Source: Cyanophora paradoxa CCMP329
Taxonomy: Eukaryota > Plantae > Glaucophyta
Assembly: GCA_004431415.1 (NCBI GenBank)
Contig: QPMI01000150.1
Coordinates: 1-64,000, forward strand
Direction: 5' to 3'
DNA: 64,000 nucleotides
The notes beneath the pieces are model-generated. The model worked only from the letters and a program-made list of their open reading frames with translations. It searched no databases and was not told the DNA's origin. The position numbers and the translations under genes are program-made. Positions within the stretch are counted from its first letter, which is position 1, and each line of letters starts with the position of its first letter. Of this stretch, positions 1-64,000 are shown piece after piece.

Positions 1-459
1 TACGCTAAGTTGAGCCAACTGATCATGAGTTGAGGAGAGCCATCGATATCGCGCGCAGGCCTACTAGGCTAGGCGCGCGTGCTTTAATTAAAGTTTAGCC
101 GCGCAGAAAGTCGACGAGTGACACAGTGCGACTGGAGTGGGGTTCACGGTCCGCGAGCAAGCTTCCCGTGTACAGCTTCCATTTTATTGCGACTGCTCAT
201 TGCGTCGATCTATGGCTATAGGTAGTTCTGTAAATACCTAAAGGCGTTCTGAACACGCTTCAAGCACAGAAGAGGGCTAAACAAAGACAGATGGCACAGC
301 AGAGCATATGCATGAAACAGGGGCCGTGCATCGGGGACGAGGGGGCGGCTTCCTGGCTCGACTGGGGCGACGAGGGGACAAAAGAAAGGAGCGTGCGAGA
401 GAAAGGAAAGTGGGGCGATCTGGCTACTACTCGTGGGCCTGGTCTAGCTCCATAGCTAA

Positions 460-2509
460 CTAGTACGCGGCGAGGGCCTGGGCCTGGGGCGGGGCGGGGC
501 CGGGCTGGGGCACGGGCGGGAAGGCGATCTGGTCTGAGCGAACGAAATCGGGGAGGACGGTGGGAACCGACGGCTGCGGGATCTCCCGGATGAACGCCAG
601 CGCCTCGCCCACGAAGTACCCGTCCTGCGCGCCCCCTCAGAAAAGGAGTGCGAGAGGGGGGAAAGGAGGGGCGGCTCGCCTCGCGCCAGCCGAGGATCTC
701 GGCGACGGTGTAGGGCCCGTGGACGTCGCCGTCGGCCTGCCACTTGAACTCGAACTTGCGGTTCGGGTGGTCGAAGGGGGGCGGCAGCGCCGGCTGCGAG
801 GGCGAGCGCGGCGGCGAGTCGCCCCGCGAGTCGTTGCTCGAGCCGCTCGCCTGCGAGCCGCCGCTCCCGTTGCTCCCGCTCGTGTCCGTCCCATACGAGC
901 CCGACCGCCTGTGGCCCGACGCGTCCTGCGCCGCCGCCGCGTTGCGCAGCGTCGCCGCCGTCAGCGACCCGTTGTGCAGCGGCTGCGCCGCCTGCTGCTG
1001 CTGCTGCGGCTGCGGCGGCTGCGGCGCCTGCATCTGCACCGGCGGCTGTGCGGGCATCGGAGCGAGGTTGAAGCCAGGGACGCGGGCCTTGTCGCTGATG
1101 GGGACGACGCCGGCCGCCTGCGCGTTGTGCGCCGGCGTGCCTCCGACGCGCGCGCCGTTCTCCTTGCCGCCGAGGGACGGCCGCACGGGCCGCTGCATCG
1201 AGGGCTTCCGGCTGAGCGAGGGGCGGCCGTCGGGGCCGACGGCGCCGTCGTTGCTGTAGTCCTCGAACCCGTGGAGCGACATCTCGTCCCACTCCGTGCC
1301 GGCCTCGCTCGTCGTGTCCACGCCCTCTTCCGCGAGCCCGTCCACCTCCGTCAGCGCGTCCGGCGGCGCGTCCAGCGGGCTCGGGTGCGCGTGCATCCTG
1401 CCTGCCGCCGGGTGCGCCTGGTTCGTCGGGACCTCCCACAAGTGCAGGCGGCCGAAGCGCTGCAGGTGCGCGTCGGCCTCCGCCGCATCGCTGTCCTCCA
1501 GGCGCAGGTTGACCGCTGCGAGCCGGGTCAGGCGGCGGCTCCCCGGATACAACACGGCCGGTTTGCGCACGGTTGGCCATGAGCTCGCGCTTGAATGCCT
1601 CGTCCAGCTCAACTCGCACTTTCTGCGCAAGATCAGACACGTGCGACGGACGGAGCGAAGAGACACGCGGTCGGGCAAGCTGACCATGTGGATCCGGCCG
1701 CAATCCTGCTGGTTGTTGCGAAGCGGGAACCATCCATCCGCCGTGCGGCCCTCGATGGCCACTGCGCAACAGCAGGGTGAGCGCTCGAACGTGCATCGCC
1801 GGGGCACAGCGATCAGCGAATTCGAAGCGGCCGCACGCTTGTCAAAAACGAGAATGACGCTGGCGAAGATCTGCGTGGAGCGGAGGGCTCAGTGCTGTGG
1901 CGGCCGCGCAGGACCAGAAGTCGCCCTTGCGCACCCACTGCTTGTCCTTCACGCCGTTGCACACATCGACGCGGAATCTTGCCTGCCAATGAAATGAGCG
2001 AGCTTGCGCAGACAGAGGCCCAAGCGGCGGGGGGACGCAGTCGGAACGCCGCACCTCCATGTCCTTGGTCACGGGGATAACAAAAGACTCGCCCCACTTC
2101 GGCTGCTTCCGCTTCTTCGTGACAACCTGGATGGATGCAGCGCGTCGGAGGCCGCACCCGAGCGGCGGCGCCGCCCCACTTCGACCCCGCGCGACCTGGC
2201 AGATGCGTACCTTAGTGTGGTAGGAGGCCTTGTCCTCCGGAACACCGGCGAAGCCAAGGCGGACGTAGGCTACACGAGGCGAAAGAGCGGGTCAGCGACG
2301 AAGGGGTCCTAGCTGGCACGCCGGCAGTTAGCGGCACGAGGACGCACGGCAGACGCGGTGAAGGATCGGCATCTTTTTCAGCTGCGCCTCGACAATCTGG
2401 AAGGAACCGGAAGATCAGCGCGAGCGCCAACTCGCCGCAGGTCGCAACGCACATCCACGTAGAGCGTGCCGCTGATGCGGAAGGTCTGCGGGGCGCCGTC
2501 GTGCGCCAT
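460..2509 (-). CDS. Multi-exon protein with N-terminal C2 domain, low-complexity Q/P/S-rich middle and C-terminal GYF-like domain
   Basis: Spliced reading: MAHDGAPQTFRISGTLYVD|IVEAQLKK..PYVRLGF..YHTK|VVTKKRKQPKWGESFVIPV..DGWFPLRNNQQDCGRIHM (C2 pattern). C-terminus has DGDVHGPYTVAEILGWRE|DGYF (GYF pattern, GC-AG intron). TAG at 460-462. Internal exon boundaries are approximate. Confidence 0.7.
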
Positions 2510-3008
2510 CTTTGCTGGTATACGAGCTCAAGTGGTCTTGTGATGCTGCTCCCGCACGGGCCCGGCCCGCTTGTTTATTCCAACACGTGTCGCGACTCGC
2601 GAACGAAGGCACATGTAGCCCCCCTTTCGGAGACGGAATGCGGAATGCTTGCGGTTGCAATTGATATCGATGCGTAACGGCCGCTGCGCGTGACGCAGGC
2701 TCACGCAGCGCGTCGATGCGGCCGCGGGTTGCTTATAATGAAGCTTAAAAGAAGCTTGATCATAAGCTTTACTAGCTGACAGCAGCGGGGCGGGCCGCTC
2801 TCGAATCGTCGGGCGGGCTCGCTCTGGTCTAGATGTAGCGCTAGCGCGCGCTAGCTGTATAGCGCCAGCTTTCGTGCCCAGCACCCGCCGGCGCCGGCGT
2901 GTGTGGTGCTCGTGTCGTACTTCGGTTGTCGGTTAACGTTTAGATAGCACTGGGGAGAAGGCGCAGGGCCAAGAGATCTGGATCGAGCACGGGGGCGCCG
3001 CCGGCCGC

Positions 3009-3186
3009 CTAGGCCCGGTCGTCTCCGGCCTCCCACTCCGCCTCCCCCTCGTCCCCGTCCCCCTCGTCCTCGTCCCCCGCCGACACGGCCGCCCGCCGGA
3101 GCCTGCGCCGCCGCGGGGCCGCCGCCCCGCCCTCAAGCCCTTCCCCGCCCGAGCCCGAGCCGCCCCCTCCGCCGGCTTCGCCAGAG

Positions 3187-3225
<39 letters not shown>

Positions 3226-6200
3226 GCCGCGGCCGTCTCGGGGCGCCGGCGCGGGTGTGGACGTGGGAGACGGCGCCGCGCCCGCCGCAGCGGTCGGCAA
3301 GGCCGGCCGCCGCGGCCTTCAGCAGCCCGTCCTCCACCCGCTCCTCCCACCCTGCAGGGGGCCCCCCGATGAGGACCGGGGCGGGAGCCGCCTCCCCCCG
3401 GTACCGGTCGGAGCGGGACGCACGGCGGCCGTCGCCGGCCCACTCGGGGCTGGAGGCCTGCAGCAGGTCCCGCGTGTCGCTGTCCGTGCCCGCCTGCAGC
3501 GTGAAGAGCCGCCTGCGCGCGCGCGTGAGCGCGGGGCGCGGGGTACGTGGGCGGAGGCGGGAGGGCGGGGCGCGGGCGCGCTTGATGTCGTCGGGGCTGA
3601 AGTGCCGCACGGCGTCGCGCTCGTCCACCACCGCGTCGCTCAGCTCCTGCCCGCCCGGCGAGTCGCGTGAGCTCGGGCGCGCGCGCGTGCTTCGCCGCTC
3701 CGGCGCCGGCGCACGAGCTTGGAGATCTGGCGCTGGAAGATGCGCTCCTCGATGGAGCCGGTGGCGAGGAGGCGGTAGATGTGCACCGGCCGCGCCTGCC
3801 CGTCTGCCGGCCCCGGCCTCGGCCTCGGCGGCGGCCGCGGCACGGCGCGGGTCGCGCACCCCGCCAGACCCGCGCCATCGCCTGCAGGTCGTGCGCCGGG
3901 TTCCTGCGGCGCAGCGCGCGGGCGGCGGTGAGGCGGCGCGGGTGCAGTGCGGCGGAGGCCCCCGCACCAGTCCGGGTCGAACAGGACGAGCCGGCTCCCG
4001 CCGATGAGGTTCAGGCCCACGCCGCCCGCCTTGCTCGAGAGCAGGAACACGGCCGGGCCGGCCGGGGAGTTGAACCTGCGGCGCGGGGGCGTCGGGAGGG
4101 GCGCGGGGCGGCCCCGGCCCCGGGGGGCCGCCGGTTCACCTGTCCACGAGGTCCTGCCGCTTCGCAACGTCCGTGGAGCCGTCCAGCCGCGCGAAGCTGT
4201 ACCCGGCCCCCGCCACCGCCGCCTGCGGGGCGGCGCGTCGGCGAGCCGCTCGGCAGGGGATGCGGCGTTTCAGCGCACCTGGATGACGTCCAGGGTCCGA
4301 GTGAAGTTTGAGACGATTACGAGTTTCTCCGGCTGAGGCTGGGCCCGGGCCTGCGGGGGTACAAGCGTCGGCGGGCGCGGGGGGCGGGTTCGGGGGGGTA
4401 CACGCGCGTGCGCGAGGAGAGCCTCCAGGACGTCCAGCTTGCCTGCGAGCGCAAAGCTAGGACGCGTGCGCCGCGGCGAAAGGGGCCGTGCGCGGGTCCG
4501 AACCCGAGATCCCCGGCTGGTGGGCCGCCGACGGGTCGTACCCCTCCTCCTCGAAGATGCCGCCTGCGTCTGCGGCGGGGCTCGCGGCGGGGCGCGAACG
4601 ACGGAGCGGGTTACGCTAATCACCGGCGAAGCCAGAGGCGGACCCGCCGCTCCCCTCCTCGCCCTCCTCCCGTGCATCCACGTCGCCGTGCCTGCGCTCG
4701 CGTACCCCCTGTGGGGCGGCGGCGGGTAGAGCGCGCTGGGTCGCGGTCGGGCTCACACGAGCCGCGGGCTGTTGCACAGCTTCCGGAGCGCGTTGATGTA
4801 CGTGAGGACCTGCGGGGCGGTCCGCGGAGCGTGCCGCGTGCGGGGCGAAGGGGGTACGGCGATTCGCACCTCGGCGTAGCGGCCTGGCGTGAGGCCGCGT
4901 ACGGCGCGCGAGGAGAGGAAGTGGCGGTAGAGGCGTTCCTGGAGCCTGTACCCTCCCCGCCTCGGAGAGAGCGGGGGCAGGGCGCGGGCAGGGCGCGGAG
5001 CGCACGGGGAGAGACGGCAGAAGACGGTGTGCTCGTGCCTGGGGGGCAGGTAGCGCTGCCGCGGGGTGAGTGTGGCGGCCGCGCGGGGGCCCCGGGCCAG
5101 AGGAGCGGGGCGAGCAAGCCTGGAGGGTCTGCGCGGTGCGGCGGAGGAGGAAGGCGGCGGTGGTGCGGCCCAGCTGCGCCGTGCGCTCCTCCGCTGCCGG
5201 GCGTCAGGCGGGGCAAGGGGGCGGCGGTGGAGGCTGGGGTAGGGGGCACGCGCCGATGGCCTGCTCCTCGGGGCTGGCGCCGGGGTCCCGGCCCCGCTTG
5301 ATCGCGTCCGCGAAGCAGCGCTTGAAGGACGCGAGCGAGCCGAGGGCCCCCGGGCAGCAAAAGGAGAGCATCGCGTAGTACTCGTCGAGGGCATTCTGGA
5401 TGGGGGTACTGCAGAGGGGAGGGGGCGGGAGTCAGAGAAAGAAGGCAAACGGATATGATCATGTACCCCGAGAGGATGACGCGGCGCGGGGTGGGTATCC
5501 CCGCGAGGGCGGCGGTCGTGTCGTTGCCGGCCGCGTTCTTGAGGCGGTGCCTGCGGCGAGAATCTGAGGCCGCACGCCCGTACCCCGCCCGGCGTCGAAG
5601 GACGCCGCACCCCTCGTCGCAGACGAGGAGGCCGATGGACTTGAGGCCGTTGATCCGGTCCCGGTGCTTCTTGTAGAGCTGCGGTGGGTCGCTCGGACCG
5701 GGGCGGGGGCGGGGGCGGGGGCGGGGGCGGGAGTGGGGGGTACGGCGCGCCTCGTAGGAGATGAGGAGGAGGGGGCGGTGCTGCGCCAGCTCGAACTCCT
5801 TGAGTAGGTCCGAGGCCTGCGGGGCTTGAGGAGGGAGCCCGATGGGGGGAGCGCCGGCTCCGGGGCCGGAGGAGGGGCGTGGACCTTGGCGTCAGGGGAC
5901 GAGGCGGCGACGACGGGGTGCAGCCGCTCGTTCCCCAGCCAGCGCTTCACCTGCCGCCACCTCGCCACCCGAGGCGAGGCCGGGCCGGCGCACCGCGCGG
6001 GCTCACCTCCTTGGCCCAGTTCTGGACGAGGGAGGCGGGGGCTACCACGACCGCCTTCTTCGCAAGCGGCGTACCCCGGGGACTGGGGAAACCGAAATCA
6101 AACGGGAAGGGCGCGACGGGCGACTGGCGGCGGGAGGGGTACCCCTGCTTCAGCAGCGTCCAGATGAGCGCGATCGCCTGGTGCGCGCGCGGGTCAGGGG

Positions 6201-7539
6201 GAGGGGGCCGGAAGGGAGGGCCCAGGGAGGGGGTACGTCACCTGCAGGGTCTTTCCCAGGCCCATCTGCGCTCCGTTCATTAGCTGGACGCGCATCTGCC
6301 TGAGCGAGGGGGTACACGAGCCTCGTCGGCGAGGATGCAGCCGGAGGGCTCGCCAGTCCTCCGACCCGTGACGCAGTCGTACAGGAACTGCACCCCTGCG
6401 CGCGGCGACTCACGGGGATACCGGCGCGGATGGGTCGGGGGCACGCGCCCTCCCGCTGGTGCGGGCGGAGATGATTGGAGAGGATGGGGTCGACGACCAC
6501 GGGCGTGGCGCTGGGGTGGGGTCAGCGACGGTGCCGGGGGTACCTGGAAGCGACGCACGGTGGGCCCGGGCCGGCCAGCTCCGAAGAGTTGAGCACAAGG
6601 GCGTTGGGGGCGGAGGGGTCGTGGCGCGGAGGCGCGGCGGAGGACGAGGACGAGGGACCCCGAGCTGCCGCAGGCGCCGCGGCTCGGGCAGATGGCTTCG
6701 CCGCCGGCGGCTTGAATTGCGAGTGCTTCTCCGGCTGAGCGCGTGGCGGCGCGTTACCTGCGGACCGTCACGCGAGCGAATGGGCTCCAGCGAGACGGCG
6801 GGCGGCGCGCCTGCGGAGGAGGACGAGGAAGCATCGCCGCACGCGACGTTTAGGAAGACGGCGCCAGAAATGAACCGCTCGTCTTCGATGCGGGAGATGA
6901 TCTCGCACTCCTTGCGGCCGACGCGCCACGTCTGACCGTCGCTCAGCGCTGGCGCCCGCCCCAGCTGCTTCGCGAGGCTCTTGCCCTCCATGGAGAGGAT
7001 TTCGCTTGTGTTGCTTGAGCAAACCAAAATGCCATCCTGCGCAGTCACGTTTGAAAAGCGCGCGCGCCCCCGCTGGCCGAGCAGCGGGCCTGGGCACCTC
7101 CCTGCACGCGCTGCCTTCAGAGGAGCTACTAAATTGCAGACAACAAGAGACGCACCACGACTTGTGCTTCTTCGTGGGCGGGTCGGACGTCCACATGACC
7201 TGCGGTCCGCGATTCAATTCGGTGCGCTGCGCGTACGCGCTGCAGAGCTAAGCGCCGCACGGAATAGTAGCGCTTTGCGTCTTCTGCGCGTTGCGTGGAA
7301 TTCTGCGGCGCGGCAGCTGCAGGTTTGCTATTCGCGGGCTTCACGACCAAAGGTTTGAACTTCTTCGCAGCCGGCGCCTTGACAGGGTCTTCTGCATCTT
7401 TCTGGCAGCATTCCGCATCATCCACATGTGCTGTGGCGGCGGGCGCGTGTTTGATCTCTGGCGAGGCGTTCTCCTTGCCCTGCTGCTCGCTAAGGCGCTT
7501 TTGCTTGAGCAGCACCGACGGCACTAGCGACTTTCGCAT
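3009..7539 (-). CDS. RAD54B: RAD54B/Rdh54-type SNF2-family DNA translocase (multi-exon)
   Basis: N-terminal MRKSLVPS and KKHKSW..DGILV (RAD54B-type). Helicase motifs [25 protein letters not shown]|[12 protein letters not shown]|[54 protein letters not shown]. Confidence 0.92.
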
Positions 7540-8108
7540 GGATCGGCGCCGGCCGGGACGTCGACGTCGCCCGCTTCGCCCAAATTCGATCGCCCTAGCG
7601 TACCCAGGACGAAATTCCTCCCCCACAAGTTTATTCCACTGGCTTTAATCGAAGCCGGTGCATGCGCTCTAGCTGGCCTCTAGATTTCATCGTCGAGCCA
7701 CGTCGACGTACGTCGGCCCGGCGTCAAATTATCGTCGAGTCAGTGACGTCGATCAGGGCGAGTTTGCAACGCAAATCCACCCTTTGACTTTTCCGGAAAG
7801 TTCATTTGCCAGCATCGGACGCTGCCAATTGGCCACGTCCGCGGCCTGCGGGGCCGGGGCCGCCGGGCCCGATCAAGCCCGCCGCGGCTTAAAGCCTGGA
7901 CCCGAGCCCCGGCCGGCTTTCGATCCAGCCGGCCTGGCAACGCCCGGTTTCGATCGCATCAACAGCGCGCGCTCAGCGCGTCGCATCACTGGCAAGGACC
8001 CAGCTTTCCTGGGCGGGTAGACGTCAGAAGCGTACGTAGGTGTGATCATAAGCTGGGAGCGCGCGTGCGAGGTGCTAGTAGCTAGCGGCGAGCGCAGCGC
8101 GTCGCGGA

Positions 8109-11100
8109 ATGCAGCCGCCCACGCACCCGATCGTCTTCTCCGCGGACGACGGGCGGGCCATTCCTCTCACCGGCAGCAGTGAGAGCAGTGCCAGCGACAA
8201 AGATGTCGTTGTGCATCTCAAGAACCCGGACGACTCGGACCGGCGCGGGTCGCTCATCGTGTCACACCCTCTCCAGGCGCGCCCCCCTCGCTGCTGCGCC
8301 CCGCTTCGGTGCCGCTTCTTACCGTATCGGCTCCAGGTCGTCTTTAAGAACCTCTCTTACACAGTGCGAGTAAAGCAGAAGGGGACAAAGGGCAAGGTGC
8401 GTCATCGCTGCTGCCTGGGTGGCTTGAGCTTCGGGTGGCGTTCTCGTGTGAGCTCCAGCGTAGGTTGACAAGCCCATTCTGAAAGGCTGCAATGGCGTAT
8501 TCCAGCCGGGGCGCTTCTGCGGGATCCTCGGTAGCCGCGCGAGCCCAGAACGCCGCTAGCGCCGCGGGCCCTGACGCTGCACCCCGTTCAGGCGCGTCGG
8601 GCGCGGGGAAAACAACACTGTGCGCACCGCGCTTCCCGCTCTTTGCGCGCAATATCTCGAGGCTAACGCGCCTACGCCCTGCTCCCGTTCGCCGATCCCA
8701 GGCTCAAGTGCGCTCTGCCCGCCCCTGCCCGAGCGCGGCCGCCGCTGACGCTGGCCGGGGGCAGCCTGCTGGCGGGCCAAGCGACGGTGGGGCGCTCGGA
8801 GGGATCGATCCTGGTCAACGGCGAGCCGGCGAACGCGTCGCTCATGCGGAAGGTCTCGGGCTTCGTGTTCCAGGACGATGTCATCCTCGAGACCATGACG
8901 GGTGCCGCGCCCTGCTTGCCGCGCGTCTCTCGATTCCCTCTCGCCTCTGAACTGTACTTTCCTCATCCCCTTGCAGTCAGGGAAGCTCTCACGGTCCGGC
9001 CCGCCGCCCCCTCCTTTCCTAGACTGCCCCGCAGATACCCCTGCAGATGTCGGCATTGCTAAGGCTGCCCCCCGAGATGGCGCGGGAAGCAAAGCTGTAC
9101 GCCCCCAACCCCGCTGCCCTGTCGCCCCTACCGACCCCGCCGGTCTTTTTCCCCGCAGGGCGCGGGTCACTGAGATTATCTCCGTCCTGCACCTAGAACA
9201 CGTGCGCTCGAATCGCGCCGGGTCCCTTTCCGCCCGCCACGGCTGACGCGGTCCGCAGGCGTCAGACACTGTGAGGGCGGCTCCCGCGGGGCGCGGCGGG
9301 CTCGACCGTGACGCGATCCGCAGATCGTGGGCTCGAGTACGAACAAGGGCATTTCGGGGGGCGAGCGCAAGCGCGCCGCGTGCGGGATGGAGGCGCGAAC
9401 TCCCCAGCTGCCCCGCCCCCCTCCCTTCCGGGGGCTCACGTACCCCCCCAGATGATCGTGAACCCCGGAATCCTCTTTCTCGACGAGCCCACCAGCGGTC
9501 TCGGTGCGCGCGCTCAGCCCGGGCCCGGCCGGCGCACGTCGCGTACCCCCCTCACCCCCCGCAGACACGTTCACGGCGACTGCAATCGTCGAGACGCTCA
9601 AGGGTGCGGATCCGGCGGAGCCCCCTTCCGCCCCGCCCCGCCCCGCCGCTCGGCCGACCCGGGCCGCCCCCCTGCAGGCCTCGCCGCCTCGGGCCGCACT
9701 GTCGCCGCCACGCTGCACCAGCCCTCCTCCGAGATCTTCCACATGTCCGCCCGCCCCCGCCTCCACCCCGGCTCGGACGTATTTCCCTTAGCCTTCCCCC
9801 ACCCGCCCCCTACCAGGTTCGACGACCTGTGCCTGATGGCGAGCGGGCGGATCATGTACTTTGGCCCCGTGGAGGAGTCCGTGCCCTACTTCGCGGCCCT
9901 GGGGTACCCCTGCCCCACCTACACCAACCCGTGCGCCGCCGCCCCGCTTTCCTGGCGCCGCCCCCCTTCCCCTTCCTGACGCGGGGCTCCCCTGTTGCAC
10001 AGGGCGGACCACTTTTTCGTGCGCCGCGCGCCGTGGGCGGCCTGCGCGGCTCCTCGCCCGGACTCGAGCCCGCCCCGCAGATGAAGATCCTGAACACGCA
10101 CCGGCACACGCTGCCGTCGGGGGTGCGTCGGAGGAGGGAGCGGGGGCGCGGGGCGCGGGGCGCGGGGCGAGCGGGGGCGGGGGCGCAGAAGCAGGTGGAG
10201 GGGACGGAGGCGGTGCCGCTGGCGTCGGAGCGCATCGAGGGCCTCCTCGGCGAGTGGCCCCAGTCCCGCCTCGGCGCCGCCATGGCCCACGCGGTGCGCC
10301 CCGCGGGAGGCGGGAGGCGGGCGGGGCGCCCCGCGCGGGGCCGACGGGGGCGGCGGGGCTGGCCGGGGGCAGGTGGAGAGGCCGGCGTCGGGCGGCGTGC
10401 ACGAGGCGCAGCTGCAGCGGCGGGCGCGCCTCGTCACCCAGTTCGAGGTCCTCACCAAGCGCAGTGCGCCCGCCCCGCCCCGCCCCGCCCCCCCGCCCCT
10501 CCCCGCCTCTCCGCGCCCTCGCCGACCGGCTGGGCAGCGTTGAAGAACGTTTTCCGGAACCGCCTCATCCTGCGCGCCAAGTTCGGCCAGATGGCGCGCC
10601 GGCCCCCGTCCTCCTCTTCCCCTCGCCCCCGCCTGAACCCCCCCGCAGCTGTTCATGGCGCTCCTGTGCGGGCTCATCTACCTGCGCGTGGGGACGGACC
10701 AGTACTCCATACAGAACCGCAACGGGGCCATGTTCTTCATGTGCGAACGAAGCGCCCGCGCGGCCCCGCGCGGCCCCGCGCGGCCCGGGCCGCCCCGTGA
10801 CGGCGCGGCCCGTGCCCCGGGCCGCTGCAGAGCGGTGAACAACGTGATGAGCGCGGCGATGGGCGTCCTCTCCGTCTTCGGCGCCGAGAAGGTCCGGTCC
10901 CGCCCCCTCCCTTTCCCCTCCCTTCTCCCTTCCCCGCTCACGCGCCCTTCGCCCCCCCCCCCGCCCCCCGCCCGCGCGAAGATCGTCTTCCGGAGGGAGC
11001 ACTCGCAGGGGATGTGCGCTGCGCCTCTCCGCGCTTTCCGCGCCCCGCCTCCCGTCCCCTCCCCCTCTGATCCCGTACCCCCAGGTACAACACGACGGCG

Positions 11101-12204
11101 TTCTTCTTGTCGAAGATCTTCGTGGAGGCGCCCTTCCAGGTACCCCCGCTTATCTCCCACCCCCCTCTCTCCCCTCCCCACTCCCCCCCCACCCTCCCCC
11201 CCCCCCCACCCCGCTCCCCCCCTCCCCCGGGGGTCTGATCGGCCATCACCCGCCGCAGATCCTCCTACCCTGGCTCTACTCGCTCATCATCTGTCCGCCC
11301 CGCCCCCGCCCCCCGCCGCCCCCCGCCGCCTCCTCTTCCTGACGGGCGCGGGGCGGGCAGACTGGATGATCGGGTTCCAGAACACGGCGGAGAAGTACTT
11401 CATCTTCGCCGCCGTCGTCATCCTCATGACAAACTGGTGCCCGCCCCCCTGCGTGGCCCTTGCGGCGGGGCCGGGGGGTTCGTCGGCCGGCGCCCCCTGA
11501 CCTCCGCCCCCCGCAGCGGCTACGCCCTCGGCATCTTCATCGCGGCGCTCTGCCCCGAGCTCGAGGCGCGCGCCGCCCTACCCCCGCGCATCCACCCGGA
11601 GCCGCCCTCTCATCGCCCCCCGCAGGTCGCCCTCGTCATCGCCCCCGTCCTCATCCTCCCCCTCATGATCTTCTCCGGCTTCTTCGTCGTGCGCTGTACC
11701 CCCCACGACCCGCCGGGGGTACCGGGCGCCGACGGGGCGGGGCAGAACAACGGGGGCATCCCCGTCTACTTCGACTGGATCAAGTACATAAGCCCGATGA
11801 AGTATGGCTTCGAGGCGCTCGTGAAGAACGAGTACGGCGGCCTGTACCCCCTCACCTGCGACCCCGGAAAGGTGCCGCGGCCCCTCCCCCTCCGCCTCGC
11901 CCCCGCCTCCGCCCTCGCGGCGGGCCTCGCTGACCGCGCGCCGCGTCCCCGCAGGGCCCCTGCATGCTCCGGCTCGACAAGCAGGGGTACGGCCGGGGGG
12001 ACGACGTCATCACCGCCCTCGGCATGGCGAACGACGTGCGCCGCGCCCGCGTACCCGGGGCCCCCTCTCCCCTGAAGCGCGCGGGGGCGGGGGCAGAACA
12101 TCGAGATCTGGGCGTGTCTGCTCGTCCTCCTCTGCATCTTCCTCGCCCTCCTCCTCTTCGCCTACCTCTCCCTCGTCCGCGTCGTCCGCAAGAACAAGCT
12201 CTGA
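8109..12204 (+). CDS. ABCG (White-family) half-size ABC transporter, NBD-TMD order, multi-exon
   Basis: Walker A GASGAGKTTL, SGFVFQDDVILETMT, signature ISGGERKR, ILFLDEPTSGLD, TLHQPSSEIFH, QNRNGAMFF, WIKYISPMKYGFEALVKNEY. TGA at 12202-12204. Confidence 0.95.
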
Positions 12205-13107
12205 CGCCCCCGCGCCCGCCGGCCCCGCCCCGCGTCCCCCCGCTTTTTCCGCTAGTGCCTCAACCATAGTATCTCCTATACCTTAGCTGTGCTCGATATG
12301 CTGTGTTCTGTCGTCTAGCTGCGCGCTTGCGTATTGTTTTATGGAGTGATGTGGTCACTCCTTCTATTCTTTCATCCTCATTTTCATTCAGTTCAGTATG
12401 TAAATACCTCACCGTGCCCCGTAACCGCGAGTTCCGTACGTGTATAAATGAGCGAGGCCGCTCTATTGCTCGAATTGCACTGCAGTCGCGGGACTGCCAG
12501 GCTCGAGCTCAGGCTACAGCAAGCGCTGCCAGACTCGCTGTTCCGAAGTTCCCTTTAATTTGCGCCCCGCAGCCCGGGGCCCTGCAGCTGCCCCAATTCC
12601 CCCCTGCGGCTGCCGCGGACTCCGGGAGCTGGCCATGGGCCACTAGCTGTAGCTCGCCTACGCCTCGCCGACACTATATAGCTAGTAATATATAAGGGAG
12701 GGGGGGGGGGGGGGGGGGGGGGGGGTCACCGAGTCTGTTTAATTTCGAATTCGGATTCAGCGCTAGCCTGATTTAAATTAGGAAAGCCTGTTTAGAAATC
12801 AGGCTGGAGTCAGGCTGATCATCAGGCTAAGAGCCAAACCGACATCAAAAGAAGCTTAAGAGATCTAAACAGAGATCTATATATATATAGCTACAGCTAT
12901 AGATCTTTTTTTGTTGTCGAGGAGGGATATCGATATCGCGTCCCTTCGGTTTTTTTCGCCAACGTTAACTGGCAAAACCACCACTTTAGCAGCTGTTAAA
13001 AGTTTACCGGTAGTAGGCTAGTAGCTACTGTAGCTAGTACGTAGGTCAGCCTTCGCAGGGTTTTTCAAATTTGTATGGCGGACCCGGGAGACGGGACTAC
13101 TGTAGTA

Positions 13108-14887
13108 CCGTGTAATACTTTATTACCGCGCTGACATAACTACTGCGCTACCATATTACTAGTACTGCGCTCAAAATTTTAGGAACGCACTGCAGCTGCG
13201 GCAGTATTTTGGTAGCGCAGTATTACGTTTTTTTTTTAGAGACTACGGTGGGGCGAACCCCCCGTATACGTAGCTATCATATAGTATAGGTAGTGATATT
13301 GAGGACAACAAAGCAATCACAAATCAAAGATACATACAAATCAAATCAAAGCTTAAGGTAAGCTCGATACCGGACCGCCGCCTTTGCCTTCGTCTTCTGC
13401 TTCGCTGGTCGTATCCCGCCGGCGCCGGCGTACTTCGTCTTATAGTTTAGTTCGGTCTAGTTCGGATTCTGATCGTAGTGTTGATGCTAGAGTTAGTTTC
13501 AATACTAGCTATAGTCCTCGTGCTCGACCTGTTGTTCGCCGTCGTTTGCAGTTCGACTGCCCGTCTCGACCCCGGTCGGCTTTAGTGATTCCTTTGACTG
13601 TCCTTTTGCCTGCTCTTGATCCGCCTGCTCCGCCTCCTGTGTCCTCCTCGACCTTGTGCCGTAGCTCTGCCCTTTCGCGTCGTCCTGCTTCGCCTCCGCC
13701 TCCGCGTCGTCTTGTTGTTCCTCTTACTTGTCTGCTTCCTGTTATTTATCTTTCTCAAATTTGTCCTCCGCTTCTTAGTGATGTAATTCCTTCCGATATT
13801 GATGGTATCTCTAGCTCTGGCTCTTCTTTGTGTCAGTCATCCTCTGTCCCTAGATCTGCTCGATTTCTCGTCTCTTCTCGATCTGTCTCGAGCTCTGTGT
13901 CTTTTCTTTTTTATTGTCGTTTTTGGCTCTTTGTCTTATCTTTCTTCGTGCTCTTGTCTTAGTTATTTTGCTTTTTTGTCTTTAGGCCCCCTGGGCAGCC
14001 CCCGCAGTGCTGGTGTCTAGAGACTGTGGCCGGTAATTCACCAAAAAAAAAAGCTCGGAACTTGGACTTGACAATTTAGCGTACCCCGGTTCCTGCCCTA
14101 GGTCGGACTTCGTCGCGGCGAAACCGGCGCAAACCGGCTCCCTGGATCTACAAAAAAGCGACCCCGCCTACAAAACTAAGGTAGATAGATGCTAGATGAG
14201 CACAACGGCGCGCTCGCGGCGCATTTGGCACGTTTGTTTTCAAGTTCCCACGTTGCGACGGTTCCCGGCCGGTCTAGTTTGCAGCTGGCACAACGCAGTG
14301 ACAACGGTCAAGTTGAAAAAAAGGCGAGAAAACTTTTGAGTTTCCATTTGCTATTAAGTTAAGACTGGCTATACGCGATCGCCAAGATATGGTAAATCTA
14401 AGTTCCGCGATCGCCAAGAATTAACCTTCCATGTCTATGGCGCCATACAAACGCGTACCGCTGTGAAAGTAGCACAAAATACAGAATCAAGAGGGATCAC
14501 GAGAAGGGACACGATCGATCAGATCTAGAAGAACGCAAAAGATAAGGAGAACGAGCACGAGAAGAAGGAGTAGAAGAGCTCAAGGACGTCGACGCAGAAG
14601 TACTAGTCACACTAGAACGACGAGCCTCCGATGCTCGGAGGAGCATGCGCACGGGGACGCAGCGAATAAGGAGAACGAGCACGATTATTACGTATACCCC
14701 CTTGGCTAACAAATAATCCGTTTTCGAGGCCGATGCATATGGCGCGCCATGGAACGCAGTAGGTTTTATAATTTGGTATGGTAGCGCAGTAAATCGCCTA
14801 TATACAGTATCCGATTATCGGCGCAGAAATTTTAGAACGTTTTATAATTAACGCAGTTTTGTGGCGCAGTAAATAAGTGTTACATGG
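13108..14887. mobile_element. Non-autonomous TIR element with TA target duplication (Tc1/mariner/pogo-like), ~1.78 kb, composite interior
   Basis: Left end TA|CCGTGTAATACTTTATTACCGCGC; right end reverse-complements to TA|CCATGTAACACTTATTTACTGCGC. Subterminal TACTGCGC/GCGCAGTA repeats at both ends. Same TIR family as 56417-56667. Confidence 0.7.
14031..14052 (+). repeat. Single end of the TAGAGACTGTGGCCGGTAATTCAC repeat family (second copy at ~57223-57260)
   Basis: TGGTGTCTAGAGACTGTGGCCGGTAATTCACCAAAAAA is shared exactly with the left arm of the inverted repeat at 57223. No partner end was found here. Confidence 0.7.
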
Positions 14888-15090
14888 TACCCCTACATGT
14901 AAAATTCTTGGCTTTAGCCAGTACTACTCCAGAACTACTAGTAAGTAGCTACCGTAGTACGTATACCTATTACCTAGGAAAAAACCCGGCGCCGGCGCCG
15001 GCCGCCCCGGCGGTCCGGAGTCCGGACTCCCGGAGTCCGGATTCCGGAATCCGGATCCGGCCGCGGCCGCGCCGGGTCCGCGACGGTCCC

Positions 15091-15240
15091 TTTGACGGTT
15101 CGACTTCGCGAAGAGAAGTTGGTTGGTTGCTTCGTTCAACGGTTATTGCTTCGTTAACCTCAGTAACCTTTGAGTCCAAAGTTTTGACGGTTTGACTTCG
15201 TTAAGTGAACTTTTGACGGTTCGACTTCGTAAAGTGAACG
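15091..15240 (+). repeat. Degenerate direct repeats of TTTGACGGTTYGACTTCG, probably TE subterminal repeats
   Basis: Three copies at ~15091, ~15183 and ~15212; the last two are followed by AAGTGAAC. Confidence 0.6.
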
Positions 15241-15906
15241 GATCTTAACTTCTACATCAATACCGGTATCTTCGACGTCGACGAATCTAAACGTAGGAAT
15301 CTTCGACGTCGACAGCGTCTTTATTTCGTCTATATTCGTCAGGCCTGCACTGTGGCGAATATTTGAAACTCTTGAACGGAAATTTTGTATCGAGAGGGGT
15401 ACTAACGGCTGACCCGTCTATGGCGGAGTCGCAGGGCTGACGAAACTTTGATGCTGTACGTATACATGTCGAACCATATTTTCGTCACGATTTTCGGGTT
15501 TTGTCGAAATTAAGTCTCGACGAAAATTTCTACGTTTAACAGTATACGTAATGACCGTCGGACAGCAGCACTGACCGTCCTACGCCGTGCGGTCACGGCC
15601 CGACTCACGGGCCCGGGGTAGACCGTCGGACTGCTAACTATATATATAAGCCTTGAAGAGCTCGAGTCAATGAAGACTGGTACCGGTCGACGTCCGGGGT
15701 GACGGCGGGGTCACGTCCCGACTCGGCGAGTCCGTAGTAGTACTCCGTACCGTAGTACTACTGACTCCGTACTAGAGTCCGTAGTACACTCCCCATGGGC
15801 ATGGCCGTAGAAGCGTTCCGAAAGTTCCGCCGGGCCGTGCCTTCCGTCGCACCCCCCTATAGCTAGGCCTACAGCCAGGCTGGGCTGCAGGCTGCAGCAC
15901 TGCGGC

Positions 15907-18900
15907 ATGGCGCACCGCCTTATGTTAACGTTGCGGGCGCTCTGTGTTGCCCTCGCGGTTGCACATGTACAAGGCGCGCTGACGTCGGTCGCGGGAACCG
16001 TCGCCCCCGGCGGCTACATTGCCACCTCGACCGAATCTTCGGTCACGTTTGACACAAAATCCGGATCTTACATGGGATTCCGCGAGATAGCCATTTGGTG
16101 CGTGTGCGACAACCGTTTGCAGCCTGCCGCCGCGCCGATGCGCATATGCATGCATTCGCATCGATAGCTAGCTATATAGCTGTACATGTAGACATGTACA
16201 ATGACCGCTTTTCCGAGGGCCTGCCGCTGGCCATGGAGATGGATACGTTTACTATGATATCTATATATATATATGCATATGCAATCGCCGATCTCGAGTC
16301 GCAGGACGTTGACAGCGGACAATCCCTCGGATCGCGTCCAGTTCACGTTCACGTCCGTTGACACCGCGGTTTTTACCGAGACGTTCATTCGGGTTCGAAT
16401 TCGTCGTTGATGCATGCGCATATGTATTTGATGCCATAAAGCTTAAGACCCATACACGCACATGATGTCCGCACCTCATGCATAAGACGTCAACCAGGTG
16501 ATCGACATGTCCTCTTCGCCCGTCCTCCTTGCGAATATGATCGACGCCAACGCGCTCCCAACCTTCACAAGCTCAGCGGACACGCTCTGGATCATCGGGT
16601 CTAGTCCGTGCTCGAATAATTGGAGGGTAAGATTCAACGCCACATACAAGAGCGTGGCCTCCACTGGTGTGTTATCTTTCCTGTCCCTGTGTGTTCTGGT
16701 GTGGTCGTGTGTTATCCCTAGGCCTAGCTATAGGCCTGTTGTCCGCCCGAAAACAACCGTTGAAACAAACAACCGATCTAACTCCTGCATGCTCTTCGCA
16801 ATCGATGACAGTGCCGGCGAGCCCCGCGGGGACAGTTATCACCGGTTCAAATGATCCTCCTAGAACCTACAACATATCGGTGGTCAACCTTCCACCTCGG
16901 GAACAAACAGCGGTTAGCTTGCCACGTCTGTATGACCCCTTCTACTTGCGCATGTGGCAAGCCCCTTTCTTTGATTTTCGACATTACACAATCATTAATA
17001 TTAATATTGATGACACAATCATTCATGATCAGGAACATCAAGCAGCAGCTGTCTTCTGCTGGCTGCACTGTCGCCGCCGGACTGACGATTTCAGTTTTTG
17101 CTGTCAACACCGAAGACAGTGGCCCCACATTCTTCTGCGATACGGTTTTCGTGAGTTCCGCTGTATATATACTATAGACAGACAGAGCTCGAGATTAGAG
17201 TCTCATGCGGCATGCGTATACGTAGTTCTTTGAAATCAAGCCGGCGTCGCGCCCGGGGCCTGCAGCCGTGACTCTTCTCGCCGCGAACGGCAGCGCCTCC
17301 GCCACGCCCTTCTCGCTGACGATCGCCCCCGGTGCCGAAATGCTCGTCGTCTTCACGTCCGAAGGAGCCTCTCGGGGCCCCGATGCTGCACTCCCTGGCC
17401 TCAACGCGACAGTCTCAGCTCCTGTAGACGGTGCGGACTCATTGTAGTGTACACGTGATCACAATCGTAGCCTATAGCTAACCCTCGAGCTCGTTGCAAC
17501 TGCGTGGCAAATGAAAAGTCTGCCCAACGCCGTCCCCCTCAAGCTCCCCTACTCCCAGGTGTGTTCGATTTCTTTAACATTTATAATTGAACATAATATG
17601 ATACATGCGCATGCACCTTTCCGCTTTTGTTTGATCTAATTATTATGCGATCAAGCCCGTCCCCTTCGCCCTCGCCCTCCGCGCCTCCTACGCCGTCGCC
17701 GTCGCCGTCGCCGAGCTCGGGCTCGGGCCTCTCCCCCTCCCCTTCGCCTCCGATTGCCCCTCCTCCTCCCGTCTCTGCTTCGAATTCCCCGTCTCCCACT
17801 CCTCCAATCGCGAGGTATGTATACGTACGCGTACCCCTTTAATTGCAAATTGAGAGCGGCGCCGGCGCCGGTCATTCAATTCGAATTTTGAATTTGGCTC
17901 GTGCATGCACAGTGCGCATGCTCCGGATCCGACTCCGATCGTGACGTCGACGCCTTCGCCCCTGCCATCGACGCCCCCTGCGGCCGCCGTCATCCCCGCG
18001 CTGGTCCGGACGTTGCCTTTCTGAATCGTTTCGACATTGCCATTCAATTGATTGAATATCGACGCGCAGCCTGTGTTCTCATCTCCCTCTGCGGTTGTCG
18101 TCATCAAAGGGATTTCGGTTCGAGCTCATGCGTATGATGAAGCTCCAGTACTAGTTGCAGCCGCGTTTGTTGTTGAAGAGAATCACCGCAGCTCAACATC
18201 TCCAAGTTTCAAGAAGTGAAGGACGCGACCGGCGCCATCCTCTTCTATAAGCTGGACCTTAAACTGGAAGGGATCTCCGCGCTTGGCTCCGCGCCCGAGG
18301 TTAGTGTGGAAATCCACGCGTGCACGTGCACGACATGTACACTATAGCTATAGCTGCGTATACCTCGAATTCGAACCAGATCTGACCTCGAACGTTGCTG
18401 CAGACAGGATCTGTCGAAGATATCACCGTCCCAATGTCAAACAACTTCTTCCAGGCAAACGCTCTGCAACCCTAGGACTAGGCCTTCCATTTCGCTCTCT
18501 CTGCAACCCCATGGCCAGCCTAAGCCTTTAAGGCCTTGCGTTAATTGACCTAGCTTAGTAGACGAGCTCTGCTGAGATGGATCTCGCAGCCGGACCAGCA
18601 AGTTGTCGTGTACATCAGCGACGCAGCGGGCAATAGAGCTCAGGCAACGGAGGTGAGCGTCAAGCAGGCTGGCTCGGGCGTCGTCCTCAGATTCAGTACG
18701 CGCCACTCCAGTTTTGATTAATGATAATATTCTAACTAGCTATAGAGCCACCAATCGGTATTAATATATATATTATGTTATTGTCGCCTCACGCTAACTG
18801 AATCACACCGGTATACTTACCCTCACATGTACAGAGGCTCCCAAGATGCGAGCTTCGCGCCGGCAGGTGTTGGCACGCCACCTCTTATTCTCAATCAATA

Positions 18901-19363
18901 CCCCGGTACGTCTCGTAGAAAACGTGTTCTGGCACCAACAAGAATCAAATGCATATCATCATGACGTCGACTCCTGACTTCATGCTGCGCAGTACGACGT
19001 CCGCATTGAGGCTGCCCCTGGGCAACCCCCCTTCGTCCCGCTGGTCCTTGCGAATGTGCGAATATCTGCTCGCGATCGATTACAAGCGTTCATAAATGTA
19101 TCGGCTTAATCCTGGCCATGGCGCCTTCGTAGGCCTTCCAATGGAATCCAGTTGGTGCCAGCTACGTCCTCCCTTATCTTCCGTATCTGAGTGCTGCGAC
19201 ACCGGCGGCGCCCTTCAGCTCAACGGTCGCGGTGAGCTCTTTGAGCCTCGGAGTCTCGAAGTCACATCGAGTGAACACCTATATCGATACCGTGCGCATG
19301 CAGGCTCTCTGTGCTCTGATCGTCTGCGCGGTCGCCGCACTTCTCGCTCATCGCAACACTTGA
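15907..19363 (+). CDS. Secreted surface glycoprotein A: signal peptide, two CUB-like domains, Ser-Pro stalk, C-terminal hydrophobic (GPI/TM-like) tail
   Basis: MAHRLMLTLRALCVALAVAHVQG signal. W|TLTADNPSDRVQFTF, FTSSADTLWII..RFNATY and EMLVVFTSEG..GLNATV resemble CUB. (SP)n at ~17654-17810. Ends ALCALIVCAVAALLAHRNT*. Introns are AT-rich; the exon chain is only partly resolved. Confidence 0.65.
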
Positions 19364-19966
19364 CGACCCCGCTGTCAAGATGTACAGCACTGCGGCATAT
19401 AGGGGCCGAGATAAATATCAACTTTGGATTCGAATTCGACGCTTCAAGGCTTGCAATTGTATATCGATATCATAGTATGCATATGGTGCTGCCATATATG
19501 GTCATCGAGGAGTCGACGTCATATCACGATCCTCGCGATCGCGAGCTGCAATTGCAATTTCGCTGTCGATTATGTAATTAGGATCCGGAGTTGCTTAAGC
19601 TGATTATGTAATTGATATCGATTCAGCTCTAGTTCAAGATCGCTAGAACGACGTCGACATATAAACATTCGATGAGTAGCCCTGCCGGGCCAGTCCGCGG
19701 CACTCGGCTGCTCCACGGGCGCAGGAGCCGCCCGGGGGGGGGGGGGGGGGGGGGGGGGGGCGGGCGCCGGCGCGGCCCCTGTGCCGAGAAGCACCGCGGC
19801 ACCGCGCCCCGGGCCCGTGCACGTGGAGCCCATTGGCACGGATCTTGCACTTCCCGCCGCGCTGCCCACCCCCGGACCCGCCACGCGCCCGGCGGCAAGT
19901 GCGGTAGCGCGCGGGCGCAGAAAAAGGCGAAGCGCGTTCGCGCACACACACGCGTCCTACGGCTGC

Positions 19967-22436
19967 CTACAGCTCGTCGTGGTCGACAGGCGGCGCCGCG
20001 GCCGCCGCGAGCGCCGCCTCCGCCTCCGCCTTGGAGCACGCCGCCGGCGTCTCGAAGACAAAGAGGTAGACGCACCTGCCGGGATTCGAAGCCCGCGTCG
20101 GTCCCGGAGGGGGGCGGGGCGCGGGTTCGAGTCCGGGAGGGGGCCGGCGCGCACTTGTTCGGCTCGGAGACCGACTTGAGCTCGTTCTTGGCGCCGCAGA
20201 CCAGGTCGACCTGCGCGGGGGTACGTACAGGTCAGGGGGGCGGGAACGGGGGCCAAACAAGGGGATACGCGGCGCGCACGTCGGCCTCGCGCTTGGGGCC
20301 GTTCCAGCACTGCTGCCCCTCGCGGAACTCCATGCGCTTGTACCCGTTGCTCCACTTGCTCCACTTGCTGCGGCCGCGCGTCAGCTCTCGTCGCCCCGCG
20401 ACGCGCGCCCCCCGGTAACCCCCTCGAGGCGCGCACCCCAGGTTGACGGTATCGCTGTACCCGATCTTCTGGGAGGCCTTGTCGAAGGGGCAGATCTCGT
20501 AGGTGTACCTGGGGCGGGGGCGGCGTCACGAAGCGCCCCCCTAGGCGAGGCCGGGAGGGGTACGGCGCACTCGGGGGTCTTCAGGCTGAAGCACTGCCCG
20601 TTGATGCCGTGGAACTCCTTCTCGGGACCTGGAGCCCGGGGCCGGGATCGGACTCGGGGCGGCGGCGGAGAGGGGAGGGGCGGGGCGGGGAGGGGGGCGG
20701 CGGGGGGGCGCACCGAAGTCGGTGGTGGTGAGCTTCTCGAGGCGCGACATGTCCTCTTCCATCCGCCGCTTCTCGTCGCTCGCCGCGTCCAGCTCCCCCT
20801 TCAGCTTCTCGACCGCTGCGGCGGGGGCGTCAGGCGGGGCCCCCGGCGCGACCCGAGCGGCGGAGGCGGTTCTATGGTGGATGAACCTGAGGGGAAAAGC
20901 TTTGGGGGCGTGGCGCGCGTGATCTTGGCGCGGAGCCAGAGGAACAGGCGCTCGGGGAGCTCGGCGACGGTTTGGAGGGCCCCCAGGAACCCCTTCAGCC
21001 GCGGCCGCCGCCGCCTCTCGTACTCTAGCTCTGGGTCCGGGCTGGCGCTAGGCGCCGCCTCCGCGTGGCTAGCCTCCTCTGGCTCTTCTTCCTCTTCCGG
21101 CTCCCCCTCCCCCTCATCTCCCCCGGGCCCTACGGGGACGCTAAAGAGGGAAGCGCGAGGGCGCCGGGGGCGGCGCACCCTGGTCGTGCTGGGTGGGGTA
21201 CTCGTGCAGCTCCTTGACCTCGGGGAGGGGCGGAGTCGGCTCCGGCGTCGCCGCCGCCGCCGCCTCGGCGGCCGCCTCGGGCGCGGCGCCCTCCGCCGCC
21301 GCCGGCGGCGGCGGCGCGGTCGTCTCTGCTCGCGTGGCGCGTCACGAAGGGAAAGGGACCGGCATCCGGGCTGGCTTCGAAGGCGGCGCACCGGCGGGGG
21401 CGGGCGTGGCCTCCGCGGCGCGCTTGGCCTCCTCCGCCTGGCGCCGCTCCTCGTCCGCCTTGCGCTGGACCTCGCGCTCCTTGTTCTGCAGGTCCTCCGC
21501 CTCCTTCTTCTTCGCTGCGCCGCCCCCGCCGCGCTCACAGAGGAAGGAAAGGAGAGGAGCGGGAAGAAAGGAGAAGACCGACCCTCGATGGTGGCGACGA
21601 TGCCCTTCTGCGCCTCGAGGCGCAGGCGCAGGTCGATCATCTTCTCCTCCGCCTCAGCGACCGCGCGGCGGCCCTCCTCCGACCACCGCGCCTTCACCTC
21701 GGCGCCCTGCGCCCCGCCGGAGCGATTCAGACGGGCGCGGCCTGCGGACCGAGCCTGCGGGCCCCGGGCACCTCGGCGAAGAGCCTCGCAGCATCGGCGG
21801 CCTTCTTTCGCGCCTCCGCGCCCTTCTCCAGGCACGCCTGCGGGCAGCTGCCGCTCCTCCACTCGTCCGAGCCGTCGCAGCAGTCTGCCGGCCAGATCCC
21901 GGTCGGCGCCGGCGCGGTGTCGCGTCCACGGGACGGGAGCGCACCGCAGATGCCGTCGTCGACGCGGGAGGAGGGGATAAAGTGGCCCTCGTGCCCGCGG
22001 TTGACGCACCAGAACCTTCCTTTCGGCGAACACGCCGATGTTCCTGGAGTGCGGCGTTCACGCGAGCTAAAGCACAACGAGGAGGTAAGGAGGAGGCGTA
22101 CCAGGCTCGTCGCTGCCGTCCGCGCAGTCTGCGGGGGCGGGCGGCCCAGATGAGAAAGCAGGGATCGTCCGGGGGAATAGCTGCGCGACGAACCGCAGTA
22201 GTCGTCGTTGACGCGCTCGAAGGCGATCGTCTTAGACTTGTCGAGACACGTAAACTTGCCATCGCTCGAGGAGTACGCGGCTGCGTCTGCGCGGAGTCGG
22301 CTGGGGCCCAACGAGAGCGCGTATCATCGCGCTCACCGGCTTTCGACACGCCACGCGGCCTGCTCTGGACCGGGGCCGCCGCCACGGCCGCGCAGATCAC
22401 GGCCGCGAGAACGGCCGCGAAGACGAGCCTCCTCAT
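19967..22436 (-). CDS. PRKCSH: Glucosidase II beta subunit (PRKCSH/GTB1)
   Basis: Signal peptide, FTCLDKSKTIAFERVNDDYC|DCADGSDEP, SSRVDDGIC|DCCDGSDE, MRH domain (YTYEICPF, GQQCWNGPKR) and C-terminal HDEL*. Confidence 0.96.
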
Positions 22437-22750
22437 CTCACCGCGCCCTGTGATGCTGCTCCTCCTCGCACCCGCTTCTCGGTTTCGCTCGCGGTGCTGA
22501 GCTTCCGGGTTCGCAGGGGGGGATACTTGAGCGCGGGGTACAAGCTTCGATTCGTGTGTCGTCTGAGCTCGCCGAGTCAGCCACGGTCAGGTGTCAGCCG
22601 GACATTCGCTTCACTCCAAAAACATCGCAACAGTTCACGGATCACACTTATCAGTCGCTGCTCTAACTTCAGTCGTTTCCAGCCACAACCGGCAGCAACC
22701 AAAAGCAGCGAGAGAGGACGCGACCCACCAGGAGCGGCAATCGCTTGAAA

Positions 22751-25700
22751 ATGACTCTTACCAACGATCCCATGGCAGTCGACGCCGCGCCCGCCGCCCA
22801 GTCGACGAGCGTCGAGCTCAGCAGCATGAGCGAGTTCAACGCCTACCGATTTAACGCCGAGATCAGCACGTACCTTCTGGTGCGCATGTGCATGTCCACA
22901 TGAACGCTCGCTTCCTTTGCCGCTCGCTGGAAAGCCGTACCGCGCCGCGCGGCCTAGAACCGAATGTGGCTCTGATCAGAGCGCTCACTTGTGCTTCCGC
23001 GGCTGGCCGGCTGGGGCGTCTCGGCGTCCTGTTTCGGCCCTCTGATCCGGCATGCGCAGATTCATATCAAGGCTCCGGATGCCTCGGAGGCGACCAACCG
23101 GGCCCCGATCCGCGTGTCGGCGGTGCTCGACCGCTCGGGCTCAATGTCGGGAGCGAAGCTCGAGCTCTGCAAGGGGAGCATCGCCTTCGCGCTCCGCCAG
23201 CTGAAACACCAGGTCCGTATGCGCCCGCGTCGCTCCCAATCTCGCCCGTGCCTCGCTCGGCGCGCCTGACTGTTCTGCGCGCAGGACAAGCTCGGCGTGA
23301 TCACCTACGACGACACCGTGGACGTCTGCGTCGCCCTCAAGCCGATGGACGCCGCGAACAAGCAGGGTGAGCGCTGGCCCCGTCTCCGTGGAATTTGATC
23401 TCCGCGCCCCTCGCTGACGCCGCCGGCGCCGGCAGACGCGCTGAACTCGGTGAAGGAGATCCGGGACGGAGGGTGCACGAACCTCGCGGGCGGGCTCGTC
23501 GCCGGCATCCGCCAGACGGCCGGCCTCAAGCCCGTCGAGGACGGCCTCCGCGGCGTGCGCCGCCGCGCGCACCCCGCCGTCCAGCAGCAGGCCCGCCCTC
23601 TCCCCGCGCACCGAGCGCCAGCGCGCCCGCCCTGACGCCGCCGCTCGCAGATGGCGTTCCCGCGCACGCCGATGCGGCGGCCGCCGTCGCCGGGCGTGCC
23701 GCTGGGGCGTGCCCCCGACGCCGACGGCAACTACCGCATGCGCGTCCTCATCGGCAACGACTACGTCTTCGACCCGGTGCGCCCGCCCGCGCCGCCTCTG
23801 CGCCGGCCCCGATCGCATTCGCTCGCGGCCTCATGCGACGGCGCGCGCGCAGCCGAACGTGATCTCGCGGATGGTGCAGAGCGTGCTCCCCGGCAAGCCG
23901 ACGAACGAGCACAAGTGGACGCTCTTCGTGCGGGCGGCCGAGGACGGCGCCTCGCCCTTCCCCTTCGTCAAGCGCGCCGAGTTCCACCTGCACCCGAGCT
24001 TCAAGCCCTCGCTGGTCGCCGTCGAGGGCTCTTCCGCCTTCGAGCTCACCCGCCGCGGCTGGGGCACCTTCCAGGTGCCCCCGCCCTTCCGCCCGCCCCG
24101 CCCCGCCCCGCCCCGCCCCGGCTCCGACCGACCGGCCCGGCCGCCCGCAGGTGAAGGTCGTGCTGACGCTGTACGACGGGAGCCAGCGGACCTTCACGCA
24201 CGGGCTCTCATTCGACGGGAACGGGGCGGCCGCCGAGCACACCCTCGAGCTCCCCGCCTCCGCCGTCGCCCCTCAGCAGGCGCAGGCGCCCCCGTCGCCA
24301 CCCCAGGGCCTCTTCGGCCCCGGCGCCGCCCCCGTCGCAAACCAAGCCGCTGCCCCGCCCGCCTTTGCCCTGAACGCCGCGGCGCCCCCGGCCCAGGGCC
24401 TCTTCTCCTTCGGCTCCGCGCCGGCACCGGCCGCGAACCAGGCCCCCGCCCCGCCCTCGGGCGTCATCCAGCAGCAGCAACAGCAGCAGCAGCAGCAGCA
24501 GGAGCCGGCAGCCGCGGCCTCGTCCTTGGCCCCGGCGCCGGCGCCGGCTGGCGAGAAGGTGGCCGACCCGCCCGCGGAGGGCGAGGTGGTGCGTCACCGC
24601 CCCCTGCACCCCTCCCGGGCCAGGGGGCTGACGGCGGCGGCGGGGGGCAGGTCTCGTGCATGCTGTTCACGGACGGGCTGGCGAACGTGGGCGCGCAGTC
24701 GGCGGAGGACGTGATCAAGGAGATGCGCGCCGCGCTCGCCCTCTCCCCCTCCTGCTCCGTCTTCACCTTCGGCTACGGCGCCGACCACAACCCCGACATG
24801 ATGAAGTGCGGCGCCCCCCTCCGCCCCGCCCCGCCCCCCCCGCCCCTGACCCGGCGCCGCGCGCAGGGCGATCGCGGATGCCGGCCGCGGCGTCTACTAC
24901 TACGTCAGTCAGGAGAGCGGTGCGGCCTTAGCCCCCTTGGCCCCTCGCGCGCCCCCGCCCTCGCCCGGCCTCACGCCCGCGCAGAGATCCCTGGGGCGTT
25001 CGCGGACTGCCTGGGGGGCCTCGTCTCCGTCTGCGCCCAGTCGCTGGCCCTCTCCATCACGGGCCTCAACGGGGCCCGCGTCGAGGAGGTCGTCACGGCG
25101 TACCCCACGGCGCAGGACGGGGCCGCCTCGGTCGTCTCCATCCCGGACCTCTACTCCGAGGAGGAGCGCGACGTGCTCGTCCGCGTCACCCTCCCCGCCC
25201 TCGCCAACCCCGTCGGTCCGCCCTTCTCCTCCTCCTCCTCTTCTTCTGGGGCCTCGGCCTCTCAACGCCGCCGGCAGAGGAGATCGGGGCGCTGCGGCTG
25301 GTGCTGAACTACCGGAACCTCCTCACCGGCGCGGCGGGCGCCTCGTGCGACCTGACGGCCACCGTCAGCCGCCCCGCCGAGGTCCCCCCCCACATGCTGG
25401 TGCGCCCCACGCGCGGCGGCCGCCCCGCCCCGGGCCTGCTGAACGGAGCGCTGACGGGCGCGCTCGCTCGCTCGGCAGCGGGCGGCGGCGGTGGACCGGC
25501 AGGTGAACCGCGTGGAGACGGCGCGCGCCCTCGAGCGCAGCAAGGAGCTCGGCCGCCTCGGCCGGGTGCGCGTGCCCCCAGCCCGCCCGCCCCCTCGATC
25601 CGACCGATTCCGCCGCTCACCCGGGGCCGGCGCAGCTGGACGAGGCGCGGGCGGTGCTGAACGCGGCCGTCGAGACGATCGTGAACTCGCCCTCGGCGAA

Positions 25701-25986
25701 CGAGGAGTTCTGCCAGGGCCTCGCCGCCGACCTGCGCGACTGCCTGGGCGACCTGCGCGACCGCCGGACGTACGAGGAGGTCGGCGCCAAGAAGATGACC
25801 ATGTGGGCCGGCTCCCACGCCCAGCAGCGCTCCGCCGGCGGCAGCGCCCCCAAGTACCAGAACAAGGTACCCGGCCCGCCGGCCCGCCGGCCCGCCCCTC
25901 GCCTGGCTCGCTTTGCTGATCGCCGCCGGTGGCCGCAGATGAAGGCGGCCTTCTCCAAGTCGGCGAGCACGCCTACCGACGACTAG
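22751..25986 (+). CDS. VWA-domain protein (WAV3-like C-terminal region) with a YEATS domain and Q/A/P-rich linker inserted inside the VWA domain
   Basis: MIDAS VLDRSGSMSG, GGCTNLAGGL; then HKWTLFV..EFHLHPSFKP..FELTRRGWGTFQ|VKVVL (YEATS); then VWA resumes with MLFTDGLANVG, VFTFGYGADHN, AFADCLGGLVSV, ending SHAQQRS. TAG at 25984-25986. Confidence 0.85.
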
Positions 25987-26298
25987 TGCCGTATACGTAC
26001 TAGGCCTTTAATTTGCTGCTAGACGTAGGCCTCTTACCACGAGGCCCAGGCCAGCTAGGAAAGGACTTGCAATTGTCCCCGCCTCGAGCTCCACCCCGGC
26101 CCAGCCCAGCAATTTCATCCCCTGCTGCGTGTTATCTTTTCCTCTTTGAGCTTTCAGTTTCTGTACAGCACATATATATACACATAAGACTTACATAAAT
26201 TAAATCGTAAGCGTTTTTGTCGATGCCAAGACATGTACATCGATGGGAGAACGAAAACATAGCTAAAAACGTAGCTATAGCTAGCCATGTGTACATGT

Positions 26299-28312
26299 TC
26301 AGTGAACCAATCGTACGCGTCCAACTTCAATGCTGAAACGTGCGCATGCACGGCTCTGAGTGAGGAACCAGCCATCCACAATGCTGCTCGCCGAATTCCA
26401 CAATGACTCTCGTAGGGAGACGCTGACGTTGACCTTGAGAGCGGGGCGCCCCTCGGGGAGGCCGCCGCGCAGGCGGAGCAGAGGGGAGAGGACGACGAGG
26501 TCTGCCTCCTGCGGCGGGCGGTACTCGAGATCCACGAGCTCGAGCTTGGGGCCGCCTTGGGCAACCTCCTGCGATCTCGAGCTCGTCAGATGCGAGCGGA
26601 GAAGAGCAGGGGCAGGGACGATCGAGAGGGGCACACCAAGAAGGTCGACGGAGGGGCACCCTGGCTCGAAATATCCCCTCCAAACTGCAAGACTTGGGCG
26701 AGCGGCCCGAAACAGAGCGGCGGCCGCAGCCTGATCGATAACAACACTGCGGTTGCCAACGGGAGCCTCCACGAACACGGAAATTTCGGTGCGCTCGAGC
26801 CGCTTGCACGCCTCGATCGCGGCCCCTGCCGCGCGGAGGAGGCCCGCACCCTCGTCCGTCGCGTCTCTGACCTGCTCCGCCGCTGAGGAACACGAAAGAA
26901 CGCGAGCACGCCAGGGAAATAAAGCAAATCGCACGTTGATTAAGAGAAAGATGCTGCGAAGCATCGACAGCTCAGCGAGGCCGTGAAGGACTCCTGTTGA
27001 CCGGTGATCAACCTGCAGACGGTATTCGAAGTCAGTCCTAGGCCGCAACATGCGCCGGCTGGCCGGGGGCGTAGCACAGCTAAAGAATGCACCTCTACCG
27101 TCAGCCGCTCGAGGGCGCAGAAGCCAAGCAGTGAGCGCAGGCCGGCTGGTCCCACGCAAGGGAACAAGTCGAAAACCCGAAGGCGAGGGGCGCAGGGCGA
27201 TGACGCGATGATGGCGAGTTCAGCGTCCATGTCCCAGGAAAATGGATCCAACCCCATATTGTGATTGTCTTCGTCGGAGGCACTCATCTCGGCGGTGATC
27301 TCGGACAGATTGTGGAAAGCCGCGAGTTCGACGAGAGCCTCGCGAGAGATGCCGCTGCAACGCAAGCTCTGCAGGCCTGGCCAGGCCCTGCGGAGAGCGG
27401 TCTGCGTGGCGTGTCAGAGTCGACTAGATATCACAAGAACTGAACGAACAAGAGCGAAGCACTCCATATTCTCGCCCGAAAGAGAGTCACCCTCGAGCTC
27501 GAGGCGATGCACTGCCGGAGGGACTGCGCCGGGGCGGGCAACCTCGGCCACCGACTGCCCAAGCCAATCCGAGCCACTAACTACGAGGGAATGCAGGGAA
27601 TCCGCTGGGCAGAGAGCAAGCAGAAGGGAAAGAGCGAGGCGCTCCATCGACAGGAGGTCTTGCAGCTGCCGTTCCTCCTCCCCCACGCTCAGCAAGCCCC
27701 TCCCCGCTCCAAAGGAGTCGAACTGAACTTCCCTCGGCGGCACGGGGCTCGTCGCAAGGGCCCCGAGCAGCGCTGCTCGACTGTGAGCGCAAAAAGAGGA
27801 GAACTGGTGAGAACACGCTACGCACTTGTCGTGGCATACGCTGCTTTCTGAATGGCGCCGATTTCGTCAACTGCAGGCTCGTGCACCTCGTGGCCCTGGA
27901 GCTCGCGGGCCCAACGGCGGTGGCACAACGAGCCGACCACCACTCGTGCAGCGCCGAGAAATGCGCCGTGCTTGAGCCGAGCGATTGCTCGCCTCGCCAG
28001 CTGCTCGAACTGTTGCGACGCCAACGCGTAAAGCTCTCGGCCTTCGCCGTCCCGTGGCAACTTTACCCCGATGCGCAGCTCCTTCCAGTGCACGCCTCGC
28101 ACGAGCCGACCGAAGCGCCGGTCGACAGCCCAGAGCCGGATCCTCTCGTAGGCCTCCGTCGCCTCCAGTTCGCTGAAGATCCGCTGAACCAGCTCGTCCG
28201 GCAGCCTGTCGAACGAGTTCTCCTCCTCCGCAGAGCCCTTACTTGCTGATCCATCTGCAGGAGCTTTGCGCGGTTCGCCTCGGGCCGCCGCATCGCTCGG
28301 GGCCCCCTCCAT
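26299..28312 (-). CDS. F-box protein with degenerate LRR-like C-terminal region
   Basis: FDRLPDELVQRIFSEL..LWAVDRRF (F-box), followed by LxxLxL-type segments (LHSLVVSG, VHRLELEG, LERLTVE). Few introns; splice sites are uncertain. Confidence 0.7.
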
Positions 28313-28457
28313 TCGCAGCTCAAGATCTCCCTGCTGGTCGCGGATCGTGCGAATTCTGCTGATCTGCGGTGCGATCCGCCTCGAGCAGCTCGCTACGAGC
28401 TGCGGTGCCTTTGCGTTGGTACCCCTGCCAGTTGCAACGTCGCCGCAGTTTTTCAAA

Positions 28458-29930
28458 ATGCCCCGGAAGTGCTCCAGCTTCTCGCTGGCGCAGTGCCTGC
28501 CGGCGAAGTGCTTCCCGACGAAGAGGGACGCCCAGACAGAGCCACAGCCTCTTCCCGACCGCCACAGCTTCGGAACCGACCCGGAGCCCGACGCCCCGGT
28601 CGTCCCTGCTGTCGATCAGACCGAGGTCCTCCGGGTGAGTGCAATTCCCGCCCGGTATCGCCTGCTCCGCCCAGATTAACTGCTCCGCCCCTGTGTAGCT
28701 TTGCATCGACTCGCTGTCCGGCGTGCGTCCTGCCCGCGTCCGCGCAATCATATCTCGTCTCTGACACATCGTTCTTCACTTGCAGGAGCTCAATGAGCTG
28801 AAGTGAGCCCGCCCGGCGCTGCCGCCACTTCTCCCGCGCTCACGCCGCCCCGCGCAGAGTGAAGCACGTGAGCACGGAGGAGGAGAACGCGCGGCTCCGG
28901 GTGGAGAACTCGTCGCAGGCGGACGAGCTGCGCCGGCTGCGCGACGAGCTGCGCTCGGCGAAGAGCATCCTGGGCGTGGCGCTGGCGACGGGGAGCCCGC
29001 GCCCGCACTACAAGCCGGAGAGGGCGGAGGAGCAGCAGGCGGCCCGCCCGGCGGCGGCCGCCGCGGAGATCTCCCGCCGCAGCACGCAGTTCATCGAGAT
29101 GAACGAGGCGCCGGCGCCGCAGGCGGTGCCCGAGGCGCAGCTCTCGGAGAACGTGCCGCAGCCGACCGCCGCCCAGCCGGCGGGCGCCGCGAAGAAGGCC
29201 TCCGTCGTGATTCCCCCGCTGCGCCTCAACAAGGAGAACTCCATCCCCCTCCCCGCCCCGCGCCCCTACTCGCACCTCGGCCAGGCCTTCGCCCCGTGCG
29301 CGCAGCCGCCGCCGCCGCCCCCGAGAGTGTGCTCCCGTCCCGCCTGACCCGCCCCGCGCGCAGGGCCAGCCGCGTGCGGCCGAGCTTCCGCCCGACGCGC
29401 GCGGAGAAGCAGGTCCACAGCTACAAGCCCGGGGCGTACGCCGGCGTGCGGGCGCCGAGCGCGCCGCACTCGCAGAGCCCGAAGGAGGGCCGCAAGAGCG
29501 CGGGGCGCTCGCTCTCAGCCTCGGCGAGCCGGGAGACGTCGCCGAAGGTGGCGGCGAAGCCGGCGAAGGCGCGCGTGAGCGGCGGGGAGGACCTCGTGCG
29601 GGCCGTGCCCCCGGCGACCATCGACGAGGCCGGCCTCGCGACGCCAGCGCGCCCCGCCCCCGAGGGCCACCACTCGAGCGGCAACTCGCCGGCCGAGCGC
29701 GGGTCCGCCACCACGCCCGGCACCCGCCCCACCCCGCCCTTCGCCTCGGGCGTCCCCCGCTTCGCCCCCGTCCTCGACGCCGGTCCGCCCCGCGCCCCCG
29801 AGCCCCTCGTCTCCCTTTCCTCGCTGACCGGTGCCCCCCGCAGCCCGCTTCGACGTCTCGCCGCGCCCCGCCGGCTCGGCGCCGACCCCTCGACCCCCGT
29901 CGCCCCCATCCCCTCGCCTCCTTCGCGTAG
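28458..29930 (+). CDS. Hypothetical protein with a coiled-coil segment and Pro/Ser-rich tail
   Basis: MPRKCSS..EVLR|ELNELK|VKHVSTEEENARLRVENSSQADELRRLRDELRSAK, with canonical short introns and GC-biased codons. 3' end approximate. Confidence 0.6.
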
Positions 29931-29939
29931 CCCGGCGCC

Positions 29940-29940
<1 letters not shown>

Positions 29941-29983
<43 letters not shown>

Positions 29984-29986
29984 ACA
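29941..29986 (+). repeat. Poly-C tract followed by (CA)n microsatellite
   Basis: Directly visible. Confidence 0.9.
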
Positions 29987-30316
29987 GCTGCTGCCGGAGC
30001 GACCGGCGAACGATCCAGCGTGCCCCCCCACCCATCCATATCTATGAGTTCCGCGTGCCTGCATTCCGTAGCGACGTGTCTGCAGTCTTCTTCAGATAAG
30101 TTTCATTGCGAGGTTTAATTGGATCCCCTGACGCCAGTGCGACGCCGCAAAGCGGGCAGGCAAACAGTGTGCGGGCTCAGCGGCTCATGATCAGAATAGG
30201 CAGGTTTCGCTGCAGGCTTGCGATATGGATCCGATTCGATTCGATTCAGACTAGTTAAGGCCGCGGCCGCGGCACCGTTGCCCGGCGCGCGCCGGCCGCC
30301 GCACACAGCGGGGCGC

Positions 30317-32300
30317 CTAGACGGTGGTGACGGGCACCGCGGACTCGGCCACGTGCCCGATGTACGGCTTGAGCGAGAGCACGAAGTACGCCGTGACCTG
30401 CCCCCGCCCCGGGGTGAGCCGCCGGGGGGTACGGTGCAGGCTCGCCCGGGGTACGGGGCGGACCGCGAGGAGGATGGCGGAGATGAAGGCGATGGCGCCG
30501 GCGCCGCGGGCCAGGTACTGATCGGGCCACTGCGCGGGCGGCCGGCGTCAGCGGCGTCGACGCCCGAGCCGGCTGCACGAACCTTGTCGGCGGAGACGGG
30601 GGCGGCGGCCTTGTCCTTGGCCTTGACCAGCGCCGCGATGCCGATCGCGAGCAGGACGATCGCGGCGATCACGACGAGCGCCAGGAAGGCCTGGGGGGGG
30701 GTCAGGGGCAGGGGGGAGGGGGGAGGGGGGGGAGATGCGCGCGTTGAGGAGGCCGGAGGACTCCTTGGCGGCGGCGATGTAGCCCAGGACGGCCACGAGG
30801 ACGAGGGCCACGCCGAGGCCCGCCACGCCCGGCGCTGCCGCCTCGGGTCAGGGGCGGCGGAATGCGCGGCGGGGGGTGGAGGGCACCGATGGTGTCGGAG
30901 TAGCCGCCCTTGTACGCGTACGCGCCCACGCCGAAGAGGGCGGCGCCGAGGAGGAAGACCATGACGCAGAAAGCCTGGATCGTCTTCTTCGCGGAGGCCT
31001 TGATGCTGATCGTCCGCCCCGCGAAGTAGATGAGGAGGATCTGGAGGGGGCGGGGGATGAGCCGCAAGGGGGGGTACGGGATCCTTCGGGAGAGGGGGTA
31101 CCTGGAAGAAGGCGGAGACGAAGGCGAGGCCGGCGAGGACCTTGAGGCCCAGCACGACCAGTTCCGAGTACTCCTTGACGGCTGCGCCGAAGCAAGGGTC
31201 GCGGGTTCGGCTCCGGCAGGGGCATGGTTTCCTTCATTGGGGTCGGGGGGGGAACGCGGGCGCACTGTATCCGGACTTCTGCGGAGCGAGGGGCGGGCGT
31301 CAGGCGTGCTTGGAGCGGAGGGCAGGAGACGGAGGGGGGTAGGCGCACGGTGGCGAAGTCGGTGTTGGCCTGGGCGTACAGGGACACGCTGCGGGGTACA
31401 GCGGCTCAGGGAGGCGGGGAGAGAGGAAAAGGCGGCGGCTCGTGCAGGAAGAAGGCGCTCACGATTCGTAGACGTACTCTGCGTCGGAGCCGTGAGAACG
31501 AGGAAGGAAGGAAAGAAAGGAGCGGGGAGGGGGCACCCTTGTAGACGAGGCAGAGGACGCCCAGCAGGATCGTCATCAGGGCCGTCGCTGCGCAGGCGCT
31601 GAGAACAGGAAGGAACGGGGCGGGGCGGGGCGGGGCGGGGCGGAGGGCGGACCGATGAGAACGATGAAGGCGACGTAGAGCTTGCGGAGGTCGTTGCGGG
31701 CCGCGCCGACGACGCCGTACACCGTCGTCACGACTGCCAGGATCGAAACGCCCTGCCGCGGCTCCCGTCAGCGCGGGGCTGCGACCCCGGCCGCGATGCA
31801 GCCCTCGGAGGGCCGGCGGTGCGGCGGAGGCGGAGGCGGCTGCGGCTACGGCGGGCTCGGGGCTAAGCTACGCACGACGAGGGTCCACGGAAGGCCCGCG
31901 AAGCCGGGCTTGAAGTACCTGCCGGCGCGGCGCGTCAGCGGAAACGGCGTGCGAGCGTTTCGAAAGGGCCGGCCACGCACTCCGCGACATAGATGGAAGC
32001 GCCGACAAGGATGCCGGTGACGATCTGTGCAGCGCCGCGGCGCAGGAGCCGTGAGCCGAGCTTACAACGCGAAGCTCCGCGGCAACGCCAGGCGGGTGGA
32101 CCGCACCAGCGTTAGCACCGCAAAGAACTTGTAGTACGTCTGCGAGACGATTCGGCGTCAGCTACGAGCCCCCTAACCGGCCGAAGAGTCCGGCGCTCGG
32201 CAGTTACGCCGGCCGATTAGCTCGTTTTCACGAGGATATGAAGAAGCTCCTGCGCTATGAAGTAGCGATGGGATGGCAGACGCACGCTGGCAGCCGTCAT
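30317..32300 (-). CDS. Multi-pass membrane protein, apparently two tetraspanin-like TM modules
   Basis: MTAAS|TYYKFFAVLTL|IVTGILVGASIYVAE|YFKPG..GVSILAVVTTVYGVVGAARNDLRKLYVAFIVLI. Second module AGLGVALVLVAVLGYIAAAKESSGLLN..FLALVVIAAIVLLAIG. Ends AVPVTTV*. Confidence 0.65.
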
Positions 32301-32349
32301 CTTGCCGACCGGACTGAACGCGCTGTACCCAGGCACCCGAGGCCAAAAG

Positions 32350-35300
32350 ATGGCCGGGAAGCCAGCCGGCAAGAAGCGGGCTGGCACCTCGCCCGCGCGG
32401 GCGAACGGGAACCCGCCTCCGAACGCGGCGAAGAGGTCCGCTGCCCCGCACCCCCCGATCGGCTCGCGAGCCCATCGTCGCGAGCGACCGCGGCGATCAT
32501 CGGGCTCGTAGTGCTGCGCACAGCACGGAAATCATGCATAGATCGCGCGTACGCGCCCCGGCCGCTTGCGCTAACCGTTCGATCGCGCCCGGCAGCGCGC
32601 CGGCGAAAAAGGCGAAGAAGGCAGAGGAGCCTGCGGCGCCCGCGCCTGTGCTGGCAAAGATCCCGGTGCCGGGAGGCGCGCCGAAGCCCAAGGCAAAGCC
32701 AGCGGCCGAGGAGGACTTCCCTCGAGGCTATGCACCGCGCACCAGTGGCGATGGCGCGGCTGAGGTCGTGGACCTGGGAGGGGAACGGGACGTCCTGTTC
32801 GGTTCGAAAGAGTCGAAGGCGAAGCCCAAAGCCGGCGACAAGGGCAAGAGCAAGAAGGGTGAGTGCACGATCGCGATGTGCGCGCTCGGACTCCACCCAG
32901 CTAACGCGCCCCGCGCTGCCGCGCCCCGTAGACAAGAAGGGCAAGTTCGTAGACGCAGACGCTACGCCCGACACTCTCCCGAAGATCGTGGAAGCCCTCA
33001 AGTTCAAGGTCCGCTCCGACCGAGCAATTTGATCCAAGGCGCGCCCGCTCACGTGTGCTCGGCAGCGCCTGACGATCGGCACCGTCCTGCTCGGCGTTGT
33101 GCGCGAGATCACATCCACGGACGTCAGCATCGGCCTGCCCGACAGCCTCACGGGATTCGTCAAGCTCGCCGAGATCTCCGAGCCGCTCACGGAGTTGCTC
33201 GCGCAAGCGGCCGCGCGGGACGAGAGCGATGCGGAGGACAGCGACGCGGCCGGCAGCGATGAAGACGAGGAGGGCGCGAACGAGAGGCGACCCGGCAAGG
33301 TGCGGGCCCCGCATGCGCGCCGCGCCCTCCGCGCCGTGCGGCGCTCACGCGCGCCACAGAGGAGGAGACAGAGCGGCGAGGAGGGCCCGGAAGTGCCGAA
33401 GCTCGCTGACCTGCTGTACCCCGGCCAGATCGTCCGGTACGCCCGCCCCGCCCCCGTGCCGCTCCGCCCGGCCGTGTACCGATCCTCCCCCGCTCGCGCA
33501 GGTGCGTGGTGACGGGCCTGTCGAAGGAGGGCACGTCGCGCCGCGTGGAGCTCTCCATGCGCCCGGGCCTCGTCAACGCCGGCCTCTCCCTCTCCTCCCT
33601 CCACGAAAACATGGTCCGCGCCCGCGCCCGCGCCCGCGCCGCGCGCCCCTCCCGCGCGCGGTCCGAGCGGTCCTGCAGGGCGTGTACGGCTGCGTGAAGA
33701 CGGTGGAGGACCACGGGTACACGATCTCGTTCGGCGTGCCCGGCTTCACGGGCTTCCTCCTCAACAAGCACGCCAAGAAGCTGCGACGCGGCGGCACCGC
33801 CTCCGCCGGCGGCGAGGGTGCGGCCCCCGCGCCCCTCCCCGCCCCCGCCCCCGCCCCCGCCCGGCTGAGCCCTCTGCGTGGGGCAGGGCTGCGGCTGCGG
33901 GTGGGGCAGCCGGTGGAGTGCGCGGTGCTCTCCGTGAGCGCCCCGACCCGCACCGTCTCCGTCACCGTCGACCCCGACGTCGTCGCCCGCGCCACCGTGC
34001 GCCCTTCCACTCCTCGTTGCGCGCGGAAGGGCGCACGGACCGACTCGCGGGGGCAGGCGAAGGAGACGGACGGGATCCAGCTGCAGACGCTCAAGGCCGG
34101 CACGCTCGTCTCCGCCCACGTCGCCAAGGTCCTCCCCAACGGCCTGGTGGGCCCCCTCCCTCCCCTCCCCTCTCGCCCCCCGCCATCCTCCGGGGCTGAG
34201 ACGGGCGGGGGGCAGGTGCTGCGGTTCCTGGGGAGCTTCCACGCGACGGCGGACCTGACGCACCTCGCCACGCCGGCCCTCTCCGAGGCCTCCATCGCCA
34301 GCCACTACTCCCTCGACCAGAAGGTCCGCCCCGCTCGTGATCTCGACCCGCGCGGGGCGGGGCGGGGCGCTGACGCCCGCGGGGCAGGTCAAGGCGCGGC
34401 TGCTGTACGTGGACCCGCACGGCAAGCTCGTGGGGGCCTCCCTGCGGGGCGCCCTCGTCCGCATGGAGCCCTGCACCCTGCCCCACGACCTCCAGGTCCG
34501 CCCCCGGAAGCCTTTAGAACACCTGAGGCGTTCCCTGAGAGGGGGGGCGCGCAGGTGGGGACGGTGATCGAGGCGGCGATCGTGCGGCGGGTGGACCCCT
34601 CGGTGGGGCTCCTGATGGAGGTCCCCAGGCCGGCCGCCGGCGAGGGCGAGCCGGCCGTCGCCCACGGCTACGTCCACGTGCGCCCCGCCCCGCGGCTGAG
34701 CCTCTCCCGCCGGCGCCGCTCACACGGCCGCAGATCTCGCGCGCGTCGGACGGGCACGTGGAGAAGCTGGAGAAGGCCTTCAAGCCGGGCTCGCGCCACC
34801 GCGCCCGCGTCGTCTCCCACTCCGCCATCGACGGTGCGGCCCCGCTGCGCTCGCCGTCTTCGCCGCTGGGCCGACGCGGGGGCGCGCAGGCCTGCTGGGG
34901 CTTTCGCTGCAGAAGTCGGTGATCGAGGCGCCCATCCTGCGGCTCGCCGACTGCGTCCCCGGCATGCTCGTCAAGGCCCGCCCCGCCCCGCGCCCCGGCT
35001 CGGCTCGGCTCGGCCCGGCGTTGCTGCCGGCCAACGCCCCCCGCAGGGCAAGGTGGCGGACGTGAAGGAGTCGGGCGTCATCGTCACCATCGCCGACCAC
35101 GTGCGGCCTCGGCGGCGCGGCGCGGCGCCGGCCCTCGAGCCTCCCAGGCTGACGCGGACCGGACGGCGCAGGTGCGGGGCCTCATCCCGAAGATGCACCT
35201 GGGGGACGTGCGCATCAAGCACCCCGAGAAGAAGTTCAAGGTCGGCGCCGACGTTACCGTCCGGTGCGCGCCCTGCCTTTGATTCTGCTTTTGGAGTCTG

Positions 35301-38300
35301 GCGCCTCTGAGTCTTTGGCCTCAGGGTCCTCACGGTGTCGCCGGCGGAGCGGAAGCTGCTGCTGACGCACAAGCGGACGCTGGTGGAGTCGGACCTGCCG
35401 ATCATCGCCTCGAAGCAGCAGGCGGCGGCCGGGGCGGTCGCCCACGGGTTCGTCACGGCCGTGCGGCCCTACGGCTGCATCGTCACCTTTTTTGGCGGGG
35501 TCCACGGGTGCGCCCTTCTCCGCGCCAGCGTGGACTCGTGCGTTTCTTCTCGGCGTCTGAGCCCCGCGGGCGGCAGGCTGGTCCCGCTGGCGGAGCTCGG
35601 GATCACCACGCGGGAGCTGCAGGCGCAGAGGCGCAAGCGGGCGGCGGAGCGGGCGGCGGCCGAGGGCGGCGAGTCGGAGGAGGAGGGGGCGCCCGAGGAG
35701 GCGGCCGAGGAGGAGGCGGAGGCGCAGCCGATCGCCGAGTGCTTCGCCGTCGGCCAGGTCGTCAAGGCGAGCCGGCTTCGCCCTCCCCCTCCCTTCTTCC
35801 CCCGCCGCCCCGGCCCTCGCTGAGGCGGCGGTCGGACCCGACAGGTCCGGGTGGTGCAGCACGGGAACGACCGCCTCAAGCTCTCCTTCGTGATCAAGGG
35901 CGTCGGCCCGCAGACCAGCGCCGCCACCAAGGCGGCCGCCAAGGCCTCGGCCAAGGCGCCGGCGGCCCCGGGGGCGAAGGCGGCAGGCGCCGCGGGGGCC
36001 CTGGAGGTGGGCGCCGTCGTGCGGGGCACGGTCAAGGCGGCGCAGGCGGGATCGCTGACGGTGGAGATCGGGCCGGGCGTGGAGGGGACGCTCCCCGACG
36101 CGCACCTCACCGACCACGGGGCCAACGCGGCCCTTGTCCACGACCGCCTCGCCCCCGGCACCGAGATCGACGAGGTCCTCGTCCTCACACTCGAGTGCGC
36201 GAGATCCGCCGCCGCCGCCCATCCCGCCTCCTCGCTCACCCCGCCCTCCAGGGCCGGCAAGGCGGGCCGGACGCTCCTGACGCTCAAGCCCTCGCTGATC
36301 GCCGCCGCGCGCGCCGGCGAGCTCCCCAAGTGCGCGGCGCCCCTCCCCGAACTCGACGCGGAGGCGGCCCCGGCTGAGGGCGGGGGGCGCGCGCAGGGCG
36401 TTCGACGAGCTGGCGGCGGGGGCGGTGCTGCAGGGCTACGTGAAGAACGTGACGCCCTTCGGCGTCTTCGTGGGCTTCCTCGGCGACCTCACCGGCCTGG
36501 CGCCCAAGGGCCGCCTGCGGGACGGCTTCGTGTCGGACCCGGCGGAGGAGTACTCGCTGGGGCAGTCGGTGCGGGCCCTCGTCGAGGCGACCGACCCCGC
36601 CACCCGCAAGGTCCGCCGCTCGTCCGCCCGCCTCTTCTCCTCTGCCCCGCCTGACCGGCCGCCCCAACGCAGGCGACGCTCTCGCTGAAGCAGACGGCGT
36701 GCGCTTCGTCGCTGGACGACCCCGCCTTCCTCCGCTCCCTCTTCGCCGACTTCGACGGCCCGTGCGCCCTCTTTGATTCCTGCACCGCCGTTCTGTCCTC
36801 GCGCGCCCCGCCGAGCGAGCGTCGCCCGCGCAGCTCGGCGCTCCCCGAGTGGCTCCGCATCGGCGCCTGCGTCGACGCCGACGTGACCGTGCGCCCCCCG
36901 GCCGCCCCGTCTCCTCTCGATCTCCGCCGAGACCCCGCGCCGCGCAGATGGTGAAGGACTACGGTGTCATCTGCGCGCTCCCGGACGACTTCACGGGCTT
37001 CGTGCACGCGGCGCACGCCAAGCCGGACAAGGGCGCGGCGGCGCCCAAGGCCAAGGCGCGCGTGCGCGGGCGCATCCTCGACGTCAACGCCGCCAAGTCC
37101 ATCGTCGACCTCTCCCTCCGCCCCGCCCTCGTCTCCGCCGGCGACGCCGCCCCCTCGGGCTCGGGCGCGGCGGCGGCCGAGGGCAAGGACAAGGGCAAGA
37201 AGCGGAAGAAGGGCGCCGCGGCGGGGCCGGGCGGGCTGGCCCCCGGCGAGGACGTCGACTGCATCGTCGAGCTGACCAAGGACGACTACCTCGTCGTCTC
37301 CATCCCCTCGGTGCGGCGCTCCGTCCCTAGATCTCCCCCCCGCCTTGCCGCCTGCCCTTGCGACGGGGCCGGGGGCGCAGAAGGAGTCGGCGATCGCGTA
37401 CGCGGCGTTCAACGACTTCAACCTCACTGTGCCGTGCGCCCCGCCGTCGTCTCTGTCTGGCCCACTCTCGAATTCGTCGCCGACGCGGGCCGGGCAGGAA
37501 CCCGCACGACCGGTTCAAGCAGGGGCGCAAGGTGAAGGCCCGCGTGGCGGCGTGCGAGCCGGGCGGGCGGGCGCTGCTGCGGGTGGCGCCGGAGAGCCTC
37601 GCGGGGAACGCGCCCGAGGGGAGCAAGAAGAAGCTGGAGCTGCGGCCCGGCGAGGAGGCCAAGTACCTGAACGAGAGCGTGCGGCGCGTCCTCGACGTGC
37701 AGCCCGGCATGCTCGTCAAGGCGAAGGTGCGAGCGCGCCTCTCGAACCAGAGCCGGGCCGGGCCGAGCCGCCGACCTCGGGTGCGCGCGGGGCAGGTGGT
37801 GGGGGCGGCCAAGGACGGCTCGCACCTGCGGATGTCCCTGGGGCTGCACCTGCCGGCCCGCCTGGACGTGACGGAGGTGGAGGACGGCCCGCTGGGCAAG
37901 GTCGCCGAGGCCTGCGGGCCCGTCGCCGGGCCCTCCTCGGCCGGCGAGGCGCGGGGCGGCAAGAGGAAGGGCAAGGCCCTCGCCGCCGAGGCCGCGGCCG
38001 CGCCCGCCTCCTCCTCCTCCTCCTCCTCCTCCTCGAACCCGCTGGCGAGGTTCAGGCCAAACGACGTGGTCGAGTGCAAGGCGCGCCCGGCTCTACTGAT
38101 ACCTCGTCCGAGTCTGACCTGACCGGGCCGGCGCCGCAGGTGCTGAACGTGCGGACGGTGGAGGAGGGCGGGGACGACGAGGAAGGCGGGGAGCAGGGCG
38201 GCGGGGCGGGCAAGGGCAAGCGGAAGCGGAGGCGCGCCCCGGCGACCCGGCCCGACCCGCCCCCGCGGCGCGAGCCTGACGCGCCCGTCTGCCCCCGGCG

Positions 38301-41300
38301 CAGGTTCATGAGGCACGTGATCGAGCTGACGGCGCGGCCGGCGGAGCTGGGGGCGGGGGAGGGGGCGGCCCCGGGGGCGCGCCTGACGTTCGAGACCGCG
38401 AAGAAAGGCGCGCGGGTGCGCGGCGTCGTCCTCAACGCCGACAAGGACTCCCTCTGGGTCCAGGTGCCCGCCCCCTCGCCCTCGCCCGCCCGCCCGCCCG
38501 CCGCTCGATTTCCTTCGCTCACGCCCTCTGCGCGGCAGCTCTCGCCGTACGTGAAGGCGCGGGCCTTCGTCTGCGACGCGGCGGCCACCGAGGAGGCCGT
38601 CGCCGACCCCTCCTCCGCCTTCCCCCGTGCGCGAGGCAGAGGCCCCGCCCCCGCCGGCGCCTCTGAGCGTCTCCGGCGGCGGGCAGGGGGCACGCGGGTC
38701 GTGGCGAGAATCCTGTCGGTGGACGCGGAGCGGGAGCGGATGGACGTGGCGCTCAAGGAGGGGGCGACGTCGGGCGAGCTCAAGGCGGGGGCCGAGCTGC
38801 TGGGCCGCGTCTCCAAGCACCTGCCGGACGCGACGGGCCTGATGGTGCAGGTCGGCCCGCACGCCTTCGGCCGCGTCCACATCACCGACGTCCCCGACGA
38901 CGTGCGCCGGCTGGGATCGATCGGGCGGCCGCTCTCGCGCTGAGGGGGGCGGGCAGGTGACGGCGGGGGCGGAGAGCGCGGCGGAGGCGGTGAAGGAGCG
39001 GTACCCCGAGGGGGCGGCGGTGCGCTGCTGGGTGCTCTCGGTGGACGAGACGGGCCGCCGCATCGACCTCTCCCTCGCCGGCGACCGCCCGGCCTCCTCC
39101 TCCTCGTCGTCCAAGCACAAGGGCGAGGCGTCGGGCTCCGGTCACGGCGGCACGGGCATCCTCAACGAGGACGGGAGCCTCACCGACGTCGAGGGCATCG
39201 ACCAGCTCCAGGCCGGCATGAAGGTCCGCCCCGGCTTCTCTCTGCCCGCGTGTGGGGCGGGGCGGGGCGGCGTTTCTAGGGGGGCGAGACGAGTGTAGTG
39301 ATGATTGACTATTTATTCTTCTGACCCGCGGGTTGAAGAACCTTATTGTCGCCCCAGTCTGAAACTCGTCGCGGGTCTTTCGGGGGGCTTTTCGTTTCTC
39401 GACCCCATCCGGTCTAGATGATGATTGACAACCACTAAGGCATAGTTCGTCCTACTGCGGAATGACGAGCAAAATTTGTCGCCCCAGTCTGAGACCCGGA
39501 TGGTTTCCTTCTTGGGCGGGCTTTCGAGGGTTTTCGATCGCGTACCGGTCGTCGAGCAAAGGATGCGGCATAGTTCATCTGATCGAAAATTGTGACGATC
39601 AAACACTTATAGTCTTTCGCTCCTATCTGAGCTCGGCACCGGATTGTTTTTCTCCCCGCTTTCCGTTTCGACCAAGGCGAGCAGAGGATGCGGCATAGTT
39701 CATCTGATCGAAAATTGTGACGATCAAACCCTTATAGTCTTTCGCTCCTATCTGAGCTCGCCTCTGGTCCTTTTTGCACCCCTCTATTCATGTCTTTTTC
39801 GCATTTCGCGCATCTTTATTAATTGTCTGCTGCAGGTCCGGGCATGCGTACGAAACACTGAGGAGAACAAGGGCTGCTTCGTCTCCATAGGGCGGAAGGC
39901 GTGCTCGATCTGTAGTTTCTTGACCGGCACACACCATCTGACGCGGCGTCGCGCCCCGCGCAGGTCGTAGCAAGAGCGCTCATCAGCCAGTTGTCGGACG
40001 TCTTCATTCGCGATGTCAAGGGCGCTTTCCCCGCCGGCAAGATTGTCAACGGGAGGATATTATCGTGCGTGGCTCGCGTTTATGTTGGGGGCTAGCGGTT
40101 ATTTTTCCTTTGGGAAGACGAGTGTAGTGATGATTGACTATTTATTCTTCTGACCCGCGGGTTGAAGAACCTTATTGTCGCCCCAGTCTGAAACTCGTCG
40201 CGGGTCTTTCGGGGGGCTTTTCGTTTCTCGACCCCATCCGGTCTAGATGATGATTGACAACCACTAAGGCATAGTTCGTCCTACTGCGGAATGACGAGCA
40301 AAATTTGTCGCCCCAGTCTGAGACCCGGATGGTTTCCTTCTTGGGCGGGCTTTCGAGGGTTTTCGATCGCGTACCGGTCGTCGAGCAAAGGATGCGGCAT
40401 AGTTCATCTGATCGAAAATTGTGACGATCAAACACTTATAGTCTTTCGCTCCTATCTGAGCTCGGCACCGGATTGTTTTTCTCCCCGCTTTCCGTTTCGA
40501 CCAAGGCGAGCAGAGGATGCGGCATAGTTCATCTGATCGAAAATTGTGACGATCAAACCCTTTATAGTCTTTCGCTCCTATCTGAGCTCGGCCCTGGCAT
40601 CCCCTCTCTGCTTTCCTCGCGCTCGCCTCCGCCCCCCCCCCCCCCCCCCCCCGCCCGCCGGCCGCGCGCCGCGCCGCGTCCGACGGGCCTCCCTCTGCCG
40701 CGCAGGGTGGACCGGGAGCGGCAGCGGGTGGAGGTCTCGCTGAAGAAGTCGGTGGTGGATCGCAAGGAGGGGGAGGGGCGCCTCTCCTTCGACCAGCTCA
40801 AGCCGGGCCTCGTCGTCCGCGGCAAGGTCAAGAAGACCGAGTCGTACGGCGTCTTCGTGCGCATCAACAAGTCCGACCTCTCCGGCCTCGCACACGTCTC
40901 CGAGGTGCCCCGCCCCGCCCCGACCGCCCCGCCCCGCTCGAGGATCTCCAGCGTTGACCCCGCCCCGCCCCGCCCCGCGCCCGCGGCCGAGCAGATCAGC
41001 GACGACTTCGTGAAGAACGTGGGGGAGCTCTACAAGGCCGGCGACGCCGTCCGCGCCATCGTCCTCAAGGCCGACCCCGCCACCCGCCGCATCTCCCTCG
41101 GCCTCAAGGCCCGCCCCGCTCGCCCCGCTCGCCCCGTCGCCCCTTTGAATGACCGGGCCCCCGCAGACCTCGTACTTCAAGGACATCCCCGACGAGGAGG
41201 GCGCCGGCAGCGGCGACGACGACGAGGACGAGGAGGCGGAGGCGGAGGGCGGGGAGGAGGAGGCGGCGGCCGGCGAGCCGGCCAAGCGCTCCAGGAGAGG

Positions 41301-43272
41301 CGGGAAGAAGGCCGCAGAAGAAGAAGAGGAGGCGGAGGAGGAGGACGACGATCGACCTGTGCAGGATGCGCCCGAGGAGGAGGCGGAGGATGAGGAGGAG
41401 GCGGCAGAGGGGGAGGGGGAGGAGGACGGCCTCGACTTCATCGAGGAGGGCGCCTCTGACGAGGACGAGGACGAGGACGAGGAGGAGGACGAGGAGGAGG
41501 AGGGTGCGCGGCGCGCCCCAGATCATCCCCGAGGCGGCGCCTGACGCTGGGAACGCAGAGGGGAAGCCGGCGCTGGACCTGGGCGGGGGCGTCTCCTGGT
41601 CCGGGGGCGCCGCCCCCAAGGCCGCCGACAAGGCCTCGCGCAAGGCCAAGAAGGGCGCCGCGCCCGAGCCCGAGGTCGGCCCCCTCCCCCGCCCCGCCTC
41701 CGAACGCCTTTCTCTTCTGGGGCGAGTGCGACGGGACGCGGCGGGGGCGCAGGAGCCCAAGTCGGAGGCGGACGCGAAGAAGGAGGAGAAGAAGAAGCGG
41801 CGCGAGGCGAAGCGGGCGCTGGAGGAGGAGGAGCGGCACATCCGGGAGCGGGAGCAGGCGATCGTGGAGGGGGCGGCCCCGCAGAGCGCCGACGACTTCG
41901 AGCGGCTCGTGATGGGGAGCCCCGGCAGCTCCTACGTCTGGATCGCCTACATGGCCCACAAGGTCCCGCCCCGTCCCCCCTCGCTCCTCCCCCGAAGCTC
42001 GCTAGAGGCGAAATGATGGTTATGCAATGCTATGGCTGAACCGCGCGGCTCTTCCCGGGCCTCGCGATGAAGTCTCAACTTCCTTATCTACTCTGATCCC
42101 GCCTCCCCCTTCCGCCCCCGCCCCGCCTCGGCTCGCCCGCCGCCGCCTGACCGCCGCGCGTGCGCCGTCCGCAGATCTCGCTGACGGAGATCGAGGAGGC
42201 GCGGGGGGTGGCGGAGCGGGCGCTGAAGACGATCCCGTACAGGGAAGAGGGCGAGAAGATGAACGTCTGGGTCGCGCTGCTCAACCTGGAGCACAAGTAC
42301 GGCTCCGAGGCCACCCTCCAGTCCGCCTTCCAGCGCGCCGCCCAGACCATGGACCCCAAGAAGGCGCGCGCGCGCCCCGCCCGCCCGACGCCTCCCGCGG
42401 AGCGCAGGCGGCTGACGTTAGGTCGCGCGGCGCCGGCAGATGCACGTGCACCTGCTGAACATCTACGAGCGGGCGGGCGAGGCGGACAATGCCGAGGAGC
42501 TCTACCAGGTCATGACCCGCAAGTTCAAGCAGAGCCGCAAGGCCCGCCCCGCCCGCCTCTCTTTGCTCGCGCCGCCCCGCGCTGACGGGGCGGCGGGCGC
42601 TGCAGGTCTGGCTGCGGTACCTGCAGGCCAAGATGCGGCAGGGGAAGCACGAGGCGGCGCGCAAGACCCTCCAGCGCGCCCTCGAGTGCCTTCCGAAGCG
42701 CAAGCGTGCGCCTGCGCCCGGCGCCGCTTGCGCTCGCCCCGCCCCTCCCCCCTCGGCTGACGCGGGGCTCGCTCGCTGGGGCAGACATCCGGACGATCAC
42801 GCGCTTCGCGCAGCTCGAGTTCAAGCACGGCTCGGCCGAGCGCGGGCGCACCATCTTCGACGGGTGCGCCCCCTCCCTTTCCCCCCCTCCCCCGCCGCCT
42901 GGAGGCCGCCGCGCCTGAGCTGGGGCGGGGCGCAGGATCCTGCGGACGTACCCGAAGCGGGTGGACCTGTGGAGCATCTTCCTGGACATGGAGATCAAGG
43001 GCGGGGACGCGGGGGCGACGCGGCGCCTCTTCGAGCGCGTCGCCACCCTCAACCTCTCCTCCAAGAAGATGAAGTTCTTCTTCTCCAAGTGGCTCGAGTT
43101 CGAGCGTCAGGCCCGCCCCGCCCCGCCCCCGCCCCGCCTTGGCCGCCCCGCCCGCCGGGCCTCGCCCCCGCCTCCGCTGCGCTGACGCGCCGGCCTGCAG
43201 GTGGGGACGCCGGCGACGCAGGAGCACGTCCGCGCCGCCGCCCGCGCCTGGGTCGAGTCCAAGATGAAGTGA
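32350..43272 (+). CDS. RRP5: rRNA biogenesis protein RRP5 (PDCD11): multiple S1 domains plus C-terminal TPR/HAT repeats, many introns
   Basis: N-terminal EEDFPRG. S1 repeats ([40 protein letters not shown]). C-terminal [62 protein letters not shown] at 43270-43272. Confidence 0.97.
39288..39370 (+). ncRNA. Box C/D snoRNA 1 (copy A); D guide to the LSU P-loop G (E. coli G2251, yeast Gm2619; snR67/U31-like)
   Basis: C box GTGATGA at 39298, D' CTGA, C' TGAAGA, D CTGA at 39359, terminal stem ACGAGT/ACTCGT. Guide TGTCGCCCCAGT is complementary to the conserved LSU (G/A)CUGGGGCGGCA with one G-U pair. Confidence 0.88.
39405..39503 (+). ncRNA. Box C/D snoRNA 2 (copy A); D guide to the LSU P-loop, internal guide to GAACUAUGCCU
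   Basis: C box ATGATGA at 39418, C' ATGACGA, D CTGA at 39489, stem CCATCCGG/CCGGATGG. Guides AGGCATAGTTC and TGTCGCCCCAGT. Confidence 0.85.
39553..39635 (+). ncRNA. Box C/D snoRNA 3 (copy A); double guide to equivalents of yeast 25S Am807 and Gm908
   Basis: Degenerate C box AGGATGC; GGCATAGTTCAT-CTGA (D') pairs with GUGAACUAUGCC; C' GTGACGA; TAGTCTTTCGCTCCTAT-CTGA (D) pairs with AUAGGGGCGAAAGACUA; stem CGAGC/GCTCG. Confidence 0.88.
39676..39763 (+). ncRNA. Box C/D snoRNA 4 (copy A), tandem paralogue of snoRNA 3
   Basis: Same boxes and guides as 39553-39635; stem GGCGAGC/GCTCGCC. Confidence 0.88.
40116..40590 (+). ncRNA. Second copy of the four-snoRNA cluster, in RRP5 intron 40065-40705
   Basis: Near-identical to 39287-39760 (offset 829). 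By eye the only difference is a 1-nt indel near 40560. Confidence 0.88.
42005..42105 (+). ncRNA. Box C/D snoRNA 5 in RRP5 intron 41963-42174
   Basis: C-like ATGATGG at 42013; GCAATGCTATG(G)-CTGA pairs with LSU CAUAGCAUUGC; TTCCTTATCTAC(T)-CTGA (D at 42093) pairs with LSU GUAGAUAAGGGA; stem GAGGCG/CGCCTC. Confidence 0.78.
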
Positions 43273-43723
43273 GGGGGGGCCCTCGGCCCCCAGCCCTAGT
43301 TAGAGTAGCAGCGACAGCCCTAGCGCTAGTTTCCCGCACGCTTAGCTTTCCTTTCTCCCTTCTCCTCCATCCATCCCCTCCCCTTGAGTTTCCACAGGCA
43401 GAGCCCATCTGCGATGTAGATACGCGCCTTCTCGATGATGCTTTGATTTCTCGATGCCCTGTTTCATCTGTTTTTGATAAATGCACACAAGCCGTTCTCG
43501 CTCTCGTGGTCGTCGCGCGCCGCCTCCCGGCCTCGGGTCGCGGCGTCTCTTTCTCTCGTGCGGCCGGCCTCGTCCCCTACCCCGTACCGGTGCGGCGTGC
43601 GGCCGCCGGTCGGGCGCTTCTCGTCTGACTGCGACCGCTCTTCCCCTCGCAGGTCGAGGGCGGGGCGGCGCGGGCCACACCCCTTGGAAGGTGCCTTTCC
43701 CGTGCCCGTTTCTCTTATTTAGA

Positions 43724-43823
43724 AGGCGAAGTGATGCTTATGCAATGCTATGGCTGAACCGCGCGGCTCTTCCCGGGCCTCGCGATGAAGTCTCAACTTC
43801 CTTATCTACTCTGATCCCGCCTC
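43724..43823 (+). ncRNA. Duplicate of snoRNA 5 downstream of RRP5, inside a putative intron 43691-43888
   Basis: Identical guide region to 42020-42150, C-like GTGATGC at 43731, D CTGA at 43811; flanked by an AAG|GTGCC donor and a CTGAC..CGCAG acceptor. Confidence 0.72.
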
Positions 43824-44289
43824 CCCCTTCCGCCCCCGCCCCGCCTCGGCTCGCCCGCCGCCGCCTGACCGCCGCGCGTCCGCCGCAGATCTAGATTGCT
43901 CACGCGGAGATCCAAGAAGGGTCGGGGGGGTCGCTGCACCGCGAAAAAGAGCCCCTCCACGAGACGCGATGCACATGCACGTGGCGCGAGCGTCACTAAT
44001 ACAAGTCCTACAAAACTAGCCTGGTTGCCTTGATTCGGTTGTTTGTGAACACCCAAGTACGAAATACAATGCAGCTCTAGCGCTGACAGCCGCGGAAGGC
44101 CTAGGGGGCGCGCAGAAGCTATTGGGCTATACCCCACTAAAGCGGGTACGGGGACAGTCCGCTAGACGGGTACGTGGGTAAGTCAGAGGAGCGCCAGCCG
44201 GCCCGTAGTACCGGAGCTTCAGCGCCGCCGGAGCGCGCTTGTAGAAGCGGCCGCGGCGTGAGCGTCGACAAGCGACGTCGGGACTTGCG

Positions 44290-46362
44290 ATGCTGACGTT
44301 GGCGAGGCCCGTCAGCGCGCGGGCGCCTGCTTGGGCGCTCCGCGCGATCCGCTCGGCCCCTGCGACTCTCTCTGTAGGCGCTTGGAGGCCAGGGGCAGCT
44401 GCGGCAGCGCTCCCGGTCAAAGCATTCGGCGCGGCAACGGCGGCTGGGCTGCGGAGAGGCGTCGAGCAGCACGCGAGATCGTTCAGCAGTTGTCTGCTCG
44501 CCGGTGCGCTTCCGCGAGCGGTCGCGCCGTCTGCGTCTGACAGGCCGCGGCCGCGCCGCTCCGGAGCCTTGCGCAGACCTTGAGCTTGGCCTCGGCCGGT
44601 CGCGCGCCGGTGCGTCCTCGTTTGCGCTTCAGTGGATCTTGCAGTATCTTCCTTATACCATCTGCGCAGGGCTCGGCTGCAGGACGCAGCGGGCGCTGCA
44701 TGTACAGTCGCCGGCGCCAGCGCCGGCCGGCAGCAGCGACGGATCGAGAAGCGAAGCCGCGCCGGCTGCAGCGGCTCCACTTCGCTTCACGGGAGTGCGA
44801 CCGAGGCCGCCGGCTCGGGGCGCGTCGCTCGAGGAGACTCACCCGCACCTGGCGGCCGAGTGGGACGTGGATGACAACGATCTGCCGGCGCCGGAACCCG
44901 ACAGCGCCAGCTGCAGCCAGCAGCTCACGCCGCGAGACGTGTCGGCGGGTTCTGGTTATCGGGCGGGCTGGAAGTGCGGCGACTGCGGGCACCGCTGGAA
45001 AGCAGCCGTCAGGAGCAGAGCGTGCGGGCGGTTCCCGGCGGGGTGCCCCGAGTGCAGCAGGCTCCGGAAGAGCTCGCGGCCCGACATGCCGCCTCGCGAG
45101 GCGCCGTTCGACGAGCGCAGGCTGCGGGCGGCCGTGCCCCACCTGGCGAGCCGCCGCTCTCCCCGCGCTCCGCTGGGCGAAGCTCACGATCGCGCGGGGC
45201 GCCAGGTCGCGGAGTGGCACCCGAGGAACGAGCTCACCCCGGACGACGTCACCTTCGGGAGCGCCAAGATGCTCTGGTGCGCTGCCGCCGCCCTCCGCCG
45301 ATGCGGGCGCCCCTAGCTCAGAGGGCCGCCGCCCGCTCGCGCGCAGGTGGCGCTGCGCGGAGGGCCACGAGTGGCGGCAGGCGCCGAGGCACCGCAGCCG
45401 CGGGGCCGGCTGCCCTTTCTGCGCCTCCGCCGTGAGCGCCGGCTTGTCTCGAAGTCTCCCGGGGCGCCCCTCCCGCTCGATAACCGGGGGGCGGCGGCAG
45501 GGGAGCGGCTCGGCGGTGCCGCCGGAGAAGAGCCTCGCCGTGCTGAACCCCAAGGCCGCCGCCGAGTGGCACCCGGAGCGGAACGGGCCCCTCACCCCCG
45601 AGGTGCCCGCCCCGCCCCGGATCGCCCCGCCATCCGGGCGTCGGCCGGAGCCAAGGGGAACGAATGTTCGCCCCGCAGACGATCCGCGCCAAGTCGCTGG
45701 TCCTGTGCTGGTGGCGCTGCAGCGCGTGCTCGCACGAGTGCGCCCCGATCGATATCGCCCCGCGCGCCCCCCAAGTCCCGCGCGGCCGTCAATCCGTTCC
45801 CGCTCGGCAGGTGGCGGACGACCCCGACCCACCGCACCTGCTCGGAGAGCGGGTGCGACTCTGAAATCTGGAGCGGTTCCACGCCGCGTTCGAATTTGGG
45901 CGCATCTAATCGATGTATGCGATCGGGCGCAGCTGCCCCGCCTGCGCGGGACAGGCGCGGACGGACTGGAACAACCTGGAGGCGCGCTTCCCCGAGGTGG
46001 CCGCCGAGTGGGACGCCGAGGCGAACGGCGGCCTCAAGCCCAGCGAGGTGATGCCCGGCTCGAACAGGAAGTTCTGGTGCGCTGGCGGGGGCGGGCCCCG
46101 CGCCGGCCCCGCCCCGCTCACGGCGCCGCAGGTGGCGCTGCCGGGAGTGCGGGCACCGGTGGGAGGCTCGGGCGAACCACCGGACGAGCCTGGGGCACGG
46201 GTGCCCCCGCTGCGCCCGGAAGCGCTCGGCAGAGGCGACCCGGCGCCGCGCCGAGAAGCGCCGCGCCGCCGCCGCGCAGCTCCTGCAGGTCGGCGATGCG
46301 CCGTTGCAGCCGCCGGGGAGCTCGCATATCTAGGCGCCAGGCTAGGCAGTTCGCGTATCTAG
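44290..46362 (+). CDS. Zinc-ribbon/treble-clef repeat protein (DUF4379/PF14311-like, ~4 repeats) with organelle transit peptide-like N-terminus
   Basis: Repeats such as SLEETHPHLAAEWD..LTPRDVSAGSGYRAGWKCGDCGHRWKA..GCPEC, VAEWHPRNELTPDDVTFGS..WRCAEGHEWRQ..GCPFC and FPEVAAEWDAEANGGLKPSEVMPGSNRKFW. N-terminus is Arg/Ala/Ser-rich and acid-poor. Confidence 0.8.
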
Positions 46363-46714
46363 ACGCCAGGCAGCTAGCTGAACGTGAAGTTGGAATGGAG
46401 ACCTAGCTATATAGACATAGCTATAGGGCTGCCCCTGTTCAAGTACTTGCACGCCCTCGAGGCGCTGGGACGAGCCTCGAGGCGCGAGCTTTGGGGGGCC
46501 GGCAAGAAAAGACCTCGCGATGGGCGCGAGAGAGCTCGAGGCGCCGGGACGAGGCGCCGGCTTCAAGGCAGAGGCCTAGACGGCCCAGAAGGCGCGAGCT
46601 TTAGATTTGGGGGCCGAAATTCGAAAAAGAAAGATCTCGCATTCTTCTGTACAAGATTTACATATGCATGCCCCTCGGACTAGGGGGAGGGACGTCCGGG
46701 GTACAGCTGCGGCC

Positions 46715-47790
46715 TCAGGGGAGGGGGGATACCGCCTCCGAGGACCGCAGGGCGTCCAGCTCGGGGTACGAGGGCAGGACCTCCCGGAGGAGGTCCCCCC
46801 CGGGGCCCCGCTTGTACTTGCACACCTGAGCTCGAATTCGATCCGGCCGGGTACGCTCTCGAATGCGCGGTTCGAGGGGGCGCACCGCCGCCTGGCCGTA
46901 CTGGCGTGCGAGCCGCAGGATGTCCCTCTCGGCTGCCGCCTCGGATCAATTTCGGGACCGAGGGTCGGGCGGAGGCCCAGCGTGCGAGCGCAAGCGCACC
47001 GGCCTCCTCGTCGGGAGGCAGGAACACGGCCGAGAAGCCGTCCTCCCGCCACCTCTGGCCGGCACGTTAGGGCCGAATCCGACGGCTCCAGGGCGCGCGC
47101 GCGTGGCGGGCCGGGCGCGCGGGGCCGCACGGATTCTTCGTCCGAACCGAAGGACGGGAGCACCCGCTCCGGCGCCGGCTGCCCTCGCTCGTAAGCCCGG
47201 AAAGAGAGGAAGGCGCCGCGCGCGTTACATGTGGGCGGCTCGGGTGCGCACCTTCAGGCCGAGCAGGTCGGCCTCGAGCCGCGCGTTTGCCGCCCTGTTG
47301 TGCGCATCGTCCGCCTGGTGGCCCATCGGGTTCCAGCCCGTGATTGCTGCGCCCCGCCGTGAGCCCTAGGCGCGCGCTGCATCGGTGGCCGCGAGCAACG
47401 GCGCTGGCGTCGTCGCACAGAACGTGACTCCGTTTACGATGTCATGCGGGACCGTCGCCGGCTTCGCGGCAGGCTTTGCGCTCTGGAAGCGCGTGGCCTG
47501 CAGCCGCGCCCACGTTCCGTCCTCGAGCTGCATCCAGACGACCGCGCGGGCCCTGCCGCGCGCGTTTGCGGGTCAGGCCGCTGCATCTCGGCAGGCCGGC
47601 AAGCGTACCAGATCGCACGCAGCTCCTTCTGCTCGTTCGCCGTCGGGAGTTCAAACCGGAGGCCAAGGGCGGCCGCGGGCTCGGCTCTGGCGCCGCTCCC
47701 GGGCATGACGAGGACGAGCGCGAGGGCTCCTGCCACGACGAGCGCCCAAGACGGAATGCTGCAGGGGTGACGCTGCTGTCGGTGTTCCAT
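46715..47790 (-). CDS. DUF3293-like protein with N-terminal signal/TM segment
   Basis: AITGWNPMGHQADDAHNRAANARLEADLL, EWREDGFSAVF and RLARQYGQAA match my recollection of the DUF3293 pattern (ITAWNP..N..L, W.E.SF, A..FGQ.A). N-terminal WALVVAGALALVLV. Confidence 0.72.
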
Positions 47791-48315
47791 AAGGCCAGCT
47801 GCAGATCAAGCTGTCATCGCCCGCGGTCTCCCGCACAGCGCAAGTTCGTCGCAAGCTGCAACTGGTCTGACGCATTCCACCGCATCACATTCCATCGCGC
47901 CGCTGCGGCTCTGGTTCTCTCGAGCTCGGCAGCGCATTCCATCGGCGGCTGCATTCCCTGCAGTGCAACGCATGAGAGCTACACGCGCTGCAGATCCGCT
48001 GCGCCAGGTCGGATAGCGCGGCGAGGTTTTCGGAGGTTAGCAGCGGGGGGTACTGACAGCTCTCCTTGAAGCGCCCAGCTTGCTCGCTCGATCAGGCTGC
48101 AGTGCGCCTCGGTGTCTCGGTGACTTCGAGACCTAGACCAAGCCGGTGCGCCGCTAAGCGTCGGCCGCGCGCGAGCGCTTTTAAACGAGCCGCGAGCGCC
48201 CTGGGCCAGGCGGCGGCCATTTGCGACCGCCGCATCGCAAACTTCTGAAGGACTTTTAGCTAAAGTCACGCACCAATCGCGCAGCGCTCTGACTCACGCG
48301 ACGCGCGCGCAGGCG

Positions 48316-51300
48316 ATGCACATGCGGAGGCCCCCCGCGGCCGCGGCGCCGCCGGCGGGCGGCAGCGCCGGCGGGGCGTCCAAGGTGGTCCTGGCGGCGC
48401 TCGGCCGCGGCCGCAAGACGGGGAGCGTGTCCCTCGCCAACGCGGGCCTCGTGGAGCTGCCGAAGGAGCTCCTCTCCATTCAGAGCTTCACGCCCGAGGG
48501 CGACAAGGCGCGCCTTTCTCTCCGCCGGCCGCCCCGCGCGCTCGCCGCGCCGCCGACGGGGCGGCCCGCCCGCCCGCCCGCCCGCCCGCCCGCGCAGTGG
48601 TGGGAGATGGTGGACGTGCGCTCGGTGGACGTGAGCCACAACGCGCTCCGCGCCCTCCCCGCCGGCATGGACGCCATCTCCCCCGAGCTCCAGGGTCCGC
48701 CCGCCCGTGCCCCCCCCCCGCCCCCGCCCGCCCGCGCGCGCGGGATCGACGCGGGGCGGGCGGGCAGTGCTGCTGGCGCCGTACAACCAGATCGGGGAGC
48801 TGCCGGGGGACCTGGGCCGCCTCGCCTCGCTGAAGAAGCTGAACCTCTCGAACAACCGCCTCGCCGCCGTCCCCGACGCCCTCTGCGAGCTCCGCGCCCT
48901 CGTCGACCTCAACCTCGCCTCCAACCAGGTGCCCCGTACCCCCCGGGGCCCTCCCCCTCCCGGCCCGGATCGAGCGCGAGGGGCCGGGGGGCAGATCCGG
49001 CGGCTGCCGGCGGGGCTGGGCGGCCTGCGCTCGTTGGAGGCGCTCGCGGTGGAGGGCAACGGGCTCGTCGAGCTCCCCGCCTCCCTCCCCCAGCTCACCC
49101 TCCTCAAGCGCCTCTCCGCCCAGGCCCGCCCGCCGCCCGCGTACCCCCGCCCGCGCCGCCCGACGGGGCGCGGGGCGGGCGGCAGGGGAACGCGCTGGGG
49201 GCGCTGCCGGCGGGCCTCGCGCGGCTCTCGCTGCTGACGGAGCTCGCGATCAGCCAGAACCAGCTCGAGGCCCTACCCCCCGACGTCTGGCTCCTCCCCC
49301 TCGTCCGCCTCGTGCGCCCCCGCACCCCCGGGCCCCCGGGCCCCCGCCCCTCCCTCTGAACGGGGTGCAGGACGTGCGGAACAACCGGCTGGCGATGCTG
49401 CCGGACGTACCCCCCGACGCCAGCCCGACGCTTTCGGAGCTGTACGTCTCCTTCAACCTGCTCCAGGCCCTGCCCCCGGTGCCCCCTTCCGTTTGCGTTC
49501 GATACCCCCATTCTCGCGCCGACGCACCCCCCTTGCGCCTGCCCCTCAGACGCTGGAGCGGCTGGAGAGCCTGAGCGTGCTGGACGCCTCCAACAACAAG
49601 CTCACCGAGATCGGCGAGGAGGCCCGCGCCCCTCCGGCCCCGCGGGGAAGCCCGCCCCGCCCCGCTGATCTTCCCCCGGGGTGCGGGGGTACAGGTCGCC
49701 CGCCTCCCCAAGCTGAAGCTGCTCGACCTGAGCAACAACTCCCTGTCGGGCCTACCCCCCCAGCTCGGCTTCCTCCGCACCCTCACCAAGGCACCTCTAC
49801 CCCCCGCCCAGATCCGAAGCCCCCGCCCCGGCTCGAACTCCCGCCCCGCAGATCGTGCTGGACGGGAATCCCCTCCGCCAGATTCGATCCGACGTCATCC
49901 AGCGGGGTACCCTCGCCATCCTGGAGTTCCTGCGTACCCGCGTCGCGGGTGCGGTCCTACCCCCCGCCCGCACCCTCCTCCCCCGCCTGAGCGCCTGCAG
50001 GGGCGCCTGGGCCGGAACAGCAGCAGCAGCAGCAGCAGGCGAAGGCGGCGGGGCGCGGGGCGGGCGGGGCCGGGGACGGGGGCCTGGCGGCGCTGCGGGA
50101 GGCGGCGGCCTCGAAGTGCCTCGACCTGCGCGGCCAGGGCCTCCAGGTCCGCCCCAGGGCAGAGGCAGCGAAGGCGGGCGCTGGGGCGCCTCTCACAGGG
50201 GCGGGCGCTGCAGGCGGTGCCGGGGCCGCTGATGGCGGCGGTGGACGAGGGGCCCCCGGCGCCCTCGCCGTCCACCGCGTCGACCTCTCCCGCAACCGCC
50301 TCCAGGCCCGCCCCGCCCGCCCCCGCCCGCCCTCCCCTCCCGCCCCCCGCCGCCCCGAGCGCCCCTCGGCAGGCGCTGGACGCGCGGCTCGCGTCGTTCC
50401 GCAACCTGCGCGAGCTCGTCGCCGCCGAGAACGAGGTACCCCGCCGCCCGGCCCCTCCCGCCCGCCAGCTCCGAACCGGGGGGGCAGCTGGGGGAGTTCT
50501 GCGGGGAGCTGGCGGCGACGCTGCCGGACTCGCTGGGGGCGCTGGACCTGCGCAAGAACCGGCTGCGCGCCCTGCCCCCCGACCTCGCCACCCTCCCCGC
50601 CCTCGACCGCCTCGGTGCCCCGCCCCGCTCCGCCCCGCCCCGCTCGAGGGCAGGGAAGAAGAAGGCGTCGAGCTCGCCCCGCAGACCTCTCGCTCAACCC
50701 GCTCGACCCCGCCGCCCTCTCCCGCCTCCTCCCGGTGCCGCCCCCCGCCCCGCCGGCCCGCCGGCCCCCTGGCTCAGACCGGCCCTCAGATCGCGCCGCT
50801 GCGGGAGCTGCGGCTCGCGGGCTGCCGCCTCGGGCGCTTCCCCGAGGCCGCCCTCCTCTGCCCCCGCCTCGAGGCCCGCCCCCCGCCCCTTCCCTCCCCC
50901 CGCGACCTCAAGCTTGGGCCTGCAGGTGCTGGACGTGGCGGGGAACGGGCTGGAGGAGGTGCCGGCGGGGCTCGCCGGCCTGCCCCGCCTCGCCACCCTC
51001 GACCTCCGCGACAACGACCTCCGCGCCCTGCCCCCCGAGCTCGGCGCCGCCCCCAGGCCCGCCCGGCCCCCGCGCCCCGCCCCAGCGCGCGCCCTCGCGC
51101 CCTCCGACGGCGCGGGGCGCGCGGGCGCAGCCTGCAGCACATGCCGCTGGAGGGGAACCCCCTCAAGACCGTCCGCCAGGTGCAGGCGCCCCGCGGCGGC
51201 GGCTCGCGCTCGTCCCGCGGGGCGGGTCCGGCGGCCCTTGCTCACGCTGGGCCGGGTCGCGCAGGCGGTGATCCAAAAGGGGACTCGGGCCGTGCTCGAG

Positions 51301-51327
51301 TACCTCCGCTCCCGCATGCCCGCCTGA
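48316..51327 (+). CDS. LRRC40: Leucine-rich repeat protein, LRRC40 orthologue
   Basis: GRKTGSVSLANAGLVELP, DK|WWEMVDVRSVDVSHN, LDGNPLRQIRSDVIQRGTLAILEFLRTR, and C-terminal KGTRAVLEYLRSRMPA*. One apparent 1-nt frameshift near 50265. Start codon uncertain. Confidence 0.85.
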
Positions 51328-51530
51328 TCATGATCAGAGGCCGCTCGAGCTCCCCGCCCCGACCCCGCCCCGACCCCGCCCCGGGGCTGCCCGCCCAACT
51401 CCCCACCGGTACTCCTTTACCAACGAATCCCACCCTAGCCCCCTTCCAGAAATTGAAATAAGCAGACGCGTGGATTGCAATTCACAATCGTGATATAAAT
51501 CGATGCACTTTTATTTAATTCAAGCTGAAC

Positions 51531-54500
51531 TCAAAGCATCGCAATAATTACGAGCGCGATGCTCACGAAAAACCCGATGAGCTCCAGACCCTGGACCCGA
51601 TTACGATTTAACGTGAGAAGCAGTTCGTTAACATGTTCCTAGTCAAGAGTCGTTAGAGTAACGCACGGGGCGGCCCGGACTTCCACTGTTCAGCAGGGGC
51701 ATCAAGGGCGGGTTGACGGTGTTGGCACCGATCGCGACTGAACTCCACCGGAACGACTGCGAAAGTGCAACACAGATTGGTTGTGAATACGTGTTAACAT
51801 TTGCATTATATATATATATAACTACTAAGTATACGTATACGTATTCCATCTGCAGCGCTAGCTGCATCTGGCATCCGCAGCACCCAACCACGCATGCGCA
51901 CCTTCTTTATAACGATTGGAGCAACATTTGGCTGCTCAATACGAGTGTCGTACTGCGTCATGCAAAGTTAGCTCCACATGTATACGTACATATATGCCGC
52001 AATTATTAATTACGCACATCCACGTCCACGACTTGCAGGAGCCCGCGGCGTCCTGATTGCGATTGGGAGCTGGAGAAAAGCGGTGACGCTGCGCATGCGG
52101 ACGAATTGAATTCAGAGTCGAGTACTAGCTATATATAGTGGGTTATCATGTCATGCATATGGGCGATAAATAAAAACACACTGAATTGGAGGATGGTGCG
52201 GTTGATGTCAGAGCCGGCGGCACTCGGGGCAGCGAGGACGACGGGGTTGGACGCCTTCTTTTTGAAGGTCTTTCTGTCATCAGTGATGTAGACCTCGACT
52301 GCCTGGCCCACGGAGAGGATGCCTTGCATGGGGATGCTCGTTGTGATGACGGCAGTCTGCACACATGAACAATCAACGGACCATAATTATCCTGGTCTAT
52401 CAGCGAAAATAAATTATAGGAGGCTGGTGGCATGGCCACGTTATCGTCAACATCAACCTCGAATGACGCACTTGAGGAACAGTCGCGTAGGCAGCCGGGA
52501 GCGTAACTGTGTAGACCACGATGTTGTCGGCATCCTGCTCGAAGATGTATTTAATATCGAAATCGGTAAAGGCGCGATATCGATCAATCCAGAACTCGCG
52601 CGCACCACTTCTCGAACAAACCTCGAGATGTTGAACTGTACAGGGACATGTTAATATTAATGTGGATGCAGCCGCATCAAAGTCCTTGCGAAATGAAAGG
52701 TTTTTGATGTGGATGCAATGAACTAACCTTCACTGTGCCCACCATCACCTCCAGATCTGAAGCGGCGCCGGCGCCATTGGCTATAAACGCCTGTCGGGTT
52801 GCACAACGCGTACGTTAGCTACTATATAGCTAAAATGGCCCTGGGCCAATCGCCGAGTCGCGAGGCTAGGCCTAGGGTGATTGCGAGGCCAGCTGCAGAC
52901 GTCGACGGACCGGAGGCGGAAGCTCGAGTGCAGCTTGCAGCTGGGGAGAAGGCGTAGGTTTGCTCCCATCCTGCTCGCAGAATTCGAATATTAATTATAA
53001 TGCGCTCCATCAGCTGCAGTATGTAAAAGACAGATTTCAAATTAAAGGCGCGAATGTAGACGCAATCACCGCGGGGGAGGGGGTAGGCGTGGGATCCGGC
53101 AGCGCTGTGGGGCTCGGCGTTGGGGCGCCGGCACTTGAGATCGGCGAAGGCGACGGCGTCGTCGACGGTGGTGGCGACGGCGACGGCGACGCGGACGGCG
53201 ACGCGGACGGCGACAGAGAAGGGGAGGGGGACGCGGTTGCCGACGGAGAAGGGGAGGGGGAGGGAGAGGGCGTGGGGCAGCCCGCTGCGCGTCGATGCAT
53301 GAATATACAGGTCTTGAAACGCTCGCGAATTCCAAGAGCGTGTGCGCGCGCGAGACGACGACGCACCGACTGATATGGAGGTGTTGAAACCCACTATCGT
53401 GCCAGCGGCGCTATTAGCAGGAAATTCGAATCCTCCGGAATCGGTCGTAAACATGACGAGGAGCTCCGCGCTGCCAGCCTCTCCCGAAAACGGGCCTCGA
53501 GGGAGGGGAGCGTAGGGAGGGCCGCTGGTGAATCCTCCCATCTGAACTTCGGGGCTTCTCAGTGCCGGGGGGTTGCCGCCTCCGACGTCGTCCCAGAGCA
53601 GCGGGTAGTTGCCGGTGTAGTTCGACGGTATCTCGGCGAGGGCCCGCGCCGGGCTCGTGCCCCGCGCGCTCGGGTTGATCGACAGGAACTGCGCGCGCAG
53701 GAACGAATTCGAAGGCGAAGGCGATTAAAATGCGTTAACGTTGAAGGATACGTAGCAATAGACGGGGTCCGACGGTCATTTATATAAAGCCATCTCATCA
53801 GCATGAATCAACGCACGTGAAGAGCGTCACCATACATCTGAATGTTTATTCCCGTGAGCGTTATGGCCAGGGAGCCGTTCGAACAGCCCGGCCCAACTTT
53901 GGCGTGCCTGGAGCACATGTACAATTGCAATGTTAAAGTTGATATCAATATCGCAGCACATATACGTAGCTATAGTATACGTAGCCACAGACGATATGCA
54001 CCAAAGGCGGAGAAGACATGGAGTGTACAGGGTTCTGGCTCCAACGTCGCCAGATGACGGCTTGAGGTCCACAATTGAGGCCGCCTCCGTGGGACTGGCA
54101 TTTCCAGGGTCAACCACGATTTCTTCAGAGACGAAGCCCGGACCTGGTTCATTATACAATTAGATGACAGTGTCAATACATTTCCGACTCGAATTACAAG
54201 GCCAAATGAAATAGGAAAGCTAGCGCTCAAAGCGCAAGCACTCACCGCCATATTTTGTTGATGGTGTGGTGTAAGAATTATCGGCTTGGCAATCGTTCAG
54301 CGTCAGGTCCGTCAAATCGGCCGCGGGAGAAGCCGGAGCTAGGCGATCGCGGGGTTGTTATTCGAATTCGAATTGCAAGGATTCGGAATTTGAAGAAATT
54401 CGATAGAGAAACTTACTGCTTGCAGGAACACTTTTGTATGTCAGACTGAATGCGAAGTTGAAATCGTAATAAAACTTGGCGATGATGAGTAGAGTGTCCG

Positions 54501-55465
54501 ACGCGCTTGTGTAAATGTTTGTTGAAGCGTACTGTCGCGACTCGAGTGAGCGACCGCGCGCGCGGGGAAAACTTAATTATAAGTCTGTTAACGTTCATGG
54601 TGTGCATGCGCGTGCTCGCAATTTATATTGCACCTTTTTGGCTGCGATCAGCGTTGGTGGAGAGGTCATGTCGACGATCTGCAGGTCCGGTGTCGTTCGC
54701 GTTGGCAGTAATCTAAATATACTAAATGCATCGGTACATGTACGTATACACACCTTAATGTACACGCCCGACCCGCACATGTTCCTGCTACACGTGGCAG
54801 AGGCGAATTCGACCTGGACACGATCGCCCGCTGTCGTCGCCGTCATCGACCTGTCGCGAGGTCCCGTTACACATATATACGTGTGAGTGCGAACCACATA
54901 CACAGGCCTCGGCGGAAGGGGGGGGGGGGGGGGGGGGGGGGGGGTCCGTTCTGACGGATCCAGACGAAACGCTAAAGGTTTAATTTACAGAATTTATTTT
55001 CTGCCCTTGTTCCGACTGTTGGAACCGCGGTTTCAGATCTAGATCGATGGACTTGTCTTTCGGACGTATGGGCACATATGCGCATATGCGCATGCATGTA
55101 TATCCGTGATGCCGCGCACGTGCATGTGATCATGATGTAAACGCTCGCAAAATTACAATTGCAAGCGCGCGCCAGCGGCCGCCAAATTCTATATATAGCT
55201 GTAGCCATATATATAGCATCCCAAGACCAATAAGTAGATATGCGCACCATGCTGCGAATGAAAACTCGGTCAAAGTGCCGGTTGCGTTCAACCAAGTTGG
55301 GGCTGACGTCGCGAGGTAGCCCCCCGGCTGGACGCCGGTGACAGTGACGGCGGCTTGCACGCCACAAGCATGCATATGAAGCAACAGTGCACAAGCTGTC
55401 CAGATCAAGCTCCGCTGCAGCTGTACATGTACATGTGCGAGCGCTTGCTCGCGATGCATGCGCAT
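51531..55465 (-). CDS. Secreted surface glycoprotein B, paralogue of 15907-19363 (CUB-like domains, Ser-Pro stalk, hydrophobic tail)
   Basis: [23 protein letters not shown]|[28 protein letters not shown] aligns with gene A, including intron position. [17 protein letters not shown]; (SP)n at ~53070-53280; ends [19 protein letters not shown]. Confidence 0.65.
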
Positions 55466-55779
55466 TCCGCTGAGACGTATATATCAGAATTCTTTGATGG
55501 CGATGATGAACTCCCGGCCGAAGTCCGCGGCTGATCCCGGAGTTCCGGCCTGCAGGATCCGCGGTGGATTTCGCGCGCAAAGTAAACGTTAACGTTAACG
55601 TTAAGGTCAGGGCCCGGCGGCCGATTGCGACTTCCGAAAGTTACCGGTACTAAAAATTACTCACGGAGTCGAGGCTTGTTTTGCAAGGCCTACCCTGAGT
55701 TAGCTATATATATATAGCTCGAGGGCGGCTGTCTCGCGACTCCAGAGTCCGGACTGCTTACTAGTACTTAGCTATAGTA

Positions 55780-55984
55780 CTGTAGGAGTAGTTAAATTGC
55801 CGTAAATTGCCGAGAGGCTGAATTCGGCAATTTAGCACCACGGCAATCGCTGGGGGGTAGGCATGCTCCTATAGCCCGCCATAGAGCAGAATTCTGGATT
55901 CGGCAATTTATCGCCACGGCAATTCCTGCCGGTTTTGGCTGAATTCGGCAATTTAACTCCACGGCAATTTAACTACGCCTACAG
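55780..55984. mobile_element. MITE, 205 bp, TA target duplication
   Basis: TA|CTGTAGGAGTAGTTAAATTGCCGT ... ACGGCAATTTAACTACGCCTACAG|TA: 24-bp TIR with one mismatch; internal CGGCAATTTA repeats. Confidence 0.88.
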
Positions 55985-56416
55985 TAGATCCCGGGTCGGG
56001 GATCCCGGTCCGACGTCGACGTCCAACGGTCGCGCCGCGGCGATATCGATCGACGCCGATTCGACGGTACCGGTCCCGGTCGACTCCCAGCGGATCGCGA
56101 GTCCCCGGGAGTCCCGCGGGCCGGATTCCCGGGAGTCCGGGACTCCTGGGTCCCAGACTCCCAGCCCGGATCCCGGAGTCCCGGAATCAGATCCCGGACG
56201 GCGCCGGACCGGACCGTCGACGTGACGACGACGTCGACGTCGACGTCGACGGTTTTCGGTCTTAATCTCAGAGTCTCAATTTTTTCGGTATATGACGGTA
56301 CCGCCACTGGCCCGCCAGCTGAGCGGCGCGTGAGCGACCGTCGCGGACATGACGTCGACAGCCGCGGACAGTGCGTCGACGTCCGACGGTCGCTCGTCAT
56401 GCAATTGCAAGCGCTA

Positions 56417-56667
56417 CCGTGTAACACTTAAATATGACGGCATCTGTGATGTCGTTTATAAAACCTGGACTCCCTTGCGTGAAATAAGACGCTCCCAAAT
56501 TATGTCGCTATGAAAATAATGAAATTCGAGGTTTGTATGGGGCGCAGTAATTTTGTATGGCGCCCAGGAATTATGGCGCTTCCAAATTATGTCGTTATAG
56601 CAAAATTTCGGCGACATAATTTGGGGATGACATAATAAAGTGCGCGTCATATATAAGTGTTATACGG
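56417..56667. mobile_element. MITE, 251 bp, TA target duplication (Tc1/mariner/pogo-like)
   Basis: TA|CCGTGTAACACTTAAATATGACG ... CGTCATATATAAGTGTTATACGG|TA, inserted into the palindromic site GCGC-TA-GCGC. Confidence 0.88.
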
Positions 56668-57222
56668 TAGCGCACTGAGGCACTGCGGCAGCTGCAAGCT
56701 TCATGATCATGATCATGATCGTGAAGGGGGCGGCGGGGCCCGGGGGCCGGGGCCCGGGGGTCGATCACCCCTTCGTCCCCCCCCCCCCCCCCCCCCCCCC
56801 CGACTCCCTGAGCGGCCAATTAAAGGGCCCTGGCCCCTGAGCCGCTGAGCGGCCACGGCCCACAGCTACAGGGCCACAGGCCCACAGCTCTACCAATGAC
56901 AGCCAGTGACAGGCACTGACAGCACTGACAGGCAGTTCCACGGTGACGTCGACCGACGGTCGACGGGCCACATGCACAGTGATGCACTGCCGCAGCCTGG
57001 CAGTGCCGCGCGCAGTGCGGCAGACTCTGAGAGACGGCCCAGTGGTACCGGCCTACTACCGGTAGTACTAGTAGGCTACTACCCGGCCCGGGCCGCGCGG
57101 CCCCGCAACTTTGGCAAGTGACGTCGAAGGCGGGTTCCGGGATTATCGATCGTATCGGATGAATCCGGGATGAATATTAATCGATATCCGTCATTTTGGA
57201 ACCGCGGATTTTTTCTTTTTTT

Positions 57223-57324
57223 TGGTGTCTAGAGACTGTGGCCGGTAATTCACCAAAAAACATTTTCTTTTTTAAAAATCATCAATTTTTTTTGTGAATT
57301 ACCGGCCACAGCCTCTAGTCATCA
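57223..57324. repeat. Short inverted-repeat element (internally deleted TIR element or foldback)
   Basis: CTAGAGACTGTGGCCGGTAATTCAC..AAAA ... TTTT GTGAATTACCGGCCACAGCCTCTAG. No clear TSD. Confidence 0.75.
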
Positions 57325-57658
57325 TCAAGCTCTTTAATTATAAGATCTCGCGTGATTTTAGAGTCCGGAATCATGTCGCATGACTCAGTGTGAAGGGACT
57401 CCGCGGCGCGAGTCCCGGACTCCCGGTCCCCGCGGGACTCCGGAGTCCGGGATGATGCCGGGCGGGACTCCGGAGTCCGGGAAGCCGCGCGCGGGGCGGC
57501 GCGGGAATTTTCGAAATTCGAGCCGAAACTTTGAAATTCACCGAGACCGTCCGACTCGGGCCCGGCCCGAGGGACTCCGGGACCAGGTGGGGGTCCCGGG
57601 TCCCGACTCCCGAGTCCCGAGTCCCGACTCCCGCCGAGTCAACGTCCCGACTCCCGAG

Positions 57659-58165
57659 TAGGGTTGCCGCTCCGCACGGAGTTCCGGGCAGACCACCCGG
57701 AACCGGAACTGACCCGGAGTTCCGCACGTTCCGCACGGAGTTCCGCATGTACTGGAGAACCCTAACAAAATGACTGAAAGGAGGCACCCCCCTGCACGTA
57801 AGAGGCCTAGGGCCCCCAAAGGACTAAGCTATATCCTATTCGTCATCGATATCCTCCTCCTCCTCGACCTCCTTCTCGTCGTCCTCCTGCACATGCACAG
57901 GTACCCCCCTGGCCGTGCATGTTTCGCAGCCTCTCACCGTCTGGAAACTCGATCGGATCGCTCCTGCTGCTCGGCGCTAATTGTAGCGCTCGGATTGCTG
58001 ACGCTCTGGCCTTCTGGGCGACTGGCGCTGCAGGGTTCGAACCCGGGTTTTTGTATGGGGGCCTCCGCTCCGTACGGAGTTCCGCCCACCCACCCGGATC
58101 CGGATCCGGAACTCCGCACTCCGTACGGAGTTTCAGTGCCCCGGAACTCCGGGCCGGCAACCCTA
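57659..58165. mobile_element. Non-autonomous hAT-type element, 507 bp
   Basis: TIR TAGGGTTGCCG ... CGGCAACCCTA; perfect 8-bp TSD CTCCCGAG (57651-57658 and 58166-58173); subterminal CGGAGTTCCG repeats. Confidence 0.9.
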
Positions 58166-59149
58166 CTCCCGAGTCGGGGACTCGGGGTCCGAGTCGGGGA
58201 GTCGAGTCTCAGTCGACATCTCACTGAGTCAGAGTCTCGACACGGACTCGGGGCTCGGGGGCCTGTCCGACCAATAGCGAACTGTGGGGCTGAGCAGTGA
58301 GCACTGCCGCTGAGAGCCTGAGAGCAGCCTCACTGTCACTGAGTCAGACTCTGTCAGAGACTCAGAGACTCAGAGTCACTGATCATGCATATGAGTCACC
58401 CACCCCAGAGAATCACCGGAAATTCTGGCCTAGGCCTATAGCTAGCCCCCGGCCCTTGGGAATCATCGTAGGGAATACTAGGGAATACTAGGGATACTGT
58501 GGAATTAGTACTAGTGTGGAATCACTGTGGAATCAGTGTGGATACGTATGTCTGGCAGCCAGTATACGTACTAGTGGCAGGATGTGGCAAGTCACTGGCA
58601 ACCTAGGCGGCTAGGCCTGGCCAGTGCGCTGTGCACGTGCATGTGGCAGGCATTTCTGAGAATCTGTGCATATATGCGCCATGCATACAAGTTCAGCCAA
58701 AAGCGCGCGAACGATTGGCGCGAAACTGAGCACGTTTGAAATGCAGTTTGGAGCAGTCTCGAGCAAGGACATTTTTGCTTTCGTGCGTATGTCTCGCCGT
58801 GCAGAAGTTGGTCTCGGAGGTCGCTGCGCCCCGCGCCGGCCCCCTCTTCAGCCCTCGACAGCGAAACTTTTACTCAGCTCAAGGCCCGCCCAGGGCCCAC
58901 CCGCTCCCCCCAACTGCTATTTGCGGGACCAAAACGCTGGGGCAATTAGACGCCAGCCGGGCGCACTTCTATCTCGGCTAACTCGCGCTCGCCGCGAAAC
59001 TCGACTTTCCCTCGTCGCGTTTGTATGGCCATACATATAGGAAAATCTCGTACCGCATCCGCACGAAACTGATCATGAGCCTCATCCCAGCATCAAGATG
59101 TATACGTAGATGCGTACTGGTACTAGCTATATAGCTAGTATTAAACGCT

Positions 59150-62100
59150 TCAGTGTCAGTGTCTCGAGGCCAGGGTGATTGCGAGGCCAGCTTGCAGATA
59201 CATGTACACGAAGTTTATGAAACTAACTGCTGACCTGGCTATAGATCTAGAGCCTGTTCCCAGTTCCGAACAGGTTCGAATTCAAGACAAAAGCCACGAC
59301 CATCGACGCAGCAGTTCCCCAAAGGCTCTGCGTTTTGCGTTTACACTTGCAATTGCGTATAACGACGCGACGTCTACAGCTGGCGGAAAATGGATATAAA
59401 GCTGGGCTCACCACGTAATCGTGAGAGGAGAAAGCAGCGCTGAGCTTCGGGCACGTTTGGTAGCTGGTCGGGAGCGTTTGAGTTAAGACACATTTGATGG
59501 AAACCTCCGTATTTAAAGTTATGACTTACGAGGAGCACATCGAGCTAGACGGCGCTGCCGCTGTGGTCGGGATCCACTGGAAAACCTGCAATCGAAATCA
59601 GAAATCTAGACCTTATGTCGATCGATATCGAGAGGGTTATCGGTGAAGCGAAATCAGTCAGCTGACGTTGCCCATGACGAAAGGTGCAAACGAAGGGACT
59701 GCAGCAACCGACGTCACCCGAATATCGTAGGGGCTGCCAGCGACGAAGACAGAGGCGGGGCTCGAGGCAAGAGCCGATCGCGAGCGAAGGAGCTTCCGAC
59801 GAGTCGGCATCGCCGGAGGCTCTGCATGCGCAAGACATGTACACTTTATAAGCCGCAACGTCAACGTTAACGTTGACGTTAATTGAAGCGCCCATGGCCA
59901 TGGATAAGCGAAGTCCGACGTGCAACAATTGTAAATTAAATTTGTTCTTCATGAAGCGCTAGCGCTAGTAATTATTATAGTTTTAGATCGATATCTAGCT
60001 TGCATATTAATAGCTCTCAACTCTTCATGATCATATATATGAGCACGATTTCGAGCTCGAGAAGTGCAGGGTTGCAAATGCATTTCGCACGGAAACGAAT
60101 CTCCGTCGAGGAAGAAATCTCTGCAAATGGGGCATCCACCCACTGCTGCGTCGCAAAATCTACGATGTAGACCTTTATCGCCTCGCCTGCCTACGAGCTC
60201 ATGATCATGATCACGATCATGCATTTTGGTGACATGAAATTTCGAATTTATAATCGATCGCGAAGCGCACTGGAAGGCCAGATCCGCGGACGCTGATGAT
60301 TTGGGAGTCACCGGGCTGCGAGAAAGTCGAATGAGACAACTTGAATTCAAATGTAATAGTGTACACGTGTACGTCTTTTTCGACTTGGGCAGACTCACAA
60401 TTGGAGTGCGGACAATAACAACACCAAGATCAATGCGAGCGGCTCCGTCCTAAATGGAATATAATGCATTGTCAAGAAATTCATGTGCGCAGACTTGAAA
60501 CATTGCCAAGACATGCATATGTCAGCCTCGAGCGCGCGAACCCCCAAAGTCGCGTGGGAGCCAGCAGAAGACAGATTGAAGAAGGTCCCAGCAAAGAGGA
60601 GCTGTACGATTACAAGGCGCGGCTGCAGGCCCGTGAACATTAGCTGAAGGCGGCGATCCGGAGTACAACATAAAATATTGTATATATATCAATGCCATTT
60701 ATATTACCAGCCCGGTAAAGTTCTTGGAGAAGCCCATTCCGGTAGATCCGGCCGCGGTATCCGGACGAGACGACGCGACGTCGACAGATGGCGAAAATGC
60801 GTTCGCCGTCGGGCTTGGAGACGAGAACAAGCCGGCCGCGGGCGATATCGATGGAGTCACAGCTGGCCATAAACTCGCCGAAGGGCTCGGGCTGGGCGGT
60901 CGCGACGGGCCTGTGCTGGGCGACGGCCGCGGGCTGGGGCTGGGGCCGGGCGACGGGCTCGGGAGCGCGCTGGGGGAGGGGCTCGAGCTGGGGGAGGGCG
61001 ACGGCGTGGCCAACGCGATGATCGACGGAGACGGCGTCGCGCTGGGAGTCGGCGTGGGCGTCGGGCAGATGGCGGAGGTTGCTGTGCAGGAATCCGTGCA
61101 GTCGCATGCGTCCGTAACTGCACACGTGTACGTATATATGTACGTATACGTGGGGGGGCGCGGATGAGACTTGGCCGCAGTGCAAAACGGTCACCCGTAC
61201 CTCCCACCGACAACTCGTACAGGTTGTTGGAGTATGTGCTAGCAGCTCCTCCAGTGTAGCCGCCAAATAGGTAGGCTTTGCGCGTGCTGCTTCGATACCC
61301 GAACGCTCCGCCTGATCACATGAGTGCGCGTGTTTTAAATGTTAGCCAAACGTCAACGCCGTCAACGTCATCTTGCAACGGCACACGGGGCGCACTGAAT
61401 GTTGTAGACGCTGTTCCTCTCACGCAGACTCGCTGCCATCCAACTCCACACTGTGTCAGGCAGTCTGGCACGCATTGGAAGCTAAGAACGATTGTGAACA
61501 TCAGGGATTGGGTTTGCTATGACTTACCAGGCTTGAAAACCCACGCATCTGTTCGGACCACCGAAGTACTGACATCCCTTCCACCATAAACAACCTGCAA
61601 GTTCTAGTTCGATTTGCCAGCTCGATCTCACGCGTAAGATCATGGGCATGTACATGTACAGTGCTATGTGCATCGGCATATGCATCGAGCGCTTGCGCGC
61701 TCGCGCTGTACGCGCACGCCGTTCAAAACGAACACTTACCCACATTTCTTTTCCGTTCACTGTCATCTTCCAGTGCCACGCAAAGAAGCGGGGAAGGGGA
61801 ACGCAGGATGTGTTGACGAAAGTCCATGCGGGATTTGTTGCAGCCAGGTCCACGTACGCGTACCCCGTTTGAGCCCCCGTGCCAAGGTTTCGGCCACCAA
61901 ACATGTACATAGTGGTACCCAGGAGGGCACAGTGCGGGTTTTCTCTGATGAGCGGCTCGCGTGCAGTGTCTGCTGGAATTACAGTGGACCACACGCCTGT
62001 AGAGAAATTGTACTTCACCAGGTCTGGTTGAATCTCAAAGCGTTGATTGCGAAATACGCAAGCCGTGGTGATACAAAGCACTATATATAATCGTAATGAA

Positions 62101-63336
62101 GCCGCACCATTGTGCTTAATCTGGCTAGGAAGCCCGTGGCCGAAAGAGAGAAAGATTGCCTTGTTGTAGTAAACCTGAAATCGAGATCAGCTGCATGCGC
62201 GGGTCGAAACCACGAGATTTGAACTGGAATTAATAAATATTCTAGATCGATGATATCAATCCGCACGTGGCACATTCCCGTTCGATTCAGTCCAGTATTG
62301 ATAAGCGTCGTTCGAGTCCCACTAACAATGTCTGCCGCGACCGGTAATTATACATCAGTTGCAACTTTAACAGGCCTAGCTACAGGCTCAAACGACAATG
62401 TCAAAAAACATCAATATCTTAACCCACCAAATTCGCTCAATTCATCAAGGGTGGAACCGGCGGTGGTGATTCCTCCGTACGTCCAGATTTTAGTTGGTAC
62501 TTTCAAGTCATAAAGGACAGAAGAAGCGAGCTGCGTTTGAACGCTGTCATCAGTGCGAGGTCGCATTCAGACTGTATATATGGTCCAACCACAGACCCCT
62601 CCGACCAAGCTTGACGTCGTGGTCTGAGAGAAAGTATATGTTGACCAGGCGGGGGGCGCTGCGTAAAATTTCATATATAAGCGCGGAGCCGCGCTGCAAT
62701 TGTATGTTATTTATTGCAATTGCGCACTGGTAGTGAGAGAGAGCTTGAAGAAATTATCTTGCGAAGTATTGCATATTTGGTTAGAGGTTAGACCAGCATT
62801 CACACACCATCCTCCCTGCGCTCGTAACCACACATGTACATGTATACGTATACGGCTTTTTCATCGCAACGATGAAACCGGCAAACTAAAGCACCAGTAC
62901 GTACAGGGCCTCCGAGCCGGGATTATCGTACACCGTCCCCTAAAATCGTGTCTTTTGTCAGTGCGCCAACTACAGTTATATATGTATTCGAGTTCAAGTA
63001 CAAAGCTATATATGCATATATATGCGCTATATAGCTACTTGCCTGCGTTCGTCGAATACTGGGAGGGGTTCCACTGACGGTGGGGTTGAGGACTACGTCG
63101 ATCACATCGATATCAACTTGCGCAGCGACCTTCGAGATGTCGATCGCGAGTAGGCAGATGGCAACGAGCTCGAGGACGCAAACGAATCTGCATCCCAGAG
63201 ATCTATATGCAGAGCCGTACATGTACGTATACGTATACATGTACGCGTGGGACGCCGGAAGCGGCCGTGAACCGCGGTCGATGGATCTGAATTCGAAGCT
63301 AAAAGCCCGCAAACAACGAGTGCCCATTGATCTCAT
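59150..63336 (-). CDS. Secreted kelch-repeat, Ser-Pro-rich surface protein C (both ends uncertain)
   Basis: Signal-like VLELVAICLLAIDISKVAA; kelch-like IWTYGG, MYMFGG, LVKYNFSTGVWSTV; (SP)n stalk at ~60800-61070; AT-rich introns like genes A and B. Confidence 0.6.
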
Positions 63337-64000
63337 TGGCTACAGTGTGCCCGCTGCACGACAATATTCATGGTCAACTATGCTATATAGCTAGCAGCGC
63401 ATGCCGCATGCGCAGCGGTCGTGGGAGCAGGCGCGCGTGCCGCAGCCGGCGGTGCAGCGCTCGACCTCTAGCTCGCGATCGATATCAGGGAGCTCGAGCT
63501 CGAGCTTTATGTGATTATGATCAGGCTGACCGTCGGACATTCGCGCCGATCCTGCTGCCGCTATGCATGGCCACCAGCTCGCGATCACTGAGTCAGGAAA
63601 CCAGACACCGCGGACGCGGCCGGCATGGCAGACAGAGGTACTTATCGTAACTTAACTTACTAGTTATAGTAAGAGGTACGTTCCAACGTACCAGTTATGC
63701 GACCATTGATGCCGCATCATCAGGCCCGCATCATCGGGCCGCATGCCGGCGCCGCAGTGCATGACTGTGCATCCGCCATTACTATACTCTAGTATATGAT
63801 ACGGTATGAGGGCCTCAATCATCAGCCTGGCAGATGATGAGGCCCATGCCCCATGGGCCATGGCCATTACTACCAGGTAAGTTACTATGATATCGATACG
63901 GCATTGATACCGCAGTGCATCATAAATTTATACGTAATTGTATGCAGAGCTGGGTCACTCACCGTCACTGAGTCAAGACATCGACTCATTGAGAAACGAC

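Follow-up and report, generated by a model that had tools for sequence, protein, structure and literature searches.

Two introns of one gene, with one further intron between them, carry runs of box C/D snoRNA motifs in the DNA analysed here, a window of 64 kb (64,000 nt), and the locus raises the question of what these motifs encode, which rRNA nucleotides they would select and how the same cluster came to be there twice. Our reading, to which we give a probability of roughly 85%, is that one four-unit box C/D cluster is encoded twice, in the sense orientation, by two introns of an RRP5 homologue, that the units are processed from the host transcript along the route proposed below, and that the copies are kept identical by conversion.

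A sequence-only reading of this DNA had placed four C/D units with terminal stems in the first of these introns. Splice joints, boxes and folds bear this out: the intron is real and holds the four units. That account overlooked a second cluster at 40116-40592, a fifth unit further downstream, and the AT-rich island that spans both clusters.

Host gene and introns

We searched the exons of the host gene one by one, each as a separate sequence. C-terminal exons matched yeast Rrp5 chains (E 2.9e-23 and 3.2e-11) and an upstream exon scored above the Pfam S1_RRP5 cut-off, so the host is an RRP5 homologue, as had been proposed. Its stop codon is at 43270-43272.

We assessed splicing in assembled contigs of one DNA run (X12) and of three presumed-RNA runs, which come from three studies. 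The contigs of the DNA run do not have the 612-, 65- and 641-nt joints and are continuous over the exon-intron borders. The reading frames place all three introns within a single S1 domain, which they split, and the 65-nt intron is needed to keep the RRP5 frame. Features are listed in Table 1.

Table 1. Features of the RRP5 region, numbered by position in the window.
Feature	Position	Strand	Description and evidence
RRP5 intron with cluster 1	39224..39835	+	612 nt, GT..AG; precisely removed in spliced contigs from runs X1, X3 and X8
Unit 1, U31/snR67/TBR7 type	39288..39370	+	Boxes, 7-bp terminal stem, fold z = -2.85
Unit 2, mosaic box C/D snoRNA	39405..39503	+	Boxes, ~11-bp stem, fold z = -2.51, alignment
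Unit 3, snR60/Z15/U80 family	39545..39642	+	RF00309, 52.4 bits; fold z = -2.31
Unit 4, tandem paralogue of unit 3	39670..39769	+	RF00309, 55.5 bits; fold z = -2.96
Exon B	39836..39898	+	21 codons, part of one S1 domain; GC3 0.76; joints and frame
Small intron	39899..39963	+	65 nt; skipped in three presumed-RNA runs; cut can be shifted to GC..AG
Exon C	39964..40064	+	Part of the same S1 domain as exon B; GC3 0.73
RRP5 intron with cluster 2	40065..40705	+	641 nt, GT..AG; exact skip in X1, X3 and X8
Cluster 2, second copy of units 1-4	40116..40592	+	In the 641-nt intron; sequence comparison
Unit 5, further box C/D-like unit	~42006..42104	+	Later, predicted RRP5 intron; boxes, 6-bp stem
Copy of the unit-5 segment	43724..43885	+	98% identity over 162 nt; includes the 3' splice-site flank

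Box C/D units of cluster 1

We scanned both strands of the 64 kb for a C box, a D box and a terminal stem in combination. This gave 12 candidates, and 10 of them are units of the RRP5 region, all on the coding (+) strand, so the cluster is beyond what chance would give. The other two candidates, at 4257-4336 (+) and 61501-61578 (-), look like chance matches.

Box D is CUGA in all four units, and the folds of all four are better than those of dinucleotide shuffles (z = -2.3 to -3.0). The C boxes of units 1 and 2 are canonical. Unit 1 has C box GUGAUGA at 39298, D' box CUGA at 39321, a C'-like UGAAGA and box D at 39359, while unit 2 has C box AUGAUGA at 39418 and box D at 39489. In unit 3 the C box is AGGAUGC (39560), followed by D' box CUGA (39579) and box D (39627), and unit 4 has the same boxes and guides. 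The box scan agrees with the earlier description of AGGAUGC as degenerate: it deviates at positions 2 and 7 of RUGAUGA, with the GAUG core intact. Terminal stems of units 3 and 4 are 12-13 bp long and show compensatory changes between the two.

Unit 2 is a mosaic. Aligned with unit 1, it is alike in the C box, in the UUGAC that follows the C box and in the D guide. Its centre, GGCAUAGUUCGUC, resembles the snR60-type D' guide of units 3 and 4. The four nucleotides after this element are CUGA in units 3 and 4; in unit 2 they are CCUA, which we read as a putative decayed D' motif.

Family assignment

Covariance models place units 3 and 4 and their copies in RF00309 (snR60/Z15/U80). There are four matches, with 52.4, 55.5, 52.4 and 52.9 bits against a gathering score of 41; those of units 3 and 4 have E of ~1e-7, and those of cluster 2 lie at 40379-40467 and 40504-40593. 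Both guides of units 3 and 4 agree with the RF00309 consensus.

Units 1 and 2 scored below every Rfam gathering score. The TBR7 model (RF00295, gathering score 45) gave 25 bits for unit 1 and 31.2 bits for unit 2; the best U31b score for these units was 22.8 against a gathering score of 37, and for snR67 it was 15 against 55. Units 1 and 2 have a guide that acts on paper like that of U31/snR67 (CL00053), but by sequence score they fall outside the family.

Predicted rRNA targets

An Rfam search found no rRNA gene in the 64-kb window. In place of the native rRNA we therefore compared the guides with 117 metagenomic rDNA stretches, which were fetched by a pattern spanning the two snR60-type sites. 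Two of these stretches were tested, and both proved to be entire eukaryotic rDNA units that score over 3000 bits for LSU. Viral contigs scanned with a eukaryotic LSU pattern gave no match.

P-loop site. Of the 17 rDNAs that extend to the LSU P-loop, 16 pair there over 12 bp with UGUCGCCCCAGU, the D guide of units 1 and 2. The P-loop site lies outside the fetch pattern, so this pairing is an independent test. The fifth nucleotide upstream of box D faces the second G of CUGGGG. This G is number 2251 in the 23S gene of E. coli K-12 and corresponds to yeast Gm2619 and human Gm4166. In yeast, Gm2619 is guided, together with Um2724, by snR67 (PMC5199042). The sequence-only reading had named the same G, with E. 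coli 2251 and Gm2619/snR67 as its counterparts, and both hold when checked against the K-12 gene and the yeast assignments. Units 1 and 2 are predicted to direct 2'-O-methylation of this G (E. coli G2251, yeast Gm2619).

snR60-type sites. The Am817-site guide of units 3 and 4 pairs over 12 bp in 113 of the 117 rDNAs and the Gm908-site guide over 17 bp, both matches being partly circular because the loci were fetched by guide strings. The snR60-type guide pairing does reach past the fetch pattern, over 12 nt in 113 of the 117 loci. A distance of 91 nt separates the two targets in each of the 80 rDNA matches with listed coordinates, and 908 minus 817 is also 91. Yeast Am817 and Gm908 are both guided by snR60, and Am807 is guided by snR39/59 (PMC5199042).

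This changes one of the earlier assignments. The Gm908 (snR60) target stands, with the +5 nucleotide as it had been described. For the other guide, the second A of GAAC was the right nucleotide, but it had been equated with Am807 (snR39/59), and by the 91-nt spacing it is Am817 (snR60). Since both sites then belong to snR60, the combination on one RNA is the same as in yeast, and the claim that it differs from yeast is wrong: this is the canonical snR60/U80 arrangement (PMC3511168, RF00309 consensus). The families snR60/U80/AtU80 and snR67/U31/AtU31-AtsnoR35 are among those traced to the last eukaryotic common ancestor (PMC3511168). Units 3 and 4 are predicted to guide both snR60/U80 sites, at the equivalents of yeast Am817 and Gm908.

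Further pairings. In 115-116 of the 117 rDNAs the central element of unit 2 pairs with LSU over 12-13 nt. This element, antisense to the Am817 site, probably represents a relic or a mere helper pairing. In 44 of 72 rDNAs, LSU UCUUGGUGGU pairs with the 5' element of unit 2, ACCACUAAGG; none of 12 shuffles did as well, and the pairing has no valid +5 register. We also tried CUGC as the D' box of unit 2 and rejected it, as only one of guide positions 1-3 was paired and the +5 position was a G-U wobble. For the D' guide of unit 1 we found no rRNA target above shuffled guides in the rDNA set; its best recurrent 9-mer target was G-U rich and no better than shuffles.

A fifth unit and its copy

Unit 5 is unrelated to units 1-4 and had no Rfam match. 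It has C box AUGAUGG at 42013, a D' box CUGA and box D CUGA at 42093. Its D guide pairs over 11-12 nt with the conserved LSU segment GUAGAUAAGGGAAG in about 40 of the 60 loci that cover it, and the candidate target nucleotide is the G of GUAGAUAAGG. We found no link between the GUAGAUAAGGGAAG position and a known methylation site. The copy of the unit-5 segment begins ~450 nt past the RRP5 stop codon, in what may be a 3' UTR intron or the next gene.

An AT-rich island

Exons B and C are low in GC3 compared with five other RRP5 exons, which have 0.97-1.00. The intron flanks that face inward, towards these exons, have a GC content of 0.42 and 0.53, whereas the outward-facing flanks have 0.79 and 0.84, like the background. 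Because low exon GC3 goes together with AT-rich inward flanks and background-like outward flanks, the ~1.3 kb from cluster to cluster (39287-40592) is one AT-rich island.

Relation between the two clusters

Cluster 2 matches 39287-39762 throughout, save for an additional T and two substitutions in the last terminal stem. The shared stretch opens 1 nt ahead of the unit 1 stem and stops at the extended stem of unit 4. Within these limits the spacers are 100% identical, and the intron flanks outside are unrelated. We ruled out a tandem duplication of the whole 829-nt period, as the exons are not duplicated.

We believe that gene conversion is most likely, being the most economical reading of the identity. 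It would keep the clusters identical while anchored in the selected outer units, and such anchoring would explain why the identity ends at the outer snoRNA ends. The few differences between the clusters are at the 3' edge, as expected where a conversion tract ends.

A wider reading, which we hold to be unlikely, is that the mixed four-unit cluster is a mobile or concerted unit, copied between two introns of one S1 domain as a processed, end-trimmed polycistronic intermediate or as a conversion tract whose limits are the snoRNP-coding ends, with the ~1.3-kb block then escaping the force that pushes GC3 close to 1.0 in the rest of RRP5. If it is true, the block would be a natural marker for the spread of snoRNA clusters among introns, and it would also inform on the causes of this genome's extreme base composition.

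Cluster 2 could instead have come from RNA-mediated copying, in which the spliced-out intron was shortened by exonucleases as far as the protein-protected ends of the outer units, reverse-transcribed and inserted into a neighbouring intron. Boundaries set by the unit 1 and unit 4 stems are what such copying would leave, as are identical spacers between unrelated flanks. There is no poly(A) tract at the copies, however, and equal boundaries would be expected of conversion tracts that have their anchors in the conserved outer units, with the clustering of differences at the 3' edge fitting the end of such a tract. The unit-5 duplicate also speaks against it: this carries non-snoRNA intron sequence and a splice site, so duplication at the DNA level does occur at the RRP5 locus. 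We judge RNA-mediated copying to be improbable, at about one chance in ten, and keep to gene conversion.

Expression and processing

RNA contigs that lie within the introns reach a depth of 2-4, compared with 68-84 for the spliced mRNA. Such contigs span two of the spacers, that separating unit 2 from unit 3 and that separating unit 3 from unit 4, and one is continuous from exon C into cluster 2. The contigs carry no information on RNA ends. They fit a multi-unit precursor and could also be unspliced pre-mRNA or DNA carry-over.

The spacers are 35-50 nt long and U-rich. They align poorly among themselves, and their folds are no better than those of shuffles (z = -1.4, +0.6 and +0.3), so they give no indication of RNase III-type hairpins or of other significant structure to mark a cleavage site.

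In the processing route that we propose, both clusters would be transcribed in the sense orientation within the RRP5 pre-mRNA. Snu13, Nop58, Nop56 and fibrillarin would assemble on each C/D motif, the short U-rich spacers would then be cut, and exonucleases would trim the products to the protein-protected terminal stems, giving RNAs of ~85-100 nt. Endonucleolytic cuts between the units followed by exonucleolytic trimming are a reasonable inference by analogy with plant and yeast systems, in which endonucleolytic separation precedes exonucleolytic trimming (summarised in PMC7671301). By this route we would expect the RNAs to accumulate and the predicted sites to be methylated.

Some or all of the units might on the other hand be decaying pseudogenes that form no stable, active snoRNP, with units 3 and 4 as the main suspects, together with unit 2 on its D' side. 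The deviations of units 3 and 4 at C-box positions 2 and 7 would fit such decay, and so would the CCUA of unit 2 and the D' guide of unit 1 with its lack of an rRNA target above shuffles. Against this, all four of the snR60-type copies keep both guides and exceed the Rfam threshold, the GAUG core of the C box is kept, including the GA required for the kink-turn, and compensatory changes distinguish the stems of the paralogues. We also saw no further snR60-type gene in the 64-kb window. We think it quite improbable that the units are dead, and our preferred reading remains that they are processed to guide RNAs.

Assembly of the duplicated segment

Both cluster copies are real, by DNA depth and junction contigs. 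In the DNA run, contigs of the repeat have a depth of 84-97 against 42 for a unique contig, which is about twofold. The unique contig, 39704-40145, runs from the end of cluster 1 through exons B and C into the start of cluster 2, and a second unique junction contig covers 38508-39316. It is thus almost certainly wrong to see the duplicated cluster as an assembly artefact with one genomic copy only: a repeat of ~477 nt with nearly 100% identity could mislead an assembler, and the best DNA run may be the window's own assembly data, but the repeat has twice the depth of the unique piece between its copies, that piece connects both clusters through the exons, variants specific to each copy are seen in contigs, and the RNA joints flanking exons B and C are of two lengths, 612 and 641 nt.

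Comparison with known systems

In a literature search we found no snoRNA survey of Cyanophora paradoxa or of glaucophytes. The locus adds confidently annotated snR60/U80 guides and U31/snR67-type P-loop guides to a poorly studied and extremely GC-rich alga, and it indicates that plant and green-alga style intronic polycistronic snoRNA expression is used in the host alga too. If the host is a glaucophyte, the layout would be common to a third archaeplastid lineage. What is known of how such guide RNAs work is unchanged by the RRP5 clusters. Rrp5 itself is not known to be a snoRNP protein.

Intronic polycistronic snoRNA clusters are established in plants, Chlamydomonas and Ostreococcus (PMC7671301). 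Ostreococcus tauri has two intronic clusters, and clusters also occur in rice, Arabidopsis and Chlamydomonas (PMC7671301; Chen et al. 2008, as cited therein). As at RRP5, several snoRNA genes share one spliceosomal intron in these clusters, in the sense orientation and with short spacers, and the hosts are broadly expressed and related to ribosome biogenesis. Ribosome-biogenesis genes make up 33% of intronic snoRNA hosts in Ostreococcus (PMC7671301), so it was an over-reading to describe the cluster as a guide polycistron of RRP5's own. The layout of the locus is already well known from plants and green algae, to which it adds new members.

Units 3 and 4 follow the snR60/Z15/U80 family (RF00309, clan CL00070) in the order of their guides, with the D' guide for the Am817 equivalent and the D guide for the Gm908 equivalent. 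They differ from the family norm in their C box, AGGAUGC against the consensus AUGAUGA (RF00309), in their long extended stems of 12-13 bp, and in standing as tandem pairs in a mixed intronic cluster. Units 1 and 2 select by their D guide the same P-loop G as U31/snR67/AtsnoR35 (CL00053) and TBR7, and they have in common with TBR7 the UUGAC after the C box. We found no match in units 1 and 2 to Um2724, the second site of yeast snR67. They also differ from U31/snR67 in the snR60-type element of unit 2 and in the D' guide of unit 1, which has no rRNA match above shuffles.

The RRP5 locus has some minor oddities: its mixed cluster is present twice, units 3 and 4 deviate in their C box, unit 2 is a mosaic, and there is an AT-rich island. 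Three features are useful for work on the evolution and movement of snoRNA clusters: a complete cluster that is exactly duplicated, with its copies in two introns of a single protein domain; the mosaic unit; and, between the clusters, an AT-rich island with relaxed codon bias. Unlike the plant and green-alga clusters, the same mixed cluster occurs twice in RRP5, in introns that split one S1 domain, and its copies are near-identical, with an AT-rich block between them.

Base composition and introns of RRP5

The entire block from 39287 to 40592, which contains both four-unit snoRNA clusters, is one 1.3-kb AT-rich island. The flanks of the cluster introns are AT-rich where they face inward and background-like where they face outward, and the exons between the clusters (39836-39898 and 39964-40064) have a GC3 of 0.73-0.76, compared with 0.97-1.00 in five other RRP5 exons. 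Most introns at this locus are just 55-90 nt long and 80-86% GC. In spliced RNA contigs, two of the approximately eight RRP5 introns have GC..AG in place of GT..AG (see table). We also saw a run of about 21 C (within 40622-40654) in the 3' flank of the intron that holds the second cluster.

Introns and C/D-like features in the window
Feature	Position	Strand	Remarks
GC..AG intron	39899-39963		RRP5; spliced RNA contigs
GC..AG intron	41109-41166		RRP5; spliced RNA contigs
Unit 5, fifth box C/D-like unit	42006-42104	+	Inside a later RRP5 intron
Copy of unit-5 segment	43724-43885	+	98%; 162 nt, 3' splice-site flank included
Extra C/D hit 1	4257-4336	+	Simple C/D architecture scan; deviant C box; GC-rich
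Extra C/D hit 2	61501-61578	-	Simple C/D architecture scan; deviant C box

Other C/D-like sequences and guide pairing

The two extra hits, both outside RRP5, are probably chance matches. Unit 5 matched no Rfam family, and its segment recurs about 450 nt downstream of the RRP5 stop codon. Its D guide pairs with LSU GUAGAUAAGGGAAG, and no target was identified for its D' guide.

The mosaic snoRNA of the first cluster (unit 2) has a 5' element, ACCACUAAGG (39425-39440), that pairs with LSU UCUUGGUGGU, two G-U pairs included, about 635 nt 3' of the Am817-type site, a predicted target of the snR60-type guides. There is no valid +5 register (target opposite the fifth guide nucleotide) between the element and UCUUGGUGGU. 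The pairing is present in 44 of 72 metagenomic rDNA stretches and is better than all 12 shuffles. The element might provide an accessory pairing.
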